NCBI RefSeq assembly: GCF_022846255.1
Contig: NZ_AP025682.1
From: Escherichia coli
Lineage (GTDB): Bacteria > Pseudomonadota > Gammaproteobacteria > Enterobacterales > Enterobacteriaceae
Length of the DNA: 64,000 nucleotides
Strand: one strand, 5' to 3'
How positions within the stretch are numbered: position 1 is the stretch's first letter; every line of letters starts with the position of its first letter. Shown here one piece after another: positions 1-64,000 of this stretch. Both the position numbers and the translations under genes were made by a program. The notes under the pieces are model-generated. The model saw only the letters and a program-made list of their open reading frames with translations, was not told where the DNA came from and made no database searches.

Positions 1-1
1 A

Positions 2-550
2 ATGCAATACAACCATGACGAAACGAAAGCCAAAGCCGAATGGGATAAAGTGACGAGCAAACCCACCAGCCTGACGTTTCTCTATTCTGATAATGATCCG
101 AACTGGGAACCGATCGCTCTGGCGACACAATCCAGTCTCAACAAGCTGGGCATCAATGTGAAGCTGGAAAAGCTGGCGAACGCCACCATGCGCGACAGAG
201 TGGGTAAAGGTGATTACGACATCGCGATTGGCAACTGGAGTCCGGATTTTGCCGACCCGTATATGTTTATGAATTACTGGTTTGAGTCAGACAAAAAAGG
301 TCTGCCGGGTAACCGCTCGTTCTATGAAAACAGTGAGGTCGATAAGCTACTGCGCAATGCGCTAGCGACCACCGACCAGACGCAGCGTACCCGGGACTAC
401 CAGCAGGCACAGAAAATCGTCATTGATGACGCTGCTTATGTGTACCTGTTCCAGAAAAACTACCAACTGGCGATGAACAAAGAGGTGAAAGGCTTTGTGT
501 TCAATCCCATGCTGGAACAGGTCTTCAATATCAATACCATGAGTAAATAA
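2..550 (+). CDS. ddpA: D,D-dipeptide ABC transporter periplasmic binding protein, C-terminal 182 aa (5' end outside window)
   Basis: ORF runs off the window start; family-5 SBP C-terminal sequence; followed by ddpBCDF in operon order. Confidence 0.85.
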   Translation: MQYNHDETKAKAEWDKVTSKPTSLTFLYSDNDPNWEPIALATQSSLNKLGINVKLEKLANATMRDRVGKGDYDIAIGNWSPDFADPYMFMNYWFESDKKGLPGNRSFYENSEVDKLLRNALATTDQTQRTRDYQQAQKIVIDDAAYVYLFQKNYQLAMNKEVKGFVFNPMLEQVFNINTMSK

Positions 551-551
551 C

Positions 552-1574
552 GTGACCTTCTGGAGTATTTTACGCCAACGCTGCTGGGGGCTGGTGCTCG
601 TGGTGGCGGGCGTCTGTGTGATAACGTTTATTATCTCGCACCTGATCCCCGGCGATCCGGCGCGGTTACTGGCGGGTGACCGCGCCAGCGATGCTATCGT
701 GGATAATATTCGCCAGCAACTGGGACTGGACCAGCCACTGTACGTACAGTTTTACCGCTACGTCAGCGACCTGTTTCAGGGTGACCTAGGAACATCCATT
801 CGTACCGGGCGTCCGGTGCTGGAAGAGTTGCGCATATTTTTCCCGGCGACGCTGGAACTGGCTTTTTGTGCCCTGCTGCTGGCACTCCTGATTGGCATCC
901 CGCTGGGCATACTCTCTGCAGTCTGGCGAAATCGCTGGCTGGATCATCTGGTGCGAATAATGGCCATTACCGGAATCTCCACACCTGCGTTCTGGCTTGG
1001 GCTGGGCGTCATTGTGCTGTTTTATGGTCATCTGCAAATTCTTCCCGGCGGCGGAAGGCTTGATGACTGGCTGGATCCACCAACGCACGTTACCGGCTTT
1101 TATCTGCTCGATGCGCTGCTTGAAGGTAACGGTGAAGTCTTCTTCAATGCGCTGCAACATCTCATCTTACCGGCATTAACGCTGGCGTTCGTTCACCTGG
1201 GAATTGTCGCTCGCCAGATCCGCTCAGCTATGCTGGAACAATTGAGTGAAGATTACATTCGTACCGCCCGGGCCAGCGGCTTGCCCGGCTGGTATATCGT
1301 TTTATGTTATGCGCTACCCAATGCGTTGATCCCCTCGATTACCGTATTGGGTCTGGCGCTGGGCGATTTGTTGTATGGCGCAGTGCTCACCGAAACCGTT
1401 TTTGCCTGGCCCGGAATGGGTGCATGGGTAGTAACATCAATACAGGCGCTCGACTTCCCGGCAGTGATGGGCTTTGCCGTCGTGGTTTCGTTTGCTTATG
1501 TGCTGGTGAACCTGGTGGTGGATTTGCTCTATTTGTGGATTGATCCGCGTATCGAACGTGGAGGTGGTGAATGA
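552..1574 (+). CDS. ddpB: D,D-dipeptide ABC transporter permease
   Basis: 340-aa polytopic membrane ORF with GTG start 1 nt after the ddpA stop; DppB-like permease. Confidence 0.9.
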   Translation: MTFWSILRQRCWGLVLVVAGVCVITFIISHLIPGDPARLLAGDRASDAIVDNIRQQLGLDQPLYVQFYRYVSDLFQGDLGTSIRTGRPVLEELRIFFPATLELAFCALLLALLIGIPLGILSAVWRNRWLDHLVRIMAITGISTPAFWLGLGVIVLFYGHLQILPGGGRLDDWLDPPTHVTGFYLLDALLEGNGEVFFNALQHLILPALTLAFVHLGIVARQIRSAMLEQLSEDYIRTARASGLPGWYIVLCYALPNALIPSITVLGLALGDLLYGAVLTETVFAWPGMGAWVVTSIQALDFPAVMGFAVVVSFAYVLVNLVVDLLYLWIDPRIERGGGE

Positions 1575-2467
1575 TGCTAAGCGAGGAAACGTCAGCCGTG
1601 CGCCCACCAAAACAAACGCGATTTAACGGTGCAAAACTGGTATGGATGCTGAAAGGCAGCCCGCTTACCGTGACCGGCGCAGTCATCATTGTATTAATGC
1701 TACTGATGATGATTTTTTCACCGTGGCTGGCGACGCATGATCCCAACGCCATTGATTTAACCGCCCGCCTTTTGCCGCCTTCTGCGGCGCACTGGTTTGG
1801 CACCGATGAAGTGGGACGCGATCTGTTTAGCCGCGTACTGGTCGGCAGTCAGCAATCAATTCTCGCCGGATTAGTGGTGGTCGCCATTGCAGGTATGATG
1901 GGGTCGCTACTCGGGTGTCTATCCGGTGTGCTTGGCGGACGCGCAGACGCGATTATCATGCGCATCATGGACATTATGCTGTCGATTCCTTCGCTGGTGC
2001 TGACAATGGCACTGGCAGCCGCTCTCGGGCCGAGTTTGTTTAACGCCATGCTGGCGATTGCTATTGTGCGAATTCCCTTTTATGTGCGCCTGGCGCGGGG
2101 GCAAACATTAGTTGTCCGCCAGTACACTTACGTTCAGGCGGCGAAAACCTTTGGTGCGTCGCGTTGGCATCTGATCAACTGGCATATTTTACGTAACTCC
2201 CTGCCGCCGCTGATTGTGCAGGCATCGCTGGATATCGGTAGCGCGATTTTAATGGCCGCCACGTTGGGATTTATTGGCCTTGGTGCTCAACAACCGAGTG
2301 CTGAATGGGGGGCGATGGTGGCGAATGGTCGCAACTATGTGCTCGATCAATGGTGGTATTGCGCATTTCCGGGGGCAGCGATTTTGCTTACCGCCGTCGG
2401 GTTTAATCTCTTTGGCGATGGTATTCGCGATCTGCTTGACCCGAAAGCAGGAGGAAAGCAGTCATGA
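1571..2467 (+). CDS. ddpC: D,D-dipeptide ABC transporter permease
   Basis: 298-aa membrane ORF overlapping ddpB stop by 4 nt; DppC-like. Confidence 0.9.
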   Translation: MMLSEETSAVRPPKQTRFNGAKLVWMLKGSPLTVTGAVIIVLMLLMMIFSPWLATHDPNAIDLTARLLPPSAAHWFGTDEVGRDLFSRVLVGSQQSILAGLVVVAIAGMMGSLLGCLSGVLGGRADAIIMRIMDIMLSIPSLVLTMALAAALGPSLFNAMLAIAIVRIPFYVRLARGQTLVVRQYTYVQAAKTFGASRWHLINWHILRNSLPPLIVQASLDIGSAILMAATLGFIGLGAQQPSAEWGAMVANGRNYVLDQWWYCAFPGAAILLTAVGFNLFGDGIRDLLDPKAGGKQS

Positions 2468-3450
2468 CCCAACCCGTTCTGGACATTCAACAGCTGCATT
2501 TGAGTTTCCCCGGTTTTAACGGCGACGTTCACGCGCTCAACAATGTGTCATTGAAAATCAACCGCGGTGAAATTGTCGGTCTGGTGGGAGAATCCGGCTC
2601 GGGTAAATCAGTCACTGCAATGTTGATTATGCGTCTGTTACCGACGGGCAGTTATTGCGTACATCGGGGGCAGATTTCACTGCTGGGAGAAGATGCTCTT
2701 AACGCTCGGGAAAAGCAGCTTCGTCAGTGGCGCGGCGCACGAGTGGCGATGATCTTTCAGGAACCGATGACCGCCCTTAATCCGACACGTCGAATAGGTC
2801 TTCAGATGATGGACGTGATCCGCCATCATCAACCAATAAGTCGTCGGGAAGCCAGAGCTAAAGCGATTGCCCTGCTGGAAGAGATGCAAATCCCGGATGC
2901 CGTGGAAGTTATGTCGCGCTATCCGTTTGAGCTTTCAGGTGGTATGCGCCAGCGGGTAATGATTGCGCTGGCATTCTCCTGCGAGCCGCAATTGATTATT
3001 GCCGACGAACCGACTACGGCGCTGGACGTCACGGTACAGTTGCAGGTACTGCGTCTGCTTAAACATAAAGCCCGCGCCAGTGGAACTGCGGTACTGTTCA
3101 TCAGCCATGATATGGCCGTGGTGTCGCAACTGTGCGATAGCGTTTACGTGATGTATGCCGGAAGCGTGATTGAAAGCGGCGTGACGGCAGACGTTATCCA
3201 TCATCCCCGGCATCCGTATACCATTGGTTTGCTGCAATGCGCACCGGAACATGGAATACCGCGCCAGCCATTACTCGCTATTCCGGGGACGGTACCAAAC
3301 CTCACCCATTTGCCTGACGGCTGCGCTTTTCGCGATCGTTGCTATGCGGCAGGTGCACAGTGTGAAAACGTCCCGGTGCTAACAGCGTATGGTGACAACA
3401 ACCACCGCTGCGCCTGTTGGTATCCGCAGCAGGAGGTCATTAGTGTCTGA
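2464..3450 (+). CDS. ddpD: D,D-dipeptide ABC transporter ATP-binding protein
   Basis: 328 aa with Walker A GESGSGKS and ABC signature LSGGMRQR; 4-nt overlap with ddpC. Confidence 0.9.
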   Translation: MTQPVLDIQQLHLSFPGFNGDVHALNNVSLKINRGEIVGLVGESGSGKSVTAMLIMRLLPTGSYCVHRGQISLLGEDALNAREKQLRQWRGARVAMIFQEPMTALNPTRRIGLQMMDVIRHHQPISRREARAKAIALLEEMQIPDAVEVMSRYPFELSGGMRQRVMIALAFSCEPQLIIADEPTTALDVTVQLQVLRLLKHKARASGTAVLFISHDMAVVSQLCDSVYVMYAGSVIESGVTADVIHHPRHPYTIGLLQCAPEHGIPRQPLLAIPGTVPNLTHLPDGCAFRDRCYAAGAQCENVPVLTAYGDNNHRCACWYPQQEVISV

Positions 3451-4369
3451 TACATTATTAACGTTACGCGACGTCCATATCAATTTCCCTGCCCGAAAAA
3501 ACTGGCTTGGTAAAACTACGGAACATGTTCATGCCATCAATGGTATTGATTTACAGATCCGTCGTGGTGAAACCTTAGGGATCGTCGGTGAGTCAGGCTG
3601 CGGCAAAAGCACCCTCGCACAGCTTTTAATGGGTATGCTGCAACCGAGCCACGGGCAGTACATCCGTTCAGGATCACAACGCATTATGCAGATGGTGTTT
3701 CAGGACCCGCTCTCTTCGCTTAATCCGCGCTTACCGGTGTGGCGCATCATCACGGAACCGCTCTGGATTGCTAAGCGTAGTAGTGAACAACAGCGGCGAG
3801 CGTTGGCAGAGGAGCTGGCTGTGCAGGTGGGTATTCGTCCGGAGTATCTCGACCGCTTGCCTCATGCGTTTTCCGGCGGGCAGCGGCAACGTATCGCCAT
3901 TGCCAGAGCACTCTCTTCGCAGCCTGACGTGATTGTGCTTGATGAACCAACCTCGGCGCTGGATATCTCCGTGCAGGCGCAGATCCTCAATTTACTGGTA
4001 ACGCTACAGGAAAATCGCGAGCTGACTTATGTGCTGATTTCACACAATGTCTCCGTGATACGTCATATGAGCGATCGGGTGGCGGTGATGTATCTCGGAC
4101 AGATTGTGGAACTAGGAGACGCGCAACAGGTGCTGACAGCTCCGGCACATCCATACACCCGATTATTGCTGGATTCCCTCCCCGCCATTGATAAACCGCT
4201 GGAGGAAGAATGGGCATTACGTAAAACGGATCTGCCGGGAAACCGCACGTTTCCGCAAGGCTGTTTTTTCTACGAACGTTGCCCTCTGGCAACCCACGGA
4301 TGTGAAGTCCGACAATCATTAGCAATAAGGGAGGACGGACGTGAGCTCCGGTGCTGGCGGGCGCTGTAG
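3443..4369 (+). CDS. ddpF: D,D-dipeptide ABC transporter ATP-binding protein
   Basis: ORF track extends to 3389, but the conserved protein begins VSDTLLTLRD at a GTG preceded by aggagg and overlapping the ddpD stop; Walker A GESGCGKS and signature FSGGQRQR. Confidence 0.85.
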   Translation: MSDTLLTLRDVHINFPARKNWLGKTTEHVHAINGIDLQIRRGETLGIVGESGCGKSTLAQLLMGMLQPSHGQYIRSGSQRIMQMVFQDPLSSLNPRLPVWRIITEPLWIAKRSSEQQRRALAEELAVQVGIRPEYLDRLPHAFSGGQRQRIAIARALSSQPDVIVLDEPTSALDISVQAQILNLLVTLQENRELTYVLISHNVSVIRHMSDRVAVMYLGQIVELGDAQQVLTAPAHPYTRLLLDSLPAIDKPLEEEWALRKTDLPGNRTFPQGCFFYERCPLATHGCEVRQSLAIREDGRELRCWRAL

Positions 4370-4424
4370 AGATGCTAACAACGCATCAGGCATTCACGCG
4401 CCTGACGCGTCATCCGGCAATGCT

Positions 4425-4856
4425 TTACGATTTCAACTGGTAATCCAGCGTAATTTCCGCTTTCAGTACCTGAGAGACCGGGCATCCTGCTTTTGCTTTC
4501 TGGATAATGCCGTCAAAAGTAGAGGCATCAATACCCGGCACCGCAACTTCGCTCTTCAGTGCGATTTTAGTAATCGCAAAACCGGCATCCACTTTATCCA
4601 GCGAGACATCGGCGGTGGTATCAATCGATGTTGGCGTGAATCCCGCTTCCCCCAGCATTAATGAAAGCGCCATTGAGAAACATGCGGCATGCGCTGCGCC
4701 AATCAGTTCTTCAGGGTTGGTTCCTTTTTCGCCTTCAAAACGCGTGTTAAATCCATACGGCTGTTGGTTCAGCACGCCGCTCTCAGTAGATACTGTTCCC
4801 TTCCCGCGTTTGATATCGCCTTCCCAGTGTGCCTGACCTTTCTTATGGATTGTCAT
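4425..4856 (-). CDS. osmC: osmotically inducible peroxiredoxin OsmC
   Basis: 143-aa ORF matching remembered OsmC sequence (MTIHKKGQAHWEGD...). Confidence 0.95.
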   Translation of the reverse strand: MTIHKKGQAHWEGDIKRGKGTVSTESGVLNQQPYGFNTRFEGEKGTNPEELIGAAHAACFSMALSLMLGEAGFTPTSIDTTADVSLDKVDAGFAITKIALKSEVAVPGIDASTFDGIIQKAKAGCPVSQVLKAEITLDYQLKS

Positions 4857-5200
4857 TGTTGCTCTCCTGTGGGCTTAAAAAGGAAATTATAGACTACGTG
4901 AGAAACAGCACGAGGATAAGCAGGATAATCCGAATAAAATCCGGCGAAAATATAATTCCTGCACTTAAATTAAATTTCCACAATAGATAACCGGAAATAT
5001 ATAACTCAAGAGATATTGCATCAATATCAATCAACTCATCACAATAATAATACCTATCAATATCATGGAGTTAAAATATAAAAATCATCAACCAGGACTA
5101 ATCTTAACAACGAAGCGGCAAATATTTGCCATGCTGAATGTGCTTTATAAATCTGCGATCCGTAGCAGACACCATAAATACACAGACACGGAGAATCACT

Positions 5201-5416
5201 ATGTTTACTTATTATCAGGCAGAAAATTCAACAGCAGAACCCGCTCTGGTTAATGCCATTGAGCAAGGCCTTCGGGCAGAGCACGGTGTTGTCACTGAAG
5301 ATGACATTCTCATGGAGCTGACCAAATGGGTGGAAGCATCTGATAACGACATCCTCAGTGATATCTACCAGCAAACGATCAATTATGTGGTCAGTGGTCA
5401 GCACCCTACGCTTTAA
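5201..5416 (+). CDS. bdm: biofilm-dependent modulation protein
   Basis: 71-aa product MFTYYQAENSTAEP... starting at an internal ATG of the 92-aa track ORF. Confidence 0.85.
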   Translation: MFTYYQAENSTAEPALVNAIEQGLRAEHGVVTEDDILMELTKWVEASDNDILSDIYQQTINYVVSGQHPTL

Positions 5417-5517
5417 GGTGCTATGCTTGATCGGCAACCTAATTTAGGGGTTTAGCACGTGTTTCTTCGCTACGGCGATGTTGTCCTTAAAACTAGCAAC
5501 AGGATTGAGGAGTTAAA

Positions 5518-5655
5518 ATGAAATCGAACCGTCAGGCACGTCATATTCTTGGACTGGACCATAAAATTTCTAACCAGCGCAAAATAGTTACCGAAGGTGA
5601 CAAATCCAGCGTGGTAAATAATCCCACCGGCAGAAAACGCCCCGCTGAAAAGTAA
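5518..5655 (+). CDS. sra: stationary-phase-induced ribosome-associated protein (45 aa)
   Basis: Hand-translated small [48 protein letters not shown], below the 60-aa track cutoff; RBS ggag upstream; terminator hairpin downstream. Confidence 0.85.
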
Positions 5656-5685
5656 TTCATAACCATCAGTCCTCAATGACGATTA

Positions 5686-5720
5686 AACACCATTGCCTGC
5701 GCAATGGTGTTTTTGTTTTT
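5686..5720 (+). terminator. Rho-independent terminator after sra
   Basis: Inverted repeat aacaccattgc / gcaatggtgtt followed by a T-run. Confidence 0.6.
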
Positions 5721-5811
5721 ATCTGCTTTATACTTGGTACTTGACGCCCTGGCGGTAATGCAAAGACGATAAAAGCCCCCAGGGATGGATATTCAAAAAA
5801 GAGTGAGTGAC

Positions 5812-7509
5812 ATGGAACCAAAAACAAAAAAACAGCGTTCGCTTTATATCCCTTACGCTGGCCCTGTATTGCTGGAATTTCCGTTGTTGAATAAAGGCAG
5901 CGCCTTCAGCATGGAAGAACGCCGTAACTTCAACCTGCTGGGGTTACTGCCGGAAGTGGTCGAAACCATCGAAGAACAAGCGGAACGAGCATGGATCCAG
6001 TATCAGGGATTCAAAACCGAAATCGACAAACACATCTACCTGCGTAACATCCAGGACACTAACGAAACCCTCTTCTACCGTCTGGTAAACAATCATCTTG
6101 ATGAGATGATGCCAGTCATTTACACCCCAACCGTCGGCGCAGCCTGTGAGCGTTTTTCTGAGATCTACCGCCGTTCACGCGGTGTGTTTATCTCTTACCA
6201 GAACCGCCACAATATGGACGATATTCTGCAAAACGTACCAAACCATAATATCAAAGTGATTGTGGTGACTGACGGCGAACGTATTCTGGGGCTTGGTGAC
6301 CAGGGCATCGGCGGGATGGGCATTCCGATCGGTAAACTGTCGCTCTATACCGCCTGTGGCGGCATCAGTCCGGCCTATACCCTTCCGGTGGTGCTGGATG
6401 TCGGCACCAACAACCAACAGCTGCTTAACGATCCGCTGTATATGGGCTGGCGTAATCCGCGTATCACTGACGACGAATACTATGAATTCGTTGATGAATT
6501 TATCCAGGCTGTGAAACAACGCTGGCCGGACGTACTGTTGCAGTTTGAAGACTTCGCACAAAAAAATGCGATGCCGTTACTTAACCGCTATCGCAATGAA
6601 ATTTGTTCTTTTAACGATGACATTCAGGGCACCGCGGCGGTAACAGTCGGCACACTGATCGCAGCCAGCCGCGCGGCAGGCGGTCAGTTAAGCGAGAAAA
6701 AAATCGTCTTCCTTGGCGCAGGTTCAGCGGGATGCGGCATTGCCGAAATGATCATCGCCCAGACCCAGCGCGAAGGATTAAGCGAGGAAGCGGCGCGGCA
6801 GAAAGTCTTTATGGTCGATCGCTTTGGCCTGCTGACCGACAAGATGCCGAACCTGCTGCCTTTCCAGACCAAACTGGTGCAGAAGCGCGAAAACCTCATC
6901 GACTGGGATACCGACAGCGATGTGCTGTCACTGCTGGATGTGGTGCGCAATGTAAAACCAGATATTCTGATTGGCGTCTCAGGACAGACCGGACTGTTTA
7001 CGGAAGAGATCATCCGTGAGATGCATAAACACTGTCCGCGTCCGATCGTGATGCCGCTGTCTAACCCGACGTCACGCGTGGAAGCCACACCGCAGGACAT
7101 TATCGCCTGGACCGAAGGTAACGCGCTGGTCGCCACTGGCAGTCCATTTAATCCAGTGGTATGGAAAGATAAAATCTACCCTATCGCCCAGTGTAATAAC
7201 GCCTTTATTTTCCCGGGCATCGGGCTGGGTGTTATTGCTTCCGGCGCGTCACGTATCACCGATGAAATGCTGATGTCGGCAAGTGAAACGCTTGCTCAGT
7301 ATTCGCCGCTGGTCCTGAACGGCGAAGGTCTGGTACTGCCGGAACTGAAAGATATTCAGAAAGTATCCCGCGCAATTGCGTTTGCGGTTGGCAAAATGGC
7401 GCAGCAGCAAGGCGTGGCGGTGAAAACCTCCGCCGAAGCTCTGCAACAGGCCATTGATGATAATTTCTGGCAAGCCGAATACCGCGACTACCGCCGTACC
7501 TCCATCTAA
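5812..7509 (+). CDS. maeA: NAD-dependent malic enzyme
   Basis: 565-aa product beginning [23 protein letters not shown]; the track ORF start at 5785 is an upstream extension. Confidence 0.95.
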
Positions 7510-7642
7510 GCCTGCGCCCGGTAGTGAAGGCTACCGGGCAATTTCCCTCTCCCTTTTTCAGATCTCATCCATACTGGGTAGTGGCGAATAAATCTCATTT
7601 GCCTCACCTGCTATGCAGAACATCATCCGAAAAGGAGGAACT

Positions 7643-8653
7643 ATGAAGGCTGCAGTTGTTACGAAGGATCATCATGTTGACGTTACGGATAAAACACTGC
7701 GCTCACTGAAACATGGCGAAGCCCTGCTGAAAATGGAGTGTTGTGGTGTATGTCATACCGATCTTCATGTTAAGAATGGCGATTTTGGTGACAAAACCGG
7801 CGTGATTCTGGGACACGAAGGTATTGGTGTGGTGGCAGAAGTTGGCCCTGGTGTTACTTCATTAAAACCAGGCGATCGTGCCAGCGTGGCGTGGTTCTAT
7901 GAAGGATGCGGTCATTGCGAATACTGTAACAGTGGTAACGAAACGCTCTGCCGTTCAGTTAAAAATGCCGGATACAGCGTTGATGGCGGGATGGCGGAAG
8001 AGTGCATCGTGGTCGCCGATTACGCGGTAAAAGTGCCAGATGGTCTGGACTCGGCGGCGGCCAGCAGCATTACCTGTGCGGGGGTCACTACCTACAAAGC
8101 CGTTAAGCTGTCAAAAATTCGTCCAGGACAGTGGATTGCTATCTACGGTCTTGGCGGTCTGGGTAACCTCGCCCTGCAATACGCGAAGAATGTCTTTAAC
8201 GCCAAAGTGATCGCCATTGATGTCAATGATGAACAGTTAAAACTGGCAACCGAAATGGGTGCAGATTTAGCGATTAACTCACGCACCGAAGACGCCGCCA
8301 GAATTGTGCAGGAGAAAGCCGGTGGCGCTCACGCAGCGGTGGTGACAGCGGTAGCTAAAGCTGCGTTTAACTCGGCGGTGGATGCTGTCCGTGCAGGTGG
8401 TCGTGTCGTGGCTGTCGGTCTGCCGCCGGAGTCTATGAGCCTGGACATCCCACGGCTGGTGCTGGATGGTATTGAAGTGGTCGGTTCGCTGGTCGGCACG
8501 CGTCAGGATCTCACCGAAGCCTTCCAGTTTGCCGCCGAAGGCAAAGTGGTGCCGAAAGTCGCCCTGCGTCCGTTAGCGGACATCAACACCATCTTTACCG
8601 AGATGGAAGAAGGCAAAATCCGTGGCCGTATGGTGATTGATTTCCGTCGCTAA
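7643..8653 (+). CDS. adhP: zinc-dependent alcohol dehydrogenase (propanol-preferring)
   Basis: 336-aa product [11 protein letters not shown]... with GHEGIGVV zinc-ADH motif. Confidence 0.95.
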
Positions 8654-8798
8654 GAGGTCTTTGCTGCGACTGCCATGTTCGGGTCGCAGCATCGCACACT
8701 CTCCAACATGAAATGGCTAAATGGATTATTGTTGCGTAGGAAGGAACAATAATGATAGTGTTCCTGGTGAAGGAACGCTACTGAGAGTAAAGACACTG

Positions 8799-9083
8799 AT
8801 GAAAATGGCCAATCCTCCCCGCCCGGGAGACATTATTCAGGAATCACTGGACGAACTTAATGTCAGCCTGCGCGAGTTTGCCAGAGCAATGGAAATTGCT
8901 CCCTCAACGGCAAGCCGATTGCTGACCGGAAAAGCAGCTTTGACGCCAGAAATGGCAATTAAACTTTCCGTGGTGATCGGCAGTTCGCCGCAAATGTGGC
9001 TGAATCTGCAAAACGCCTGGAGCCTGGCAGAGGCTGAAAAAACGGTGGATGTGTCGCGACTGCGCCGTCTGGTTACGCAATAA
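8799..9083 (+). CDS. yddM: HTH (XRE-type) antitoxin-like DNA-binding protein, HigA-like
   Basis: About 94-aa product [45 protein letters not shown]... with a helix-turn-helix; exact start uncertain (track ORF begins at 8721). Confidence 0.8.
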
Positions 9084-9084
9084 A

Positions 9085-9112
9085 AAAATGGCGCTTCTTA
9101 AAGCGCCATTTT
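9085..9112. terminator. bidirectional Rho-independent terminator between convergent yddM and fdnI
   Basis: 12-bp perfect inverted repeat aaaatggcgctt / aagcgccatttt flanked by an A-run and a T-run. Confidence 0.6.
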
Positions 9113-9133
9113 CAGCTTAAAGTTCAAAAGAGA

Positions 9134-9787
9134 TTATATCCCTTCTTCACTCTCTTTTTTCGCTTCTGCCTTCTCGATTTCACGATACCAGCGCGGATGG
9201 TGTTTCTTCGCCCAGCGACGGCTCACCTTCCCTTCGATCATCCCTTTAATCGATCCTTTCACCCAGAATGCCATATACATATGGATCAGGATGGCGTGGA
9301 TCAGGATGATACCCGCAGCCGCGTGAATCAGCAGGCTATAACGGACAACCTGTATCGGGAAGTACTGCGCAAAGTACGGACGCCAGATAATCACCCCGGT
9401 CACCAGCAGCACGAAAATCATGCTCATGATCGACCAGAACATCATCTTTTGCCCGGCGTTGTACTTACCGACATCCGCCACTTTATGCTCATTGCCTTTC
9501 AATACTTCGACAATGTTCAACAGCCACGGAATATCTTTCTTATCCGGGATGTTGTGATGCACAAAACGCACAAACATAAACATCAGTGCGACGAAAATCG
9601 CAATGCCGAAGAACGGGTGCAAAATGCGTCCCATCTGCGGCGTACCGAAGGTTTGCGTCAGCCATTGCAGCGTCGGGAAGAAGAACGAAATCCCGGACAG
9701 CGCCACCAGGAAGAAGCAAATCACCACGGTCCAGTGACAGGCGCGATCAATAAACTTGGTGCGCACAATCATTTTCGACTTACTCAT
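9134..9787 (-). CDS. fdnI: formate dehydrogenase-N cytochrome b556 (gamma) subunit
   Basis: 217-aa membrane protein beginning [19 protein letters not shown]; 8-nt overlap with fdnH. Confidence 0.95.
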
Positions 9788-10664
9788 GATGCTCCTCCTC
9801 GTCATCGTCCACTTCCTTATTCGGGCCAATACCGATGTAGTGGAAAATCAACCCGGCAAAAGTGGCGATAAAGCCAGCCGCTGCCAGCGGTTTCAACGCG
9901 CCTTTCCACAAGTTCACCGATGTGTCGATCTTCGGATCTTTCGGCAGACCGTGATACAGCTCCGGCTGATCGGCGTGATGCAACACGTACATGACGTGCG
10001 TACCACCGACCCCTTCCGGGTTGTAGACGCCAGCATGTTCGTAACCACGCGCTTTCAGTTTCGCCACGCGCTGTTCCGCCAGCTCCATCATCTCCTTCTT
10101 GGTGCCGAAGTGGATAGCCCCGGTCGGACAGGTTTTCACACAAGCCGGTTCCTGGCCGACGCTGACGCGATCGACGCAGAGCGTGCATTTATATACCCGG
10201 TTATCCTCTTTGTTGAGGCGCGGAATATTAAACGGACACCCGGCAATGCAGTAACCACAGCCGATGCAGTTTTCCGACTGGAAATCGACAATCCCGTTAG
10301 CGTACTGAATGATTGCACCAGCAGACGGGCACGCCTTCAGGCAGCCCGGATCTTCACAGTGCATACAGCCGTCTTTACGGATCAGCCACTCCAGCTTGCC
10401 GTTCTGTTCGGTTTCGCTAAAGCGCATCACCGTCCAGGACTTGGCGCTCAGATCGGCGGGGTTATCGTAAACCCCGACGCAGTGCCCCACTTCATCACGG
10501 ATGTCGTTCCACTCCGAACACGCCACCTGACAGGCTTTACAGCCGATACAGGTGGAAACGTCGATAAGTTTTGCGACTTCTGCTTTGTAATCACGCACCT
10601 GAGAAGGCGGCGTGATGGAGTTAGTTGCGGACCTTTTGATAATGTCCTGCGTTTCCATAGCCAT
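9780..10664 (-). CDS. fdnH: formate dehydrogenase-N iron-sulfur (beta) subunit
   Basis: 294 aa with multiple CxxCxxCxxxC ferredoxin motifs and a C-terminal TM helix. Confidence 0.95.
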
Positions 10665-10676
10665 CTGTTCGCCCCC

Positions 10677-13600
10677 TTACGCCTTCTCGATGTTGACTAA
10701 GAACGCTTTATATTCCGGCGTTTGCGAGTTTGCATCACCGACATTCGGCGTCAGAGTGTTAGCGATATAACCTTTACGCGCGACACCCTCAAAGCCCCAG
10801 TGGATCGGAATACCCACCGTTTCAACCTGCTGACCGTTTACATTCAGCGGTTTCAGACGGCGCGTTACCACCGCCACCGCGCGGATAAAGCCACGCTTGC
10901 TTGAGACAGTGACACGATCGCCATTATTAATGCCTTTCGCCGCCGCCAGCGTTTCGCTGATTTCCACAAACTGTTCCGGCTGAGCAATTGCGTTGAGCAA
11001 CGCGTGCTTGGTCCAGGTGTGGAAGTGCTCGGTCAGACGATAGGTCGTACCCACATACGGGAACTGCTCTTTTTTACCCATCCGCAGCGCGTCTTGTTCA
11101 TACAGACGAACGACCGGGTTAGACACCACGTTCGGATGCAGCGGGTTAGTGCCCAGCGGCGTTTCAATCGGCTCGTAGTGTTCCGGGAACGGACCTTCCG
11201 CCATTTTGTTGATGGCAAACAGGCGTCCCATCCCTTCCGGCTGCATGATAAACGGTCCGGTTGGTGTACCTGGCGCGGCATTGCCGAAGTCCGGAATATC
11301 GTTACCCGTCCACTTGCTGCCGTTCCACTGAATCAGCATCCGTTTCGGATCCCACGGTTTACCGTTGATATCCGCCGAAGCACGGTTGTAGAGTACGCGA
11401 CGGTTGAGCGGCCACGCCCAGGCCCATCCCAGCGTATTCCCCAGACCAGATGGGTCAGAGTTATCGCGGTTAGCCATCTGGTTGCCCTGCTCTGTCCAGC
11501 TACCGGTGTAGATCCAGCAAGACGATGCGGTTGTACCGTCATCACGCAGATGCGCAAAGCTACTCAGCAACTGACCTTTCTTCGCAATCAGCACGCCATT
11601 GGCATCATAGAGATCTTCCAGCGCGTAGCCGTTGTTCTCTTTCGCTACTTCGTCAGATTGCGGTTCGTGCGGCTGCTTGTAGTTCCAGCTCATCTTCATC
11701 AGCGGTTCTACGCCTTTACCACCCTCGGCCTGGTACAGCTCGCGCAGATGATGGTAGATACCCGCCAGAATTTCGCCGTCGTTACGTGCTTCGCCCGGCG
11801 CGTCCTGACCTTTCCAGTGCCACTGCAACCAGCGACCGGAGTTAGCGATAGAACCATCTTCTTCAGCAAAGCAGGTCGAAGGCAGACGGAATACTTCAGT
11901 CTGAATAGATGCCGGATCGACATCGTTCGACTCGCCGTGGTTCTGCCAGAAGGTAGAGGTTTCAGTCACCAGCGGATCGATAACCACCATGTACTTCAGT
12001 TTGCTCAGGCAGCTCACCACTTTGTTTTTGTCCGGGAAGGACGCAACCGGGTTAAAGCCCTGGCAGAAATAACCGGTGACTTTGCCTTCGTCCATCATGT
12101 TGAAATACTTGATGACGTCGTAGGTCTGGTCCCACTTCGGCAGCCAGTCGTAGCCCCAGTTGTTCTCTTTCTGCGCGGCATCGCCGTAGAAAGATTTCAT
12201 CAGGCTAACGAAAAACTTCGGATAGTTGCTCCAGTAGTTCACCTGATCAGCCAGCGTCGCTTTCGGCGTGTTCGCTTCCAGATACGACTGCAAATCAACC
12301 TGTTTTTCTGACGGCAGCGTCAGATAACCTGGCAGGCTGGTAGAGAGCAGGCCTAAGTCAGTCAGGCCCTGAATGTTGGAGTGACCACGCAATGCGTTCA
12401 CGCCGCCACCGGCCATACCCATGTTACCGAGCAGCAACTGGATCATCGCCATCGTACGGATGTTCTGCGCACCCACGGTGTGCTGCGTCCAGCCCAGCGC
12501 GTACAGGAAGGTGGTTGTGCGATCCGGTGCGCTGGTGGAGGCCAGCACTTCACACACTTTCAGGAAGTCGGCTTTTGGCGTACCGCAAATGTTTTCTACT
12601 ACGTCCGGCGTGTAGCGGGAAACGTGCGCTTTCAGCAGATTCCATACACAGCGCGGATGAGTCAGCGTGTCATCGCGTTTCGCATAGCCGTTTTCATCGA
12701 ACTGATAGTTCCAGGACGACTTATCGTATTGACGTTTTTCAGCGTCGTAGCCGCTGAACAGACCGTCTTCGAAAGCAAAATCATCACGCACCAGCAGGCT
12801 GGCGTTGGTGTAATGCTTAACGTATTCGGCGTTGATTTTGTTGTTTTCGATCAGGTAGCGCAAAACGCCAGACAGGAACGTAATGTCCGTACCGGAACGA
12901 ATAGGTGCGTAAATATCCGCCACAGAAGCGGTACGCGTAAAACGGGGATCGACAACGATCAAGGTTGCATCGTTGTTGTTTTTCGCTTCCATCGCCCAGC
13001 GGAAACCGACGGGATGCGCTTCAGCAGCGTTACCGCCCATCACCATTACGACGTTAGCGTTTTTGATATCCACCCAGTGGTTGGTCATCGCACCGCGACC
13101 AAATGTTGGAGCAAGACTTGCTACCGTTGGTCCGTGTCAGACGCGCGCCTGGTTGTCTACCGCCAGCATCCCGAGGGAGCGGGCAAATTTTTGAGTCAGC
13201 ATCCCGGTTTCGTTGCTGGCACCGGAAGCACACAGCATACCGGTAGAAAGCCAACGGTTTACCGTTACGCCCTGCTCGTTCTTTTCAATAAAGTTAGCGT
13301 CACGGTCGGCTTTCATCAGCTTCGCAATACGGGAGAATGCTTCTTCCCAGCTAATGCGCTGCCATTTGTCAGAACCTGGCGCACGATATTCCGGGTAGCG
13401 CAGACGGTTTTCGCTGTTGACGTAATCCAGCAAACCGGCCCCTTTCGGGCACAGCGCACCACGGCTTACCGGATGATCCGGGTCACCTTCAATGTGATAA
13501 ATCGCTTCTCTGGCGTTTTTCGCGCCATCACCCAGGCTATACATCAATAGCCCGCAACCTACGGAACAGTATGTGCAGGTGTTACGGATCTCTTTCGCGC

Positions 13601-13724
13601 GTAATAATTTGTAGTTTCGCGCCTGAGCCAGTGCTTGCTTCGGGGCAAAGCCCAATGCTGCTACTGTTGTTCCCGCCATACCGCCCGCGCAGATTTTAAA
13701 AAATTGTCTGCGACTGACGTCCAT
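10677..13724 (-). CDS. fdnG: formate dehydrogenase-N catalytic (alpha) subunit, selenocysteine-containing
   Basis: Two track ORFs (13137..13724 and 10677..13088) are in the same frame, separated only by a TGA at 13137..13139; N-terminus MDVSRRQFFKICAGG is a twin-arginine signal; total 1016 codons. Confidence 0.95.
13089..13136 (-). other. region expected to carry the SECIS stem-loop directing Sec insertion at the fdnG UGA
   Basis: Immediately 3' of the in-frame UGA on the mRNA; inferred from bacterial selenoprotein biology, structure not folded here. Confidence 0.5.
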
Positions 13725-13843
13725 TGCTTTCCTCTTTTTTCAGGGGTATTACTGCGCGAGGAAACTAACAGTAAAATTCTGAATCTTTTTGCGCGAAATC
13801 AAAAAGAACACGTGTTTGCCACAAAATAATCCTCCTGCGCAAA

Positions 13844-13857
13844 TTGACCTACCTCAA
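13844..13857 (-). promoter_or_regulatory. candidate FNR site in the fdnG-yddG divergent intergenic region
   Basis: TTGAC-N4-CTCAA resembles the TTGAT-N4-ATCAA consensus, about 120 bp upstream of the fdnG start; fdnG is known to be FNR-activated. Confidence 0.35.
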
Positions 13858-13956
13858 TAGCGGTAGAAAAACGCACCACTGCCTGACAGGCCAGTTAAAA
13901 AAAATGCTATAAAATTCAGCTTAATTTTTAACGGCAAGAGAGACAAAACAGCGAGC

Positions 13957-14838
13957 ATGACACGACAAAAAGCAACGCTCATAGGGCTAATAGCGATCGT
14001 CCTGTGGAGCACGATGGTAGGATTGATTCGCGGTGTCAGTGAGGGACTCGGCCCGGTCGGCGGCGCAGCTGCTATCTATTCATTAAGCGGGCTGCTGTTA
14101 ATCTTCACGGTTGGATTTCCGCGTATTCGGCAGATCCCGAAAGGCTATTTACTCGCCGGGAGTCTGTTATTCGTCAGCTATGAAATCTGTCTGGCGCTTT
14201 CCTTAGGGTATGCGGCGACCCGTCATCAGGCGATTGAAGTGGGGATGGTGAACTATCTGTGGCCCAGCCTGACAATTCTCTTTGCCATTCTGTTTAATGG
14301 TCAGAAAACCAACTGGCTGATTGTACCAGGATTATTATTAGCCCTGGTCGGCGTCTGCTGGGTGTTAGGCGGTGACAATGGGTTACATTATGATCAAATT
14401 ATTAATAATATCACCACCAGCCCATTGAGTTATTTCCTGGCGTTCATTGGGGCGTTTATCTGGGCAGCCTACTGCACAGTAACGAATAAATACGCACGCG
14501 GATTTAACGGAATTACCGTTTTTGTCCTGCTAACGGGAGCAAGTCTGTGGGTTTACTATTTTCTTACGCCACAACCAGAAATGGTATTTAGCACGCCCGT
14601 CATGATTAAACTCATCTCTGCGGCATTTACCTTAGGATTTGCTTATGCTGCATGGAATGTCGGTATATTACATGGCAACGTCACCATAATGGCGGTAGGT
14701 TCGTATTTTACGCCCGTCCTTTCCTCAGCGCTTGCAGCCGTGCTGCTCAGCGCCCCGCTGTCGTTCTCGTTCTGGCAAGGCGCGCTAATGGTCTGCGGCG
14801 GTTCCCTGCTCTGCTGGCTGGCGACACGTCGTGGCTAA
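13957..14838 (+). CDS. yddG: aromatic amino acid exporter (DMT family)
   Basis: 293-aa polytopic membrane protein matching remembered YddG. Confidence 0.9.
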   Translation: MTRQKATLIGLIAIVLWSTMVGLIRGVSEGLGPVGGAAAIYSLSGLLLIFTVGFPRIRQIPKGYLLAGSLLFVSYEICLALSLGYAATRHQAIEVGMVNYLWPSLTILFAILFNGQKTNWLIVPGLLLALVGVCWVLGGDNGLHYDQIINNITTSPLSYFLAFIGAFIWAAYCTVTNKYARGFNGITVFVLLTGASLWVYYFLTPQPEMVFSTPVMIKLISAAFTLGFAYAAWNVGILHGNVTIMAVGSYFTPVLSSALAAVLLSAPLSFSFWQGALMVCGGSLLCWLATRRG

Positions 14839-15110
14839 AATAATTGTCGGGTCTACGGCCCGGCAGTTAATCAGATAAATTCTGACAATATTAAAAAATA
14901 AATTTCAAATACCAGAAAGTCATTTTAGTTACATTTAGTAACACATATCTGTCTGTTTATTCCACATTCTGCCCCCGCAGTTACGCTTTCTTATCTATTC
15001 TTCTAATCAGCACTTCACCTGATTCATCCTTAATTCTAATAACTGGCTATTGCGCCTTACCTCCTGTTTTGTCTTTTTTTCATTACCAATGTGTGCATGT
15101 GAGGAACAAT

Positions 15111-16499
15111 ATGGCACTGCAAAATGAGAAAAATAGTCGTTATCTTTTACGCGACTGGAAACCAGAAAATCCGGCCTTCTGGGAAAATAAAGGAAAGCAT
15201 ATTGCACGAAGAAACCTCTGGATATCAGTCAGTTGCCTACTTCTTGCCTTCTGTGTCTGGATGCTATTTAGCGCAGTTACTGTTAATCTCAATAAAATCG
15301 GTTTTAATTTCACTACCGATCAACTCTTTTTATTAACCGCATTACCCTCCGTTTCTGGCGCATTATTGCGTGTCCCCTACTCCTTTATGGTGCCTATATT
15401 CGGTGGACGCCGATGGACGGTTTTTAGTACTGCAATCCTGATTATTCCTTGCGTCTGGCTCGGAATTGCCGTGCAAAATCCGAATACCCCTTTTGGGATA
15501 TTTATCGTTATCGCTTTGCTATGCGGTTTTGCAGGTGCGAACTTTGCTTCGAGCATGGGCAATATCAGTTTCTTCTTTCCAAAAGCCAAACAAGGGAGCG
15601 CTCTTGGGATTAATGGCGGATTAGGAAACTTAGGTGTAAGTGTGATGCAGCTGGTTGCACCGCTGGTCATTTTTGTCCCCGTATTTGCCTTTCTCGGCGT
15701 CAATGGCGTACCGCAGGCCGACGGTTCGGTGATGTCGCTGGCGAATGCCGCATGGATTTGGGTGCCATTACTGGCGATTGCCACGATCGCCGCCTGGTCA
15801 GGGATGAATGATATCGCCAGTTCACGCGCCTCAATTGCCGACCAGCTCCCTGTCTTGCAACGCCTGCATCTCTGGCTGCTGAGCCTGCTTTATCTTGCCA
15901 CCTTCGGTTCGTTTATCGGTTTTTCTGCGGGTTTTGCCATGCTGGCAAAAACCCAGTTCCCGGATGTGAATATTCTGCGCCTGGCGTTCTTTGGCCCATT
16001 TATCGGTGCCATCGCGCGATCGGTTGGTGGTGCTATTTCCGATAAATTCGGCGGCGTGCGGGTGACGTTGATCAACTTCATTTTTATGGCGATTTTCAGC
16101 GCCCTGCTGTTCCTTACCTTACCGGGCACAGGCTCCGGTAATTTCATCGCATTTTACGCCGTATTTATGGGGCTGTTTCTGACCGCGGGTCTGGGAAGTG
16201 GTTCTACTTTCCAGATGATCGCCGTCATCTTTCGCCAGATAACAATTTATCGGGTGAAGATGAAAGGCGGTAGTGATGAGCAAGCTCAAAGAGAAGCCGT
16301 CACCGAAACGGCAGCCGCTCTGGGCTTTATCTCAGCCATTGGCGCAGTGGGCGGCTTTTTTATTCCGCAGGCGTTTGGCATGTCGCTCAATATGACCGGC
16401 TCTCCGGTGGGCGCGATGAAAGTGTTTTTAATCTTCTACATCGTTTGTGTGCTACTGACCTGGCTGGTTTATGGTCGGCGGAAGTTCAGCCAAAAATAA
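15111..16499 (+). CDS. narU: nitrate/nitrite transporter (MFS)
   Basis: 462-aa product beginning MALQNEKNSRYLLRDWKPENPAFWENKGK; NarK-like. Confidence 0.95.
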   Translation: MALQNEKNSRYLLRDWKPENPAFWENKGKHIARRNLWISVSCLLLAFCVWMLFSAVTVNLNKIGFNFTTDQLFLLTALPSVSGALLRVPYSFMVPIFGGRRWTVFSTAILIIPCVWLGIAVQNPNTPFGIFIVIALLCGFAGANFASSMGNISFFFPKAKQGSALGINGGLGNLGVSVMQLVAPLVIFVPVFAFLGVNGVPQADGSVMSLANAAWIWVPLLAIATIAAWSGMNDIASSRASIADQLPVLQRLHLWLLSLLYLATFGSFIGFSAGFAMLAKTQFPDVNILRLAFFGPFIGAIARSVGGAISDKFGGVRVTLINFIFMAIFSALLFLTLPGTGSGNFIAFYAVFMGLFLTAGLGSGSTFQMIAVIFRQITIYRVKMKGGSDEQAQREAVTETAAALGFISAIGAVGGFFIPQAFGMSLNMTGSPVGAMKVFLIFYIVCVLLTWLVYGRRKFSQK

Positions 16500-16507
16500 G
16501 AGATCGA

Positions 16508-16530
16508 TGCCTGACACGTCTTATCAGGCT
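16508..16530. repeat. REP-like palindromic element in the narU-narZ spacer
   Basis: gcctgacacgtcttatcaggc resembles the REP unit seen at 24228. Confidence 0.3.
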
Positions 16531-16593
16531 ACAACCGTGTCTCATCCGACAAGGCATCAGATCCCAATTCATTCCTGGAGCAGGAGTTATGTC

Positions 16594-19500
16594 ATGAGTA
16601 AACTTTTGGATCGCTTTCGCTACTTCAAACAAAAGGGCGAAACCTTTGCCGATGGTCACGGACAGGTGATGCATAGCAACCGCGACTGGGAGGACAGCTA
16701 TCGCCAGCGTTGGCAGTTCGACAAAATCGTGCGTTCCACCCACGGTGTTAACTGTACAGGCTCCTGCAGCTGGAAAATCTACGTTAAAAATGGTCTGGTG
16801 ACCTGGGAAATCCAACAGACCGACTACCCGCGCACTCGCCCTGACCTGCCAAATCATGAACCTCGCGGCTGCCCGCGTGGCGCAAGTTACTCCTGGTATC
16901 TCTACAGCGCTAACCGCCTGAAATACCCGCTCATTCGTAAACGACTGATTGAACTGTGGCGCGAAGCCCTCAAACAACACAGCGATCCGGTACTGGCGTG
17001 GGCATCGATTATGAACGATCCGCAAAAGAGCCTGAGCTACAAACAAGTGCGTGGACGCGGTGGCTTTATCCGCTCCAACTGGCAGGAGCTAAATCAGCTG
17101 ATTGCCGCCGCTAACGTCTGGACCATCAAAACTTACGGCCCGGATCGCGTTGCCGGTTTCTCGCCGATTCCGGCGATGTCGATGGTTTCTTACGCCGCCG
17201 GAACACGCTATCTGTCGTTGTTAGGTGGCACCTGTTTAAGCTTCTACGACTGGTATTGCGACCTGCCGCCCGCCTCGCCGATGACCTGGGGCGAGCAAAC
17301 CGACGTACCGGAATCTGCCGACTGGTATAACTCCAGTTACATCATCGCCTGGGGGTCTAACGTACCGCAGACACGTACGCCGGACGCCCATTTCTTTACC
17401 GAAGTACGCTACAAAGGCACTAAAACCATCGCCATTACCCCTGACTACTCTGAAGTGGCCAAATTGTGCGACCAGTGGCTGGCACCGAAACAAGGCACTG
17501 ATAGTGCCCTGGCAATGGCAATGGGCCATGTCATTTTAAAAGAGTTTCATCTCGATAATCCCAGCGATTATTTTATCAACTACTGCCGCCGCTACAGCGA
17601 CATGCCGATGCTGGTAATGCTGGAACCTCGCGACGACGGCAGCTACGTTCCCGGGCGCATGGTCCGCGCATCTGACCTGGTGGATGGACTGGGCGAAAGC
17701 AATAATCCGCAGTGGAAAACCGTGGCAGTTAATACCGCAGGTGAATTGGTAGTGCCGAACGGTTCGATTGGTTTTCGCTGGGGAGAAAAAGGCAAATGGA
17801 ACCTGGAATCCATTGCCGCCGGTACGGAAACCGAATTGTCGTTAACCCTGCTCGGTCAACATGACGCCGTTGCAGGCGTGGCCTTCCCCTACTTTGGCGG
17901 CATTGAAAATCCACATTTTCGCAGCGTAAAACACAATCCTGTCCTGGTGCGCCAATTGCCCGTTAAAAACCTGACATTAGCCGATGGTAGCACCTGTCCG
18001 GTGGTCAGCGTTTATGATTTGGTACTGGCGAATTACGGCCTCGATCGCGGGCTGGAAGATGAAAACAGCGCGAAAGATTACGCTGAAATCAAACCTTATA
18101 CCCCTGCCTGGGGCGAGCAAATTACCGGCGTTCCGCGCCAGTATATTGAAACCATCGCCCGTGAATTTGCCGATACCGCCCATAAAACGCATGGGCGCTC
18201 GATGATTATTCTCGGCGCAGGTGTTAACCACTGGTATCACATGGACATGAACTACCGCGGGATGATCAATATGCTGATCTTCTGCGGTTGTGTCGGGCAA
18301 AGCGGTGGCGGCTGGGCACACTATGTCGGTCAGGAAAAACTGCGCCCGCAAACCGGCTGGCTGCCTCTGGCCTTTGCGCTCGACTGGAACCGACCACCGC
18401 GCCAGATGAACAGCACCTCGTTTTTCTACAATCACTCCAGCCAGTGGCGCTATGAAAAAGTCACCGCGCAGGAATTGCTCTCACCGCTCGCCGATGCCAG
18501 TAAATACAGCGGTCACCTGATTGATTTCAACGTTCGCGCCGAACGTATGGGCTGGCTACCTTCTGCGCCGCAGCTGGGGCGTAACCCGCTCTCCCTGAAA
18601 GCCGAAGCCGACAAGGCCGGATTGTCACCCGCCGAATTTACCGTCCAGGCACTGAAGTCAGGCGAATTACGCATGGCCTGCGAACAGCCGGACAACGGCA
18701 GCAACCATCCGCGTAACCTGTTTGTCTGGCGTTCAAACCTGCTTGGCTCTTCCGGCAAGGGCCACGAGTATATGCAGAAGTATCTGCTGGGTACGAAAAG
18801 TGGCATTCAGGGGGAAGAACTTGGACCGACGGAGGGAATCCAACCAGAAGAAGTCGAGTGGCAAACTGCGGCGATTGAAGGCAAGCTCGACCTGCTGGTG
18901 ACGCTCGACTTCCGCATGTCCAGTACCTGCCTGTTCTCCGATATCGTTCTGCCCACCGCCACCTGGTACGAAAAAGACGATATGAATACCTCGGATATGC
19001 ATCCATTTATTCATCCGCTTTCTGCGGCGGTCGATCCGGCGTGGGAATCACGCAGCGACTGGGAAATCTACAAAGGTATCGCTAAAGCCTTTTCGCAAGT
19101 GTGCATAGGGCATCTCGGCAAAGAAACCGACGTGGTATTACAACCACTGCTGCATGACTCCCCGGCAGAGCTTTCACAGCCGTGTGAAGTGCTCGACTGG
19201 CGCAAAGGTGAATGCGATCTGATTCCAGGCAAAACCGCGCCGAATATTGTGGCGGTGGAGCGCGACTACCCTGCTACCTATGAACGCTTTACCTCACTCG
19301 GGCCATTGATGGACAAACTTGGCAACGGCGGTAAAGGGATTTCGTGGAATACCCAGGATGAAATTGATTTCCTCGGTAAACTCAATTACACCAAGCGTGA
19401 TGGCCCGGCAAAGGGGCGTCCGCTGATTGACACCGCCATTGACGCATCAGAAGTGATTCTGGCACTGGCACCGGAAACCAACGGCCATGTTGCAGTCAAA

Positions 19501-20334
19501 GCGTGGCAAGCGCTGGGCGAGATCACCGGACGCGAACATACCCATCTGGCGCTGCACAAAGAGGACGAGAAGATTCGCTTTCGCGATATTCAGGCGCAGC
19601 CGCGTAAAATTATCTCCAGCCCCACATGGTCTGGTCTGGAAAGCGATCACGTTTCCTATAACGCGGGATACACCAACGTTCATGAGTTAATTCCGTGGCG
19701 CACGCTGTCAGGACGCCAGCAACTCTATCAGGATCATCCGTGGATGCGTGCTTTTGGTGAAAGTCTGGTGGCTTATCGCCCGCCTATCGACACCCGTAGC
19801 GTCAGTGAAATGCGCCAGATACCGCCAAACGGCTTCCCGGAGAAAGCCCTTAACTTCCTGACGCCGCACCAGAAATGGGGCATTCACTCAACCTACAGTG
19901 AAAACCTGCTAATGCTGACGCTCTCTCGCGGTGGACCGATTGTCTGGCTCAGCGAAACCGATGCCCGTGAACTGACCATTGTCGATAACGACTGGGTGGA
20001 AGTGTTTAACGCCAATGGCGCGCTGACTGCCCGCGCGGTGGTCAGCCAGCGTGTACCGCCGGGCATGACCATGATGTATCACGCTCAGGAACGCATTATG
20101 AATATTCCTGGTTCGGAAGTAACTGGCATGCGCGGCGGCATTCATAACTCGGTCACCCGCGTTTGTCCGAAACCAACGCATATGATTGGCGGTTACGCGC
20201 AGCTGGCCTGGGGCTTTAACTACTACGGCACCGTCGGCTCAAACCGCGACGAATTCATCATGATCCGCAAGATGAAGAACGTTAACTGGCTGGATGATGA
20301 AGGTCGCGATCAGGTACAGGAGGCGAAAAAATGA
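16594..20334 (+). CDS. narZ: respiratory nitrate reductase Z alpha subunit
   Basis: 1246-aa product beginning MSKLLDRFRYFKQKGETFADGHGQ (track ORF starts earlier at 16471); molybdopterin oxidoreductase. Confidence 0.95.
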   Translation: MSKLLDRFRYFKQKGETFADGHGQVMHSNRDWEDSYRQRWQFDKIVRSTHGVNCTGSCSWKIYVKNGLVTWEIQQTDYPRTRPDLPNHEPRGCPRGASYSWYLYSANRLKYPLIRKRLIELWREALKQHSDPVLAWASIMNDPQKSLSYKQVRGRGGFIRSNWQELNQLIAAANVWTIKTYGPDRVAGFSPIPAMSMVSYAAGTRYLSLLGGTCLSFYDWYCDLPPASPMTWGEQTDVPESADWYNSSYIIAWGSNVPQTRTPDAHFFTEVRYKGTKTIAITPDYSEVAKLCDQWLAPKQGTDSALAMAMGHVILKEFHLDNPSDYFINYCRRYSDMPMLVMLEPRDDGSYVPGRMVRASDLVDGLGESNNPQWKTVAVNTAGELVVPNGSIGFRWGEKGKWNLESIAAGTETELSLTLLGQHDAVAGVAFPYFGGIENPHFRSVKHNPVLVRQLPVKNLTLADGSTCPVVSVYDLVLANYGLDRGLEDENSAKDYAEIKPYTPAWGEQITGVPRQYIETIAREFADTAHKTHGRSMIILGAGVNHWYHMDMNYRGMINMLIFCGCVGQSGGGWAHYVGQEKLRPQTGWLPLAFALDWNRPPRQMNSTSFFYNHSSQWRYEKVTAQELLSPLADASKYSGHLIDFNVRAERMGWLPSAPQLGRNPLSLKAEADKAGLSPAEFTVQALKSGELRMACEQPDNGSNHPRNLFVWRSNLLGSSGKGHEYMQKYLLGTKSGIQGEELGPTEGIQPEEVEWQTAAIEGKLDLLVTLDFRMSSTCLFSDIVLPTATWYEKDDMNTSDMHPFIHPLSAAVDPAWESRSDWEIYKGIAKAFSQVCIGHLGKETDVVLQPLLHDSPAELSQPCEVLDWRKGECDLIPGKTAPNIVAVERDYPATYERFTSLGPLMDKLGNGGKGISWNTQDEIDFLGKLNYTKRDGPAKGRPLIDTAIDASEVILALAPETNGHVAVKAWQALGEITGREHTHLALHKEDEKIRFRDIQAQPRKIISSPTWSGLESDHVSYNAGYTNVHELIPWRTLSGRQQLYQDHPWMRAFGESLVAYRPPIDTRSVSEMRQIPPNGFPEKALNFLTPHQKWGIHSTYSENLLMLTLSRGGPIVWLSETDARELTIVDNDWVEVFNANGALTARAVVSQRVPPGMTMMYHAQERIMNIPGSEVTGMRGGIHNSVTRVCPKPTHMIGGYAQLAWGFNYYGTVGSNRDEFIMIRKMKNVNWLDDEGRDQVQEAKK

Positions 20335-21875
20335 AAATACGTTCGCAAGTCGGCATGGTGCTTAACCTCGATAAATGTATCGGCTGCCATACCTGTTCGG
20401 TGACCTGTAAAAACGTCTGGACCGGACGCGAAGGCATGGAGTACGCATGGTTTAACAACGTCGAAACCAAACCGGGCATTGGTTATCCGAAAAACTGGGA
20501 AGATCAGGAAGAGTGGCAAGGCGGCTGGGTGCGTGATGTGAATGGCAAGATCCGCCCGCGTCTGGGCAGCAAGATGGGCGTAATAACCAAAATCTTCGCC
20601 AACCCGGTGGTGCCGCAGATTGATGATTACTACGAACCTTTCACCTTCGACTACGAACATTTGCATAGCGCACCGGAAGGCAAACATATCCCTACTGCTC
20701 GCCCGCGTTCACTGATTGACGGCAAACGGATGGACAAAGTGATCTGGGGGCCAAACTGGGAAGAATTGTTGGGCGGCGAATTCGAAAAACGCGCCCGTGA
20801 CCGCAACTTCGAGGCCATGCAAAAGGAGATGTACGGGCAGTTTGAAAACACCTTCATGATGTACCTGCCGCGCTTGTGCGAACACTGCCTCAATCCCAGT
20901 TGCGTGGCGACCTGCCCAAGCGGCGCTATCTACAAACGCGAAGAAGACGGCATTGTGCTGATCGATCAGGATAAATGCCGTGGCTGGCGTTTGTGCATTA
21001 GCGGTTGTCCGTACAAAAAAATCTACTTCAACTGGAAAAGCGGCAAGTCAGAAAAATGTATCTTCTGTTACCCACGAATTGAGTCAGGCCAACCCACCGT
21101 GTGCTCAGAAACCTGCGTGGGTCGCATCCGGTATCTGGGCGTGCTGCTTTACGACGCCGACCGCATCGAGGAAGCGGCGAGCACCGAGCGCGAAGTTGAC
21201 CTCTATGAACGCCAGTGCGAAGTGTTCCTCGATCCGCACGATCCCTCAGTGATCGAAGAAGCCCTGAAACAAGGTATTCCACAAAACGTGATTGACGCTG
21301 CCCAGCGTTCGCCAGTCTACAAAATGGCAATGGACTGGAAACTGGCGCTACCGCTGCACCCTGAATACCGCACCCTGCCGATGGTCTGGTACGTTCCGCC
21401 GCTGTCACCGATTCAGTCCTACGCTGATGCGGGAGGTTTGCCGAAAAGCGAAGGCGTGCTGCCCGCCATCGAAAGCCTGCGTATTCCGGTGCAATATCTC
21501 GCCAATATGTTGAGTGCCGGTGATACCGGTCCGGTACTGCGGGCGCTGAAACGGATGATGGCGATGCGCCACTATATGCGTTCACAAACCGTGGAAGGCG
21601 TTACTGATACTCGTGCCATCGACGAAGTAGGTCTGAGCGTCGCCCAGGTCGAAGAGATGTATCGTTACCTCGCCATTGCCAACTATGAAGACCGTTTTGT
21701 CATCCCGACAAGCCATCGGGAAATGGCGGGCGATGCCTTCGCAGAACGCAACGGCTGCGGTTTTACCTTTGGCGACGGTTGCCACGGCTCGGACAGCAAA
21801 TTCAACCTGTTCAACAGTAGCCGTATCGATGCCATCAACATCACCGAAGTGCGCGACAAAGCGGAGGGCGAATAA
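20331..21875 (+). CDS. narY: respiratory nitrate reductase Z beta subunit (Fe-S)
   Basis: 514 aa with multiple Cys clusters; 4-nt overlap with narZ stop. Confidence 0.95.
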   Translation: MKIRSQVGMVLNLDKCIGCHTCSVTCKNVWTGREGMEYAWFNNVETKPGIGYPKNWEDQEEWQGGWVRDVNGKIRPRLGSKMGVITKIFANPVVPQIDDYYEPFTFDYEHLHSAPEGKHIPTARPRSLIDGKRMDKVIWGPNWEELLGGEFEKRARDRNFEAMQKEMYGQFENTFMMYLPRLCEHCLNPSCVATCPSGAIYKREEDGIVLIDQDKCRGWRLCISGCPYKKIYFNWKSGKSEKCIFCYPRIESGQPTVCSETCVGRIRYLGVLLYDADRIEEAASTEREVDLYERQCEVFLDPHDPSVIEEALKQGIPQNVIDAAQRSPVYKMAMDWKLALPLHPEYRTLPMVWYVPPLSPIQSYADAGGLPKSEGVLPAIESLRIPVQYLANMLSAGDTGPVLRALKRMMAMRHYMRSQTVEGVTDTRAIDEVGLSVAQVEEMYRYLAIANYEDRFVIPTSHREMAGDAFAERNGCGFTFGDGCHGSDSKFNLFNSSRIDAINITEVRDKAEGE

Positions 21876-22570
21876 TGCAGATCCTCAAAGTGATCGGCCT
21901 GTTGATGGAGTATCCGGACGAGCTGTTATGGGAATGTAAGGAGGACGCGCTGGCGTTGATCCGCCGCGACGCACCGATGCTTACGGATTTTACCCGCAAC
22001 CTGCTTAACGCGCCGCTGCTGGATAAACAGGCCGAATGGTGCGAAGTGTTTGACCGTGGACGTACCACATCGCTGCTGCTGTTCGAACATGTTCATGCCG
22101 AGTCCCGCGATCGCGGCCAGGCAATGGTGGACCTGCTGGCGGAGTATGAAAAGGTCGGTCTGCAACTGAATTGTAGGGAACTGCCCGATTATCTACCGCT
22201 GTATCTGGAGTATTTAAGCGTACTTCCGGACGATCAGTCGAAAGAAGGATTACTCAACGTTGCGCCGATCCTCGCCCTGCTTGGCGGACGCTTAAAACAA
22301 CGCGAGGCACCGTGGTACGCGTTATTTGACGCCCTGTTGCAACTGGCAGGAAGCCCTCTGTCAAGTGACAGCGTCACAAAACAGATTCGCAGTGAAGAGC
22401 GTGACGACACCCGCCAGGCGCTGGATGCCGTGTGGGAAGAAGAACAGGTGAAGTTTATTGAAGATAACGCCACGGCGTGTGACAGCTCGCCGCTTAATCA
22501 ATATCAGCGACGCTTTAGCCAGGATGTCGCGCCGCAGTATGTCGACATCAGTGCGGGAGGTGGGAAATGA
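21875..22570 (+). CDS. narW: nitrate reductase Z assembly chaperone (delta)
   Basis: 231 aa immediately after narY, NarJ-like. Confidence 0.9.
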
Positions 22571-23247
22571 TTCAGTATCTGAACGTCTTTTTTTACGATA
22601 TCTACCCGTACTTGTGTGGCACGGTTTTTATCCTTGGAAGCTGGCTGCGCTACGATTACGGGCAGTATACCTGGCGTGCCGCCTCCAGCCAGATGCTGGA
22701 TAAACGCGGGATGGTGCTATGGTCGAACTTGTTCCATATCGGCATTCTGGGGATCTTCTTCGGTCATCTGTTCGGCATGTTAACGCCGCACTGGATGTAC
22801 GCGTGGTTTCTGCCGGTGGCGGTAAAACAGCAGATGGCGATGATCCTCGGCGGAATATGCGGGGTATTGACGCTGATTGGCGGTGCGGGGCTACTGGTGC
22901 GTCGTTTAACAAATCCGCGTATCAGGGTGACGTCTTCTGGTGCGGATATCCTGATCCTCGCCATTTTGTTAATTCAGTGCATTCTTGGGTTAACCACCAT
23001 TCCTTTTTCAGCACAACATCCGGACGGCAGTGAAATGATGAAGCTGGTGGGCTGGGCGCAAAGCATTGTCACTTTCCAGGGCGGTGCATCTACGCATCTT
23101 GATGGTGTCGCCTTTATATTCCGCGTTCATCTGGTGCTTGGAATGACCATCTTCCTGCTCTTCCCGTTCACCCGACTGGTGCATGTCTGGAGCGCGCCGT
23201 TTGAGTACTTTACTCGTCGGTATCAGATTGTGCGTTCGCGGCGTTAA
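22567..23247 (+). CDS. narV: respiratory nitrate reductase Z gamma subunit (cytochrome b)
   Basis: 226-aa membrane protein, 4-nt overlap with narW. Confidence 0.95.
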
Positions 23248-23326
23248 TTCTCACGCGGGCCGGATAGCCCTTCGCTCTCCGGCCACTTGCAGGCTATGAT
23301 AGTTCTCCAGCCACAGGAGAACATTA

Positions 23327-24220
23327 ATGAAACCGCAGGTTTACCACGTCGATGCTTTTACCTCTCAACCGTTTCGCGGCAATTCTGCCGGTGTTGTTTT
23401 CCCCGCCGATAATCTCAGTGAAGCGCAAATGCAGCTTATCGCCCGCGAGTTAGGTCATTCGGAAACTGCTTTTCTGCTGCACAGAGACGACAGCGATGTG
23501 CGCATCCGCTACTTTACGCCAACGGTTGAAGTTCCGATTTGTGGTCACGCGACAGTAGCTGCGCACTATGTACGTGCAAAGGTGTTAGGTTTAGGAAATT
23601 GCACGGTCTGGCAAACATCGCTGGCAGGAAAACATCGCGTGACTATCGAAAAGCACAACGATGATTATCGTATTTCGCTGGAACAAGGTACGCCGGGCTT
23701 TGAGCCACCGCTGGAAGGTGAAACACGTGCGGCGATTATCAACGCGCTTCATCTCACTGAAGACGATATTCTGCCAGGCTTGCCAATTCAGGTGGCAACC
23801 ACAGGACACTCAAAAGTGATGATCCCACTGAAACCGGAAGTGGATATCGACGCCCTTTCGCCTGACCTTAATGCGCTGACCGCTATCAGCAAACAGATTG
23901 GCTGCAATGGTTTCTTCCCGTTCCAGATCCGCCCAGACAAAAACGAAACCGACGGTCGTATGTTCTCGCCTGCCATTGGTATTGTGGAAGATCCGGTGAC
24001 TGGCAATGCCAATGGCCCGATGGGTGCATGGTTAGTACATCACAACGTATTGCCCCACGATGGCAACGTGTTGCGTGTTAAAGGCCATCAGGGGCGCGCA
24101 TTAGGGCGTGACGGCGTGATTGAAGTGACGGTGACAATTCGTGATAACCAACCGGAGAAAGTCACCATTTCTGGCGTGGCGGTGATTTTGTTTCATGCCG
24201 AATGGGCAATTGAACTCTGA
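23327..24220 (+). CDS. yddE: PhzF-family isomerase-like protein
   Basis: 297 aa matching remembered YddE. Confidence 0.9.
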   Translation: MKPQVYHVDAFTSQPFRGNSAGVVFPADNLSEAQMQLIARELGHSETAFLLHRDDSDVRIRYFTPTVEVPICGHATVAAHYVRAKVLGLGNCTVWQTSLAGKHRVTIEKHNDDYRISLEQGTPGFEPPLEGETRAAIINALHLTEDDILPGLPIQVATTGHSKVMIPLKPEVDIDALSPDLNALTAISKQIGCNGFFPFQIRPDKNETDGRMFSPAIGIVEDPVTGNANGPMGAWLVHHNVLPHDGNVLRVKGHQGRALGRDGVIEVTVTIRDNQPEKVTISGVAVILFHAEWAIEL

Positions 24221-24227
24221 AACCGTT

Positions 24228-24304
24228 GCCTGATGCGCTTCGCTTATCAGGTCTACAACCGGGCTAATGTAGGCCGGATAAGGCGTTTACGCCACATCCG
24301 GCAA
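24228..24304. repeat. BIME / paired REP elements between convergent yddE and nhoA
   Basis: gcctgatgcgcttcgcttatcaggtctac followed by gtaggccggataaggcgtttacgccacatccggcaa, classic REP consensus. Confidence 0.6.
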
Positions 24305-24315
24305 CCTGACATAAA

Positions 24316-25161
24316 TTATTTTCCCGCCTCCGGGTGCGTATCAAACGCCGCCATCACCAGCGCTAACTCATCCACAGTAAAGCCATGTTTCGCATCATCT
24401 ACGCCCAGACCAAACTGTTCCTGCATCACGGCATATAACGACGCCACATCTGGTAGATTTCGCTGCTCAACTGCGTGCCCATTTTCATAATGGGTAAAAT
24501 GAAAATTGGTCAGCGTTAGCTTGCCACCGTCCGGCAAATGGCGACACATCAGCAAATGATGGCGAAAATGCGACTGCGGCCAGTGCGCCGACCAGAAATT
24601 GCCCATCACATAATCGCTTTGTTGCTGCTCGCAGAGATCAAAACGGTACATCGACTGCCAGTGCTGATGATGATTAAACTGCAACACCCAATCATCACCC
24701 TCCTGCAACAACCGATACTCTCCGTGTGGCGTGGTTTGCATGATATCCGGCATTAAACGAATCGGCGCGGTTAGCGTCTGCCCACCGAAACCGACATCAG
24801 CAATCCATTTTTCCCCTTCCAGTTCCACCAACAGCAAACGATGGGTGCGCGGCGGTAATGCTGGCGGATTTGATAACACTACGCGCCCTAACAAGCTGCG
24901 AACGTTAAACCCCAGCTCGCGTAACACCCGCTCAAACACGCCATTCTGCTCAAAACAGTAACCACCACGACGGGCTATCACCAGTTTCTCTTCCAGCGAT
25001 TGATCATCAAGCTGTATTTCCCTCGGCAGCAAAACGTCGAGATTTTCAAACGGAATGGTGCAATTGTGTTTCAGGTGCAATGCACGCAGCGTATCAATAT
25101 TGGCCGCAGCAGCTCCCAACCAGTTAATACGGGCAAAATAATGATTCAGAATGGGCGTCAT
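24316..25161 (-). CDS. nhoA: arylamine N-acetyltransferase / N-hydroxyarylamine O-acetyltransferase
   Basis: 281 aa, NAT family. Confidence 0.95.
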   Translation of the reverse strand: MTPILNHYFARINWLGAAAANIDTLRALHLKHNCTIPFENLDVLLPREIQLDDQSLEEKLVIARRGGYCFEQNGVFERVLRELGFNVRSLLGRVVLSNPPALPPRTHRLLLVELEGEKWIADVGFGGQTLTAPIRLMPDIMQTTPHGEYRLLQEGDDWVLQFNHHQHWQSMYRFDLCEQQQSDYVMGNFWSAHWPQSHFRHHLLMCRHLPDGGKLTLTNFHFTHYENGHAVEQRNLPDVASLYAVMQEQFGLGVDDAKHGFTVDELALVMAAFDTHPEAGK

Positions 25162-25335
25162 CAGGCGTTTCCCTTAGTGGTTTTCTCAACTTATAACCTG
25201 GAATAGACGCCGCACTGGCTATTTTGTGCGATCGCGGACATGCATCACGTTCGCAAATCGCCAATCCCGTTAATTTCGTTACTTATTGCGTTACGAGCTA
25301 CGCTTTTAAAACACCCTTCATAGCGAGGCGATATC

Positions 25336-25905
25336 GTGAGCCGATTCATCCCTGTCGAATTACACCATGCCAGCCGTCTGTTAAATCATGGCCCAACTGT
25401 CTTGATCACCAGTTTCGATGAGCAATCCCAGCGGCGTAACATTATGGCAGCAGCCTGGTCAATGCCGGTGGAGTTTGAACCGCCACGCGTGGCGATTGTG
25501 GTAGATAAATCGACATGGACCAGGGAGTTGATTGAACGTAACGGTAAGTTTGGCATCGTTATCCCGGGCGTTGCGGCGACTAACTGGACGTGGGCGGTGG
25601 GAAGTGTGTCGGGGCGTGATGAAGATAAGTTTAATTGCTATGGTATTCCGGTTGTGAAAGGTCCGGTGCTTGGTTTGCCGCTGGTCGAGGAAAAATGTCT
25701 GGCGTGGATGGAGTGTCGCCTGCTACCTGCAACTTCCGCGCAAGAAAAATACGATACGCTATTTGGCGAAGTGGTATCTGCAGCGGCAGACGCACGAGTA
25801 TTTGTCGAAGGCCGCTGGCAGTTTGATGATGACAAACTCAATACGTTGCATCATTTAGGTGCTGGCACGTTTGTTACCAGCGGCAAGCGTGTTACGGCAG
25901 GTTAA
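25336..25905 (+). CDS. yddH: flavin reductase-like domain protein
   Basis: 189 aa matching remembered YddH. Confidence 0.85.
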   Translation: MSRFIPVELHHASRLLNHGPTVLITSFDEQSQRRNIMAAAWSMPVEFEPPRVAIVVDKSTWTRELIERNGKFGIVIPGVAATNWTWAVGSVSGRDEDKFNCYGIPVVKGPVLGLPLVEEKCLAWMECRLLPATSAQEKYDTLFGEVVSAAADARVFVEGRWQFDDDKLNTLHHLGAGTFVTSGKRVTAG

Positions 25906-25908
25906 GCA

Positions 25909-26136
25909 TTACATGCTGTAACCGGGTTTCTTTATCAAAGCCTCCATTTGGGGCTCGACTTCGGCATCCCAGATAGCTTGCCAAGATTCTGGTTGAATCT
26001 GCTGTAGAGAAATGCTTATCGAGCTATCTTTACTGTTCAGATGGCGAATAATAACGTCGGTAATATCTGCAGCAAGTGCTGCTTTTTGTTGTTCGTCCAG
26101 TTCACGCGGAAAACATTTAATGTCTATGTGCGGCAT
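25909..26136 (-). CDS. pptA: tautomerase (4-oxalocrotonate tautomerase family)
   Basis: 75-aa product [16 protein letters not shown]... with the N-terminal Pro typical of tautomerases; start placed by codon arithmetic from the 88-aa track ORF. Confidence 0.85.
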
Positions 26137-26441
26137 GATTGTGCTCCTTTTGAAAGATGTCAGTAAAATTAACACACGTTGTGAATGTCGTGTGTCCGGT
26201 AATGCGTTTTTACGGCAATAATGCCTACTTGAAATTGTACATATTTGTACTACACACTTTTAAATAAAGCGCCAATGAAAACGTTAACTTGCAGAATATA
26301 TTCTTCGCCAACATGCCATTAAGAAAACATCAAGTTCCCGGCTTGCCAATTTGTTAACGCCCATTATAGTTATTCTTGCCCTCACTAAAAATTTTCATCC
26401 GTAATTACCCCCAATAAAAATCCATTCTGGAGACGCTTAAG

Positions 26442-28418
26442 ATGCAGCTTAATCATATCGTTAAAAGTCTGCTAATAACGGGATTATTCACCACCAGTTC
26501 TTTACCTCTCCTCGCGGCGGAAGCTCCTAAAGACGCCACCGCAGCCACGCAACAAGCAAACAATTTACTCTACAACCAGTTGCCGTTTGCCGATAACACT
26601 GACTTTACTGATGCCCATAAAGGTTTTATTGCCCCTATCCCTCAAGACGTGATTAAGGGCGAACAAGGGAATGTTATCTGGGATCCACAACATTACGCTT
26701 TTATCAAAGAAGGCGATAAAGCCCCTGATACGGTGAATCCGAGTTTATGGCGTCAGGCGCAACTGATAAATATCAGCGGGTTATTCGAAGTAACTGAAGG
26801 TGTCTATCAGATTCGCAATCTCGATCTATCAAATATGACCATCATTGAAGGCAAAGAGGGTATTACCGTCGTTGATCCCCTTGTTTCAGCAGAAACAGCC
26901 AAAGTGGGTATGGATCTCTATTACAAAAATCGCGGCAAAAAACCGGTAGTGGCGGTTATCTATACACACAGTCATGTCGATCACTACGGTGGTGTTCGTG
27001 GCGTAATTGATGAAGCTGACGTTAAATCAGGCAAAGTTAAAATCTATGCGCCAGCCGGATTTTTGGAGGAAGCCGTTTCCGAAAACATCATGGCTGGCAA
27101 TGTTATGAGCCGACGAGCCAGTTATATGTATGGCAACTTATTGAAACCTGATGTTAAAGGCCAGGTGGGGGCTGGACTGGGAACGACTACTTCAGCAGGA
27201 ACAGTCACGTTGATTGCTCCTACTAACTACATCACCAAAACCGGACAAATAGAAACTATTGACGGGTTGACTTATGATTTCCTGATGGCGCCAGGTTCTG
27301 AAGCGCCTTCTGAAATGCTGTGGTTTATTGAAGAAAAGAAACTGATCGAAACCGCTGAAGATGTCACGCACACCCTTCATAACACCTATTCGCTGCGTGG
27401 GGCTAAAATTCGCCAACCGCTGCCGTGGTCAAAATATATTAATGAAGCTCTCAATTTGTGGGGTGATAAAGCCGAGATTATTCTCGCTCAACATCACTGG
27501 CCAACCTGGGGCAACGATAACGTGGTCAAACTGCTTAAAAGCCAGCGTGATTTGTATCGTTACATCAATGATCAAACTCTGCGCATGGCTAATCAAGGGA
27601 TGACCCGTGATGAAATTGCCGCAAACTTTAAACTGCCCTCTTCACTGGCTAACACCTGGGCGAATCGCGGCTATTACGGTTCGGTAAGTCATGACGTGAA
27701 AGCAACTTACGTGCTTTATCTCGGCTGGTTTGATGGTAACCCCGCGACGCTTGATGAACTGCCGCCAGAAGAAGGCGCAAAAAAATTCGTCGAGTATATG
27801 GGCGGTGCTGATGCCATTTTACAGAAAGCCAAACAGGATTATGACCAGGGTAATTTCCGCTGGGTTGCCCAAGTTGTTAGTAAGGTGGTGTTTGCCGATC
27901 CAAACAACCAGGCAGCGAGAGATCTGGAAGCTGATGCGCTTGAGCAGTTAGGCTATCAGGCTGAATCTGGGCCGTGGCGTAATTTCTATCTCACTGGTGC
28001 ACAGGAATTGCGTAATGGCGTACAAAAATTACCAACACCAAATACTGCCAGCCCAGACACCGTGCGTGCGATGACGCCGGAGATGTTCTTTGATTATCTT
28101 GCCGTCCATATTAATGGTGAGAAAGCGGCAGATGCCAAAACCGTGTTGAATTTCGATTTTGGTGAAGATGGCGGCACCTATAAAGTGGAGCTTGAAAATG
28201 GTGTTCTCAATCATACCGCTGGTGTAGAGGCTTCGGATGCTGATGCCACTATCACTCTGTCTCGTGATGTATTGAACAAAATTGTACTGAAAGAAGAGAC
28301 GCTGAAAGAAGCCACGGCCAAAGGAGATGTCAAAATTACTGGCAATGCGGAAAAACTCAACGAGCTGTTAGGTTATATGGATAATTTTGAATTTTGGTTC
28401 AATATAGTGACACCATAA
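26442..28418 (+). CDS. secreted alkyl/aryl-sulfatase-like metallo-beta-lactamase-fold hydrolase
   Basis: 658 aa with N-terminal signal peptide (..SLPLLAAEAP) and metal-binding motif HSHVDHYGG; SdsA1/YjcS-like architecture; not at this position in K-12 as I recall. Confidence 0.75.
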   Translation: MQLNHIVKSLLITGLFTTSSLPLLAAEAPKDATAATQQANNLLYNQLPFADNTDFTDAHKGFIAPIPQDVIKGEQGNVIWDPQHYAFIKEGDKAPDTVNPSLWRQAQLINISGLFEVTEGVYQIRNLDLSNMTIIEGKEGITVVDPLVSAETAKVGMDLYYKNRGKKPVVAVIYTHSHVDHYGGVRGVIDEADVKSGKVKIYAPAGFLEEAVSENIMAGNVMSRRASYMYGNLLKPDVKGQVGAGLGTTTSAGTVTLIAPTNYITKTGQIETIDGLTYDFLMAPGSEAPSEMLWFIEEKKLIETAEDVTHTLHNTYSLRGAKIRQPLPWSKYINEALNLWGDKAEIILAQHHWPTWGNDNVVKLLKSQRDLYRYINDQTLRMANQGMTRDEIAANFKLPSSLANTWANRGYYGSVSHDVKATYVLYLGWFDGNPATLDELPPEEGAKKFVEYMGGADAILQKAKQDYDQGNFRWVAQVVSKVVFADPNNQAARDLEADALEQLGYQAESGPWRNFYLTGAQELRNGVQKLPTPNTASPDTVRAMTPEMFFDYLAVHINGEKAADAKTVLNFDFGEDGGTYKVELENGVLNHTAGVEASDADATITLSRDVLNKIVLKEETLKEATAKGDVKITGNAEKLNELLGYMDNFEFWFNIVTP

Positions 28419-28432
28419 ATTTACTGCATACC

Positions 28433-28455
28433 GGGCAGGTATCCTGCCCTTTTTT
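28433..28455 (+). terminator. Rho-independent terminator after the sulfatase gene
   Basis: gggcagg-tat-cctgccc hairpin followed by a T6 run. Confidence 0.6.
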
Positions 28456-28464
28456 GGTTAAAAA

Positions 28465-29562
28465 ATGGCTGAACGAAGAAAAACGCATCACTCATGGAAA
28501 ACCCGCCGCGATATGGTTATTCGCGGCATGACGATTAGTTTGCCATGGTTTGCTTTTATCAATGTCAGTTTTGCATTGATAATTTTGCTGCGCCGTGTTC
28601 TGTTTAATGACCTTACTCCACCCTGGTTAAATGAAAAAAGCCTTATACATTCTATTGATATATCTGCAACGGGTATTCTGCTGATTTGCAGTGGTTTACT
28701 ACTCATCCCTCGGCAAAAAACATTACCTATCCAGGTGCTATTAGTTGCCCTGAGCCTGCTATGGTCATGGTGTAGTTATCACTTTATTGCGTACTGGACG
28801 CTGCAGTTTGCTTATCCACTATGTGTATTATTAATGCTTAGTGGCGTTGTCGCACTTTATTTCCATACCCCATCATTGCTCGCATTTGTCATTCCCTTAT
28901 GGTTCACCACTCCAATAGCGAGTCTTATGCTTAATCAACAGATCAATATTCATTTTGCTGTTGTATGGTGTATTTTTTCACTGGCGCTATATGGTGGGCG
29001 ACTCATTTTGTTACGTTGGTTTGAAGAAGCATGGGTACAAAACAGTTATAACAACCAGTTAATTAATCGCCTTGATGCATTAGCACATCGCGATCCTTTA
29101 ACTGGGATAGCAAACCGACGTGCAATGAACAGTATCTTACACGACGCGATGGATAACGGCGGGTCATTTGCTCTTATTATGCTGGATGTCGATTTTTTTA
29201 AACGTTACAACGACACTTACGGGCATCCTGCTGGGGATCGTTGTCTAATACAAGTTGCCGACGCTCTACAGCGTTCAACTCGCCAGTCGGAGGATGTTGT
29301 TGTCCGTTATGGTGGCGAAGAGTTTGCCATCATACTTTTTAATGCAACATTGCCGGAAGCAGAGACGGTAGCAGCCAGAGTGAAGCAAGAACTTAAACTG
29401 GCAGCTATCCCACATCAGGCATCTGCTGTTAATGCATTCGTTACGGTTAGTCAGGGGATTACCTGTTCTGCTCCCGCAAAAACGGCTGAACAAATTATTT
29501 CAGATGCCGACGCTGCGTTATACCGGGCGAAAGAAAGTGGGCGAAATCGATGGGCTTTATAA
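28465..29562 (+). CDS. membrane-anchored diguanylate cyclase (GGDEF domain)
   Basis: 365 aa: about 190-aa N-terminal region with several predicted TM helices, then GGDEF domain with active-site RYGGEEF; precise start codon uncertain (several in-frame Met). Confidence 0.8.
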   Translation: MAERRKTHHSWKTRRDMVIRGMTISLPWFAFINVSFALIILLRRVLFNDLTPPWLNEKSLIHSIDISATGILLICSGLLLIPRQKTLPIQVLLVALSLLWSWCSYHFIAYWTLQFAYPLCVLLMLSGVVALYFHTPSLLAFVIPLWFTTPIASLMLNQQINIHFAVVWCIFSLALYGGRLILLRWFEEAWVQNSYNNQLINRLDALAHRDPLTGIANRRAMNSILHDAMDNGGSFALIMLDVDFFKRYNDTYGHPAGDRCLIQVADALQRSTRQSEDVVVRYGGEEFAIILFNATLPEAETVAARVKQELKLAAIPHQASAVNAFVTVSQGITCSAPAKTAEQIISDADAALYRAKESGRNRWAL

Positions 29563-29589
29563 GCATTAGGGGACTGGACAGATTACGTC

Positions 29590-30328
29590 TCTCCTCGCTT
29601 AACAAGGGCTGACGGAGGGTAATAATTGTCTATAGCTATCTTCTTAGCGATGTCTTTCTGGTATCACATTGGATCGGTGCAATTATTTTTCCTTTAATAC
29701 CCATTATGTTAAGAAATTCAGAACCAGCTGTAATCTCATTGTTTTTTTCATTCGTCTTGATCTTCCAAGGAATCTGACTGTGCATTATTGAGAACACACT
29801 AATAACGTGAATCGCTCCCTTGCGACGACTCTTGTCATAAGAGTACCGGAGCGTTTTTCCATCAATTGCAATGACGTCTTTATCATCTGAAGAATGGCAG
29901 TCAAGCATCCAGTTAATAAAGCACTCATGAAATTTTTCAGGACTGATACAGGATACAACTCTGGCAATGGTATCGTGAACAGGAATACCATTATCAAAAT
30001 CACCATATTGCTTCAAAAAATCGAGATGTGTTTCCCCAAAATCCTCTATATCTTCCCAGCCTTCTGCACCCGAAATAACGACACAAATAGTCAACAGTAG
30101 AATATCCGATAATTTATGCTCCACTTTCCAGGCTTGTCTGTAATCGGGGATAATAGAAATATGTTCCATCAATTTTTTAAGTTCCATTTTGTTCTCCTTA
30201 ATTATGTAAAGAGTATTTGATCATGTATAAGCAATAAAAAACAGCTTTAGGTAATGAGGAATATCTCAATTTTTAAACATAAAATGCGAATTATTTAGTA
30301 CAAAAAAGCAGCGTTACGTGATCTTTCC
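29590..30328 (-). mobile_element. truncated, diverged ISAs1-family (H-repeat) element copy
   Basis: 183-aa ORF (29636..30187) is similar but not identical to the N-terminal part of the H-repeat transposase at 31727..32554, then diverges; its 5' flank (about 30190..30328) repeats 32560..32695. Confidence 0.6.
29636..30187 (-). pseudogene. ISAs1-family transposase, truncated copy
   Basis: N-terminal about 150 aa align with the second copy, C-terminal tail diverges and terminates early. Confidence 0.65.
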
Positions 30329-30348
30329 ATGGAAAAGAGAGTAATACA

Positions 30349-30364
30349 CTGATTTTTAACGCAG
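30349..30364 (+). promoter_or_regulatory. candidate LexA (SOS) box upstream of the symE-like gene
   Basis: CTG-N10-CAG (ctgatttttaacgcag) with AT-rich spacer about 65 bp upstream of the ATG; deviates from CTGT/ACAG at two conserved positions; K-12 symE is SOS-regulated. Confidence 0.25.
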
Positions 30365-30427
30365 ATTGCCAGTGCTACCAACACTGACAATCTGCTCACC
30401 ACAAGCAACTAACAGAGGTAGTTAATC

Positions 30428-30747
30428 ATGGCTGAACACGATATTACGCCAGAAGTCGCCATTTCCAAAACACAGCGCCGCTATAAAGTCGGCTATGTCA
30501 GAGCCCGCCACATAAACAGCAAACCACGTACTACTCACGACACCCCAGCCTGAACCTTAAGGGCGACTGGCTGAAAGAGGCCGGATTTGATACCGGACGG
30601 GGTGTCACGGTGAAGATTTCGGAGGGGTGCCTGACCATCATCGCTGACAGTGACGAGGTGCAGGAACTGCGGGAGGAACTTTATCAGGTTAAACAGGTGG
30701 TTAAGGGGATGCGGAACGGGATGTTTAGTGTGCTGAACGAGAATTAA
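30428..30747 (+). pseudogene. symE-like type I toxin gene (AbrB-fold), apparently frameshifted
   Basis: 41 codons from ATG 30428 (MAEHDITPEVAISKTQRRYKVGYVRARHINSKP...) end at TGA about 30551; the SymE core LNLKGDWLKEAGFDTGRGVTVKISEGCLTII... continues in the -1 frame to TAA about 30745; restoring one C near 30550 would fuse them. Confidence 0.6.
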
Positions 30748-30797
30748 ATAATAAAAAAGCCGGGGAGATTTAAAATCTTCCCGGCTTTCTTTATCAT

Positions 30798-31100
30798 CTA
30801 AAAAGGTAATAATCCTCTAATAGGAGAAAATTTTGTAATATCAATACCTTGTAATTTAAAGTAATTAAAAGCATCTTCTATATTGGAAAACGCACTAATT
30901 TCTTCAGTTGCATAATCTTCGAACACTTCCATTTTATTTTCTGGTATTTTGAAAAAATAGGTATTGTATTTTTCATCCTGTTTTTTAATGGCATATTGGA
31001 AAAAATAACTTTCACCATTTATTTCCTTTATCTCATCAAAACCTCTAACCTTACCATTCTCTATAGCAACAATTAATTTTTCAATAGACAAATCAACCAT
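30798..31100 (-). CDS. putative immunity protein for the upstream toxin-like ORF
   Basis: 100-aa acidic, low-GC ORF; its ATG overlaps the stop of the upstream ORF (ATGgtTGA), the usual toxin-immunity arrangement; no sequence family recognised. Confidence 0.45.
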   Translation of the reverse strand: MVDLSIEKLIVAIENGKVRGFDEIKEINGESYFFQYAIKKQDEKYNTYFFKIPENKMEVFEDYATEEISAFSNIEDAFNYFKLQGIDITKFSPIRGLLPF

Positions 31101-31440
31101 CTATATCTATCCTCACCATTGTCCCATCAGAACGTTTAATATTTATATGAGGCAAAGAACCATGCCCTGTGCCTTTATGGTCATCATGACCATATACACG
31201 ACCAGTATTAGAATCAATAGGGTAATCTTTCCTATAACGGACAGTACCATCTCTTTTCTTAAATTGTTCCATCTTATGTTTTTTTCTAATACCGGCGGCA
31301 TCCTGCGAACTGATCCCTCTTACTTTTTGAGCATCAGGAAAGGCCTCCATCAATAAATCATGGGCTTCCTGTTTTGATTTAACTGTGACAACGGTTCCTT
31401 GAGGCCCCAGGGCAAGATTACGAAAGCCCGCTCCCCGCAA
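31093..31440 (-). CDS. putative orphan polymorphic-toxin C-terminal domain (3' fragment of an IS-disrupted gene)
   Basis: Track ORF begins inside the ISAs1 end with a TTG; first ATG gives [10 protein letters not shown]... (about 31350); C-terminal His-rich motif [21 protein letters not shown] is reminiscent of HNH/beta-beta-alpha-Me nuclease toxins; low GC. Confidence 0.4.
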
Positions 31441-32695
31441 GGACTGACGCCAGATAGTTTCTGTCCATGGCTGCTTTTCGCATCTTACGTCTTAACCCTG
31501 CCTTGAATACCTTATCATTCGTCAAAATATTAATAGCGATGTGCCGTATCCCTGAAAATAATTCTGCTGCATTTCCTCTTCTTATTTTGCAGTCGTCTTC
31601 ATTCATTACCACGTCCAGACGCCAGTGCAGCTTATTCTCCACGTGCCAGTGGTTTCGGATTGCTGTGGCGAACTTCTCTGCGGTTAAATCAGCAGAACTG
31701 ATATAATATCTGACCGTCATTTCTGGCTATTTCTTTTGTTCTGCTATTATGGACCGAAAGGAGACTGCCACGCATAATTTCTTCAGTCCTTTCCATTCAA
31801 ACGTGAAATCAATAAGTTCATCAGGGACATCGCAAACAATATGAAGACGGATTTCTTCTCTGCCGTGACTTTTTTCACTAATTGCGTAACTGTCATGCTC
31901 TGGATTATTCAATTCTTTCAGCGGAAATTTTTCCTCGAAGGCTTTATTTAGCCGCCCCTGGTTTCCTTTTACAGCGAATAAATAATCACCTCCCTGTTTT
32001 TGTATCTTCTCTGCAATATCTTTCTGGCAACCCATCGCATCAGTTGTGATGATTTTTCCTTTAATATCCAGCATGTTAAGAAGTTCAGGGATAGCTGTAA
32101 TTTCATTGGATTTCTCATCCGTCCTGATCTGTCCGATGACCAGACTGTGCATTGTTGAGAACGCACTAATGACATGAATCGCTCCCCTGCGGCGACTCTT
32201 GTCATAAGAATGTCGGAGCGTTTTTCCATCAATTGCAATAACGTCTTTATCATCTGAAGAATGGCAGTCACGCATCCAGTTAATAAAGCACTCGTGAAAT
32301 TTTGCAGGACTGATACAGGATACAACTCTGGCAATGGTATCGTGAACAGGAATACCATTTTCAAAATCACCATATTGCTTCAAAAAATCGAGATGTGTTT
32401 CCCCAAAACCCTCTATATCTTCCCAGCCTTCTGCACCAGAAATAACGGCACAAATAGTCAACAGTAGAATATCCGATAATTTATGTTCCACTTTCCAGGC
32501 TTGTCTGTAATCGGGGATAATAGAAATATGTTCCATCAATTTTTTAAGTACCATTTTGTTCTCCTTAATTATGTAAGGAGTATTTGATCATGTATAAGCA
32601 ATAAAAAACAGCTTCAGGTAATAAGGAATATCTCAATTTTTAAACATAAAATGCGAATTATTTAGTACAAAAAAGCAGCGTTACGTGATCTTTCC
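31400..32695 (-). mobile_element. ISAs1-family (H-repeat) insertion sequence
   Basis: Transposase reading frame of about 379 codons (31418..32554) with the [26 protein letters not shown]-terminal signature; upstream boundary set where the two copies' flanks diverge (after ...gtgatctttcc). Confidence 0.7.
31418..32554 (-). pseudogene. ISAs1-family transposase, split by a frameshift near 31720-31727
   Basis: 275-aa N-terminal ORF (31727..32554) and 100-aa C-terminal ORF (31418..31720) are contiguous in different frames. Confidence 0.7.
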
Positions 32696-32871
32696 CTGGT
32701 TATCGCTGTTCTTTCCCCTTGACCAGGCAAATATTTTTCATTATGGATCCATACCTTGCTATAATCAATTGTATTCTCAAAAATCGATCTGGCCAATGTT
32801 AATTCACCAGATGTCATTCTCCTTAATGACATATCCTTTCCCCTGGAAATAATATCTTTCAGATAAAACAC
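32662..32871 (-). pseudogene. 5' fragment of a gene truncated by the ISAs1 insertion; N-terminus resembles DUF4157-type domains
   Basis: 69-aa ORF whose last about 12 codons are encoded by IS-end sequence; motif LARSIFENTIDYSKVWIH resembles the E..fG.DfS.VRVH N-terminal signature of DUF4157 (a recollection, not verified). Confidence 0.35.
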
Positions 32872-33769
32872 AAACGCTCTTTGATGTTCAACATTCCCAC
32901 TTTATACAGTATTGATGGCATCATCTTCATAGAAAATGAAATCAAAGCAAGTTATCAACGTTTCCCATTACGATTTCTTAACATTAATTCTCAGCATTTT
33001 TATTAATCTATTTTCAATATCAATAACCGATGCAAATGATTACGCAGTTAACATAATCCTTATCAATTGATTAATATCTGTAAACGCTACCGCCCCACCC
33101 TGATATCTTAATCTGCACATAGCAATCTTAACGTTATGCCCCATACATTAGTAATGTAAATTAAGAATTCGGAATATATCAAATTCACTTCATAAATTAA
33201 TATCGGGAATGATATACACATTAATTATATTGAAGTAATGGTTTAAGAGTTGTAATGACCATGGAACAGGACTAATTCCAGAAACTCCTGTTGGGCAATA
33301 GCGCGTTTATCATCCTACATGCCTCTTACATTTTTTAGCCTTTTCTTTAACGTCAGCAATTGGCTCATTTAATCAGCAATGGTATTGGTATTTGGCGTAT
33401 TACCCCTGAAACCCGTCATGTGCTAGCACCTCACTATTCAATGAGCCAACCACGCCAGTGTCCACTGCAACCACTGGCGTTCAGAGCGACGAACGAGTGG
33501 CGCAAGAGTAGGACTGCCGTCGGGCATCATCAAACCAATAGTTGTTGTTTCCGTCAAAATTTCATCAGGTTGCTATTTGGTTGCCGGCCGCCTTTATCCC
33601 CACATATTTATAGCGGGATTATTTTGCATCGTTACACGATAAAAGGTAGGATTCTGCGCCGACAGTTATACCCATAAAGAATAATGGTGAATCTTGTCAT
33701 CGCCAGGATGAATAAACATTGTTCATGGCAACTTATATGACTTTTTCATTAAAGCAATCAGGGAGAGCA

Positions 33770-35269
33770 ATGAGTAAACACGACACCGACACTTCAGATC
33801 AACACGCCGCGAAACGCCGCTGGCTTAATGCCCACGAAGAGGGGTATCACAAAGCGATGGGCAATCGCCAGGTACAGATGATCGCCATTGGCGGCGCGAT
33901 TGGCACCGGCTTGTTTTTAGGTGCAGGAGCCCGACTGCAAATGGCGGGGCCAGCACTGGCACTGGTCTATTTAATCTGCGGCCTGTTTTCATTTTTTATT
34001 CTGCGTGCATTGGGTGAGCTGGTGCTACACCGCCCTTCCAGTGGCAGTTTTGTCTCTTATGCCCGTGAGTTTTTAGGAGAGAAAGCCGCTTACGTTGCAG
34101 GCTGGATGTACTTCATCAACTGGGCGATGACGGGGATTGTCGATATTACCGCCGTCGCTCTGTATATGCATTACTGGGGTGCGTTTGGCGGCGTGCCGCA
34201 GTGGGTCTTTGCGCTCGCTGCGCTGACCATCGTTGGTACCATGAATATGATTGGTGTGAAATGGTTTGCGGAGATGGAGTTCTGGTTTGCGCTTATTAAA
34301 GTGCTCGCCATCGTGACCTTTTTGGTCGTGGGTACAGTGTTCCTCGGTAGCGGTCAGCCGCTGGATGGCAACGCCACTGGCTTTCATTTAATTACCGATA
34401 ACGGCGGCTTTTTCCCCCACGGTTTGCTGCCTGCGCTGGTGTTGATTCAGGGCGTAGTGTTTGCTTTTGCCTCCATTGAAATGGTGGGTACAGCGGCCGG
34501 AGAATGTAAAGATCCGCAGACCATGGTGCCTAAAGCGATTAACAGTGTGATTTGGCGTATTGGTCTGTTTTACGTCGGCTCCGTGGTGTTGCTGGTTATG
34601 TTATTGCCGTGGAGCGCGTATCAGGCGGGGCAAAGTCCGTTCGTGACGTTTTTCTCTAAACTGGGTGTGCCATATATCGGCAGCATTATGAACATTGTGG
34701 TGCTGACCGCTGCCCTCTCCAGCCTGAATTCAGGTCTGTACTGCACCGGGCGTATTCTGCGCTCGATGGCGATGGGCGGTTCCGCACCGAGTTTTATGGC
34801 GAAAATGAGTCGTCAGCATGTGCCGTATGCCGGGATTCTGGCGACACTGGTTGTGTATGTCGTCGGCGTATTCCTCAACTATCTGGTGCCGTCGCGCGTA
34901 TTTGAGATTGTGTTGAACTTCGCGTCGCTGGGAATCATCGCTTCATGGGCGTTTATCATCGTGTGCCAGATGCGCCTGCGTAAAGCGATTAAAGAAGGCA
35001 AAGCAGCGGATGTCAGTTTTAAACTGCCTGGCGCGCCCTTCACTTCCTGGCTGACATTACTGTTTTTACTGAGTGTCCTTGTGCTGATGGCGTTCGATTA
35101 CCCGAACGGGACTTATACTATCGCGGCGCTGCCGTTTATCGGTATTCTGCTGGTTATAGGCTGGTTTGGTGTGCGCAAACGCGTTGCTGAAATTCACAGC
35201 ACTGCGCCAGTCGTCGAGGAAGATGAAGAACAACAGGAAATTGTGTTTAAGCCTGAAACGGCGAGTTAA
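33770..35269 (+). CDS. ansP: L-asparagine permease (APC family)
   Basis: 499-aa product beginning MSKHDTDTSDQHAAKRRWLNAHEEGYHK; track ORF starts upstream at 33719. Confidence 0.95.
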   Translation: MSKHDTDTSDQHAAKRRWLNAHEEGYHKAMGNRQVQMIAIGGAIGTGLFLGAGARLQMAGPALALVYLICGLFSFFILRALGELVLHRPSSGSFVSYAREFLGEKAAYVAGWMYFINWAMTGIVDITAVALYMHYWGAFGGVPQWVFALAALTIVGTMNMIGVKWFAEMEFWFALIKVLAIVTFLVVGTVFLGSGQPLDGNATGFHLITDNGGFFPHGLLPALVLIQGVVFAFASIEMVGTAAGECKDPQTMVPKAINSVIWRIGLFYVGSVVLLVMLLPWSAYQAGQSPFVTFFSKLGVPYIGSIMNIVVLTAALSSLNSGLYCTGRILRSMAMGGSAPSFMAKMSRQHVPYAGILATLVVYVVGVFLNYLVPSRVFEIVLNFASLGIIASWAFIIVCQMRLRKAIKEGKAADVSFKLPGAPFTSWLTLLFLLSVLVLMAFDYPNGTYTIAALPFIGILLVIGWFGVRKRVAEIHSTAPVVEEDEEQQEIVFKPETAS

Positions 35270-35320
35270 TTGCAAAACTGCCCGGCTACGTGCCGGGCAA
35301 ATTCAGACTACTGACGAAGG

Positions 35321-35345
35321 TGCCGGATGCGGCGTGATAAAAGTC
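35321..35345. repeat. REP element
   Basis: tgccggatgcggcgtga matches the REP consensus. Confidence 0.45.
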
Positions 35346-35381
35346 AGGCAAGTCTCTCCATTTTCACCCTCGCCATATCTA

Positions 35382-36443
35382 TTACAGCGCAATACGAATC
35401 ACATCGTCCGGCTGGGTAGCTTCCTGCTGTTTAGTGGATTTTTGTTTCACACTGACATACAGCGTTTTGCCATCGGCAGACAGCGCCAGGCTGTTCGGAT
35501 GAGTCGGCGTATCGAACGTTTTCACCACTTTATAGCTTTTCGCGTCAATCACACTGACTTTACCTGCCTGACGATGCGTCACGTAGGCTTCATTACGCGC
35601 GGGGTTAAACAGCACAGCCAGTGATTCCGGTGCCGCAACCTTCGCCAGAATATTGCCATTACGGGTATCGACCACTAACACTTCTGCCGCTTTAGAATCG
35701 GTGATAAATGCACGCTGCCTGGCGGTATCAAGGCTAATGTTGATAAAGAAGTGCTCTTTGCCGTCATCCAGCAGCTTTTTACGGCTGAGGATTTTATTGT
35801 CGGCGGTGTCGATGGTAATCAATTCGCCGTCAGCGTTAGTGGTGTAAAGACGTTTGCCTTTGCTATCCAGCGCCAAACCGGTACTCATTTTACCGGTGTT
35901 CTGGATGGCGGTTTTCAGTTTGATATTCTCGCCATCAACGACCCAAATCACGCTCTCTTTACCAATACCACTGATGTAAACGGTGTTCGTGGCATCATCA
36001 GTTACCAGCTCACGCGGCTGCAACGGACGCACTTCTTCGGTACGTTTACGCTCATCAAGCACCAGACGTCCTTTCACTTCGCCCGTTTTGGCATCTATCG
36101 CCGTGACCGCACTATTTACGGTGTTACCAAACCACAACGTCTGAGTCGTGTTATTGATGGTGGCACCAAACGACTTGAGATCGTTATGGATCGCCTGCGT
36201 CACTTCCAGAGTAACCGGATCAAGACGATAAACCACACCGCCTTTATCCAGTTTGCGGCTTTGCGAAGTGGCGAGCCACAGCGCGTTTTCTTGCTGGCTA
36301 TAAGCCATTTCGTAGGCACCTTTACCTACCGCTTTACGCAGCATTTCTTCTGCGGCCTGCGTACTGAATGATGAAGCAACGAGCAATGAACCTAACAGTA
36401 ATGAACCACGCAGGCGCGATGAAAACAGATGACGTAAATGCAT
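35382..36443 (-). CDS. yncE: seven-bladed beta-propeller protein (PQQ-like repeats), exported
   Basis: 353 aa with signal peptide, matching remembered YncE. Confidence 0.9.
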   Translation of the reverse strand: MHLRHLFSSRLRGSLLLGSLLVASSFSTQAAEEMLRKAVGKGAYEMAYSQQENALWLATSQSRKLDKGGVVYRLDPVTLEVTQAIHNDLKSFGATINNTTQTLWFGNTVNSAVTAIDAKTGEVKGRLVLDERKRTEEVRPLQPRELVTDDATNTVYISGIGKESVIWVVDGENIKLKTAIQNTGKMSTGLALDSKGKRLYTTNADGELITIDTADNKILSRKKLLDDGKEHFFINISLDTARQRAFITDSKAAEVLVVDTRNGNILAKVAAPESLAVLFNPARNEAYVTHRQAGKVSVIDAKSYKVVKTFDTPTHPNSLALSADGKTLYVSVKQKSTKQQEATQPDDVIRIAL

Positions 36444-36685
36444 GACGACTCCCTTTGATGAACCGATATTTTTGCTGCTTCACAATGCTTCGCTAAGCGT
36501 AATCATCGTTACGCCCTTGTTATAAATGGGAATGGTAATCATTATTTTCTCAAATGTGGAGCATTTCTTACCGTTACGACTACAATTTTCTCAATTACTT
36601 AACGTATTGTGCCGTTTCGTTTTCCATAATTTTACAATTTTATTACTATGACGGTGTTTTCCCCATTCTTAACCTGGCTTTTTTC

Positions 36686-38788
36686 ATGAAGATTTTTTCC
36701 GTCCGACAAACCGTTTTGCCCGCACTGCTTGTCCTTTCCCCCGTTGTTTTTGCCGCTGATGAACAGACCATGATTGTCAGTGCCGCACCGCAGGTGGTTT
36801 CAGAACTGGATACCCCAGCAGCCGTGAGCGTGGTGGATGGCGAGGAGATGCGCCTGGCAACACCGCGCATTAACTTGTCTGAATCACTGACTGGCGTGCC
36901 TGGTTTGCAGGTACAAAACCGGCAGAACTATGCGCAAGATTTACAGCTGTCGATTCGCGGATTTGGCTCCCGCTCCACTTACGGAATTCGTGGTATTCGC
37001 CTGTATGTGGACGGTATTCCCGCCACCATGCCCGACGGACAAGGGCAAACATCTAACATCGATTTAAGCAGTGTGCAAAATGTGGAAGTGCTGCGTGGCC
37101 CCTTCTCTGCTCTGTATGGCAACGCGTCTGGCGGTGTAATGAATGTCACCACCCAGACCGGACAACAGCCACCAACCATTGAAGCCAGTAGTTACTACGG
37201 CAGTTTTGGCAGCTGGCGCTATGGGCTGAAAGCTACGGGCGCAACGGGCGACGGCACACAGCCTGGCGATGTCGATTACACCGTCTCAACCACACGTTTT
37301 ACGACCCACGGCTATCGTGACCATAGTGGCGCACAGAAAAATTTAGCCAATGCCAAACTGGGCGTTCGCATTGATGACGCCAGCAAATTAAGCCTGATTT
37401 TCAATAGTGTGGATATCAAAGCAGATGACCCAGGTGGGCTAACCGAAGCAGAATGGAAGGCGAATCCACAACAAGCGCCTCGTGCAGAACAGTACGACAC
37501 GCGAAAAACCATCAAGCAAACTCAGGCTGGGTTGCGCTATGAGCGTAGCCTGAGCGCGCAAGATGATATGAGTGTGATGATGTATGCCGGAGAGCGAGAA
37601 ACGACCCAGTACCAGTCAATCCCGATGGCCCCCCAACTTAACCCGTCGCATGCGGGCGGCGTGATTACTCTGCAACGCCATTACCAGGGGATAGACAGCC
37701 GCTGGACACACCGTGGTGATCTGGGCGTTCCGGTCACGTTCACTACCGGCCTGAACTATGAAAACATGAGTGAAAACCGCAAGGGCTACAATAACTTCCG
37801 CCTGAATAGCGGCGTGCCGGAATACGGGCAAAAAGGTGAGTTGCGCCGCGACGAACGCAATCTGATGTGGAACGTCGATCCCTATTTACAGACGCAGTGG
37901 CAGCTGAGCGAAAAACTGTCGCTGGATGCTGGCGTGCGCTACAGCTCCGTGTGGTTTGATTCCAACGACCATTACGTTACTCCGGGTAACGGCGATGACA
38001 GCGGTGATGCCAGTTATCACAAATGGCTACCTGCCGGTTCGTTAAAATATGCAATGACCGATGCCTGGAATATCTATCTGGCAGCCGGGCGAGGTTTTGA
38101 AACGCCGACGATTAATGAGCTGTCTTATCGTGCTGATGGACAAAGCGGTATGAACTTTGGGTTAAAACCCTCCACCAACGATACAATTGAGATCGGCAGT
38201 AAAACGCGTATTGGTGATGGGCTGCTTAGTCTCGCATTGTTCCAGACCGACACCGATGATGAAATTGTTGTCGATAGCAGTAGCGGTGGGCGTACGACTT
38301 ACAAAAATGCCGGAAAGACCCGTCGTCAAGGCGCTGAACTGGCATGGGCTCAACGTTTCGCGGGAGATTTTCGCGTAAAAGCGTCCTGGACCTGGCTTGA
38401 TGCGACCTATCGCAGCAATGTGTGCAATGAACAGGATTGTAACGGTAACCGGATGCCAGGGATCGCCCGTAATATGGGCTTTGCGTCGATAGGTTATATA
38501 CCGGAAGATGGTTGGTATGCAGGCACGGAAGCGCGTTATATGGGCGATATTATGGCAGATGATGAAAATACGGCCAAAGCGCCTTCTTATACACTCGTCG
38601 GCTTATTCACCGGGTATAAATACAATTACCACAATTTTACCGTGGATTTATTTGGTCGTGTCGATAATTTATTCGATAAAGAATACGTTGGCTCTGTCAT
38701 TGTCAATGAGTCAAACGGGCGATATTACGAACCTGCGCCCGGACGAAATTATGGTGTCGGCATAAATATTGCGTGGCGATTTGAGTGA
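36686..38788 (+). CDS. yncD: TonB-dependent outer-membrane receptor
   Basis: 700-aa product beginning MKIFSVRQTVLPALLVLSPVVFA, TonB-box-like DEQTMIVSA, C-terminal aromatic residue; track ORF extends upstream to 36554. Confidence 0.9.
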   Translation: MKIFSVRQTVLPALLVLSPVVFAADEQTMIVSAAPQVVSELDTPAAVSVVDGEEMRLATPRINLSESLTGVPGLQVQNRQNYAQDLQLSIRGFGSRSTYGIRGIRLYVDGIPATMPDGQGQTSNIDLSSVQNVEVLRGPFSALYGNASGGVMNVTTQTGQQPPTIEASSYYGSFGSWRYGLKATGATGDGTQPGDVDYTVSTTRFTTHGYRDHSGAQKNLANAKLGVRIDDASKLSLIFNSVDIKADDPGGLTEAEWKANPQQAPRAEQYDTRKTIKQTQAGLRYERSLSAQDDMSVMMYAGERETTQYQSIPMAPQLNPSHAGGVITLQRHYQGIDSRWTHRGDLGVPVTFTTGLNYENMSENRKGYNNFRLNSGVPEYGQKGELRRDERNLMWNVDPYLQTQWQLSEKLSLDAGVRYSSVWFDSNDHYVTPGNGDDSGDASYHKWLPAGSLKYAMTDAWNIYLAAGRGFETPTINELSYRADGQSGMNFGLKPSTNDTIEIGSKTRIGDGLLSLALFQTDTDDEIVVDSSSGGRTTYKNAGKTRRQGAELAWAQRFAGDFRVKASWTWLDATYRSNVCNEQDCNGNRMPGIARNMGFASIGYIPEDGWYAGTEARYMGDIMADDENTAKAPSYTLVGLFTGYKYNYHNFTVDLFGRVDNLFDKEYVGSVIVNESNGRYYEPAPGRNYGVGINIAWRFE

Positions 38789-38823
38789 TTATCTTGATGC
38801 CCGGTATTTGCTGGGCATTTAAT

Positions 38824-39489
38824 TTAACGATTATATTGCTGGTATAACATAGCAACATTTTGTTGCATAATTTCAGCAAGACAATGTCTGCATCCCTCTT
38901 TGTCTTTTACTTTTAACGCGGCGAGTAGTTCATGATAGCTTTCTATACGCTCACGTAATTCCGCTGGGTTAATCGCTTCATAAAGATAATGTAAACCAGG
39001 TCCCATCCTGATCCACAGTTGCTCAATCATTTCACACAGGATGGGCATATTTGAACGATGATAAATCGCTAAGCGAAATAGTCTGTTCGCATTAATGATT
39101 TGTTCCATGTCGCCCTTTTCTTGCGCCTGCTGTAATTTCTCGAGCAATTCCTCGAGTTCCGCCAGGTCTGGCGGGGTGAGGTTTTCAAGAGCCAGAGTAA
39201 CTGCCATTAATTCCAGTTCGTAGCGAATCCGATTGATTTCGTCTAATTGACGTTTCCCCACTTCCGGAACTGTAAATGCTTGCGCTGGTGCGACAGAAAG
39301 CGCATTCACCGAAACCAGACGTAATAATGCTTCACGCACGGGTGTAATACTCATACCTAATTGCTCCGCCAGATTTTTAGTAATCAGGCGTGCGCCAGGT
39401 TTTAATGCGCCAATACTAAGCTGATGTTTCAGGTCGTTCTCAACCTGCATAGTCAAACTGATATGCGGTATTTTTTCCGTTCCAGGCAT
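38824..39489 (-). CDS. mcbR: GntR-family transcriptional regulator (colanic acid / biofilm regulator)
   Basis: 221 aa with N-terminal GntR HTH and FCD domain. Confidence 0.9.
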   Translation of the reverse strand: MPGTEKIPHISLTMQVENDLKHQLSIGALKPGARLITKNLAEQLGMSITPVREALLRLVSVNALSVAPAQAFTVPEVGKRQLDEINRIRYELELMAVTLALENLTPPDLAELEELLEKLQQAQEKGDMEQIINANRLFRLAIYHRSNMPILCEMIEQLWIRMGPGLHYLYEAINPAELRERIESYHELLAALKVKDKEGCRHCLAEIMQQNVAMLYQQYNR

Positions 39490-39687
39490 GTTATTTCCTT
39501 CACGTGTATTCGTTCTAACTCTGCCGGTATAGCAGAAGTTGTTTACCTGGCGTATGAAGCTGAATAATCATTATCCACTCATCTTTATTGTTATTAGCCG
39601 TCGAACAGTGATGTAGTTAGTTAATTAAAGCTGGAAATAAGATTTTTGCCTGGATTTTTGTGGCGGCTTTACGCCGCCGTCGTATCT

Positions 39688-40725
39688 TTAGTCATCACCC
39701 GCGACGCGAATAACAACTTTACCGAAGTTTTTGCCGTTCAGCAGGCCAATAAACGTCTGTGGGGCGTTCTCCAAACCGTTGGTAACTTGTTCACGATAGT
39801 GAATTTTTCCCTCTTTTACCCACTGCCCCATCTCTTGCTGAAACTCATGGATGCGGTGACCATAATCCTGACTAATAATAAACCCTTGCAAGCGAATGCG
39901 TTTTTTCAGCACCGTTGCCATCAACAGGGGTAAACGATCCGGACCGGGTGGTAGCTCTGTAGCGTTATAGCTGCTCACTAAGCCACAAACGGGAATGCGC
40001 GCAGATGTATTAAGTAATGGTAGCACTGCATCAAATACCTTACCGCCCACGTTTTCATAATAGATATCAATACCTTTTGGGCACGCTTTCGCCAGTTGTT
40101 CGGCAAAATCGTCCGCGTGGTGATCAAGGCAAACATCGAAGCCTAACACCTCGGTAGCATGGCGGCATTTTTCCGCGCCACCGGCTACCCCCACCACTCT
40201 GCAACCTTTAAGTTTGCCGATTTGCCCCACCGTCGCCCCTACTGGTCCTGTCGCCGCCGCAACCACCAGCGTTTCGCCCTCTTTAGGCTGACCGATATCC
40301 AGTAGGCCCATATAAGCAGTAAAGCCTGGCATCCCCAGCACACCCAGCGACCACGATGGATTTTGCGGATGATCGCCAAGTTTCACCAGTTCATCACCAC
40401 TGGATATGTCATAGTCCTGCCATCCACTGTAGCCCAGCACCCAGTCGCCAGGCTGATAATCAGGATGATTCGACTCCACGACACGGCTCACCGTGCCGCC
40501 GACCATCACGCCGCCAATATCAACAGGCGGTGAATAAGATGGCTCATCGCTCATACGTCCACGCATATACGGGTCCAGTGACAAATAAACTGTGCGCAGT
40601 AACACCTGTCCTTCACCCGGTGTGGCGACATCATCTTCTTCAAGACGGAAATTCTCCGGAACCGGTGCGCCATGCGGACGCGAGGCCAGAACCCAACGGC
40701 GGTTACGCTGCTTTTGTTGCCCCAT
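39688..40725 (-). CDS. curA: NADPH-dependent curcumin/dihydrocurcumin reductase (MDR family)
   Basis: 345-aa product beginning MGQQKQRNRRWVLASRPHG; track ORF extends upstream to 40818. Confidence 0.9.
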   Translation of the reverse strand: MGQQKQRNRRWVLASRPHGAPVPENFRLEEDDVATPGEGQVLLRTVYLSLDPYMRGRMSDEPSYSPPVDIGGVMVGGTVSRVVESNHPDYQPGDWVLGYSGWQDYDISSGDELVKLGDHPQNPSWSLGVLGMPGFTAYMGLLDIGQPKEGETLVVAAATGPVGATVGQIGKLKGCRVVGVAGGAEKCRHATEVLGFDVCLDHHADDFAEQLAKACPKGIDIYYENVGGKVFDAVLPLLNTSARIPVCGLVSSYNATELPPGPDRLPLLMATVLKKRIRLQGFIISQDYGHRIHEFQQEMGQWVKEGKIHYREQVTNGLENAPQTFIGLLNGKNFGKVVIRVAGDD

Positions 40726-40905
40726 AATGCTCTCCTGTGCTTTTAGCATGAATCCATCAATAGTAGCAGGCTCACAGGATTGGTTTTGTTTGCAGCCGTC
40801 ACATCCCCTCTGCAACACGCAATAATTTCATAGAGGAATCCGTTGCTTCGGGCTGTTTTCGATAGTATTGATAACATCATCATCATTATTTTATCGAGGC
40901 CAGAC

Positions 40906-41424
40906 ATGTCCATCCGTTTTGCCCGCAAAGCCGACTGTGCTGCAATTGCGGAAATTTATAACCACGCCGTGTTGTATACGGCGGCTATCTGGAATGACCA
41001 AACGGTGGATGCGGATAACCGCATTGCCTGGTTTGAAGCGCGGACCATAGCAGGTTATCCGGTGCTGGTGAGTGAAGAAGATGGCGTAGTGACGGGATAT
41101 GCCTCGTTTGGCGACTGGCGTAGTTTTGATGGTTTTCGCCATACCGTGGAACATTCGGTTTATGTCCATCCCGATCATCAGGGGAAAGGTCTGGGGCGTA
41201 AATTGTTAAGCCGATTGATTGATGAAGCGCGGGATTGCGGGAAGCATGTCATGGTCGCCGGGATCGAATCGCAAAATCAGGCCTCGCTGCATCTGCACCA
41301 GTCGCTGGGATTTGTCGTCACCGCGCAAATGCCGCAGGTAGGCACTAAATTTGGGCGCTGGCTGGATCTGACATTTATGCAGTTGCAACTCGACGAGCGC
41401 ACTGAACCGGACGCGATTGGATGA
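40906..41424 (+). CDS. mnaT: GNAT L-amino acid N-acyltransferase
   Basis: 172-aa product beginning MSIRFARKADCAAIAEIYNH; track ORF starts at 40843. Confidence 0.9.
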   Translation: MSIRFARKADCAAIAEIYNHAVLYTAAIWNDQTVDADNRIAWFEARTIAGYPVLVSEEDGVVTGYASFGDWRSFDGFRHTVEHSVYVHPDHQGKGLGRKLLSRLIDEARDCGKHVMVAGIESQNQASLHLHQSLGFVVTAQMPQVGTKFGRWLDLTFMQLQLDERTEPDAIG

Positions 41425-41870
41425 ATCAGTCACTTACCCTTGCCTTTTTGATTGCAGCCGGGATTGGTCTGGTAGTCCAGAACACGCTGATGGTGCGCAT
41501 CACCCAGACCTCCTCTACCATTCTCATCGCCATGTTGCTGAACTCACTGGTGGGGATTGTGCTCTTTGTTTCTATTTTATGGTTTAAACAAGGCATGGCG
41601 GGGTTTGGCGAACTGGTGTCCAGCGTGCGCTGGTGGACACTTATACCTGGCTTGCTGGGATCGTTTTTTGTCTTCGCCAGTATCAGCGGATATCAGAATG
41701 TGGGAGCGGCGACAACTATTGCAGTACTGGTCGCCAGCCAGCTGATTGGCGGTCTGGTGCTGGATATCTTCCGCAGCCATGGCGTACCACTTCGGGCGTT
41801 GATCGGCCCAATTTGTGGCGCAATTTTACTTGTGGTTGGCGCCTGGCTGGTGGCCAGACGCTCATTTTAA
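41421..41870 (+). CDS. ydcZ: inner membrane protein (DMT-like, DUF606)
   Basis: 149-aa hydrophobic ORF, 4-nt overlap with mnaT stop. Confidence 0.85.
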   Translation: MNQSLTLAFLIAAGIGLVVQNTLMVRITQTSSTILIAMLLNSLVGIVLFVSILWFKQGMAGFGELVSSVRWWTLIPGLLGSFFVFASISGYQNVGAATTIAVLVASQLIGGLVLDIFRSHGVPLRALIGPICGAILLVVGAWLVARRSF

Positions 41871-42104
41871 TCAGAGGATGGTACCGCCTTTGGTTAACTG
41901 TTCGTGGCGCGCTTCCATATCTTCTTTATGTTTGCGACCGTGATGAGCAATAGCGGTGCGCAAACGCTGCTGCTGGGTGTAGCGATCTTCCCGACTTAAC
42001 TCCGCGTCATCGCTCAGGGCGATTAATAATTCGTTCATATGGGCAATGACGCTCTCTTCAATCGCGGCATCCACGCGCGCGATGACTTCATCCAGATGCG
42101 ACAT
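41871..42104 (-). CDS. ydcY: DUF2526 family protein
   Basis: 77-aa ORF convergent with ydcZ. Confidence 0.8.
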   Translation of the reverse strand: MSHLDEVIARVDAAIEESVIAHMNELLIALSDDAELSREDRYTQQQRLRTAIAHHGRKHKEDMEARHEQLTKGGTIL

Positions 42105-42189
42105 ACTTTCTCCTTAGCCACTTGTGAAATTTATCGATTCATCCAAATGATATAAGTCTGCGTGGTGCCGTCAAGCCAGTGCATAAGAT

Positions 42190-42363
42190 TTAAAACAGAG
42201 AAAACAACAGCGCCACCGGGAAACTCATCGGCCATGTTGCCCCCACCAGAAAGGCGCTTAAGAAACGGATGCGTTTCTTATCGTGAGAAAGAAACCAGGT
42301 GATAAGAAATGCGATTGCTGCCATAACCGCATAAAAAACAAGCATATGTTGATAGAGAGACAT
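42190..42363 (-). CDS. ortT: small membrane toxin OrtT (orphan toxin related to TisB)
   Basis: 57-aa hydrophobic product MSLYQHMLVFYAVMAAIAFLITWFLSHDKK...; track ORF has a 22-codon upstream extension. Confidence 0.8.
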   Translation of the reverse strand: MSLYQHMLVFYAVMAAIAFLITWFLSHDKKRIRFLSAFLVGATWPMSFPVALLFSLF

Positions 42364-42558
42364 GTACGGGCGTCCAGCCAGATGAATAAAACGCGCGCAA
42401 ATATGCGTCATTTTTTTGACGTGCATCAAGTTTTTTCACCAGTTAGAGAAAAAATCATCAAACAGCAACTTGCCCTTCTCTATCTTCAGAATGAGTATTA
42501 TTGCGGATTTTCTTAACCCGTACTATACACATAGGGGCAATGATAAAAGGTGGCAAAA

Positions 42559-42654
42559 ATGAATGTTTCCAGTAGAACTGTAGTACTGATAAATGTCTTT
42601 GCTGCTGTTGGTTTGTTTACTCTTATCTCTATGAGATTTGGCTGGTTTATTTGA
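42559..42654 (+). CDS. yncL: small protein YncL (31 aa, single TM helix)
   Basis: Hand-translated MNVSSRTVVLINVFAAVGLFTLISMRFGWFI, below the track cutoff; RBS aaaggtgg 8 nt upstream. Confidence 0.7.
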   Translation: MNVSSRTVVLINVFAAVGLFTLISMRFGWFI

Positions 42655-42750
42655 TGTTGTGATTTTGCACGCAGCACGTACTGTCAGAGAAATCAGTGCT
42701 CTGACAGTACGCAAGATCATCTCATACTCTTACGATCTGCAATATTATCC

Positions 42751-44175
42751 TTAATGTTTAACCATGACGTGGCGGACGACGGTGTAATCCTCCAGCCCAT
42801 AAAGTGACATATCCTTGCCGTAACCAGAAAGTTTCTGCCCACCGTGCGGCATTTCACTTACCAGCATGAAATGGGTATTGACCCAGGTACAACCATATTG
42901 CAGCCGCGCGCTGACGCGATGCACCCTGCCCACATCTTTCGTCCATACCGAAGATGCAAGTCCGTACTGGCTGTCATTCGCCCAGTTCACCACCTGTTCT
43001 TCGTTGTCGAAGAGCGTAACACTCACTACCGGACCAAATACCTCTTTTTGCACGATGGCATCGTCCTGTAATGCGCCAGCCAGCAGCGTCGGCGCATAGT
43101 AATAGCCATTACCCTTGCGCTTTTCACCGCCAGTGATCACTTTGATGTGCCCTGTCGCTTTCGCCTCTTCTACCGCCTTGCTGACGCGTTCGAGATGCGC
43201 CAGCGAGCTTAAAGGTCCAAGCTCCGTAGACTCGTCATCCGGCGAACCCGATTTTAACGTTGCCACCGCAGCACCGAGTTTTTCCACCAGCGTATCGTAA
43301 ATGCCTTTTTGCGCGTAGATCCGACAAGCCGCAGTACAATCCTGTCCGGCATTGTAATAGCCAAAAGTACGTACACCTTCGACCACTGCTTCAATATCCG
43401 CATCATCAAAAACAATCACTGGCGCTTTGCCACCAAGTTCCATATGAGTACGCTTAATGGACGGCGCGGTATGGCTGATGATGTGTTCCCCAGTGGCGAT
43501 AGAACCCGTCAGCGACACCATCCGCACTTTGGGATGTCCGGTCAGCGGATCGCCCACCGTTTTGCCTCTGCCAAACAGCACGTTAATCACGCCAGCCGGG
43601 AAGATATCTTTCGCCAGCTCTGCCAACTTCAACGCGGTCAGCGGGGTAATTTCTGATGGTTTAAGCACTACGCAGTTCCCTGCCGCCAGCGCCGGAGCCA
43701 GTTTCCACGCAGCCATCATCAGCGGATAATTCCACGGTGCGATAGAAGCCACGACCCCCAACGGATCGCGACGGATCATCGAAGTATGACCTTCAAGATA
43801 TTCACCTGCCGCCAGACCATTCAGGCAGCGCGCCGCACCGGCGAAAAAGCGAAAGACATCGACAATCGCCGGAATTTCATCATTGAACGCGCGATGCAGC
43901 GGTTTGCCACAATTACGGGACTCCAGTTCGGCAAAAACCTGACCATTTTCTTCAATAACATCAGCCAGTTTCAGCAGGCATTCCGCACGCGCTTTTGGCG
44001 TGGTTTGCCCCCATTCGGCAAATGCTGCATCTGCCGCGCGAACAGCAGCATTGACCTGCTCTGCGGATGCCTCGGCAATCTCCAGTAAAACGTCCCCCGT
44101 TGCCGGATTATAGACAGGCTGTTTTTCCCCTTCGCCGCTAACCAGTTCTCCGTTAATCAGTAACTTATGTTGCAT
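42751..44175 (-). CDS. patD: gamma-aminobutyraldehyde dehydrogenase
   Basis: 474-aa aldehyde dehydrogenase beginning [27 protein letters not shown]. Confidence 0.95.
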
Positions 44176-44196
44176 AGCATATTCCTGTATCAGTGG

Positions 44197-44991
44197 TTAT
44201 TGACCATTGTCGCCTTCGCGGGTTAGCCACCAGGCCCCCAGGATCGGCAAGGTTGTTACCAACATAACCAGCAGTGCCACCACGTTGGTTACCGGGACAT
44301 CACGCGGTCGCCCAAGCTGATTGAGCAACCACAACGGTAACGTTCGTTCATGACCTGCCGTAAAAGTCGTCACGATGATTTCATCGAACGACAAGGCAAA
44401 CGCCAGCATTCCTCCAGCCAGTAACGCCGAACTGAGATTCGGCAACACTACGTAGCGGAAGGTTTGCCAGCCATTGGCCCCAAGATCCATTGACGCCTCA
44501 ACCAGACTCCACGAGGTGCGGCGAAAACGGGCGATGACATTGTTAAACACCACCACTACGCAAAAAGTCGCATGACCGACTACGATGGTGAAAAATCCCG
44601 GCTCCAGATTGATGGTTTTAAAAGCGGTTAATAGCGCCAGACCAGTGACAATGCCCGGCAGCGCAATGGGCAGCAGCAGTAACAACGAAATGGCGTTTTT
44701 ACCGAAAAAGTCTCGTCGCCACAGCGCGGCAGCGGCCAGCGTCCCTAACACCAGCGCGATTAATGTCGCCAGCGCCGCCACTTTAAGTGACAGTGTCACG
44801 GCATCAAGAATATCACTACGCTGTGCTGCCACGCTAAACCAGCGCAGCGTCAGGCCTTGCGGTGGAAAACTAAACGCCGCATCTTCAGTGTTAAACGCAT
44901 AAACGGCGATAATCAGAATGGGAAAATGTAAGAAAACCACGCCGCCCCAGGCCGCCAGTTTGAGGAAAAACGGTGCGCGTTCAGAGTGCAT
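44197..44991 (-). CDS. ydcV: polyamine-type ABC transporter permease
   Basis: 264-aa membrane protein in the ydcSTUV operon. Confidence 0.9.
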
Positions 44992-45922
44992 CGAACGCTC
45001 CCAGACGTTTCACGAACGCCAGGTAAAGTGCGATGAGAACAATCGGCACCAGGGTGAATGCCGCCGCCATCGGCATATTGCCAATCGCCCCCTGCTGGGA
45101 ATAAACCATATTGCCGATAAAATATCCTGGAGGGCCAACCAGCTGCGGGACAATAAAATCGCCCAGCGTGAGTGAGAAGGTAAAGATAGAGCCAGCGGCA
45201 ATACCCGGGATTGCCAGCGGCAGCACCACATAGCGAAAGGTTTGTCGTGGACGTGCGCCAAGATCAGCCGACGCCTGCAACAATGACGGCGGCAAACGCT
45301 CAAGCGCCGCCTGCACCGGGAGGATCATGAACGGCAACCAGATATAGAGAAACACCAGAAAGCGCCCCAGCCCGGAAGTTGACAGCGTATTGCCGCCCAC
45401 CGCCGGTAGCGTGAGGAACGCAGTCAGCAGTGGTTCCAGCCCCAGATGTTGTAAAAACCACTGCGCCACGCCATCTTTTGCCAGCAATAACGTCCAGGCA
45501 TAGGCTTTAACAATGTAGCTCGCCCACATCGGCAACATTACCGCGATATAAAAAAACGCTTTCATTTTTCCGCTGGTATAGCGCGCCATATACCACGCCA
45601 TTGGAAAAGCCAGAATGGCGCTGGCGATAGTGACTGCCACAGCCATGGTCAGCGTGCGGAGAATGATGTCGTAATTCGCCGGATTAAACAGCGCACGGAT
45701 ATTCGCCAGCGTCAGTTCCGGCGTTACCGACATGGTGAAATCGTCAAAGGTATAAAAGCCCTGCCACAACAGCGTCAGCAGCGAGCCGAAATAGACAATG
45801 CCAAACCACATTAGCGGGCCAAGCAGCAGCAAAAACAGCCCCAGCCCCGGATTACGCCAGAAGAAACCGGACACCTTACCCAGACCTGGACGTGAAGGTG
45901 ATTGCAATACGTTCATCGCCAT
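44981..45922 (-). CDS. ydcU: polyamine-type ABC transporter permease
   Basis: 313-aa membrane protein, overlaps ydcV start. Confidence 0.9.
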
Positions 45923-46936
45923 TCACCTCTCCTCAACCAGCGCCACCATCACATCACGCGACCAGGAAACCATCACCTGTTGTCCGGGCGTGAGCGTGGC
46001 AGGCAGTTCTTCGCCTGTCATATTGGCCTGACTCACCAGCAGTTTTTCACCGCCGCTCAGTGTCAGTTCAAAACGAGTTGCCGCGCCCTGATACTGCACC
46101 GCCTGGATCGTGCCATTAGCCTGCATTTCGCCAGGGGTGTTGAGGCGGATATGTTCCGGTCGTAGTGCGAAGCTTCCCGTCATGCCACAAAGTTTCTCTG
46201 CCATCAGTCCATCAAAAACATTCGATGTCCCAACGAATCCCGCAACAAACGGCGTGCGCGGGCGCATATAGAGATCGCGCGGAGAATCGACCTGTTCAAT
46301 GCGTCCATTATTGAAAACCGCCACCCGATCGGACATCGATAACGCTTCGCCCTGATCGTGGGTAACGAAGATAAAAGTGATACCGAGAGACTGTTGCAGC
46401 TTTTTCAGCTCAAGCTGCATTTGCTCTCGCAATTTGAGATCCAGCGCGCCGAGCGGTTCATCCAGCAACAACACACGCGGTTCGTTCACCAGTGCTCTGG
46501 CGATGGCGACTCGCTGGCGCTGACCACCAGAAAGTTGTGACGGTTTACGTTGCTGTACAAACCCCAACGCCACTTTCTCAAGCGCCTCTTGCGCCATTGC
46601 ATGCCGCTGCTTTTTATTCACGCCTTTGACCATCAGCCCGTAGGCTACGTTGTCAAGAATCGACATATGCGGAAATAGCGCGTAGTCCTGGAAGACAGTA
46701 TTCACGTCCCGCTCCCACGGTGGCAGATTGCTGGCGGGCGTACCAAAAATAGAGATAGCCCCGCCGGAAAGCTGTTCGAATCCAGCAATCAGGCGCAGGC
46801 AAGTGGTTTTGCCGGAGCCGGACGGCCCCAGCATAGAGAAGAACTCACCATCTTTTATCGCAATACTGACGCCATCTACTGCGCGCACGTCACCGTACAA
46901 CCGTGAGACGTTGTCAAACTCCACTGCGTACGTCAT
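45923..46936 (-). CDS. ydcT: polyamine-type ABC transporter ATP-binding protein
   Basis: 337 aa with Walker A GPSGSGKT and signature LSGGQRQR. Confidence 0.9.
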   Translation of the reverse strand: MTYAVEFDNVSRLYGDVRAVDGVSIAIKDGEFFSMLGPSGSGKTTCLRLIAGFEQLSGGAISIFGTPASNLPPWERDVNTVFQDYALFPHMSILDNVAYGLMVKGVNKKQRHAMAQEALEKVALGFVQQRKPSQLSGGQRQRVAIARALVNEPRVLLLDEPLGALDLKLREQMQLELKKLQQSLGITFIFVTHDQGEALSMSDRVAVFNNGRIEQVDSPRDLYMRPRTPFVAGFVGTSNVFDGLMAEKLCGMTGSFALRPEHIRLNTPGEMQANGTIQAVQYQGAATRFELTLSGGEKLLVSQANMTGEELPATLTPGQQVMVSWSRDVMVALVEER

Positions 46937-46953
46937 AAAACACCCCAGCGAAG

Positions 46954-48099
46954 TTAGCGACCGCCCATAATGGCAATGTAATCCTGCGTCCAGCGACTGT
47001 AGGGAACAAACTTGCCCCCTTCTGCTATAGGCGTTTTCCAGAAGGCGATTTTATCGAAATAGTTAAAACCGTTTGTTTCACAACCTTTCTCGCCTAATAA
47101 CGGACTGGCTTTACACCCTTGCGGCACTACTGGTAACGAGCCAAACCAGGCCGCCACATCGCCCTGCACTTTTGGGGTTAATGACCAGTTCATCCATTTG
47201 TAGGCGCAAACCGGATGTTTCGCTTCGCTATGTAGCATGGTGGTGTCAGCCCAACCGGTAACGCCCTCCTTCGGGAAAACGGTAGCGACAGGCTGGCCTT
47301 CGGCTTTCAGGGCGTTGGCCTGATAGGGCCATGCACTGGAAGCCACCACACCCTCGTTTTTGAAATCGCTCATTTGCACGGTAGTGTCATGCCAGTAGCG
47401 ATGGATCAAATTATGTTGATCGCGCAGCACTTTCAGCACCGCCTGATACTGTTCTTCGGTGAGTTGATACGGATCACTGATGCCCAACTGTGGCTGCGTG
47501 GCTTTGACGAACAACGCGGCATCCGCAATGTAGATAGGGCCATCATAAGCCTGTACCCGGCCTTTATTGCTCTTGCCGTCCGGCAGATTCTGCTCAACAA
47601 AAACCACTTGCCAGCTATCCGGCGGCGTCGGGAAGGTTTTAGTGTTGTACATCAGCAGGTTCGGCCCCCATTGGTAAGGTGTGCCGTAAACTTTGCCACC
47701 AACGTTAAACCAGTCGCCTTTAACCACGCGCGGATCGAGCGCTTTCCAGTTGGGAATCAAGGCGGTATTAATTGGCTGCACGCGTTTGCCCATAATCAAA
47801 CGCAGCGAGGCATCGCCGGATGCCGTAACCAGATCGTAACCCCCTTTGGCCATCAGACTGACCATTTCATCGGAAGTCGCGGCGGTTTTAACATTCACCG
47901 CGCAGCCTGTCTCTTTTTCGAATTGCGTTACCCAGTCGTACTGTTTATCAGTTTGTCCGCGTTCGATGTATCCCGGCCAGGCGATAATATCCAGTCGCCC
48001 TTCCGGATTCTCTAAATTGGTAGGCGGTTCGGCGGCGTGAGCGGTCATTATTGTCATGCTGAGCGCACACAGGCTGCTGCGGGCAAATGTCTTGCTCAT
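46954..48099 (-). CDS. ydcS: periplasmic polyamine-binding protein (also reported as PHB synthase)
   Basis: 381 aa with signal peptide; PotD/PotF-like. Confidence 0.9.
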   Translation of the reverse strand: MSKTFARSSLCALSMTIMTAHAAEPPTNLENPEGRLDIIAWPGYIERGQTDKQYDWVTQFEKETGCAVNVKTAATSDEMVSLMAKGGYDLVTASGDASLRLIMGKRVQPINTALIPNWKALDPRVVKGDWFNVGGKVYGTPYQWGPNLLMYNTKTFPTPPDSWQVVFVEQNLPDGKSNKGRVQAYDGPIYIADAALFVKATQPQLGISDPYQLTEEQYQAVLKVLRDQHNLIHRYWHDTTVQMSDFKNEGVVASSAWPYQANALKAEGQPVATVFPKEGVTGWADTTMLHSEAKHPVCAYKWMNWSLTPKVQGDVAAWFGSLPVVPQGCKASPLLGEKGCETNGFNYFDKIAFWKTPIAEGGKFVPYSRWTQDYIAIMGGR

Positions 48100-48343
48100 A
48101 AGGTCTTACTCCTGTCGTAATTAATTGTTCAGCCGCCGTGCCGTAAAAATATCTCCTTGTTTAACCATAGACGGCGGCTTGCAGGCACACCTTCGGCCCT
48201 GAGAAAATTTAATCAGGTTGTGAGCTACCGCGCATTATGCCGTCTGTAAGGTTATCTTCTGGAGTATAGACAAGGAGTTAGGATATATGACTGCTATTCG
48301 AAATTCATATTACCCAACCTGAGAGGAATTAAATTAAACGCTA

Positions 48344-49750
48344 TTACAGCCGTTCTTGAATAAGTTTGCCTAATTGTTTTACCGCCTGTTCTTCACGTTC
48401 TCCCCACTGCCACGCGGTATTAAAACGAAAAAAACGTGACCAGTTTTCACCGGTAGAAAACATATTACCCGGCGCAATACTGATATGATGCGTCAGTGCC
48501 ACCAGGCTTAATTCTCCTGCATCTAACGGCTCGGGGAGCTCCAGCCAGAGAAAATAACCGCTGTCATTGTGATGAATTTTGACTTCCGCAGGCAGATAAC
48601 GCAGCAAAGCCTGCCAGGCGCGTTGTTTACGTTCCGCAAGCTGGCGACGCAGGCGACGAAGATGAGCATCGTATCGGCGAGTAGAAAGGTAATCCACCAG
48701 CGCAAGCTGCATCGGTGAGCTGGTGGAAAGCGTACTCATCAACTGCAAGCGTTGAATTTTACGTGCATGTTTTCCGGCGGCGACCCAACCAATACGAAAA
48801 CCAGGCACCAGACATTTCGAAAACGAAGAGCAATGCAAAACACCATCGTGGCGATCCCACGCTTTCGCAGGCAGCGGTTTTTCCCGTCCAAAATAAAGTT
48901 CGCTATAAACGTCATCTTCAATCAGCGTTACGTTGTACTGATTGAGCAACGCTACCAGCCGCACTTTTTTCTGCGGCGTTAAGGTAAATCCAAGTGGGTT
49001 CTGGCTATTAGTCATCAGCCAGCACGCTTTCACCGGATACTCCTGCAACGCCAGTTCCAGCGCCTGAAGATCGATCCCTTCTTTAATATCCGTCGCTACC
49101 GATAACGCCTTCAGCCGTAACCGCTCCAGCGCCTGCAACGCGCCGTAGAAACAAGGATTCTCTACTATCACCCAATCGCCCGGTTCAGTGACCGCTTGCA
49201 AACTGAGGTTTAATGCCTCTAACGCCCCGGCGGTAATGACAATTTCATCAGGAGAAATGGTGATGCCCTGTAAGGCATAGCGACGAGCAATAGCCTGACG
49301 CAGTTCTACGTTTCCTGGCGGTAAGTTTTCAATCACGCTCATCGCCGTGGCGGTTTTGCTTACCTGCGCCAGCGAGCGGTTTAGTTGTTGGAGGGGGAAA
49401 AGTCGCGGGTCGGGAAAGGCCGAGGCAAACGGAACTACCGACGGATCACGACTGGCCTGCAACATATCAAAAATATAGGTGTTGATATCGACTGCTTCAT
49501 CTCGTGTGACTGGAATGACTGTCGCTTTCGGCATTTTTATTGCCTGTGGCGCAACGTAATAACCCGATTGCGGTCGCGCGATAATATATCCCTGACTTTC
49601 GAGCAACTGATAGGCATGGCTGACAGTCATAAAGCTCATGCCAGAAAGCGCCACCTGGTCACGCAACGAAGGCAAACGATCGCCGGGTTGCCAGATACCC
49701 GACGCAATCTGCTCGCGTAATTGTTCTGCAAGCTGCTGGTATTTTTTCAT
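48344..49750 (-). CDS. ydcR: MocR-family regulator (GntR HTH fused to aminotransferase-like domain)
   Basis: 468 aa, N-terminal HTH plus PLP-fold domain. Confidence 0.9.
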   Translation of the reverse strand: MKKYQQLAEQLREQIASGIWQPGDRLPSLRDQVALSGMSFMTVSHAYQLLESQGYIIARPQSGYYVAPQAIKMPKATVIPVTRDEAVDINTYIFDMLQASRDPSVVPFASAFPDPRLFPLQQLNRSLAQVSKTATAMSVIENLPPGNVELRQAIARRYALQGITISPDEIVITAGALEALNLSLQAVTEPGDWVIVENPCFYGALQALERLRLKALSVATDIKEGIDLQALELALQEYPVKACWLMTNSQNPLGFTLTPQKKVRLVALLNQYNVTLIEDDVYSELYFGREKPLPAKAWDRHDGVLHCSSFSKCLVPGFRIGWVAAGKHARKIQRLQLMSTLSTSSPMQLALVDYLSTRRYDAHLRRLRRQLAERKQRAWQALLRYLPAEVKIHHNDSGYFLWLELPEPLDAGELSLVALTHHISIAPGNMFSTGENWSRFFRFNTAWQWGEREEQAVKQLGKLIQERL

Positions 49751-49828
49751 TATCGAATCGTAATTATGTGCAGATGATTCGGCAGTCTATATCAGTTGTT
49801 AAAAATGACAACTTTTCATTAACTGTAA

Positions 49829-50032
<204 letters not shown>

Positions 50033-50243
50033 TTCAATAAAGTGATCGTGACTATTTAATGGCGAAGTTTACCTCCGTGTGTAATGTGCTCGAAAATAGC
50101 ACTAAATCGCCGCAACGGCAGAATGCAATGCAAAATCAGGAAGGAAGATTCCAGAATTTCTTTGCTCTAATTTGCAAAACTGAATAATAACCTCAAGAAA
50201 CGATCGGCATCATAGCGGCAAAAGGTTAGAAAAAGGTGGCGGG

Positions 50244-50474
50244 ATGTTTTCGAAGGCGTTATCGGTTGTCTTATTAACGTGTGCACTGTTCTCAGGACAA
50301 CTCATGGCAGGGCACAAAGGACATGAATTTATGTGGGTAAAGAATGTGGATCATCAGCTGCGTCATGAAGCGGACAGCGATGAATTGCGTGCTGTGGCGG
50401 AAGAGTCGGCGGAAGGTTTGCGCGAGCATTTTTACTGGCAAAAATCGCGCAAACCAGAAGCGGGACAGCGTTGA
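50244..50474 (+). CDS. yncJ: small exported protein YncJ
   Basis: 76 aa with signal peptide, ...AGHKGHEFMWVKNVDHQLRHEADSDELRAV... Confidence 0.85.
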   Translation: MFSKALSVVLLTCALFSGQLMAGHKGHEFMWVKNVDHQLRHEADSDELRAVAEESAEGLREHFYWQKSRKPEAGQR

Positions 50475-50484
50475 GTCGTGTGTT

Positions 50485-50515
50485 GCCGGATGCGGCGTGA
50501 CACCTTACCCGGCAG
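50485..50515. repeat. REP element downstream of yncJ
   Basis: tgccggatgcggcgtgacaccttacccggca, REP consensus. Confidence 0.5.
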
Positions 50516-50565
50516 GCAATATCATGCAGATTTGATGAGTGGTGAGTAACCCGAAAACTGGCGTT

Positions 50566-52569
50566 TTACCCTTTTCGCTTCGGCAATGTTTTCAGCAGAT
50601 CATCCGGACTTACGGATGCCACTACGCTTCCCGGTAACGGCATTTTCAGTATGTGATTTTTGATTTTGCCAATGACGTGCATCTCGCATGGGCGGCAATC
50701 AAACTTTAGCGTTAATACTTCATCGCCGTTAACCAGTTGCATTGGCGTCGCCTTCCAGCTTTTGATATTGCCTTTCGCCTGTTTCGGGCACAGATTGAAG
50801 GCAAAGCGCAGACAATGCTTGGTGATCATCACCGGGACTTCGCCCTTCTCTTCATGTGCCTCATACGCCGCGTCAATCAGTTGCACACCATAGCGATGAT
50901 AAAATTCACGCGCTTTCTGGTTGTATACGTTCGCGAGGAAACTCAGATGCGTTTGCGGATAAACCGGCGCAGGATCAGCAACCGGTTTACGGCTGCCGCG
51001 CTGGTAACTGGCAAGACGCGCAGCATCAAGCATATCGGCGGCTTCACGGCGGAACTGGTTTAACAGACTGTTTGGTACAAACAGCGCCCCCGGCAAATTA
51101 ATTTGCACATTGCGGGCGTAATAGATGGTTTGCCCCAGTTTTGCCAGACCATCCTTCAGATTGTTCATTGCTTTTTCGGCGTTATTGGCTTCGTCGAACT
51201 GCCCGTCCAGCGTATGTGTGATGCTGACACCCTCTTCACTGGTGAGGGTCAGAATCAGTTGTTCCTGCCAGCCGCCCAGTTCAATGTCTACCGCCACCCG
51301 GCGTTCGCTGGAGGTTTTTGTCAGTGCCTGCTGCCAGTTATGATCAAGATTTCGGTTTAGTGGGTGATGCGGGCGAATTTTGTGCAAATCTGCTGGCATT
51401 TCATTGGGCCAGACGCGGTACTGATTTTCTCCGGTTTTCTCTACCGTATTAGCACGAAAACCGACGACTTCACGTTTAATCATCACGTTCAGGCCATCGC
51501 CATTTGCCAGTGGCTCGGTAACGGCAACATCAATATGATCTTTCGCTACTTTCAATACTTCGCCCACCGGCAGGCCGATAAATTTCGGCGAATCGAACGC
51601 GCCAATATCGCCTTTACGGGCATTCACAAAATAATCTGTGCTACCACGGTGGAAAGTCTTTTCCGTCGATGGAACAAAGAAATGTTCAGTACGACCTGAT
51701 GAAGCGCGCGCCAGATCGCCACGTTCTTCAATAATGGCATCCAGCATCTGACGATAATGGGCGGTGATATTCTTCACGTAGCTCATATCTTTGTAACGCC
51801 CTTCAATCTTGAAGGAGCGTACGCCAGCATCAATCAGCGCGCCGAGGTTGGCAGTCTGATCGTTATCTTTCATCGACAGCAGATGTTTTTCATAGGAAAC
51901 CACCCGCCCCTGATCGTCTTTCAATGTGTATGGCAAACGGCACGCCTGCGAGCAATCGCCACGGTTGGCGCTACGCCCTGTTTGCGCATGAGAAATGTAG
52001 CACTGACCCGAATAGGCCACGCACAATGCGCCATGAATAAAGAATTCAATGGTCGCGTCCGTGGCCTGGTGAATCGCGCGGATCTGCTCAAGATTCAGCT
52101 CTCGCGCCAGCACAATCTGCGTGAAGCCAACATCAGAGAGGAACTTCGCTTTTTCTACTGTACGAATATCGCACTGCGTACTGGCGTGCAGTTCAATCGG
52201 CGGAATATCAAGTTCCAGAATCCCCATATCCTGAACAATCAGCGCATCGACACCGATCTGGTAGAGGTCAGTAATCAGCCGTTGCGCGGGTTCCAGCTCA
52301 TCATCATGCAAAATGGTGTTAAGCGTGACGAAAATTTTTGCACCATAACGATGGGCAAACGGCACCAACTCGGCAATATCTTTCAGGCTATTACTGGCAT
52401 TATGACGGGCACCAAAACCAGGGCCGCCGATATAAACAGCATCGGCACCGTGCAAAATAGCTTCGCGGGCAATGGCGGCATCGCGTGCCGGGCTTAACAG
52501 TTCAAGACGATGAGAAGATACGGTCACTTTCTTATCCAGTAGCTGAAAAATGGCGGCTATTTTAGCCAC
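50566..52569 (-). CDS. ydcP: peptidase U32 family protein (23S rRNA hydroxycytidine synthase RlhA)
   Basis: 667-aa ORF with U32-family features; the true start may be an internal codon. Confidence 0.85.
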   Translation of the reverse strand: MAKIAAIFQLLDKKVTVSSHRLELLSPARDAAIAREAILHGADAVYIGGPGFGARHNASNSLKDIAELVPFAHRYGAKIFVTLNTILHDDELEPAQRLITDLYQIGVDALIVQDMGILELDIPPIELHASTQCDIRTVEKAKFLSDVGFTQIVLARELNLEQIRAIHQATDATIEFFIHGALCVAYSGQCYISHAQTGRSANRGDCSQACRLPYTLKDDQGRVVSYEKHLLSMKDNDQTANLGALIDAGVRSFKIEGRYKDMSYVKNITAHYRQMLDAIIEERGDLARASSGRTEHFFVPSTEKTFHRGSTDYFVNARKGDIGAFDSPKFIGLPVGEVLKVAKDHIDVAVTEPLANGDGLNVMIKREVVGFRANTVEKTGENQYRVWPNEMPADLHKIRPHHPLNRNLDHNWQQALTKTSSERRVAVDIELGGWQEQLILTLTSEEGVSITHTLDGQFDEANNAEKAMNNLKDGLAKLGQTIYYARNVQINLPGALFVPNSLLNQFRREAADMLDAARLASYQRGSRKPVADPAPVYPQTHLSFLANVYNQKAREFYHRYGVQLIDAAYEAHEEKGEVPVMITKHCLRFAFNLCPKQAKGNIKSWKATPMQLVNGDEVLTLKFDCRPCEMHVIGKIKNHILKMPLPGSVVASVSPDDLLKTLPKRKG

Positions 52570-52599
52570 AAGCGCGACGTTGCGAAATAGTTTTCCCGC

Positions 52600-53136
52600 T
52601 TAACTGCGCGGGTAATGGATGAGGGAATGAAAATGTACGGTTTGCTCCCCACCATTACGATAGACATGCGTGACGTCTGCAGCAAATCGAACGCCTTCCC
52701 CACAATTAAGGCTCTGCCATTCACCATCAACACACAGATCAAGTTGTCCATCAATGACGACGACATGTTCGATTACCCCCTTTTCATGGGGCGTCGATTC
52801 GCTTATTGCACCGGGTGCCATCTGAATCGAGAAGTGTTCAAAGCAGAGTTGTGGATCATAAGGAAACAGCGAAGTGATCACCATCGCCTGCCGTTGTGGA
52901 TCATAAACTGAAGGCGTAGAGGACTGCGGCGGAGAAATAAATGTTGAAAATGGCACGTTCAACCCGGTGGCAATTTTCCATAATGTCGCGACCGTCGGGC
53001 TGGATTCATTACGCTCAATCTGCCCTAACATCGCTTTAGAAACGCCCGTCGCTTCTGCCAGTCGCGAAAGACTCCAGCCGCGCTGCTGACGTAGTTGTTT
53101 AAGTGTGGTGGATAAAAAGCGAGCGAGATTTTCCAT
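52600..53136 (-). CDS. ydcN: XRE-HTH / cupin-domain transcriptional regulator (SutR)
   Basis: 178 aa, N-terminal HTH and C-terminal cupin. Confidence 0.85.
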   Translation of the reverse strand: MENLARFLSTTLKQLRQQRGWSLSRLAEATGVSKAMLGQIERNESSPTVATLWKIATGLNVPFSTFISPPQSSTPSVYDPQRQAMVITSLFPYDPQLCFEHFSIQMAPGAISESTPHEKGVIEHVVVIDGQLDLCVDGEWQSLNCGEGVRFAADVTHVYRNGGEQTVHFHSLIHYPRS

Positions 53137-53227
53137 GCGACTCCTCCGGCAAAACGGAAGTTTATCACTTGTGCGTTATAACGGACAAATGCTACGGTAC
53201 CTGTACGTTATAACGCACGAGGTGACT

Positions 53228-54403
53228 ATGCGTCTGTTTTCTATTCCTCCACCCACGCTACTGGCGGGGTTTCTGGCGGTATTAATTGGCTACGCCAGTT
53301 CAGCGGCAATAATCTGGCAAGCAGCGATTGTCGCCGGAGCCACCACTGCACAAATCTCTGGCTGGATGACGGCGCTGGGGCTGGCAATGGGCGTCAGTAC
53401 GCTGACTCTGACATTATGGTATCGCGTACCTGTTCTCACCGCATGGTCAACGCCTGGCGCGGCTTTGTTGGTCACCGGATTACAGGGACTAACACTTAAC
53501 GAAGCCATCGGCGTTTTTATTGTCACCAACGTGTTAATAGTCCTCTGCGGCATAACGGGACTCTTTGCTCGTCTGATGCGCATTATTCCGCACTCGCTTG
53601 CGGCGGCAATGCTTGCCGGGATTTTATTACGTTTTGGTTTACAGGCGTTTGCCAGTCTGGATGGTCAATTTACGTTGTGTGGCAGTATGTTGCTGGTATG
53701 GCTGGCAACCAGGGCCGTTGCGCCGCGCTATGCGGTAATTGCCGCGATGATTATTGGGATCGTGATCGTTATCGCGCAAGGTGACGTTGTCACAACTGAT
53801 GTTGTCTTTAAACCCGTTCTCCCCACTTATATTCCCCCTGATTTTTCGTTTGCTCACAGTCTGAGCGTTGCACTCCCCCTTTTTCTGGTGACGATGGCAT
53901 CGCAAAACGCACCGGGTATCGCAGCAATGAAAGCAGCCGGATATTCGGCTCCTGTTTCGCCATTAATTATATTTACTGGATTGCTGGCACTGGTTTTTTC
54001 CCCTTTCGGCGTTTATTCCGTCGGTATTGCGGCAATCACCGCGGCTATTTGCCAAAGCCCGGAAGCGCATCCGGATAAAGATCAACGTTGGCTGGCAGCT
54101 GCCGTTGCAGGCATTTTCTATTTGCTCGCAGGTCTGTTTGGTAGTGCCATTACCGGGATGATGGCTGCCCTGCCCGTAAGTTGGATCCAGATGCTGGCAG
54201 GTCTGGCGCTGTTGAGTACCATTGGCGGCAGTTTGTATCAGGCGCTGCATAATGAGCGTGAGCGCGACGCGGCGGTGGTGGCATTTCTGGTAACGGCAAG
54301 TGGATTGACGCTGGCCGGGATTGGTTCTGCGTTTTGGGGATTAATTGCCGGAGGCGTTTGTTACGTGGTGTTGAATTTAATCGCTGACAGAAACCGATAT
54401 TGA
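53228..54403 (+). CDS. ydcO: BenE-family membrane transporter
   Basis: 391-aa product beginning MRLFSIPPPTLLAGFLAVLIGYASS; track ORF extends upstream to 53105. Confidence 0.9.
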   Translation: MRLFSIPPPTLLAGFLAVLIGYASSAAIIWQAAIVAGATTAQISGWMTALGLAMGVSTLTLTLWYRVPVLTAWSTPGAALLVTGLQGLTLNEAIGVFIVTNVLIVLCGITGLFARLMRIIPHSLAAAMLAGILLRFGLQAFASLDGQFTLCGSMLLVWLATRAVAPRYAVIAAMIIGIVIVIAQGDVVTTDVVFKPVLPTYIPPDFSFAHSLSVALPLFLVTMASQNAPGIAAMKAAGYSAPVSPLIIFTGLLALVFSPFGVYSVGIAAITAAICQSPEAHPDKDQRWLAAAVAGIFYLLAGLFGSAITGMMAALPVSWIQMLAGLALLSTIGGSLYQALHNERERDAAVVAFLVTASGLTLAGIGSAFWGLIAGGVCYVVLNLIADRNRY

Positions 54404-54408
54404 CATCC

Positions 54409-54430
54409 TCCACGCCCTGAAGGACGTGGA
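54409..54430. repeat. IS200/IS605-type subterminal hairpin (tnpB-proximal end)
   Basis: tccacg-ccctgaagga-cgtgga stem-loop just after the ydcO stop. Confidence 0.45.
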
Positions 54431-54442
54431 TCCCTGCTACGT

Positions 54443-55651
54443 TCAGGCTGTCGCCTGAATCATTTCGGTGGGTTCCTGCTTCAACGGGCGGCCTGACTGC
54501 ACCATCTCTCCACAGGCAAGAACGGCGTGCCCCGCCGCTAAAATGTTACGAGCGCCATTTACATCGGCGTTCGCTGTATATCCACATACCTGGCATCTGA
54601 ATTTACTTTGTGACAGGCGGTTCTCTTTCGCTGTATGACCACAGTACGCGCAACGCTGGCTTGTATACGCTGGCGGAACAGCAAGCACCTGACCGCCACG
54701 CCAGAGCTGCTTGTACTCAAGCTGGCGGCGCATTTCATACCAGCCCTGATCCAGTATCGAACGGTTTAAACCTGATTTTGCCCGGACATTGCGCCCCGGC
54801 TGGCTGACCGTACCCGCTGCTGACTTTGACATGTTGCTGACCTTCAAATCCTCAATGACTATCATTGCGTGGTTTTTGCTGACGGCCGTTGTGACTTTGT
54901 GAAGGTAGTCCCTGCGGATATTTGCGATACAGGAATGCAGTCGCTGTATTTTGCGTTTCTGCTTCTGCCAGTTGTTGCTGAATTTGACCTTGCGGCTTAA
55001 CTGTCGCTGAAGTCTCGCCAGCGTCTTCTGGTTTTTCTGAAAACTGTTTACAGGCTCAAAGACTGTGCCATCTGACAGCGTGGCGAGTTTAGCCACGCCA
55101 GCATCCAGCCCGACCATTGATGCTGAAGGGTGAGCCGGAGTGGATACTTCACTTTCTGTCTGAATACTGATGTACCACTTACCGCAGGACTGGCTGACAG
55201 TGACATTTTTCACAACACCCGTGACCTGACGGCTATTCCGGTAGCGCATCCAGCCCAGTTTCGGCAGAAAAATACGGCTGTTTTCCTGATCGAGCTTAAC
55301 GCCCTGCGGGTAGCGGAATGCATCATTCTGTCCCCGCTTTTTGAATCGGGGAAAAGCAGCCCGCTTCCGGAAGAAGTTTTTGTAAGCCCGCTCAAGGTCT
55401 TTCAGTGACTGTTGCAATGGCTGTGAGGGAGAATCTTTAAGCCATTGCGTTTCAGTGGCGTTTTTCCACTCAACCAGCCAGGAAGCCATTTTCCCGTAAG
55501 GGATGTATTTATTACCGGCCTCATGATTCTCATTCTGAAGCGCCAGAGCACGATTGAAAACGAAACGACATGCGCCTGCGAAGCGCCTCATTTCACACTC
55601 CTGTTGACCACCTGGTCTTAACTGGAATTTAAATGCCTGTAATCGTTTCAC
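54443..55651 (-). CDS. insQ: IS609 TnpB / OrfB (RuvC-like, RNA-guided nuclease family)
   Basis: 402-aa track ORF (alternative start at [10 protein letters not shown], 55591) with a C-terminal Cys cluster CAYCGH...CQVCG and OrfB_IS605 features. Confidence 0.85.
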
Positions 55652-55658
55652 AGGTCAA

Positions 55659-56150
55659 ATGATACTTTGGTCTGTGAAAAAAGAAACCGATATCCGGCGT
55701 GGAAGGCATTGTGTTTTCCTGATGCATGTTCAGCTGGTCTTTGTCCCAAATACCGACGCCAGATTTTTGACCATGACGCGACAGAAAAACTACGCACTTA
55801 CTATTCAAATGTATGTGCTGATTTTGAAGCTGAACTGGTTGAAATGGATGGCGAACCAGATCACGTCCATTTGTTAATTAACTATCCTCCCAAACTGGCG
55901 ATATCCAGTCTGGTAAACAGCCTCAAAGGCGTATCGGGTAGGTGACTGCGACGAGATCGACCAGATATTGCAGTCAGGTATTACTACAAAGGCGTTTTGT
56001 GGAGTCCTGGCTATTTTGCCAGTAGCTGCGGAGGTGCGCCAATATCCGTCATCCGCCAATACATTGAACAACAGCAAACACCTGGTCAGGTGGAAAACCG
56101 CGCCTTATATCCCCGCCCTGAAGGACGGGGTTTTACGGCGCACCGGATAA
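55659..56150 (+). pseudogene. IS200-like TnpA (Y1 HUH transposase) split over three reading frames
   Basis: Frame A HVQLVFVPNTD, frame B EAELVEMDGEPDHVHLLINYPPK (HUH motif), frame C YYKGVLWSPGYFASSCGGAPISVIRQYIEQQ (catalytic Tyr region); at least two frameshifts. Confidence 0.75.
56111..56130. repeat. IS200/IS605-type subterminal hairpin (tnpA-proximal end)
   Basis: ccccg-ccctgaagga-cgggg, same loop as the hairpin at 54409. Confidence 0.45.
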
Positions 56151-56176
56151 AAAGCGCCATCTAACGATGGCGCGTC
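56150..56176 (-). terminator. Rho-independent terminator after ydcL
   Basis: On the minus strand: gcgccatcg-tta-gatggcgc followed by T-run. Confidence 0.5.
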
Positions 56177-56181
56177 TGGAA

Positions 56182-56850
56182 CTACTTTTTGTTAACGTCA
56201 AACATGGTGGCATCGGTCGCCATGTCATCAATAACTTGTTTAATATTTTCGAAAGCCATTGGCGTACTTTCGTTATTCAGGTCTTTACCTTCGCCCTGAC
56301 GAACGACTTTGATAACCGGTTTATTAGTCGCTGCATCAATCAGCTCACCTTCAAAATACAAGCGAGTATCCATGGTTCGGTGGCCTGTAGCCATTTGCGT
56401 CCCCGCTACCACTAATGCAACAGGAACCACTTCATAGAATTGCAGCCCTTCTTTACTGGTATCTACACCGGTAATGGCCCCACGGAAAATCAGACTACGC
56501 GGCCCAGCGGTGGTAACCAGTGGTTTACGCTGCGCTATCGCTTCTTTCATTTCGGTGTTGGTATAGTTCAAAATTTTATCCAGAACTTTCTGCCCTACCT
56601 GGGTAGAAGGTTTCGGTACCGGATAATAAGTGATTGGGTTCCAGACGATGCTGTCATATTTGCTTTGATCAAAACTCGGGTCTACCCAACGTAAAACAGG
56701 TTTACCTGTTGCCGAGGTTGTTTCTTTTAAATCAGAGTAATTGTTTAAAAAACCAGAATATTTATCTGGCTGGGTGATTTTAGAGGCACAACCAGACAGA
56801 GCCAACAAGCCGCATAAAGCTGCAACTTTCGCAAATGATGTGGTACGCAT
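56182..56850 (-). CDS. ydcL: lipoprotein (DUF3313)
   Basis: 222 aa with lipobox LALSGC. Confidence 0.9.
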   Translation of the reverse strand: MRTTSFAKVAALCGLLALSGCASKITQPDKYSGFLNNYSDLKETTSATGKPVLRWVDPSFDQSKYDSIVWNPITYYPVPKPSTQVGQKVLDKILNYTNTEMKEAIAQRKPLVTTAGPRSLIFRGAITGVDTSKEGLQFYEVVPVALVVAGTQMATGHRTMDTRLYFEGELIDAATNKPVIKVVRQGEGKDLNNESTPMAFENIKQVIDDMATDATMFDVNKK

Positions 56851-56946
56851 GAATAGTTTCCTGAGATGATTATATTACTTTCTAAGTTATAGCAAAAAGC
56901 GCCGCTTCGTGTTGTGGCAAAAAAAGTGTTGGTGAAAATAAATTTT

Positions 56947-56991
56947 TTAGCCCCTTTTCAGACGACATAGTCAATGCCGAAAAAGGGGCTA
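56947..56991. terminator. strong inverted repeat between tehB and ydcL (likely tehAB terminator)
   Basis: ttagcccctttt ... aaaaggggctaa, 12-bp arms flanking a 21-nt loop. Confidence 0.4.
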
Positions 56992-57152
56992 AGTCAATCA
57001 TCAGTAGTTAAATTTCAGTAAGTTAAGCGGCTAAAAAACTTCGACTACTGTGATTAATTTCACATCCCTTCGATAAAAAATATGCTTACCGAAAAGAAGA
57101 ACAGTAAACCATCTCAGCGTGGGGAATTTTCACGCGCTTTGTTCTTACCGGA

Positions 57153-57746
57153 TCATTTTTTACGTGCCAGCATCGTGGCGAAACGCAGTTTAATACGATT
57201 ACCGTTGGCGTCGGTGCGGTGCAGTTCGCCGACGTCTTCATTGTATTTCACCATCTCCCAGCCTTCGTAATATCGACGTAATTCCCCCTCTTTGAAGGCA
57301 AACGGGAAGCCGACGGTACATGGATAATCAGCGGTATCCATCGCCGCCACAATCAGGTTGTAACCACCAGGTTTCGTGCAACGTTGCATATTGGCAATCA
57401 GCCCTGGGATGGTTTTAGCCTCAAGGAACATCAGCACCACAGTCGAAAGAATAAAATCGTATTTCCCATCAAATGTGAGGTTATTCAGATCAACGACCCG
57501 GGTGTGTAAATTATCCAGATTTTCAATGGATTTAATGCGCTCGACGTTGGCGATACTCATGGCATTTTTATCCCATGCGTCAACATCATAACCATTGGCT
57601 GCCAGGTAGAGACTGTTACGACCATTGCCACAGCCCAGATCCAGCGTTTTACCCGGTTTAACCACTTTCACCGCTTCCAGTACTTCAGAGTGTGTGCGAG
57701 TTAATTCATATTTATCAGTAAAATAGTTTTCGTCACGAATGATCAT
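57153..57746 (-). CDS. tehB: tellurite methyltransferase (SAM-dependent)
   Basis: 197 aa with SAM-binding motif [15 protein letters not shown]. Confidence 0.95.
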
Positions 57747-58735
57747 TCTTTGTCCTCTGCTTTCATTAAAACGGCGCGCTCGGTTCTGATTAACAATTTT
57801 CCCTGCATCAGAAGCGCAAAAGTACGGATGAGCAGTATTGCAATAATAAAATTGGTAAAGATAAACAGCGGCACCGCCAGCGTATGGAAAAATCCATTAT
57901 CGCTGCTACTCCCCAGATGCAAACCGGTGGTTGCCAGTGCAGATACACCGAACGAGAAACTCCAGAATGAAGCATTAAATGGCTGGGAGAGATACCATGG
58001 CATCAGACGTAGCATAAACAGCAGTTGCAGCAGTCCATAACCGAAAAGCATTTTCGCCAGCGTGTCACCCTCGCCGCCGTTGACGCTCAGCCAGGCACTA
58101 CAGGCCACCAGCGCAGGAGCGAGCTGAATGCCGAGTGATGTCCGCAGTGCCGTGGGTAATTCTCCCGAACTGCGCAGACGCTGCAAGATCACCGGTTCCA
58201 GGCTTAGCCATGAGAAAACGCCTGCGCCTAAAAACACCAGACCGGCGTCGGTGTAGCCCAACGCACCACAGGCCATTGCGCTGATAAAGTTGTTGGCAAC
58301 TGTCGGCAGATACAGTCCAGGCGTGGTAGCTTCTTCAGGGTGAGATCCGCGCCATAATCCCGCAGTTTGCCAGGCGGCATAAGCCAACTGAACCACGACA
58401 CCAAAACTGAACAGGCACACCGCCAGTGGGCGAAACCACGGAACAAAACCAATCGCCACCAGCATCGTCGTTGCCGGAAACAAACTCACAAAACTGCTCA
58501 GCACTGGATGGCGCACTTCTGCCAGCACGCTATGCGGAAAGCGTATGAGTCGGGTAATAAATGCGCCAGTCAATAATCCCCAGATGATCATCGCCAGAAT
58601 CACCAGCCCATCACCCAACCAGTGGCTGACCTGCCAAACCTGGCTGGCATAGCGCCAGGCAAATCCCATCCCTATCGTCCCCAACACAATACCAAAGTAG
58701 CCTGCCGGCAAATTGAGCACTTTATCGCTCTGCAT
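57743..58735 (-). CDS. tehA: tellurite resistance / dicarboxylate-type membrane transporter
   Basis: 330-aa product beginning [17 protein letters not shown]; track ORF extends to 58843; 4-nt overlap with tehB. Confidence 0.9.
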
Positions 58736-58858
58736 CTTCTTACTCATTTTGTTTAATTTATAAAGTATATTTGAAATGCATTTTATGGAATTTTCTCGAG
58801 CATAGCCAGAGCCGCAGAATTTGCTACGGTTATAGTAAGTCACCTGTGGGAAAACGCT

Positions 58859-59839
58859 ATGCGTAAATATCGTCTAAGTGAAGAACAGCGAGCCTTTAGT
58901 TATCAGGAAGATGGCACTAAAAAAAGTGTGTTATTACGGCAAATTATCGCCATGAGCGATTTTAACGATGTGATAGCAGGAAGCGCTGGCGGCTGGATCG
59001 ATCGCGAAACGGTGTTAGCACAGGAAGGAAATTGCTGGATTTACGACCAGAATGCTATTGCGTTCGGCGGAACGGTGATTTCCGGGAATACGCGTATCAC
59101 CGGCACCAGCGTGCTGTGGGGAGAGGTTTACGCAACGGATAATGTCTGGATCGATAATAGTGAAATCAGCCAGGGGGCATATATAAGTGACAGCGTCACC
59201 ATTCGTGACTCATTAGTTTGCGGTCAATGTAGAATATTTGGTCACGCCTTAATTGATCAACATTCTATGATCGTCGCCGCACAAGGCTTAACGCCCGAAC
59301 ATCAACTCCTGCTACAAATTTATGATCGCGCGAGGGTTAGCGCCTCGCGTATTGTCCACCAGGCACAAATTTATGACGATGCCGTCGTCCGGTATGCTTT
59401 TATTGAACATCGCGCCGAAGTTTTTGATTTTGCCAGTATTGAAGGTAATGAAGAGAACAACGTCTGGCTATGCGATTGCGCTAAAGTTTACGGTCACGCG
59501 CAGGTGAAATCTGGCATAGAAGAAGATGCCATTCCGACGATTCATTACAGTTCACAGGTGGCGGAATATGCCATTGTGGAAGGTAATTGTGTGTTAAAAC
59601 ATCATGTCTTGATTGGCGGAAATGCCGTGGTACGTGGCGGACCGATTCTGCTCGACGAGCACGTTGTCATACAAGGTGAGAGCCGTATTACAGGTGCGGT
59701 GATAATTGAAAACCATGTGGAGTTAACTGACCACGCCGTCGTTGAAGCCTTTGATGGCGACACGATTCATATCCGTGGTCCAAAAGTCATTAACGGCGAG
59801 GAGCGCATTACGCGAACGCTGCTGGCAGGGTTATTGTGA
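58859..59839 (+). CDS. ydcK: hexapeptide-repeat (left-handed beta-helix) protein
   Basis: 326 aa with repetitive I/V-x-G-x hexapeptide pattern. Confidence 0.85.
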
Positions 59840-60370
59840 ATCGATAATACGCGCGTATAAGTTCACATCATCATAGGCATCATTCAGGAACTCAGCCTGT
59901 TTAAGGCAACCTTCAAGGATAAAACCATTGCGCAACGCTACCTGGTTGCTTTGCGGATTGTCCACCCGACATTTGATCACGAAGCGTCTAAGTTCACCAG
60001 ACTGAGCGTAATGATGAATCAATGCCTGCAGCGCCTGAGAAATGATCCCCTGCCCCTGATGAGATTCGTCCAGCCAGTAGCCGATTTCAGCGGTTTTATT
60101 CAGTGGTTCAATACGATTAAACGAGATAACGCCGATAAGTTCATCTTCTTTGAAAATCATGAACATTTTGGCATAGCCGCGTTGATGCAACATTACATTG
60201 CCCTGCACTGTTTTTCGCGTGTCCTCTTCACTTTGAACAAACTGCGGCCAGTTTAGCGACTGCTGTAACCAGGTTCTATTTTTACAGATTAACTGATAAA
60301 GAGGTGTGACATGACTTTCTGCAACAGCATGTAATTCAAGTGATTCGCTTACTTTTATCGTTTCGGTCAT
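59831..60370 (-). CDS. rimL: ribosomal protein L7/L12 serine N-acetyltransferase
   Basis: 179-aa GNAT protein beginning [16 protein letters not shown]; converges on and overlaps the ydcK 3' end by 9 nt. Confidence 0.9.
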
Positions 60371-60432
60371 CTTATCTCCAGTCAATCCATGCAGTTGTTA
60401 AAAAAGCCGCCTGGCTGGCGGCTTAGGAAAGT

Positions 60433-60657
60433 TTACACCTCTTTGACGCTCTCCTGCTGCAGGATTTTGAGCATCTCATCTTTTAACTGTAGCTTTTGTT
60501 TTTTCATGCGGACCACTTCCGCATTGTACCCTCGACCGTTGGAACCTTCCTTTCTGGCAATTTCATGATCAAGTTTATTGTGTTTATCGAACAAGGACAT
60601 AAAGCGAGGATTTTCGTTTTTCAGACGGGATATTAAATCTCGATATTCTGGAAACAT
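60433..60657 (-). CDS. ydcH: DUF465 family protein
   Basis: 74-aa product MFPEYRDLISRLKNENPRFMSLFDKHNKLDHEIARKEG... Confidence 0.85.
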   Translation of the reverse strand: MFPEYRDLISRLKNENPRFMSLFDKHNKLDHEIARKEGSNGRGYNAEVVRMKKQKLQLKDEMLKILQQESVKEV

Positions 60658-60796
60658 ACGCACTCCCTGTTAGTGGCTGACAAGGTGTATCTGAAATACA
60701 CACCATCAGATTACTCATTTAACTTAGGGAAAAATGCGAGCGGGATCGTGTTTAACCAGACGGCACCTCCCGAAGAAGATGCCGAAGAAAAAACGA

Positions 60797-62452
60797 TTAA
60801 CTCATCACGCGGTCATCAACATACTGACGTTTATCCGGCGCTGGCGGGAAATACTGATACAGCCATGTTTCACTGATAGCGTCGCCCTGACAACGCAGAT
60901 ACATCCGCATATCGACCGGATCAGTGGAGTCCGAAGTCGGATACCAGTCAAACTGAATACGATAACCATCAATGGGTTCAATATAGAGAATTTCGATTTG
61001 CTTCGCTTCCCCACTGGAAAGCGTAATCACCGGCTCAATGCCTTTTGGCGCGGCAGCTTTCAGATCACCACCAACGAAATCGACGGCAAAACGACGCGCC
61101 CATTTTTCGGGATAGTGTTCACCTGGAGCCCAACCTTCCGGGAAACCACCCATGCCGGTACGCGTCGCCATAACGCGCGCTAATGGGCAATGAACAGGCG
61201 GTTGCGCACTCCAGTACAGACGATACTGGAATGCAAACTCATCACCCGCTTTTACAGCTTTTTCTGGCTGCCAGAAGCAGACAATGTTATCCAGCGTTTC
61301 GCCCGTTGTTGGGATTTCCATCAGGCCGATGGTGCCCTTACCCCACTTGTTACGCGGTTCCACCCACAGACTTGGGCGTTTGTTATACCAGCCCATAATG
61401 TCCTGATAATGGGAGAAATCACGATCCAGTTGCAATAAACCAAACCCTTTCGGGTTGTTGTCGGTGTAAGCATTGAACTGCAATTTTTGCGGATTGTTCA
61501 GCGGACGACAAATCCACTCGCCGTTGCCCCGCCACATGGACAAACGATCAGAGTCATGGATTTGCGGATGAATGGTGTCGCACATCCGACGTTCATTAGT
61601 ACCGCAGCTGAACATACTGGTCATCGGCGCAATGCCCAGCTGTTTAATGTCTTTGCGCGCATACAGGTGATTTTCCACATCCATAATCACCTGACTTTTC
61701 TCGCAATGGATAGTGAACTTATAGGCACCAGTAATGCTGGCGCTATCGAGCAACGCATAAACGGTAAAGGTGGTTGCCCCCGGTTTTACCGTATCAAACC
61801 AGAAGGCGGTAAAGTCGGGGAACTCTTCTTTACTGTCGGTGTAAGTGTCGATCGCCAGGCCGCGAGCCGATAGACCGTATTGATATGTGTCGTCAACGGC
61901 GCGGAAATAACTCGCACCGAGGAATGATACTACATCACGGCGCGCCAGTTCGGGGGCTTTAAACACGCGAAAACCGGCAAAACCGAGATCGCTTTGCCCT
62001 TCTAATTGTTTGGTATCCACACCCGCATCGTTGTATTTGAACAACTCCGGGCGAAAGTGAATTTCACGCGCCAGATGTGTTGCGGGATCAACAGAAAACA
62101 TACGAACGCGGCGACGGAATCCCATTCCCATATGGAAAAACTGAGCGTCCAGTTGACGGTTCTCAACGTTATGCCAGAGCGATTTTTCGGCGTCGTATTG
62201 AATACTGTTATAAGCCTGCGGCGTCATTGTCGCCAGCGTGTCAGGTAACGGACGCGGCGCACCACGCCACGCTGTTTGCGCTAAGTCGTGCGCCATTGAC
62301 TGTAGAATGGAGAAGTCAAAACGCTGGGTTTGCCCGTCGGCAATATCAGAATCTGCCGCGAATGCCGCCTGAGAAAAAAGAGAAACAATGCCGCTGGTAC
62401 CGCACACGGCGGCCATAGCCATTGAACCTTTAATAAATCGTCTACGATCCAT
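60797..62452 (-). CDS. opgD: periplasmic glucans biosynthesis protein D (Tat-exported)
   Basis: 551 aa with twin-arginine signal [16 protein letters not shown]...AFA. Confidence 0.95.
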
Positions 62453-62676
62453 ACCTGAAAGTGAGTCCTTCTGGTGTTGTGAATGGTCCCGCGCTGGTCG
62501 TTTTCAGCGGCAAGAAAGTGCTTATTTATGACCGCTCACTCTAGACAATATTTATTAATAATCCAATTGTTGAACTGAGAGAATATGCATAAATCGGCAA
62601 TTTTTTTATGTCGATGGGATGAGCCTGATTCGTTTGTAAAATCAGGCAAATTTTTGCAAAGGCGGATGGTCAGAAT

Positions 62677-64000
62677 TTAAAGCAAACCACAGCGACGTTT
62701 ACTGCGTTCTTCCGCTTCCTGATAAAGCTGGAACTCATCCAAAACCGGGCAGCCCAACGCCTGCTCAAATGCTTCGCGACTGGCATTACCGTGACTGCGT
62801 GCCTGCGTTTCATTACCCAGATTTGACTGGAAGATCCCCGCCGCGCTAACGGGCAAGAAATCTTCATAGGTAATGGGTTGCGCCACTACCCAACCACGTT
62901 CAATTAAGGGCTGTGGATCGTCTCCGGGATGAATCGCCTGACGATGCGCCTCACCCGAAGGCGTCAGACGGTACCGGAACCATGCCAACCCTTGCTGACG
63001 CATTAAAAACTCACTGTCAGGAAAAGTGCGGAAGGTTTCCTGTAAATGCATTTGGTGAGTGAGATTATCCTGCCCGGTTCCAGCGTTACGCAGAAGATCA
63101 TCATACAGTTGTCGCCCTTTCGGCGTTAATGCCACACCACGCTGCTCTATTTCACCAAAGCGCGCGGTATGCGTACCCTGTTTCTGCCCTGCAAACAACA
63201 CCGTCTCTTCCAGTGCTTTAAAGCTGGTCTGGCGTAGTAAAATCGGTACCTCGCGGCGCGGCGGCCCTTCGATCAGAATTTTGGGTTCAATCCCGCATTC
63301 AGGCATCATCGACTGCACCCGGTCAATATCCAGCGTACGTGGCGTCAGGTGGTTGATATGGCATCCAGGAAAACAGACCACATCAGCAATCAACCGATGT
63401 TCGTTGTGCAAGGCGCGATAGGTTTCTTCATCTACCGTTGCTGACTGGTGCCAACGAAACGTTTCCAGGGCTTCCTGCACAAACTCCTGTGCCTGTGTTT
63501 CGTTAAAACCGCCCCGCTGCTCATACTCCTCTAACAGTTGTCGACAACGTGGGGTGAAGATATCGCGCTGACGCAGAATCTCCGCCGCTTTCTGGCGCAA
63601 AAATTCGTTCTCGATAAGCTCAAGGCGGAGTAATGAGGTAAAAACGCGGAAGGGATTACGCGCCAGAGAAGCATCATCAATGGGCCGAAATGCTGTGGAA
63701 TGTACCGGCACTCCCGCCTGCGAGAGATCGTAATAGCTCACCGGGTACATCCCCATAATGGTAAACATCCGCCGAAGAGTAGCAAGCTCTTGTGCAGTCC
63801 CAACACGAATCGCCCCATGACGTTCAACATTCAGTCGCGCCAGCTCGTCTGCATTTACCATTTTTTCGTGCAGTTGAGGATTGTTTTCCAGCACAGCCAG
63901 ATTCACATCAGCTACCAGTTCCAGCAGCGTGCCATATTGCGGAACTTCTTGCTGGTACATGGCTGACATTGCCTGCGAAAACTGTTCCCGAATCTCATCC
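62677..64000 (-). CDS. ydcJ: DUF1338 family protein, N-terminus beyond window end
   Basis: 430-aa track ORF reaches 63969; the coding frame stays open to the window edge, consistent with a longer protein starting past 64000. Confidence 0.85.
   Translation of the reverse strand, partial: DEIREQFSQAMSAMYQQEVPQYGTLLELVADVNLAVLENNPQLHEKMVNADELARLNVERHGAIRVGTAQELATLRRMFTIMGMYPVSYYDLSQAGVPVHSTAFRPIDDASLARNPFRVFTSLLRLELIENEFLRQKAAEILRQRDIFTPRCRQLLEEYEQRGGFNETQAQEFVQEALETFRWHQSATVDEETYRALHNEHRLIADVVCFPGCHINHLTPRTLDIDRVQSMMPECGIEPKILIEGPPRREVPILLRQTSFKALEETVLFAGQKQGTHTARFGEIEQRGVALTPKGRQLYDDLLRNAGTGQDNLTHQMHLQETFRTFPDSEFLMRQQGLAWFRYRLTPSGEAHRQAIHPGDDPQPLIERGWVVAQPITYEDFLPVSAAGIFQSNLGNETQARSHGNASREAFEQALGCPVLDEFQLYQEAEERSKRRCGLL

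Follow-up and report, generated by a model that had tools for sequence, protein, structure and literature searches.

The 64,000-nt stretch of Escherichia coli DNA analysed here (the window) contains, at the chromosomal site that corresponds to the rhsE position of K-12 (ansP to pptA), a series of short genes and gene fragments on either side of an insertion sequence (IS) (Table 1). The site and its ansP/pptA flanks match the assignment made in a preliminary description of this DNA, in which the region was equated with the variable rhs/H-repeat locus of K-12. That description also drew attention to a low-GC, toxin-like ORF and to an acidic ORF whose ATG overlaps the TGA of the toxin-like ORF (ATGgtTGA). 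Both are present, and GC content is 40% in the toxin piece and 26% in the acidic ORF, compared with 50% in the window. The acidic ORF (pI 4.6) is preceded, at a distance of 9 nt, by a Shine-Dalgarno-like GAGGA within the 3′ end of the toxin sequence. A terminator-like hairpin separates it from a convergent symE-like gene, which shares 320 of 330 identities with the intact 330-bp gene of E. coli strain 104, with one 10-nt gap; the symE-family gene has been inactivated by this 10-bp deletion, which shifts the frame, and belongs to the same decayed islet.

Table 1. Features of the ansP–pptA region of the window (coordinates are positions in the window).
Feature	Position	Strand	Basis
Second ISAs1 copy, partial and degenerate, 5′ half only	29636..30306	-	ORF, repeat, BLAST and annotation
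symE-family toxin gene, frameshifted	30428..30757	+	Alignment with the strain 104 gene
GC-rich inverted repeat, terminator-like hairpin	30753..30791	.	Inverted-repeat and terminator-like site calls
Predicted immunity ORF, 100 aa, acidic, intact	30798..31100	-	ORF list, homologues, toxin linkage
Rhs C-terminal toxin remnant, GPQGTVV...DIDG*	31093..31406	-	99% identity to strain 104
Toxin-like ORF as listed, 115 aa	31093-31440	-	TTG start inside the IS
ISAs1-family (ISEc1-like, 'H-repeat') IS at deletion junction	31407..32699	-	IS ends, transposase homology
69-aa ORF of the preliminary description	32662-32871	-	ORF list
HExxH gene 5′ stub, 43 codons, MSLRRM...GERTA	32700..32832	-	Intact homologue in strain 104

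The ISAs1-type element, which had been placed at 31400-32695 in the preliminary description, was delimited here by its imperfect terminal inverted repeats (CCAGGG[A/C]AAGAT[C/T]ACG) and by ends common to K-12 ydcC and strain C10. Regions that RefSeq annotates as ISAs1-like element ISEc1 family transposase match its DNA at up to 100% identity. The transposase gene is not intact: an in-frame TAG at 31727-31729 breaks it into two ORFs, of 275 and 100 aa, and the comparator, K-12 YdcC, has about 378 aa. A further, partial ISAs1 copy (29636..30306) is common to strains 104 and MEI003. The toxin-side junction of the element reads CCCTGGGGCCTCAAGG and is ambiguous within a GGGG run (31405-31408); this junction was found in no complete E. 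coli genome. We detected no target-site duplication in the flanks of the element. On the toxin side, the first 11 codons of the toxin-like ORF (TTG at 31440) are IS sequence and only the other 104 are toxin-derived. The remnant consists of the last 104 codons and the stop codon of a longer gene; its toxin domain is missing the first 12 residues, and both the DPxGL cleavage motif and the Rhs body are gone. What stands upstream of GPQG in the window is the end of the ISAs1 element, and nothing is left of the rhs core, PAAR, eag or vgrG.

The three pieces are adjacent and lie on the minus strand, an arrangement that had been taken to represent one pre-toxin gene interrupted by a simple ISAs1 insertion, its N-terminus of DUF4157/zincin type and its C-terminus an HNH-like nuclease; on this account, taking out the IS would give back one ORF. 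Comparison with other genomes refutes it. Positions 29501-31408 of the window correspond to 7865-9782 of the strain 104 locus (99% identity), whereas positions 32698-32873 correspond to 17607-17782 of that locus. The flanks of the IS are thus 7.8 kb apart in strain 104, in two different genes, and four genes separate them there, as they do in the other intact loci that we inspected. The annotation of strain 104 lists, between the flanks, rhs, a DcrB-related gene, vgrG, a hypothetical protein and a 'type IV secretion protein Rhs' gene. The intact order in other strains is ansP, a 176-aa HExxH protein, a lipoprotein immunity gene, vgrG, eag (a DcrB/DUF1795 chaperone), a PAAR-Rhs gene with a C-terminal toxin of ~116 aa, the 100-aa immunity gene and symE. 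In strain A31, moreover, the IS is a simple insertion at this very position in the HExxH gene, and both halves of that gene flank it; the 3′ half beyond the IS is HExxH-gene sequence and not toxin. The missing target-site duplication, together with the lack of any DUF4157 or HNH match in Pfam, likewise speaks against the insertion of an IS into one gene, a history that we regard as scarcely credible even though the N-terminal fragment is similar to the beginning of HExxH zincins (the intact homologue has HEMMH).

Rather, the comparison shows that the IS marks a 7.8-kb deletion of everything between the HExxH stub and the toxin tail. Strain A31 carries a second copy of the IS inside its eag (DcrB-related) gene, and the arrangement in strain C10, with a single IS, is what recombination between two such copies would produce, so that the two strains provide a worked precedent for the deletion in the window; the same truncated HExxH fragment (129 bp) is also annotated in both. 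In this history, ISAs1/ISEc1 had first entered the HExxH gene behind codon 43, an insertion common to other strains, after which 7.8 kb, from the IS to codon 13 of the Rhs toxin domain, was lost. The loss may have come about either by recombination with a second IS copy or by an IS-adjacent deletion. What is left is a dead HExxH stub, a defective IS, a toxin tail deprived of its delivery domain, cleavage motif, native start codon and first helix, and a complete immunity gene.

The 69-aa ORF singled out in the preliminary description is present and consists of 43 codons of the HExxH gene, 13 upstream codons that begin at a GTG, and a tail read from the IS. In the intact homologue (strain 104, 176 aa) the HEMMH motif occupies residues 82-86; the stub in the window ends at residue 43, and because the motif lies beyond the point of truncation the fragment lacks it. 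A likeness of this N-terminus to DUF4157 had been proposed, but the intact 176-aa protein gave no Pfam match to DUF4157, its best match being only DUF6782 (E 0.3); an NCBIfam search returned no match, and no precomputed Pfam domain is present across the 120 HExxH homologue clusters listed. The layout of the intact neighbor, an N-terminal region followed by HExxHxxQ, is one that we take to resemble that of DUF4157 (PF13699); the stub itself differs from a DUF4157/eCIS-core zincin in that it stops before HExxH. Directly downstream of the intact gene is a T6SS-type immunity lipoprotein gene, whose product matched NF045617 (putative T6SS immunity lipoprotein family) with an E value of 2e-7 and a score of 30.9 bits, below the curated cut-off of 43. 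The intact HExxH protein is a putative T6SS effector of zincin-like type.

The identity of the toxin remnant emerges from genomes in which it is still attached to a scaffold. In A37 and GF130 the same toxin sequence follows, in frame, the Rhs core end (PxxxxDPxGL), and the toxin also directly follows the core-end motif in Kosakonia and in the relatives P0004, P0007, P0010 and P0056, so that both full-length and orphan Rhs genes show this arrangement. All 104 representative relatives carry the domain at the C-terminus, and their scaffolds include Rhs/YD-shell and PT-HINT proteins, the PT-HINT cases being in other phyla. True orphan copies of the toxin module also exist, in MEI003 and in Kosakonia, where the toxin is part of an orphan array beside Tox-HNH-EHHH/Imm50 and Tox-ART-HYD1 modules. 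Matches in the AlphaFold database (AFDB), from Paenibacillus, Treponema, Desulfonema, Snodgrassella and Vibrio, include proteins with a Hint domain and a weaker one to a pre-toxin TG protein; since the AFDB50 matches were only unnamed C-termini of Rhs, Hint and PT-TG proteins, no function could be transferred. In strain 104 itself rhs contains a frameshift (+1 G). An 85-aa ORF downstream of this rhs was considered as the immunity gene of the main Rhs protein and rejected, as it is the toxin C-terminus after the +1 G frameshift. Of the rhs copies examined in E. coli, a single one is annotated as an unbroken ORF, and that one is a deletion derivative without the core end; the remaining copies are frameshifted, lack the N-terminus or are orphans.

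That neither small protein belongs to a family that can be named, as had been suspected, is borne out by the database searches. For the toxin remnant, Pfam returned no match at E<=10 and NCBIfam none at all, and sequence and profile searches of the PDB returned noise only; for the immunity ORF there was no match in Pfam or NCBIfam and no PDB sequence match. Searches of Pfam with all members of both family alignments were also empty, and no publication turned up in a literature search with the RefSeq accessions of the pair. An HNH-like nuclease had been suggested for the C-terminal domain on the basis of a His-rich motif. The motif is present, yet it is partly allele-specific (DDHKG here versus DDPKG in most relatives), and the suggestion of an HNH-like nuclease is not supported: none of 41 toxin-family members matched an HNH family in Pfam; NCBIfam gave no HNH match; the AlphaFold model of the toxin (pLDDT 93.9, pTM 0.86) contains no ββα finger to bear the catalytic His and the metal ligands; and we obtained no structural match. 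The likeness of the window toxin to HNH/ββα-metal toxins (Tox-HNH-EHHH, Tox-GHH, Tox-SHH and the colicin DNases) is confined to several histidines near its C-terminus, and it differs from them in having no profile match, finger or structural match of this kind.

The residues conserved in the toxin family are K40, D73-Y74, H94 and H99-I-N, with H86 in most members, and its pI is about 9.7 throughout. We read the family as a small, very basic enzyme domain that would act in the cytoplasm, and our best guess at its chemistry is a metal-independent, RNA-acting nuclease of BECR-like type rather than an HNH DNase. The score of the domain against BECR-fold RNase toxins (CdiA-CT 5T86; Salmonella Rhs2-SciX, bioRxiv 10.64898/2026.05.10.723254) is well below that of a confident fold match, sequence-level similarity was absent, and the immunity family has no sequence relationship either. 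Non-nuclease enzymes that modify or synthesize nucleotides, such as a nucleotidyltransferase or a RelA/SpoT-like protein, were also considered. The toxin family has a conserved G-x-G-[S/P] turn after helix 2, and this turn is similar to the hG[GS] motif that Pol-beta-like nucleotidyltransferases have. However, at only ~115 aa, with a single invariant acidic residue (D73) in place of the two or three carboxylates found in that superfamily, with scores near noise level and with no Pfam or PDB sequence match, the domain is improbable as an enzyme of this type.

Several observations indicate that the 100-aa ORF is linked to the toxin. We recovered 36 clusters of homologues, from Enterobacterales and Pseudomonas, nearly all of which are 100 aa in length, with a pI of about 4.9 family-wide, and the 8-nt overlap between the two genes recurs in Kosakonia and in one metagenome contig. 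Downstream of two distant toxins (loci L014 and L016) are ORFs that match the immunity profile with E values of 6e-12 and 2e-11; the toxin subfamily P0109 has a different ORF downstream. The position of the toxin at the end of the core, the variety of its scaffolds and the co-inherited downstream ORF support the view, first put forward in the preliminary description, that this is a polymorphic toxin/immunity pair. From this linkage, the 100-aa ORF is predicted to encode the cognate immunity protein of the Rhs C-terminal toxin. The description of the locus as an orphan module is apt only loosely, in that it is the truncated 3′ end of a main rhs gene and not a classic displaced orphan.

Could the remnant and the immunity gene still operate together? 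The modelled domain has lost no more than its first helix, the ORF runs on into the IS to a TTG start, and the transposase gene and the remnant share their orientation, which raises the possibility of an intracellular toxin–antitoxin-like pair, transcribed by read-out from the IS or from an internal promoter, in which a near-complete toxin is checked by a co-expressed immunity protein. Salmonella orphan Rhs modules have been described as type II toxin–antitoxin-like (PMC7043789). Against this, the lost segment holds Gly13, which hardly varies in the family, and a helix modelled with confidence, neither the TTG at 31440 nor the internal ATG at Met31 is preceded by a Shine-Dalgarno sequence, and no sigma-70-like site is rightly placed on the minus strand. 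The neighbors in the islet are decaying too, with symE frameshifted and the IS transposase carrying a stop. A working pair is therefore unlikely, although, with 104 of the ~116 toxin-domain residues still encoded, the complete inactivity of the remnant is something that we infer. Most likely, the copy in the window is an orphan immunity gene accompanied by dead fragments. The immunity gene is complete, with its own ribosome-binding site, and its product would be the sole useful one, an orphan immunity protein that may bind and block toxin injected by neighbors with an active Rhs. As the E. coli rhs copies examined are broken, derivative or orphan, the threat so countered may be rare in the species.

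Taken together, these findings make it very probable that the region is the decayed remnant of an E. coli T6SS Rhs toxin island at the rhsE site between ansP and pptA. The locus is of an ordinary type, a remnant of an Rhs toxin/immunity locus; its toxin domain comes from an unnamed, uncharacterised family. For the source genome, the annotation is corrected, and only the orphan immunity gene is likely to matter. More broadly, the locus illustrates how ISAs1 (H-repeat) elements can erase effector islands and leave immunity genes behind. A compact toxin and a dedicated immunity family, both well conserved, are absent from Pfam, NCBIfam and the PDB; the pair, whose toxin has a predicted structure of high confidence, is an easy target for biochemical characterization, for which the in-frame C-terminal domains of A37 and GF130 and the Kosakonia orphan module offer intact templates.

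The closest parallels are the modules of Rhs C-terminal toxin and RhsI immunity protein, including 'orphan' copies, of E. coli rhs loci, Dickeya and Salmonella (PMC3150448, PMC3967940). The present family shares with them a variable domain after the PxxxxDPxGL core end, a small immunity ORF directly downstream that overlaps the toxin stop, low GC in both genes, and an association with H-repeat/ISAs1 elements. Its orphan copies in MEI003 and Kosakonia retain short core homology, unlike the copy in the window, which has none, and its toxin and immunity families are unnamed. Since the toxin in the window is cut inside the domain by the IS junction, it could not be re-attached to a main rhs gene by homologous recombination. 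The intact versions share vgrG, the DcrB/DUF1795 chaperone and the Rhs-CT with its immunity gene with the vgrGO1-eagR(DUF1795)-PAAR-Rhs-CT effector islands of E. coli (Ma et al. 2017, reviewed in PMC6730261); the window differs in having lost all delivery genes. The toxin activities named in PMC6730261 are a metalloprotease, REase-3 and a Toxin_55 RNase, in addition to an 'unknown' clan, and the present domain, being without a Pfam domain, fits none of the named activities and would fall in the 'unknown' clan. Finally, the window resembles the rhsE pseudogene-ydcD-yncI/ydcC region of K-12 in its ansP/pptA site, its decayed rhs and the ISAs1-family elements alongside. The K-12 locus differs in having its own CT/immunity pair (ydcD) and in having yncG and yncH in place of the HExxH stub, whereas extra sulfatase and GGDEF genes lie towards pptA in the window, as they do in strain 104.

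The genes that flank the region, with ansP and yncE on one side and an alkyl-sulfatase gene and a GGDEF gene on the other, identify it as the rhsE locus of E. coli, bearing out its placement at the variable rhs locus of K-12; the ORF list and sequence of the window likewise confirm that the ORFs, the ISAs1-type element and the ATGgtTGA overlap are real. The sulfatase and GGDEF genes are present in E. coli strains 104 and MEI003 as well, and are missing from the K-12 locus. The same arrangement as in the window was not found in any complete E. coli genome of the collection. Among the best-covered complete E. coli genomes listed, identity over the ansP-yncE-pqqU flank does not exceed 98.4%.

Features of the rhsE locus in the window
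Feature	Coordinates	Strand	Remarks
Alkyl/aryl-sulfatase (658 aa) and GGDEF diguanylate cyclase genes	26442-29562	plus	pptA side of rhs islet
Second ISAs1 copy, partial, diverged	29636-30306	minus	between GGDEF gene and symE
symE-family type I toxin gene	30428-30757	plus	adjoins 100-aa immunity ORF; frameshifted
100-aa ORF	30798-31100	minus	ATG overlaps upstream TGA
115-aa toxin-like ORF	31093-31440	minus	TTG start
ISAs1-type element	31407-32699		between 69-aa and 115-aa ORFs; inverted repeats and shared end sequence
ISAs1/ISEc1 transposase gene	31418-32554	minus	in-frame TAG (31727-31729) gives 275-aa and 100-aa ORFs
69-aa ORF	32662-32871	minus	GTG start
Stub of HExxH gene	~32700-32832	minus	first 43 codons only
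ansP	33719-35269		one flank, with yncE

The preliminary description had read the 69-aa ORF, the IS and the toxin-like ORF as a single IS-interrupted gene. Comparison of the IS flanks with strain 104 revealed no uninterrupted single gene; instead, blast gave two separate matches, with window positions 29501-31408 collinear (99%) with 7865-9782 of the strain 104 sequence L002, and 32698-32873 corresponding to 17607-17782 of L002. The IS therefore stands in place of 7.8 kb, and its flanks belong to different genes. In strain 104 this interval takes in the 3' part of a gene of 531 bp that carries the annotation 'type IV secretion protein Rhs', a 357-bp gene, vgrG, a DcrB-related (Eag/DUF1795-type) gene and a 4.4-kb rhs gene.

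The product of the 531-bp gene is a 176-aa protein with the N-terminus MSLRRMTSGELTLARSIFENTIDYSKVWIH that contains HEMMH. The 357-bp gene follows it with a 4-nt overlap, the two genes together occupying positions 3315-4198 of the strain 104 sequence L003, upstream of vgrG. The 357-bp gene encodes a 118-aa lipoprotein with an LSGC lipobox; the NCBIfam model NF045617 ('putative T6SS immunity periplasmic lipoprotein') hits it at E 2e-7 with 30.9 bits, below the curated cut-off of 43. None of the 120 clusters listed, out of 139 in the HExxH family (Enterobacterales), carries a Pfam domain. The 69-aa fragment is thus the stub of a separate effector gene with its own immunity gene, the effector being probably periplasm-acting; of the 176-aa protein, only codons 1-43 (32832-32704) are left in the window. 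Together, the two proteins have the look of a metallopeptidase effector that acts in the periplasm and its immunity protein, a pair so far uncharacterised.

On the other side of the IS, sequence comparison places the toxin-like ORF as the tail of the main Rhs. The allelic state of the module varies among E. coli strains. In A37 and GF130 the rhs frame runs through the core end into a ~116-aa C-terminal domain that ends in DIDG and a stop codon, which by sequence is the canonical order of Rhs core end and C-terminal domain. In strain 104 the G-run right after DPIGLAGG (L002 ~9860-9880) is one G longer, which breaks the rhs frame just before the toxin domain; sequencing error, decay mutation and a tract prone to slippage are all conceivable causes. 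The run of MEI003 lacks this additional G and is in frame; there the module is a classic orphan that closes an rhs array and keeps ~35 codons homologous to the core. Of the toxin domain, the window has residues 13-116, and the 11 codons upstream, TTG 'start' included, are IS sequence. Its allele has H in place of the P of DDPKG found in most relatives, and S in GIGSQD where close homologues conserve G. Of 5426 complete E. coli genomes, 87 carry the 611-bp stretch of toxin and immunity DNA, each of them once and on the chromosome; wherever the surroundings of a copy were inspected, it lay at this locus.

The IS lies on the minus strand. Its limits were set by two features: the terminal inverted repeats, CCAGGGAAAGATCACG... 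and ...CGTAATCTTGCCCTGG, which are imperfect, and an end sequence, TCTTGCCCTGG, common to the window element, the K-12 ydcC element and E. coli strain C10. In E. coli strain A31 the HExxH gene is interrupted at exactly this position by a simple IS insertion, its two halves both being kept, and a second ISAs1 copy lies within the eag (DcrB-related) gene; the structure of C10 is as expected from recombination between two such copies. Over window positions 31407-33800, a stretch with the IS, the HExxH stub and the intergenic region at ansP, blast shows collinearity with C10, which, together with the same-site insertion in A31, indicates that the HExxH-gene insertion is common by descent. The toxin-side junction of the IS has no second case in the collection searched. 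Possibly the deletion arose by IS-IS recombination, in which a second copy would have inserted at the GPQG codons and recombined with the first, or else by deletion next to the IS; its flanks do not form a target-site duplication, as expected under either route. Strains 104 and MEI003 also have the partial second ISAs1 copy (88-92% identity to the full element), which thus predates the deletion. The window ISAs1/ISEc1 element is probably immobile. The same-site copies in C10 and A31 are likewise annotated as frameshifted or with an internal stop.

That the toxin-like and 100-aa ORFs form a toxin/immunity pair, as had been proposed, is backed by the C-terminal placement of the toxin domain in Rhs and PT-HINT proteins and by homologues of the 100-aa ORF 3' of it across taxa. 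A word-indexed search returned 20 close toxin clusters; in several the domain is joined to an Rhs core end, and one is of Pseudomonas fluorescens origin. With a profile, 104 proteins (E<=1e-3) of up to 2052 aa were retrieved from 1.84 billion representatives, on scaffolds including Rhs/YD-shell and PT-HINT and all with the domain at the extreme C-terminus. Its neighbours in AFDB, a predicted-structure library, are Rhs, Hint and pre-toxin-TG proteins of Salmonella, E. marmotae, Vibrio, Snodgrassella, Paenibacillus, Treponema and Desulfonema. The 36 homologue clusters of the 100-aa ORF are highly conserved and nearly all exactly 100 aa long. Homologues that overlap the toxin gene by 8 nt, as in the window, lie directly 3' of it on a metagenome contig and in Kosakonia (Enterobacter sp. 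FY-07), where the pair is one cassette of an orphan array downstream of VgrG-DcrB-PAAR-Rhs and adjoins Tox-HNH-EHHH/Imm50 and Tox-ART-HYD1 cassettes. (This array, at 6600-15300 of L006/L007, also holds DUF4329 and Barstar-like cassettes and several small ORFs with no Pfam match.) Matches to the immunity profile (E 6e-12 and 2e-11) were also obtained with the ORFs that lie 3' of two distant toxin domains, carried by an Rhs protein and by a PT-HINT protein of 2052 aa. In another toxin subfamily the downstream ORF is unrelated to the 100-aa family; unrelated downstream ORFs are usual among polymorphic toxins. Median pI is 9.7 (basic) for the toxins versus 4.95 (acidic) for the immunity proteins.

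The view that the toxin-like protein fits no nameable family held: Pfam gave no match for it or for any of 41 diverse family members, nor did NCBIfam for the toxin, nor PDB sequences with single-sequence or profile queries. An AlphaFold model built from a 41-sequence alignment was confident (pLDDT 93.9, pTM 0.86), with helix 5-12, strand 18-21, helices 24-34 and 51-61, and strands 69-73, 99-103 and 109-114. Conserved family-wide are P36, K40, G43, D73, Y74, H94, H99, I100, N101 and G107, and H86 in most members. The best structural matches were with glyoxalase/bleomycin-resistance proteins, through their generic βαβββ modules. HNH and colicin-DNase structures were absent from the matches, and no helix follows the His-containing segment of the model, so the HNH-like nuclease suggested previously is not supported. 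The CdiA-CT structure 5T86, treated as a BECR-fold RNase-type toxin in a 2026 preprint (bioRxiv 10.64898/2026.05.10.723254), matched weakly; with the size, charge and His/Lys/Asp/Tyr conservation of the domain, this tentatively suggests a metal-independent RNase.

The toxin tail in the window lacks a delivery domain, an autoproteolytic core end, a native start codon and the first helix with the nearly invariant G13, and no Shine-Dalgarno sequence or promoter was recognisable for it; residual TA-like activity of the remnant is unlikely. The immunity ORF is intact; a GAGGA motif precedes its ATG by 9 nt, and it ends at a strong hairpin. Its surroundings are decaying: the transposase contains a stop, the second ISAs1 copy is partial, and symE has lost 10 bp compared with the intact gene of strain 104 (330 bp), which shifts its frame and leaves 41-aa and 45-aa pieces in the ORF list. 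Given an intact immunity ORF beside a defective toxin tail and decaying neighbours, the window copy most likely would serve as an orphan immunity gene against an incoming toxin.

Uncatalogued here are two families, that of the toxin domain and that of the immunity protein, and more would be at stake only if the domain shows a new fold or activity. The architecture of the locus fits the Rhs CT/immunity modules and orphans described in PMC3150448 and PMC3967940, as well as the vgrGO1-eagR-PAAR-Rhs-CT islands of E. coli summarised in PMC6730261. It also fits the association of rhs loci with H-repeat/ISAs1 elements, which has long been known, for example from K-12 rhsE-ydcD-yncI-ydcC. The window copy itself is a degraded remnant.

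Follow-up and report, generated by a model that had tools for sequence, protein, structure and literature searches.

A yncG relic and the probable orphaned leader of a type VI secretion cargo island upstream of ansP in Escherichia coli

Analysis of a 64,000-nucleotide stretch of E. coli DNA (the window; contig NZ_AP025682.1) revealed that positions 32872–33769, which a preliminary description had presented as an AT-rich, ORF-poor spacer upstream of ansP, are probably a divergent intergenic region made up of four pieces with separate origins, including a conserved core with a putative regulatory role; only one of the pieces is likely still working in the source strain. The locus itself is a case of ordinary decay that would not surprise a specialist, and the outcome is a corrected annotation, in which a yncG relic and an apparently orphaned island leader account for a '0.9 kb empty spacer' and a 39-aa 'hypothetical protein', and a protein annotated in relatives as 'type IV secretion protein Rhs' appears in fact to be a VgrG2b-like metallopeptidase effector. 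The conserved leader element, which precedes vgrG-rhs islands in most E. coli, provides in addition a modest, testable lead. The features in and around the interval are as follows:

31406..32699, − strand: ISEc1 (ISAs1 family, 'H-repeat') with a disrupted transposase (NCBIfam; comparison with K-12 ydcC)
32700..32832, − strand: truncated type VI secretion system (T6SS) metallopeptidase effector gene, first ~44 codons (homologue in AR_0077)
32872..33074, − strand: proximal leader, GC 0.29, poorly conserved (40% of columns invariant)
32936–33070, + strand: 44-aa hydrophobic ORF, probably no gene
33075..33260, − strand: conserved core of the vgrG-island leader, 186 bp (88% invariant, six loci)
33261..33332, no strand assigned: short linker of GC 0.43 that separates the yncG relic (3′ end) from the island leader
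33333..33587, − strand: yncG relic, glutathione S-transferase family (tblastn with K-12 YncG)
33588..33769, + strand: ansP upstream region with promoter(s), 5′ UTR and ribosome-binding site (conservation; K-12 data)
33770..35269, + strand: ansP, L-asparagine permease gene (99.4% aa identity to K-12 AnsP)

The window was compared with the corresponding loci of E. coli C11, FHI_NMBU_03 and AR_0077, of E. whittamii and of Escherichia sp. E1V33 (six loci from three Escherichia species). The GC content of the interval is 0.380 compared with 0.499 for the window, which places it among the lowest 2% of 898-bp windows. Specifically, GC amounted to 0.323 at 32872–33332 (the lowest 1% of windows, with values of 0.29 to 0.32 across 32872–33260), 0.475 at 33333–33587, and 0.390 at 33588–33769. 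The earlier claim of AT-richness thus held only for the left half, and the picture of one homogeneous AT-rich spacer had to be given up, since ~255 bp consist of a pseudogene of normal GC content. Among the six loci, the proportion of invariant columns was 88% in the core, 88% in the ansP upstream region, 68% in the yncG relic, and 40% at 32872–33074; that is, the core is conserved as strongly as the ansP promoter region. Alignment to K-12 (including blastn) assigned 33622–33900 to ansP, 33466–33567 to yncG, and 33081–33202 to the yncH-rhsE spacer. The linker at 33261–33332 showed no K-12 homology by blastn, and no feature was recognized in it.

The right edge of the interval is exact, with the ATG of ansP at 33770. 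The left edge at 32872 was set by an ORF beginning with GTG; since the start annotated in relatives (MSLRR...) corresponds to 32832, the non-coding stretch is really ~937 bp long. The single ORF of at least 60 aa within 32872–33769 (33360..33677, + strand, 105 aa) is antisense to the yncG relic and is interrupted by a frameshift or a stop in three of the five relatives (C11, E. whittamii, and Escherichia sp. E1V33). Its stop-free length of 108 aa, compared with a shuffle mean of 76 and reached by 3% of the shuffles, is slightly long, which fits the antisense of a former gene. The ORF-poor character of the interval was confirmed, and the proposed lack of a conserved protein-coding gene in it was supported.

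The piece nearest to ansP, 33588–33769, would be the native ansP control region, driving ansP rightwards. From 33622 onward, this region is 94.7% identical to K-12, the last ~77 bp being identical, and a ribosome-binding site (GGGAGAG) precedes ansP at 33761–33767. The genes after ansP are yncE and pqqU, the same as in K-12, with the window in the reverse orientation. In K-12, an E-sigma-S ChIP-seq peak (1524000–1524199) lies just upstream of ansP, and transcription start sites of this gene have been placed at 1524035 and 1524044 in the older K-12 numbering (PMC4447067), i.e., ~30 and ~40 nt before the ATG by approximate coordinate conversion. A simple consensus promoter scan returned no + strand site within 33588–33769. 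Taken with the K-12 ChIP and start-site data upstream of ansP (PMC4447067), the conservation of the last 150–180 bp supports the suggestion that the interval holds the ansP promoter.

Directly upstream of ansP, on the minus strand and divergent from it, as yncG is in K-12 and O157, we found the remains of a yncG copy. A tblastn search with K-12 YncG aligned residues 54–100 to 33447–33587 (E = 3e-10, 51% identity, with an in-frame stop) and residues 175–200 to 33333–33410 (E = 0.066 in the window, 9e-6 in E. whittamii); at the DNA level, O157 yncG matches the two pieces at 68–70%. Codons 1–53, codons ~101–174, and the yncG promoter are missing, and ~118 bp of the K-12 ansP-yncG spacer were lost along with codons 1–53. 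In-frame stops and missing codons leave no intact frame of ~205 codons, so this copy is a pseudogene relic and not a gene. The relic in E. whittamii retains ~13 further codons, and, being common to three species, the yncG scar is old. The 39-aa 'hypothetical protein' that PGAP calls in AR_0077 falls inside the relic, and its ORF is broken in E. whittamii and E1V33. yncG appears to adjoin ansP divergently in most E. coli, and deletions here would have taken its promoter, its first 53 codons, and its middle. The deletion scar that had been suspected is therefore present, as alignment to K-12 showed: yncG has lost its 5′ end and its middle, and yncH is absent from the window locus.

The AT-rich half of the interval has a different history. 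In AR_0077, the leader segment is 99.1% identical and lies upstream of an intact leftward operon, and FHI_NMBU_03 and E1V33 likewise have the operon, which runs in the order 176-aa effector gene, 118-aa gene, vgrG, DcrB-related gene, and large Rhs gene. Since an intact operon lies beyond the same segment in relatives, the AT-rich half can be read as the leader sequence belonging to a T6SS cargo island; the preliminary description, in treating it as plain spacer, had missed a leader of a divergently transcribed T6SS cargo operon. The AR_0077 effector (L006 7431–7961) matches the effector domain of Pseudomonas aeruginosa VgrG2b (PDB 6h56, E = 1.2e-18) and carries the motif HEMMH, and the 118-aa gene (L006 7078–7434) resembles a family of T6SS immunity lipoproteins, though at 30.9 bits it stays below the cut-off of 43. 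Together, the first two genes of the island look like an unrecognized effector-immunity pair ahead of vgrG, judging by these matches. The first gene of the island is currently annotated as 'type IV secretion protein Rhs' or 'hypothetical'.

In the window, this operon is cut by an insertion sequence. The element at 31406..32699 is 96.4% identical over 1,314 bp to the K-12 ydcC H-repeat, matches NCBIfam transpos_ISAs1 (NF033564, E = 5e-91), and has its transposase split into ORFs of 275 and 100 aa. Its right end was placed at 32699, where the similarity to a second partial copy (29637–30332) stops; relatives lacking ISEc1 align from ~32700. The gene fragment that had been noted as IS-truncated is therefore real. 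It ends before the HExxH motif of the effector, its open frame reaches upstream to a GTG at 32871, and the same fragment is annotated in C11 as an incomplete pseudogene. Overall, 32872–33332 would be the leader/promoter region of a horizontally acquired leftward T6SS cargo operon, and ISEc1 with an associated deletion would have removed the operon past codon ~44 of its first gene, leaving the leader an orphan.

Further analysis revealed that the ansP locus exists in two forms: the first has intact yncG and yncH followed by vgrG-rhsE, and the second (type II) has the yncG relic followed by effector gene, immunity gene, vgrG, and Rhs gene. The second leader type is carried by ~767 genomes (~14% of E. 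coli genomes), of which ~229 keep the leader whole. Among 5,426 complete E. coli genomes searched, not one covers at least 80% of 30200–33800 in one place; coverage is best in the cow strains C10 and C11 (75% at ~95.6% identity). The arrangement seen in the source strain is thus missing from this set, and the strain may be a Shigella or belong to an unsampled lineage. ISAs1-family ends occur at 32699 in the window and C11, at 33098 in AVS0747 and Ecol_AZ153 (the 81%-coverage class of this junction includes an O25b:H4-ST131 strain), at ~33084 in AST216 (a 155-bp solo end), and at ~32968 in E. whittamii (a diverged 199-bp end). The presence of such ends at four or more points of the leader suggests repeated IS-linked erosion of the site. 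In addition, the 16 bp that follow K-12 ydcC (~11652–11667 of the K-12 locus) are identical to the effector gene at 32700–32715, and this shared junction suggests that the K-12 H-repeat derives from the same insertion into a type-II island, though K-12 now has the other island type.

To the left of the interval lie ISEc1, an orphan Rhs C-terminal tip with a putative immunity gene, a SymE/SymR-like module, and a partial ISAs1 copy. On the minus strand at 30798–31440, a 115-aa ORF overlaps a 100-aa ORF by 8 nt, and neither ORF has a Pfam or NCBIfam match; from its position beside the IS and a reading of its sequence, we take the former to be an orphan Rhs C-terminal toxin tip, and the latter would be its immunity protein. 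Rfam isrA (RF01385) was detected on the minus strand at 30499–30617 (96.4 bits, above the gathering threshold of 51), a SymR-like match on the minus strand at 30358–30433 (48.3 bits) fell below its gathering threshold, and a long partial 'Ssr1' match overlaps both. As a whole, 30358–30617 looks like a SymE/SymR-type module beside Rhs remnants. The second partial ISAs1 copy (29637–30332) is 91.8% identical to 32003–32699 and holds a truncated transposase ORF of 183 aa (29636–30187), and the two ISAs1 copies bracket the orphan Rhs tip, its immunity gene, and the SymE-like module. Farther left, between yddH and the ISAs1 remnant, 26442–29562 encodes an alkyl sulfatase (Alkyl_sulf_dimr, Alkyl_sulf_C) and a MASE5-GGDEF diguanylate cyclase, in contrast to the K-12 counterpart of this interval, which contains pptA only.

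The part of the leader with the widest distribution is the center of the core. Positions 33081–33228 are shared with other vgrG-rhs islands, showing 74–77% identity to the leaders at the cusS and yncH loci; among 5,426 complete E. coli genomes, 4,628 (85%) contain a match, at one to three places each and mostly at 74–77% identity. Besides the ansP region, this is the sole part of the interval that is widespread in E. coli. The core contains a near-invariant block at 33084–33105, ACGCTACCGCCCCACCCTGATA, which reads GTGCAGAT..TATCAGGGTGGGGCGGTAGCG on the operon (minus) strand. At the cusS locus (three strains), the core lies ~340–360 bp upstream of vgrG, and at the O157 ansP locus it lies between yncH and vgrG, ~360 bp upstream of the latter. 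In K-12, it is found in the yncH-rhsE spacer, whose 98.8% identity to the O157 spacer between yncH and vgrG indicates that K-12 lacks vgrG at this place. Between loci, homology sets in at the core and, among leaders of the K-12/O157 type, extends as far as the ATG of vgrG; the island type of the window shares with the K-12/O157 leader only the core. In islands of the second type, the stretch that separates the immunity gene from vgrG was also checked for the remainder of the K-12/O157 leader, which proved to be absent there.

Outside Escherichia, the 21-nt block TATCAGGGTGGGGCGGTAGCG (operon strand) occurs together with GTGCAGAT in Superficieibacter electus. There, the block (3840–3930 of its locus) is situated ~230 bp upstream of a run of small AT-rich ORFs, of which two have N-termini suggestive of signal-peptide or lipoprotein sequences; no vgrG lies within 3.3 kb of the block.

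We think that the core is probably a DNA-level regulatory region at the upstream edge of the island. It is the sole non-coding sequence common to both island types and starts exactly where island homology starts. It would carry upstream regulatory sites of the island, among them a site of H-NS nucleation and perhaps a promoter; the regulatory role, the silencing by H-NS, and the promoter positions are all features that we infer. Sigma-70-like consensus matches were found within the core (TTGATA-18-TACATT, 33182..33153) and in the proximal leader (TTGATA-16-AAAAAT, 33023..32996). A conserved TTGATA(A/T)ATT in the core matches the published high-affinity H-NS motifs at 9 of 10 positions. The candidate H-NS motif is TTGATATATT at 33173–33182, a 9/10 match being weak evidence in DNA of such AT content. 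Consensus matching for Fur, CRP, and sigma-54 gave no good sites in the core.

Data from K-12 are consistent with this reading. The K-12 yncH-rhsE spacer, of which only ~124–145 bp are shared with the window sequence, binds RpoD holoenzyme and H-NS in genomic SELEX (PMC3946193), and a PhoB ChIP peak ~250 bp from the K-12 element is flagged as lying within an H-NS-bound region (PMC10294691). A promoter predicted in K-12 (TTGACT-17-TATTAC; PMC3946193) lies ~85 bp outside the shared core and is disrupted by a 12-bp gap in the cusS-type leaders of O157 and CRE1540. The preliminary view of the spacer as silenced, H-NS-bound DNA was thus borne out in part, in that its AT-rich half is acquired island DNA and H-NS binding has been reported for the K-12 counterpart (PMC3946193, PMC10294691). 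Proximal and core leader segments together have the low GC content given above. An RpoN genomic SELEX peak, 'yncH>ydcD' at 1527534 (PMC8743547), initially seemed to coincide with the element. Judging by the position of pspF/pspA relative to the peak at 1366070, however, the peak list appears to use the older K-12 numbering; on that reading, the RpoN peak falls inside rhsE and was set aside as irrelevant.

A more specific proposal, which we put forward only tentatively, is that the core may be a dedicated, undescribed cis-regulatory module of vgrG-headed T6SS islands that is read by a specific regulator beyond H-NS. If true, the regulator of this module would coordinate the unrelated cusS and ansP islands across Escherichia and at least one other enterobacterial genus. 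Little is understood of what activates auxiliary T6SS islands in E. coli, and the leader element offers a defined target.

Three alternatives to a regulatory core were weighed. Apart from the ansP promoter, the stretch might be inert debris, its core appearing conserved through recent recombinational spread; we regard this as unlikely. Such spread would be in keeping with the similarity of the six type-II loci in the core (92–99%) and in the flanking ansP DNA (99% over the first 130 bp in E. whittamii), yet within the same alignment 88% of the core columns are invariant compared with 40% and 68% in its flanks. The operon has been destroyed in the window and in many lineages, with ISAs1-family ends at four junctions, making the leader dispensable, and no motif or structure has been identified in the core; however, the core is the only segment kept (~75%) between two otherwise non-homologous leaders at two chromosomal loci, and its 21-nt block survives in another genus.

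Quite unlikely, in our estimation, is that the core serves as a recombination or integration boundary, a joint for swapping vgrG-rhs islands, and not as a transcriptional element. Homology between the cusS and ansP islands does start exactly at the core, the outer side being locus-specific, and the core remains next to cusS in a strain that has IS5 in place of vgrG. However, no inverted or direct repeats flank the core, ARAGORN detected neither a tRNA nor a tRNA-like sequence, the loci examined show no integrase associated with the core, and a promoter region could just as well lie where the core does, 250–360 bp upstream of the first gene of the island. A search for repeats or MITE-like ends returned only short pairs at chance level and no tandem repeats. 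GGAGCGGTAG resembles the start of tRNA-Asp; the idea of a tRNA-like or att site that it raised was dropped when ARAGORN found nothing.

That the spacer encodes a small RNA or a small protein, through either the 44-aa ORF or a mini-ORF (MCR..YQGGAVA) inside the core, is highly improbable. The 44-aa ORF at 32936–33070 is intact in all five loci that have the segment and gave a sub-threshold Pfam match to MotB_plug (22.6 bits against a cut-off of 24), the only match when all small ORFs were searched against Pfam and NCBIfam; but its pN/pS values range from 0.2 to 1.06 (0.5 to 1.06 for most pairs) and no AGGAG-like Shine-Dalgarno sequence was seen ahead of it, and it is probably not a gene. The mini-ORF keeps its start and first ~12 codons between island types, but every type has a different length and C-terminus for it, E. 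whittamii lacks its ATG, and substitutions in the core show no 3-base periodicity (12/11/12). Overall, the core contains no conserved ORF. As for the unannotated small RNA that had been proposed, a scan of 30000–36000 with Rfam 15 (E ≤ 1) produced no match within 32872–33769, and no terminator-like site was found in that interval. When three versions of the core were folded on both strands, z-scores ranged from −0.62 to +1.05, i.e., no stable fold, and the alignment fold of seven core copies reached −2.35 kcal/mol with 0 compensatory pairs (two of the seven sequences carried a wrong flank, which leaves the shared block unaffected). The proposal of a small RNA is thus unsupported, and a DNA-level regulatory region remains our preferred reading of the core.

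Finally, we compared the locus with known systems. Among the H-NS-silenced promoters of acquired T6SS DNA in E. coli are the bidirectional promoter of the EHEC T6SS and the region 'h3R' (hcp3-vgrG3) (PMC13141884). Like h3R, the leader is an AT-rich, putatively regulatory region that in intact islands lies upstream of vgrG, and binding of RNA polymerase and H-NS has been reported for its K-12 counterpart; unlike the window element, h3R sits in the main T6SS cluster between hcp3 and vgrG3. Since O157 genomes have only two copies of the element, which are those at the cusS and ansP loci, h3R is a different sequence. The C-terminal metallopeptidase of VgrG2b (PDB 6H56) aligns with the island effector, which has an HExxH motif but is encoded by a free-standing gene and is not an extension of VgrG, and the window copy retains only its first ~44 codons, from which the motif is absent. 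A further parallel is the K-12/O157 locus (ansP, yncG, yncH, leader, vgrG2, rhsE), which occupies the same site, has the same ansP upstream region (~95%), and also bears a vgrG-rhs island on the far side, with a leader element of 124–145 bp that is ~75% identical. In comparison with it, yncG in the window is a relic, yncH is absent, the rest of the leader is unrelated, the operon has been removed by ISEc1, and the island is of the second type, with a metallopeptidase effector gene and an immunity gene before vgrG. The ISEc1/H-repeat copy in the window shows no substantial difference from its K-12 counterpart: it is 96% identical to ydcC and, as in K-12, lies beside Rhs-related genes.

Follow-up and report, generated by a model that had tools for sequence, protein, structure and literature searches.

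The ORF at positions 42559..42654 is too short for a list of open reading frames of at least 60 amino acids, and it raises the question of whether such a list conceals real protein genes and, if so, how many. The preliminary description of the window, that is, of the whole 64,000-nucleotide stretch of Escherichia coli DNA analyzed here, named two genes made invisible by this cutoff, yncL and sra, and supposed that other intergenic regions, especially in the accessory island, hold more. We are nearly certain that yncL and sra are genuine, already characterized small protein genes of E. coli; both ORFs were recovered exactly as described, and both are indeed missing from the list. The two genes are textbook-level knowledge, annotated in the RefSeq records inspected and experimentally studied, and there is nothing new in their identification.

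Gene Order of the Window

The window is a segment of the E. coli chromosome syntenic with K-12 MG1655 at ~1.495–1.562 Mb, in reversed orientation. Its gene map was obtained by transferring curated CDS coordinates from reference loci. The order begins with ddpA-F, osmC, bdm, sra, maeA, adhP, yddM, fdnIHG, and yddG and continues with narU-narZYWV, yddE, nhoA, yddH, and pptA up to an accessory segment at ~26.2–33.6 kb. Behind this segment lie ansP, yncE, pqqU, mcbR, curA, mnaT, ydcZ, ydcY, ortT, yncL, and patD; downstream of patD are found ydcVUTS, ydcR, a hicB remnant, yncJ, rlhA, sutR, ydcO, and IS609, and the window ends with ydcL, tehBA, ydcK, rimL, ydcH, opgD, and ydcJ.

Two peculiarities of this map should be mentioned. 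The fdnG gene appears as two ORFs (10677..13088 and 13137..13724) because it is split at the selenocysteine UGA, which is explained by the SECIS element at 13084..13142 (−) (Rfam RF01989, 84 bits). The hicAB toxin–antitoxin locus, 49829..50067 (−), is degraded: hicA, which encodes 58 aa in K-12, is gone, and of hicB only the 3′ part is left, a state also found in ABU 83972.

Identity and Signals of yncL

The yncL CDS (42559..42654, +) starts with ATG and encodes 31 amino acids followed by a stop codon, MNVSSRTVVLINVFAAVGLFTLISMRFGWFI. K-12 yncL maps to it full-length at 99.0% nucleotide identity, and 30 of the 31 residues are identical; the single change, F13V (TTC to GTC), lies in the hydrophobic core. 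This substitution is widespread and occurs also in Shigella and in other Escherichia species, and the exact allele of the window is carried by at least 1000 contigs under the name ‘stress response membrane protein YncL’. Against the NCBIfam equivalog NF000537 the protein scores 72.5 bits, well above the cut-off of 35, and its match extends over model positions 1–30 of 30; precomputed annotations of its homologues cite a newer Pfam family, PF28073 ‘YncL’. Of 5,426 complete E. coli genomes, >5,400 contain the yncL and sra loci, and both genes are annotated in every RefSeq record listed or inspected. Apart from F13V, the gene agrees with its K-12 counterpart (b4598) in length, in the arrangement of the ATG, the Shine–Dalgarno (SD) site, and an upstream in-frame GTG, in its place between ortT and patD (opposite strand), and in the hairpin downstream.

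YncL has one hydrophobic segment, T7–M25 (mean hydropathy of 2.22 in a 19-residue window), flanked by R6 and R26, and contains no acidic residues. By analogy with the published proteins, from which its localization in this strain is taken, it would be a single-pass small protein of the inner membrane.

The SD site AAAGGTGG (42546..42553, +) ends 5 nt before the ATG and forms a duplex of −7.2 kcal/mol with the 3′ end of 16S rRNA. Mechanical ORF calling places the start at the GTG at 42550; this codon falls within the SD site, and its own SD is weaker (−5.6 kcal/mol). The true start of yncL is the ATG at 42559, and the GTG is rejected; in Salmonella, yncL likewise has a GTG three codons upstream, and the same conclusion on the start was reached there (PMC5437024). 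A putative −10 box, C-TATACA (42523..42529, +), was recognized by cross-genus conservation only; a generic sigma-70 scan flagged no yncL promoter. A C located upstream of the −10 box is typical of sigma-S promoters, and judging from its sequence the putative yncL box resembles an element of this type.

Between yncL and patD there is a perfect 13-bp inverted repeat (42677..42711; CGTACTGTCAGAG / CTCTGACAGTACG) with a 9-nt loop, folding at −21.6 and −22.7 kcal/mol on the two strands. Neither strand carries a U-run after this hairpin, and the terminator search called no intrinsic terminator here; it is probably a 3′-end stabilizer or a terminator for the convergent yncL and patD transcripts. The two genes have been described as a convergent transcriptional-overlap pair (PMC12288877).

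Selection on the yncL Frame

An exhaustive phmmer search with YncL against 1.84 billion representative proteins gave nine matches, among which the truly diverged members are only P0049 (70% identity) and P0051 (63%). The family is thus narrow, with just these two diverged members, and the contexts seen are enterobacterial. A third candidate, P0050 (MNVFSRIVVLINFFVVVGLFIFIFMRFGWFI, 74% identity), was rejected as a diverged YncL because its locus, L012, is C-to-T-converted E. coli DNA. The same genome-wide C-to-T conversion of E. coli DNA was observed in all three Logan assemblies L012–L014 (SRR3359617, ERR1356766, and ERR3578269), which appear to be bisulfite-type libraries taken as native sequence and thus to generate false diverged protein variants.

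The diverged yncL genes lie in a Salmonella-like locus (L008, with srfB as a neighbor) and in Klebsiella-like loci (L009–L011, with KPN01023 as a neighbor). The gene arrangement is shared by all three genera, with ortT on the minus strand followed by yncL on the plus strand and a patD-type aldehyde dehydrogenase gene convergent with yncL. Each of the loci L008–L011 has one additional small gene between yncL and the patD-type gene, of 82 aa in L008 (3168..3416, −) and of 122 aa in L009 (3148..3516, −). The genes of 82 and 122 aa have no Pfam match, and E. coli has only the 13-bp hairpin at this position.

The ortT–yncL spacer cannot be aligned across the three genera except for the CTATAC(A/T/C) box with its upstream C and the SD site, the latter conserved in position as GGTGG/GGAGG in the Salmonella-like and Klebsiella-like loci. 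Within the coding region, the pairwise dN/dS of the yncL frame is 0.14–0.16 where computable, while the other two forward frames give values >1; synonymous sites are near or past saturation across genera (pS 0.65–0.80). The cross-genus differences fall on the three codon positions as 10/3/17. yncL is under frame-specific purifying selection across the three genera.

In the alignment, conservation is concentrated at the termini of YncL, and the hydrophobic core varies. The pattern M-[ND]-VSS-[RK]-TV-x-LIN ... S-x-RFGW is found also in P0049 and P0051, and such a distribution fits a predicted transmembrane helix with important ends.

Expression and Function of YncL

According to Hemm 2008/2010, as summarized in PMC12542507, the level of YncL is raised in minimal medium, upon heat shock, and in the stationary phase, and the protein was seen by epitope tagging. 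The intact protein was also found by top-down MS (PMC12529367). Expression of YncL leads to sublethal membrane depolarization, a phage-shock response, reduced protein synthesis, nucleoid condensation, and sensitivity to magainin-2 (PMC12542507); the published phenotypes stem from plasmid expression in the exponential phase. YncL is cleaved in vivo by the S2P protease RseP, also when the enzyme is expressed from the chromosome; the cleavage of this class II substrate was not reproduced in vitro (PMC10470546). The Salmonella orthologue, first catalogued as the sRNA STnc1110, is sigma-S dependent; the tagged protein was not detected there, and its expression was seen with a lacZ fusion only (PMC5437024). 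A PDB sequence search gave no solved structure containing YncL or Sra.

These data, together with the signals described above, suggest the following scheme. A short yncL mRNA, made from a promoter with a sigma-S-type −10 box and carrying an SD site of its own, would give a 31-residue inner-membrane protein, which would be induced in minimal medium, upon heat shock, and in the stationary phase. Accumulated YncL would partially depolarize the cytoplasmic membrane, and this depolarization may lead to the phage-shock response, lower global translation, and a condensed nucleoid. YncL would then appear to be cleared by the intramembrane protease RseP.

YncL resembles YohP and other stress-induced single-pass small membrane proteins in size, in its single transmembrane helix, and in induction in the stationary phase and minimal medium, and expression of YohP likewise causes depolarization and nucleoid condensation (PMC12542507). 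Unlike YohP, YncL is also induced by heat shock, and the effect on magainin-2 oligomerization was shown for YohP only. The likeness concerns size, topology, induction, and effects; no sequence relationship is claimed, and YncL has its own family model.

Two other readings of the locus have to be compared with a protein-coding yncL. The original listing of the Salmonella orthologue as STnc1110 (PMC5437024), the very short transcript ending near a strong hairpin, and the recurrence of yncL RNA in Hfq-dependent RNA–RNA interactomes, where it is paired with RprA and KilS, might indicate that the locus mainly produces a regulatory small RNA, the ORF being incidental, or that the transcript has a dual function. 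The interactomes, however, describe yncL as a target mRNA and not as a regulator. In addition, the frame-specific dN/dS of ~0.15 at saturated synonymous sites, the conserved SD site, detection of the protein by top-down MS (PMC12529367) and by tagging (as summarized in PMC12542507), and the reported protein-level phenotype (PMC12542507) all argue for translation, which makes this reading very improbable; a purely non-coding role is effectively excluded, an RNA role in addition to the protein being conceivable.

The choice of strand and frame leaves even less room for doubt. The ≥60-aa list does contain ORFs antisense to both genes, of 65 aa over yncL (42523..42720, −) and of 68 aa over sra (5470..5676, −); some GenBank records, e.g., that of Nissle 1917, have a 71-aa hypothetical protein (P0019) in the ortT–yncL spacer, a frame called by some pipelines upstream of yncL, and Prokka calls a different ORF embedding yncL (PMC8954029). 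There is virtually no chance that these ORFs are the real genes. ORFs opposite yncL are closed in the Salmonella-like and Klebsiella-like loci, where the longest stop-free stretches are 23–36 aa. The family screen described below covered the 65- and 68-aa antisense ORFs as 5′ truncations, and these truncations gave no Pfam or NCBIfam match. At the antisense starts that were scored, all of them in-frame and internal to the full-length ORFs, the SD sites are weak or moderate, at 0.6 to −5.9 kcal/mol. The 71-aa ORF requires one fewer T in a T-run (~42406–42412) and is split in the window (42346..42562, +), and none of the inspected RefSeq and K-12 records annotates it or the antisense ORFs. We therefore keep the 31-codon ORF on the plus strand as the gene.

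The sra Gene

The sra (rpsV) CDS, 5518..5655 (+), starts with ATG, encodes 45 amino acids followed by a stop codon, and is located between bdm and maeA. K-12 sra maps to it full-length at 97.8% nucleotide identity, the three nucleotide differences all being synonymous changes at third codon positions, and all 45 residues of the protein are identical. Sra scores 74.5 bits with NCBIfam NF007473 (cut-off 35) and 108.2 bits with Pfam PF08136 (cut-off 25), and its exact sequence occurs under this name on at least 1000 contigs. The protein is basic, with 11 K/R against 4 D/E. The SD site TGAGGAG (5506..5512, +), separated from the ATG by 5 nt, forms a duplex of −8.8 kcal/mol. Upstream, bdm (71 aa) occupies 5201..5416 (+), as mapped from K-12, and the bdm-sra unit is closed by an intrinsic terminator (5685..5722, +) consisting of a 12-bp stem with a 4-nt loop (5685–5712) and the T-run TTGTTTTTAT. 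In protein sequence, bdm-sra-maeA context, SD site, and terminator, the gene is the same as that of K-12 Sra/RpsV/‘S22’ (b1480; PF08136 SRA_like), and the three synonymous changes are its only difference.

In K-12, bdm and sra are co-transcribed, the bdm promoter also driving sra, and CsrA represses sra indirectly in the exponential phase (PMC10746276). Sra is associated with ribosomes and regulated (PMC10746276, PMC9959377); it is present on them early in the stationary phase and is lost together with RMF (PMC9959377). In intensity it is one of the top ~150 proteins of E. coli (PMC12529367), and it is thought to be a young hibernation-type factor restricted to Enterobacteriaceae (bioRxiv 10.1101/2025.11.04.686544). 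On this basis, sra of the window would be driven by two promoters, its own and that of bdm upstream, with transcription ended by the strong intrinsic terminator, and the basic 45-residue protein would accumulate on entry into the stationary phase and bind the 30S subunit alongside hibernation factors. For Sra as for YncL, we infer expression, localization, and physiology in this strain from the K-12 and Salmonella literature.

Small Genes Beyond yncL and sra

In the intergenic DNA, 7.3 kb in total, we searched for all ORFs of 10–59 codons and scored the SD duplex of each; in addition, all 93 intergenic ORFs of at least 20 aa were compared with NCBIfam and Pfam. This rescan with a 10-codon minimum and ribosome binding site scoring, which the preliminary description had proposed, places yncL (−7.2 kcal/mol) and sra (−8.8 kcal/mol) among the best SD sites. 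By SD energy, sra ranks third among intergenic small-ORF starts. In the strong-SD shortlist yncL is the most hydrophobic; in the full list, ortT and one unsupported 46-aa ORF stand higher.

The scan brings out a third gene of fewer than 60 aa. The ortT (ydcX) CDS (42190..42363, −) encodes a 57-aa orphan membrane toxin of the GhoT/OrtT family, identical to the K-12 protein at 57 of 57 residues, which passes Pfam PF10753 with 96.9 bits against a gathering threshold of 22.1 and covers model positions 1–55 of 55. It was not listed in the preliminary description because it is masked in an over-extended 79-aa ORF initiated by TTG, so that the list of small genes given there was correct for yncL and sra and incomplete for ortT. 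According to the curated annotation of K-12, which includes the recently validated yncO and yncP, the genes of fewer than 60 aa in the syntenic region are sra, yncL, ortT, and hicA only. Since hicA is deleted here, ortT is the one small gene that was overlooked. Besides hicA, the window also lacks yncO (61 aa) and yncH (70 aa), which are both longer than the cutoff.

It is unlikely that the window, and the accessory island at 26.2–33.6 kb in particular, hides more functional genes of fewer than 60 aa. Intergenic ORFs that start with ATG and have an SD duplex of −7 kcal/mol or lower are in modest excess, 8 being observed against 2.1 ± 1.4 in shuffled sequences; half of the eight, however, are accounted for by known genes, with one site each for sra and yncL and two that lie inside or overlap ortT, and the other four are of 10–19 codons and without other support. 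In the screen of 93 ORFs, only Sra, YncL, and OrtT have an above-threshold family match. A near-threshold match to MotB_plug (22.6 bits against a cut-off of 24) was obtained for a 44-aa ORF at 32936..33070 (+); it was rejected in view of the sub-threshold score, a poor SD site, and mostly non-synonymous changes, which include F26S and I28K in the hydrophobic segment between strains, and is treated as a chance ORF. PGAP calls a 39-aa hypothetical protein (WP_001317812.1) in strain AR_0077 at the equivalent of 33438..33557 (−), yet this ORF begins with TTG, lacks an SD site, lies partly over a 105-aa ORF of the opposite strand, and varies little between strains. Two further island ORFs, of 56 and 41 aa, are truncated remnants of larger genes, a 176-aa Rhs-associated gene and a 109-aa SymE-family gene, respectively. 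The expectation that other intergenic regions or the accessory island contain additional small genes was thus not borne out: the scan and the family screen gave sra, yncL, and ortT.

Six mini-ORFs of 10–25 codons, at 26354..26398 (−), 13765..13842 (−), 24253..24312 (−), 14935..14967 (−), 48287..48322 (+), and 33369..33419 (−), are preceded by strong SD-like sites with energies of −7.7 to −9.7 kcal/mol. The ORF at 13765..13842 lies directly upstream of fdnG, and the peptide of 24253..24312, MSGCRMWRKRLIRPTLARL, may resemble the translation of a REP-type repeat. None of the six is annotated in K-12.

Short ORFs in the Accessory Island

The island carries genes for an alkyl/aryl-sulfatase, a GGDEF-domain protein, a SymE-family type I toxin, and two hypothetical proteins, as well as an ISAs1 fragment, an ISEc1/ydcC transposase gene interrupted by a stop codon, and the 5′ stump of the 176-aa Rhs-associated gene. 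The transposase gene, 31418..32554 (−), is divided by the stop codon into ORFs of 100 and 275 aa. Strain AR_0077 has a complete copy of the 176-aa gene, annotated as ‘type IV secretion protein Rhs’; in the window the gene is cut by ISEc1/ydcC (H-repeat), and the 56-aa ORF at 32662..32832 (−) is its 5′ stump and was rejected as a small gene. The SymE-family gene is a pseudogene (30428..30747, +) in which a 10-nt deletion leaves a stump of 41 codons, and the 41-aa ORF at 30428..30553 (+) was rejected as the 5′ stump of this 109-aa gene. Short ORFs in the island are either remnants of pseudogenes or chance ORFs that lack conservation.

Wholly inside the SymE-family CDS and antisense to it lies a match to the isrA family, described as an ‘Hfq-binding sRNA’ (30499..30617, −; Rfam RF01385, 96.4 bits), which spans the 10-nt deletion. 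In strain 13P477T (L005), which has an intact copy, the SymE-family CDS is at 7529..7858 (+) and the isrA-family match at 7600..7728 (−), with 118.8 bits. The conservation of this RNA family may mirror the opposite SymE coding sequence, or the RNA may be an antitoxin; a literature search found no link between IsrA and SymE-like toxins. The short ORFs are decay products, and the one hidden feature of the island is an antisense RNA and not a small protein.

The ortT–yncL Pair

The ortT and yncL genes are divergent, with start codons 195 nt apart in the window, and a spacing of ~180–195 nt is found in E. coli, in the Salmonella-like locus (L008, 2648..3093), and in a Klebsiella-like locus (L009, 2636..3096). 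OrtT/GhoT toxins (PF10753) are, like YncL, small and hydrophobic and compromise the membrane potential; unlike YncL, OrtT has 57 residues and two predicted helices and belongs to a separate family. The published search for an OrtT antitoxin tested intergenic RNA and ydcY, and the available passages of that work mention no direct test of the YncL protein.

It is conceivable, although we consider it improbable, that the divergent genes form a conserved two-gene unit and are not neighbors by chance, with YncL modulating OrtT or being deployed together with it. If so, YncL could be, for example, a graded, RseP-cleared depolarizer beside a stronger toxin, or a modulator of OrtT at the level of the membrane.

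Implications

The ORFs, SD sites, terminator, family membership, synteny, and purifying selection on yncL, all observed in the present analysis, support the assignment of yncL and sra as small protein genes. The value of this result is mostly methodological, and the negative outcome of the search for further hidden small genes in the window is useful for triage. A cutoff of 60 amino acids hides real, abundant, and physiologically relevant proteins such as Sra and YncL and displays spurious antisense ORFs in their place, an error that some annotation pipelines make at yncL.

Follow-up and report, generated by a model that had tools for sequence, protein, structure and literature searches.

A transposase-defective IS609 element of Escherichia coli retains an intact tnpB gene and a predicted guide-RNA scaffold

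The 64,000-nucleotide stretch of Escherichia coli DNA analyzed here (the window) carries a full-length copy of IS609, a well-known and already annotated insertion sequence of the IS200/IS605 family. Its transposase gene tnpA is broken, while the neighboring gene tnpB (insQ) is uninterrupted, encodes a protein that is nuclease-competent as judged by its residues, and overlaps at its 3′ end a conserved, structured RNA predicted to be the scaffold of a guide RNA. We estimate at roughly 60% the probability that the element, a non-autonomous member of the IS605 family, keeps a working homing nuclease-guide pair that lies idle in this genome. The features on which this reading draws are as follows.

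54400..56146, minus strand: complete IS609 (1747 bp), delimited by comparison with the empty site of UM146 and with copies elsewhere.
54443..55651, minus strand: tnpB (insQ), an uninterrupted open reading frame of 402 aa with a GTG start.
55659..56089, plus strand: tnpA pseudogene (yncK in K-12), from a Y1/HUH transposase gene, located by alignment and translation against the intact O157 tnpA.
54400..54548, minus strand: predicted guide-RNA (omega RNA) scaffold of 149 nt; it overlaps RE and the final 106 nt of tnpB, stop codon counted.
54409..54430, minus strand: RE subterminal hairpin, TCCACGCCC-TGAA-GGACGTGGA, a 9-bp imperfect stem with a 4-nt loop.
56111..56130, minus strand: LE subterminal hairpin, CCCCGCCC-TGAA-GGACGGGG, an 8-bp imperfect stem with the same loop as RE.
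54384..54399, minus strand: predicted 16-nt guide, UAUCGGUUUCUGUCAG, from the RE flank and antisense to the 3′ end of ydcO.
56147..56151, minus strand: target site and predicted TAM, 5′-TTTAT on the top strand, directly 5′ of LE.
55659..55664, minus strand: possible −10 box TATCAT, 7 nt ahead of the GTG start, for a putative leaderless promoter of tnpB.

The same element is annotated at the same locus of K-12 MG1655 as ‘insertion sequence:IS609’ (1748 bp, with yncK and insQ) and is present in thousands of E. coli genomes, which makes a chance origin unlikely and turns an initial annotation of the window, which had called the element IS609-like, into IS609 itself. It encodes a Y1 (HUH) TnpA, bears subterminal hairpins on the same strand without terminal inverted repeats, and is inserted at a specific motif, as in the IS200/IS605 family; this copy does not transpose autonomously, which makes it a non-autonomous member and leaves its family membership unaffected. 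The chromosomal copy sits between the convergent genes ydcO and ydcL, at a site occupied in ~62% of complete E. coli genomes, with the insertion point lying past the ydcL terminator and at the stop codon of ydcO, which falls inside IS609. KOr019 is the nearest complete genome across the locus (99.5% identity). Junctions with the empty ydcO-ydcL site of UM146 are unambiguous (CCGATA/TTGACATCC... and ...GCGCACCGG/ATAAAAAGC, the slash marking the boundary), and the empty site itself, CCGATA/ATAAAAAGC, reveals no target duplication when set against them; identical element ends recur in IS609 copies at three other sites. The extent first proposed, 54404-56135, thus captured the element but stopped 4 bp and 11 bp short of its true ends, and the word ‘remnant’ overstated its decay, as the element is full length and carries point lesions only. 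With LE on the 56146 side and RE on the 54400 side, the top strand is the tnpB sense strand, that is, the minus strand of the window. The opposite orientation, prompted by a TTAC at 56133..56136, was rejected: the minus strand is the one that carries tnpB and the conserved RE end ...GTCAA, in agreement with the empty-site junctions. A search of the 64-kb window for a second IS609 end found none.

We compared the tnpA pseudogene with the intact IS609 tnpA of an O157:H7 strain (L001 2760..3191, 143 aa), whose product matches NCBIfam transpos_IS200 at 145.7 bits (cutoff 55) and bears the RefSeq name ‘IS200/IS605-like element IS609 family transposase’. The loss of 1 bp between 55745 and 55746 shifts the frame, a TTA-to-TGA change at 55943..55945 creates a nonsense codon (codon 96), and the natural stop is lost through a TAG-to-CAG change at 56087..56089; there is also a His-to-Gln change. 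Read across these lesions, the pseudogene still gives the IS609 TnpA sequence, including DHVHLL. The codon-96 stop and the frameshift precede the conserved RQYIEQQ segment, which, by analogy with IS608 TnpA, we take to contain the catalytic tyrosine, and the TnpA of this copy is therefore inactive. The gene had been described as multiply frameshifted; it is indeed broken in at least two places, but by one frameshift and one nonsense codon. Likewise, ‘non-autonomous’ is a better term than ‘immobilised’: both end hairpins are perfect in this copy, so that its movement by an intact IS609 TnpA encoded elsewhere is possible in principle.

These hairpins share orientation and loop, and a compensatory change sets their outer stems apart, CCACG/CGTGG in one and CCCCG/CGGGG in the other. 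The string ccctgaagga, initially given as their common loop, does occur in both, but the loop is better drawn as 4 nt on imperfect stems. In the homologue alignment, 7 of the 9 pairs of the RE hairpin show compensatory changes. This hairpin doubles as the last stem of the predicted scaffold, after which GGATGTCAA closes the element, and GGAGGATGTCAA is conserved at the RE end across the 68 homologous loci in which RE could be located. The LE hairpin gives a weak partial match (13 bits) to the hairpin part of the scaffold covariance model R1 described below; it is perfect in the window copy and in KOr019, and carries a C-to-T mismatch in K-12 and most other copies.

The 402-aa TnpB frame had been reported as uninterrupted, and it is. 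InsQ matches the NCBIfam model guided_TnpB (NF040570) at 381.7 bits (cutoff 100), and a phmmer alignment with ISDra2 TnpB (8bf8/8exa) covers residues 3-376 with an E value of 2e-54. Pfam domains PF12323, PF01385, and PF07282 are recorded on proteins near-identical to it. Alignment of the RuvC residues with those of a characterized TnpB, a check proposed by the initial annotation, found the catalytic triad retained as D183/E267/D363, opposite ISDra2 residues that we take to be numbered D191/E278/D361; the triad is kept in 18/18 sampled copies. The zinc finger is preserved as well (C334/C337 and C353/C356, CxxC...CxxC). All ten critical residues listed in PMC12781874 (2026) are present in InsQ, with a uniform offset of +2: N33, G181, D183, E267, L269, C334, C337, C353, C356, and D363. 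By its residues, then, the protein appears nuclease-competent. The TnpB of Helicobacter pylori IS608 was inactive in the assay of Meers et al., and intact motifs are therefore no guarantee of activity. Among the papers searched, we found no report of a transcript, protein, or cleavage activity for this IS609 copy.

A guide RNA had been placed at the tnpB 3′ end at about 54400..54560 on the minus strand, and a covariance-model search for its scaffold had been suggested. Our model, R1, was built from 29 homologues with Escherichia and Citrobacter excluded, and it matches 54400..54548 over its full length with 157.6 bits (E = 6.4e-49), a score to which protein-coding conservation contributes in part. 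The proposed location is borne out and can be refined to these 149 nt followed by a guide at 54399..54384. Protein-homologue searches with TnpB were unusable for covariation, since among the 120 matches listed there were near-identical E. coli proteins only; we turned instead to 80 related loci in genome contigs with 58-94% identity. Pair counts on an RNAalifold consensus show five scaffold helices covarying among 50 homologues: 95.2% of their cells are paired, versus 41-56% in slid controls, and 135 carry double changes, versus 9-45, with 0/500 shuffles reaching the observed values. A variable hairpin spanning the tnpB stop codon folds in 48/48 delimitable sequences (47 homologues and the window). 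In the coding part, amino-acid changes track base pairing. Moreover, the RNA folds better than shuffled sequence (z = −2.9). We conclude from these comparisons that the element carries an intact, conserved scaffold of the predicted guide RNA at the tnpB 3′ end and RE. Neither of the two computational outcomes that would have counted against the initial annotation, missing RuvC residues or a lack of scaffold structure, was observed.

The position of the predicted guide follows the rule described for TnpB and omega RNA by Meers et al. RE flanks are unrelated between IS609 copies and between homologues. On the other side, TTTAT adjoins LE at four independent insertions, at the ydcL terminator, a TetR gene, yajI, and yfaV-yfaY. 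Four bases, AAAA, precede the LE hairpin on its 5′ side and are those expected for a TTAT target by the pairing rule of IS608. TTTAT followed by guide-matching DNA is exactly the empty ydcO-ydcL allele, and TTTAT plus TATCGGTTTCTGTCAG is intact in 2048/5426 complete E. coli genomes (38%), the site being split in ~3343. Within the window, the guide-matching DNA is preceded by GTCAA in place of TTTAT, so the element's own locus would not be self-targeted, and a search of the 64 kb for a guide match preceded by TTTAT found none. These flanks suggest that the guide carried by the RNA is the RE flank and that the donor joint is its natural target.

The mechanism that we favor is modeled on ISDra2 and on IS605 elements of Geobacillus, within the framework of Meers et al. 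The tnpB gene would be transcribed towards RE, probably as a leaderless mRNA, and the 3′ part of the transcript would be processed to an omega RNA comprising the scaffold, from 54548 to 54400, and ~16 nt of the adjoining flank (UAUCGGUUUCUGUCAG). With this RNA bound, TnpB would cut DNA bearing 5′-TTTAT and then the guide match. Such a target would be found only in the empty ydcO-ydcL allele, whether as the donor joint after excision or in E. coli strains without the insertion, and repair of the double-strand break from an occupied copy would restore or spread the element (homing). Given that the copy cannot excise itself and that the window holds no such target, the pair would stay idle unless a TnpA became available in trans or the cell took up an empty allele.

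The promoter assumed here is putative and draws on conservation among homologues: a TATAAT-like hexamer (TATAAT, TATACT, TACAAT, etc.) lies 6-8 nt before the tnpB start in most of the 28 inspected, and the start codon is ATG in 25 of them and GTG in 2. A generic promoter scan at tnpB found no full sigma-70 site. Compared with ATG and TATAAT in the homologues, the GTG start and TATCAT of E. coli IS609 make its expression signals look weak. An internal ATG (M21) follows an AGGAG and could give an N-terminally truncated InsQ.

Weak signals of this kind would also suit a different account, in which the element is a slowly decaying relic, a neutral passenger that makes no functional ribonucleoprotein today and owes its intactness to recency or past constraint. 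We consider this account plausible but clearly less probable than an idle, working pair. The insertion sits where it does no harm, beyond the terminator of ydcL and on the stop codon of ydcO; IS609 is inactive in K-12, with zero transpositions in mutation-accumulation lines (PMC5009759), a result that also accords with the element's immobility; and the inactivity of IS608 TnpB in the published assay points the same way. Variation among 18 copies at this locus, a recombining and phylogenetically related sample, speaks to both accounts. On the side of a working pair, insQ is intact in 18/18 copies, with zero frameshifts and zero nonsense codons, and its segregating changes (19 synonymous, 24 nonsynonymous) give an omega of ~0.36 (binomial p = 0.0012); ydcL served as the comparator gene, ydcO being left out because an indel in one sequence made its dN/dS invalid. 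Three indel events and two extra nonsense mutations all fall in the 432-nt tnpA and none in the 1206-nt insQ, for which the chance expectation is (432/1638)^5 = 0.0013; tnpA has been knocked out independently at least five times, although insQ is a 2.8-fold larger target. Nucleotide diversity, computed over the first 12 of the 18 copies, reaches its minimum in the scaffold and RE, at 0.007-0.008, and its maximum in tnpA and LE, at 0.016-0.019. Copies grouped by a shared tnpA lesion have a nonsynonymous to synonymous ratio of ~1.1, versus a neutral ~3.5, a comparison blurred by the recombination that has made insQ haplotypes mosaic.

Other aspects of the same sample fit a relic. The insQ singletons (7 nonsynonymous, 4 synonymous) are indistinguishable from neutrality, and the tnpA lesions are lineage-specific and may be recent: the lost stop codon is the sole change common to 18/18 copies, and strain L088 has a tnpA without any internal lesion. 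The codon-96 TGA was considered as a lesion ancestral to all copies at the site and rejected, as it occurs in 8/18 only. Overall, insQ looks selectively maintained across E. coli, with a pattern indicative of purifying selection, while tnpA decays. This signal may largely predate the death of tnpA in each lineage and reflect the survivorship of TnpB-proficient copies under an active TnpA.

Purifying selection on insQ at a fixed chromosomal locus without a working transposase could alternatively mean that the host has domesticated TnpB, for transcriptional control of the TldR type, for antisense control of ydcO by read-through RNA, or for exclusion of incoming DNA. A transcript that includes the guide would run antisense to the ydcO 3′ end, and the stop codon of ydcO lies inside IS609. 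Domesticated proteins of the TldR type have lost their RuvC catalytic residues and aim their guide at a host promoter; we rejected a nuclease-dead repressor of this type, as the triad of InsQ is intact and the guide matches the element's own empty site instead of a promoter. The sole match of the guide is the empty allele at its own site, a hallmark of selfish homing. Occupancy of that site is polymorphic, and the 38% of genomes without the element have no obvious substitute. IS609 at other sites again combines a dead tnpA and an intact insQ, but the guide differs from copy to copy, which speaks against a single fixed host target. We therefore hold domestication in any of these forms to be very improbable.

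A more speculative extension of homing, which we advance tentatively and consider unlikely, though less so than domestication, is that tnpA-dead IS609 acts in E. coli as a site-specific selfish ‘allele drive’ by cutting the empty ydcO-ydcL allele present in those 38% of genomes. Occupied and empty alleles would meet by conjugation, transduction, or trans-excision, and the cut would convert or exclude the empty one. Such a drive, instead of transposition, would explain constraint on insQ alongside at least five tnpA knockouts, which might even be favored because self-inflicted breaks would stop.

That IS609 resides in the K-12 genome and that InsQ is a putative RNA-guided endonuclease was already known, K-12 insQ being labeled ‘putative RNA-guided DNA endonuclease’. 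To this we add the exact ends, the predicted TAM TTTAT, the 149-nt scaffold, the 16-nt guide, and the empty allele as a natural target, all as read from sequence, together with population data indicating that constraint persists on the nuclease gene but not on the transposase gene. Should the pair be active, the most-used laboratory organism has a native programmable TnpB system, which is relevant to users of TnpB tools in E. coli, and IS609 offers a convenient natural case for the persistence of a nuclease-guide module after the death of its transposase.

Among the closest known systems, IS609 of K-12 MG1655 (1503161..1504908; insQ b1432; yncK b4578) has the same locus, ends, gene order, and 402-aa InsQ. 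Its tnpA pseudogene shares the codon-96 TGA and the lost stop codon with the window copy, which differs by the extra 1-bp deletion and the His-to-Gln change in tnpA and at 12 nucleotides in insQ. The TnpB-omega RNA complex of ISDra2 from Deinococcus radiodurans (solved structures 8bf8, 8exa, 8h1j) has the same RuvC and zinc-finger residues as InsQ, and in ISDra2, as in IS609, the scaffold overlaps the tnpB 3′ end and RE and the guide comes from the flank. Similarity between the two proteins is moderate, with a 15-aa insertion after the catalytic Glu, and the predicted TAM of IS609, TTTAT, differs from the TTGAT of ISDra2. IS608 of Helicobacter pylori, the model Y1 transposon, likewise has subterminal hairpins on one strand and an RE ending in TCAA, and its insertions lie 3′ of a short AT-rich motif that is not duplicated. 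The four bases 5′ of its LE hairpin match the target by the pairing rule seen in IS609 (AAAG with TTAC in IS608, AAAA with TTAT in IS609). Its target motif differs, and its tnpA and tnpB are co-directional, whereas those of IS609 diverge from start codons 7 bp apart.

At the RNA level, a scan of the whole window at Rfam gathering thresholds found nothing at the scaffold. Three families of RNAs at tnpB 3′ ends that have been linked to TnpB guide RNAs (PMC4615843, PMC11061315) match exactly on the scaffold and on the correct strand: HgcC (RF00062; 22.2 bits versus a gathering threshold of 50), sot0042 (RF02656; 17.0 versus 88), and RAGATH-18 (RF03064; 25.4 versus 44.9), scores so far below threshold that the scaffold shares a functional class with these families and is not a member of them. 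HgcC aligns with the RE hairpin and GGAGGAUGUCA tail of IS609, and the RAGATH-18 motif CCUGUGGAG...GAAGCAGGAA is present in the scaffold.

Finally, for the non-autonomous ISGst elements of Geobacillus stearothermophilus, Meers et al. (2023) reported that the TnpB-omega RNA is directed at the donor joint, made up of TAM and RE flank, and prevents loss of the element, and that most tnpB genes have no tnpA nearby. IS609 would share this logic of tnpB-only or tnpA-defective elements, with a tnpA that is present but mutationally dead. ISGst is a multi-copy family, whereas IS609, known here from sequence, is at this locus a single, species-wide, site-fixed polymorphism, 62% occupied and 38% empty.

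The element between ydcO and ydcL is the known, annotated insertion sequence IS609, as the initial annotation had correctly read it, and we read it, with a probability of about 0.6, as a non-autonomous member of the IS605 family in which selection has maintained an intact TnpB–ωRNA homing module. Thousands of E. coli genomes match the region (megablast, 5,426 complete genomes), and in their annotation insQ, an "RNA-guided endonuclease InsQ/TnpB family protein", adjoins tnpA, an "IS200/IS605 family transposase". At the same locus, K-12 MG1655 carries a 1748-bp mobile element annotated "insertion sequence:IS609", in which yncK is the tnpA pseudogene and insQ (b1432) is a "putative RNA-guided DNA endonuclease InsQ"; given this annotation and the presence in thousands of genomes, the feature is real and already known. 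The ORF listing gives the neighborhood as follows:

53105..54403, plus strand: ydcO, BenE-type transporter
54443..55651, minus strand: tnpB (insQ), 402-aa ORF with a GTG start
55659..56089, plus strand: tnpA remnant, small transposase in broken pieces
56182..56850, minus strand: ydcL, followed by tehB

In strain UM146 the ydcO–ydcL junction is unbroken, representing an empty site (...CCGATA/ATAAAAAGCGCC..., slash at the junction). Its alignment with both occupied junctions of the window (CCGATA/TTGACATCC......GCGCACCGG/ATAAAAAGC) therefore sets the element at 54400..56146 (1747 bp), without target duplication; the span first proposed, 54404-56135, located the element but stopped 4 bp and 11 bp short of its true ends. 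On the tnpB-sense strand (window minus), 5′-TTTAT lies directly before the left end (LE), and the right end (RE) terminates in ...GGAGGATGTCAA. At three further chromosomal locations (yajI, loci L085 and L086; yfaV–yfaY, L087; a TetR gene in O157:H7), IS609 has identical ends and TTTAT 5′ of the LE, but its RE flanks are unrelated. At yajI and yfaV–yfaY the pattern of the window copy recurs: insQ is annotated as intact and tnpA as a pseudogene, and each copy has its own RE flank, hence a different guide. The ydcO TGA stop (54401..54403) falls within the RE and the empty allele terminates one codon sooner, at TAA (UM146 locus, 1095..1105), so YdcO of occupied strains is longer by one residue (Tyr). 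Each end carries a hairpin:

54409..54430: RE hairpin, 9-bp imperfect stem, 4-nt loop
56111..56130: LE hairpin, 8-bp imperfect stem, 4-nt loop

The string ccctgaagga, originally described as the loop of both hairpins, is present in RE and LE, but the hairpins are better read as these imperfect stems. A C-to-T mismatch in the LE hairpin (56125..56127) occurs in K-12 and in 15/17 other sampled copies; the hairpin is perfect in the window and in KOr019, so the window copy may serve a transposase supplied in trans better as a substrate.

Set beside an intact IS609 TnpA from an O157:H7 strain (143 aa; 145.7 bits against NCBIfam transpos_IS200), the tnpA remnant shows a His→Gln change and the following lesions:

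between 55745 and 55746: 1-bp deletion
55943..55945: nonsense change, TTA→TGA
56087..56089: natural stop lost, TAG→CAG

The gene is thus broken, as previously claimed, but a single frameshift and a single nonsense change account for this rather than multiple frameshifts. Each precedes the conserved ...RQYIEQQ segment, the presumed site of the catalytic tyrosine by analogy with IS608, and the window tnpA is dead. Zero transpositions of IS609 (one copy) were recorded in K-12 mutation-accumulation lines (PMC5009759).

We sampled 18 copies of the ydcO–ydcL IS609: the window copy, that of K-12 and 16 more picked at regular intervals from two match lists. In 17 of them tnpA is disrupted, and the lesions, of at least five kinds, are scattered over different lineages (L96stop (TGA), Y76stop (TAA), deletions of 5 bp and, at 55700, of 1 bp, and the window's own 1-bp deletion). 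Among these copies (the window and loci L003, L084, L088-L102), five or more independent knockouts of tnpA occurred at a single chromosomal site. The lost stop codon is the sole change common to 18/18, and tnpA of strain PCP06021 is free of internal lesions; its C-terminally extended TnpA might still be working. insQ is full length in 18/18 copies, with catalytic residues unchanged. Its segregating changes, 19 synonymous at 269 sites and 24 nonsynonymous at 937 sites, give an ω of about 0.36 (binomial p = 0.0012 across these related and visibly recombinant copies), and the ydcL comparator has an ω of about 0.06. Among the first 12 copies, pairwise pS is similar in insQ (0.024) and ydcL (0.029), as vertical co-inheritance predicts, and diversity runs from 0.007-0.008 in the scaffold and RE, the least variable parts, to 0.016-0.019 in tnpA and LE, the most variable.

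The main rival reading, possible although distinctly less probable, takes the element for a neutral relic, its apparent constraint dating from the past. Part of the insQ constraint may predate TnpA death, because TnpB-defective copies would have been lost by excision while TnpA worked (Meers model), and singleton insQ changes (7 nonsynonymous, 4 synonymous) are, taken alone, compatible with neutrality. Beside these stands the distribution of disruptive events, 5/5 in the 432-nt tnpA and none in the 1206-nt insQ (probability 0.0013 if rates are equal). We prefer selective maintenance of the homing module, and loss of tnpA might itself be favored.

A guide-RNA scaffold had been proposed at the tnpB 3′ end (~54400..54560, minus strand), and covariance-model searching and covarying helices bear this out. 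The model, built from 29 homologues with the window and the two nearest loci (Escherichia sp., Citrobacter amalonaticus) left out, matches 54400..54548 (minus) at full length with 157.6 bits and E 6.4e-49; coding conservation contributes part of this score but not the covariation signal. Elsewhere in the 64 kb the model reaches E <1 only at the LE hairpin (13 bits). The Rfam scan placed no family at or above threshold on the scaffold. The three best matches of a permissive scan, at the tnpB 3′ end, belong to families that published work associates with the 3′ ends of tnpB genes or with guide RNAs of TnpB (PMC4615843, PMC11061315):

54390..54506, minus strand: HgcC
54409..54570, minus strand: sot0042
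54473..54516, minus strand: RAGATH-18

The homologue set comprises 80 loci from other species (Enterobacterales, Burkholderiales and others; 58-94% protein identity), and the RE terminus (G)GAGGA(T)G(T)CAA is found in 68/68 loci with a locatable RE, with unrelated sequence beyond it. Aligning the last 180 nt of 49 homologous loci with the window, we obtained a five-helix model from the RNAalifold consensus and one long-range helix of a single-sequence fold. In these helices 95.2% of cells are paired, versus 41-56% with partners slid by 1-3 columns, both sides have changed in 135 cells versus 9-45 in the slid controls, and 0/500 shuffles reached the observed pairing and covariation values. Within the coding region, the helix that pairs alignment columns 44-48 with 54-58 is preserved through Ala↔Arg codon changes, and a variable-length hairpin across the tnpB stop codon folds in 48/48 delimitable sequences, with covarying closing pairs. 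Every scaffold pair is formed by the window copy.

Many Burkholderiales-type homologues carry a 25-40 nt insertion in the RE hairpin loop that forms one or two small hairpins, with the outer stem and GGAGGATGTCAA tail retained (L029, L035, L040, L041, L048, L050, L053, L057, L060, L066-L068, L072, L075, L076, L080, L082). A 2057-bp contig labeled Streptomyces mutabilis (L017, NZ_BMTT01000064.1) carries an enterobacterial-type RE and a tnpB whose product shares 81% identity with E. coli TnpB; it is probably contamination of that assembly.

By established TnpB logic, with the guide taken from the RE flank and the target-adjacent motif (TAM) equal to the insertion motif (Meers et al.), the predicted guide is UAUCGGUUUCUGUCAG (54399..54384, minus) and the predicted TAM is TTTAT. 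Placed before the guide-matching DNA, TTTAT reproduces the empty ydcO–ydcL allele exactly. The guide-matching DNA of the window is preceded by GTCAA and is therefore not a target, neither a further guide match nor a second IS609 end was found within the 64 kb, and the homing module has no target there. The junction is uninterrupted in 2048 of 5426 complete E. coli genomes (mostly 99-100% identity), including O157:H7 and a strain labeled SYNB1934; the site is split in about 3343, with IS609 in 6/6 split sites of a spread sample. Domestication by the host is an improbable account of this element. The element is of interest for three reasons: its predicted target is clean and testable, the site is polymorphic (62% occupied, 38% empty), and tnpA has died repeatedly and independently while insQ next to it stayed untouched.

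Elsewhere in the window, an isrA-family Hfq-binding sRNA (RF01385; 30499..30617, minus) scores 96.4 bits, which exceeds the threshold. The region around it is variable, with Rhs, ISAs1 and SymE-like toxin genes in other E. coli, and a single complete genome covers >80% of 27000..35000. A SECIS_3 selenocysteine insertion element (RF01989; 13084..13142, minus; 84.3 bits) is presumably within a formate dehydrogenase gene.

Upstream of tnpB, at 6-8 nt from its start codon, a TATAAT-like hexamer occurs in most of the 28 inspected homologues (loci L004-L078, about 1440..1510; window counterpart 55649..55664, minus), which points to a leaderless mRNA diverging from tnpA; the start is ATG in 25/28. 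In E. coli IS609, the intact O157 copy included, the hexamer is TATCAT and the start codon GTG, a combination suggesting low tnpB expression. A generic promoter scan returned no site for the tnpB promoter. An internal ATG (codon 21, M21) has AGGAG upstream. The annotated tnpA ATG (55659..55661) lies within the putative −10 box, and the tnpA and tnpB start codons are 7 bp apart.

The 402-aa TnpB frame is uninterrupted in the ORF listing (54443..55651, minus), as first reported, and alignment with ISDra2 TnpB, the proposed check for loss of RuvC catalytic residues, finds D183, E267 and D363 kept; their ISDra2 counterparts are D191, E278 and D361. InsQ residues 3-376 align with the solved ISDra2 TnpB (8bf8/8exa/8h1j, E about 2e-54), both CxxC pairs are present, and NCBIfam guided_TnpB scores 381.7 bits (cutoff 100). 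Judged from its sequence, the window TnpB looks competent, and its RuvC residues, together with the scaffold structure, favor a nuclease–guide pair that may be functional. PMC12781874 uses ten "functionally critical residues" as a filter and reports an "IS609" TnpB purified as one of nine candidates; InsQ matches 10/10 of these residues at a uniform +2 offset (N33, G181, D183, E267, L269, C334, C337, C353, C356, D363).
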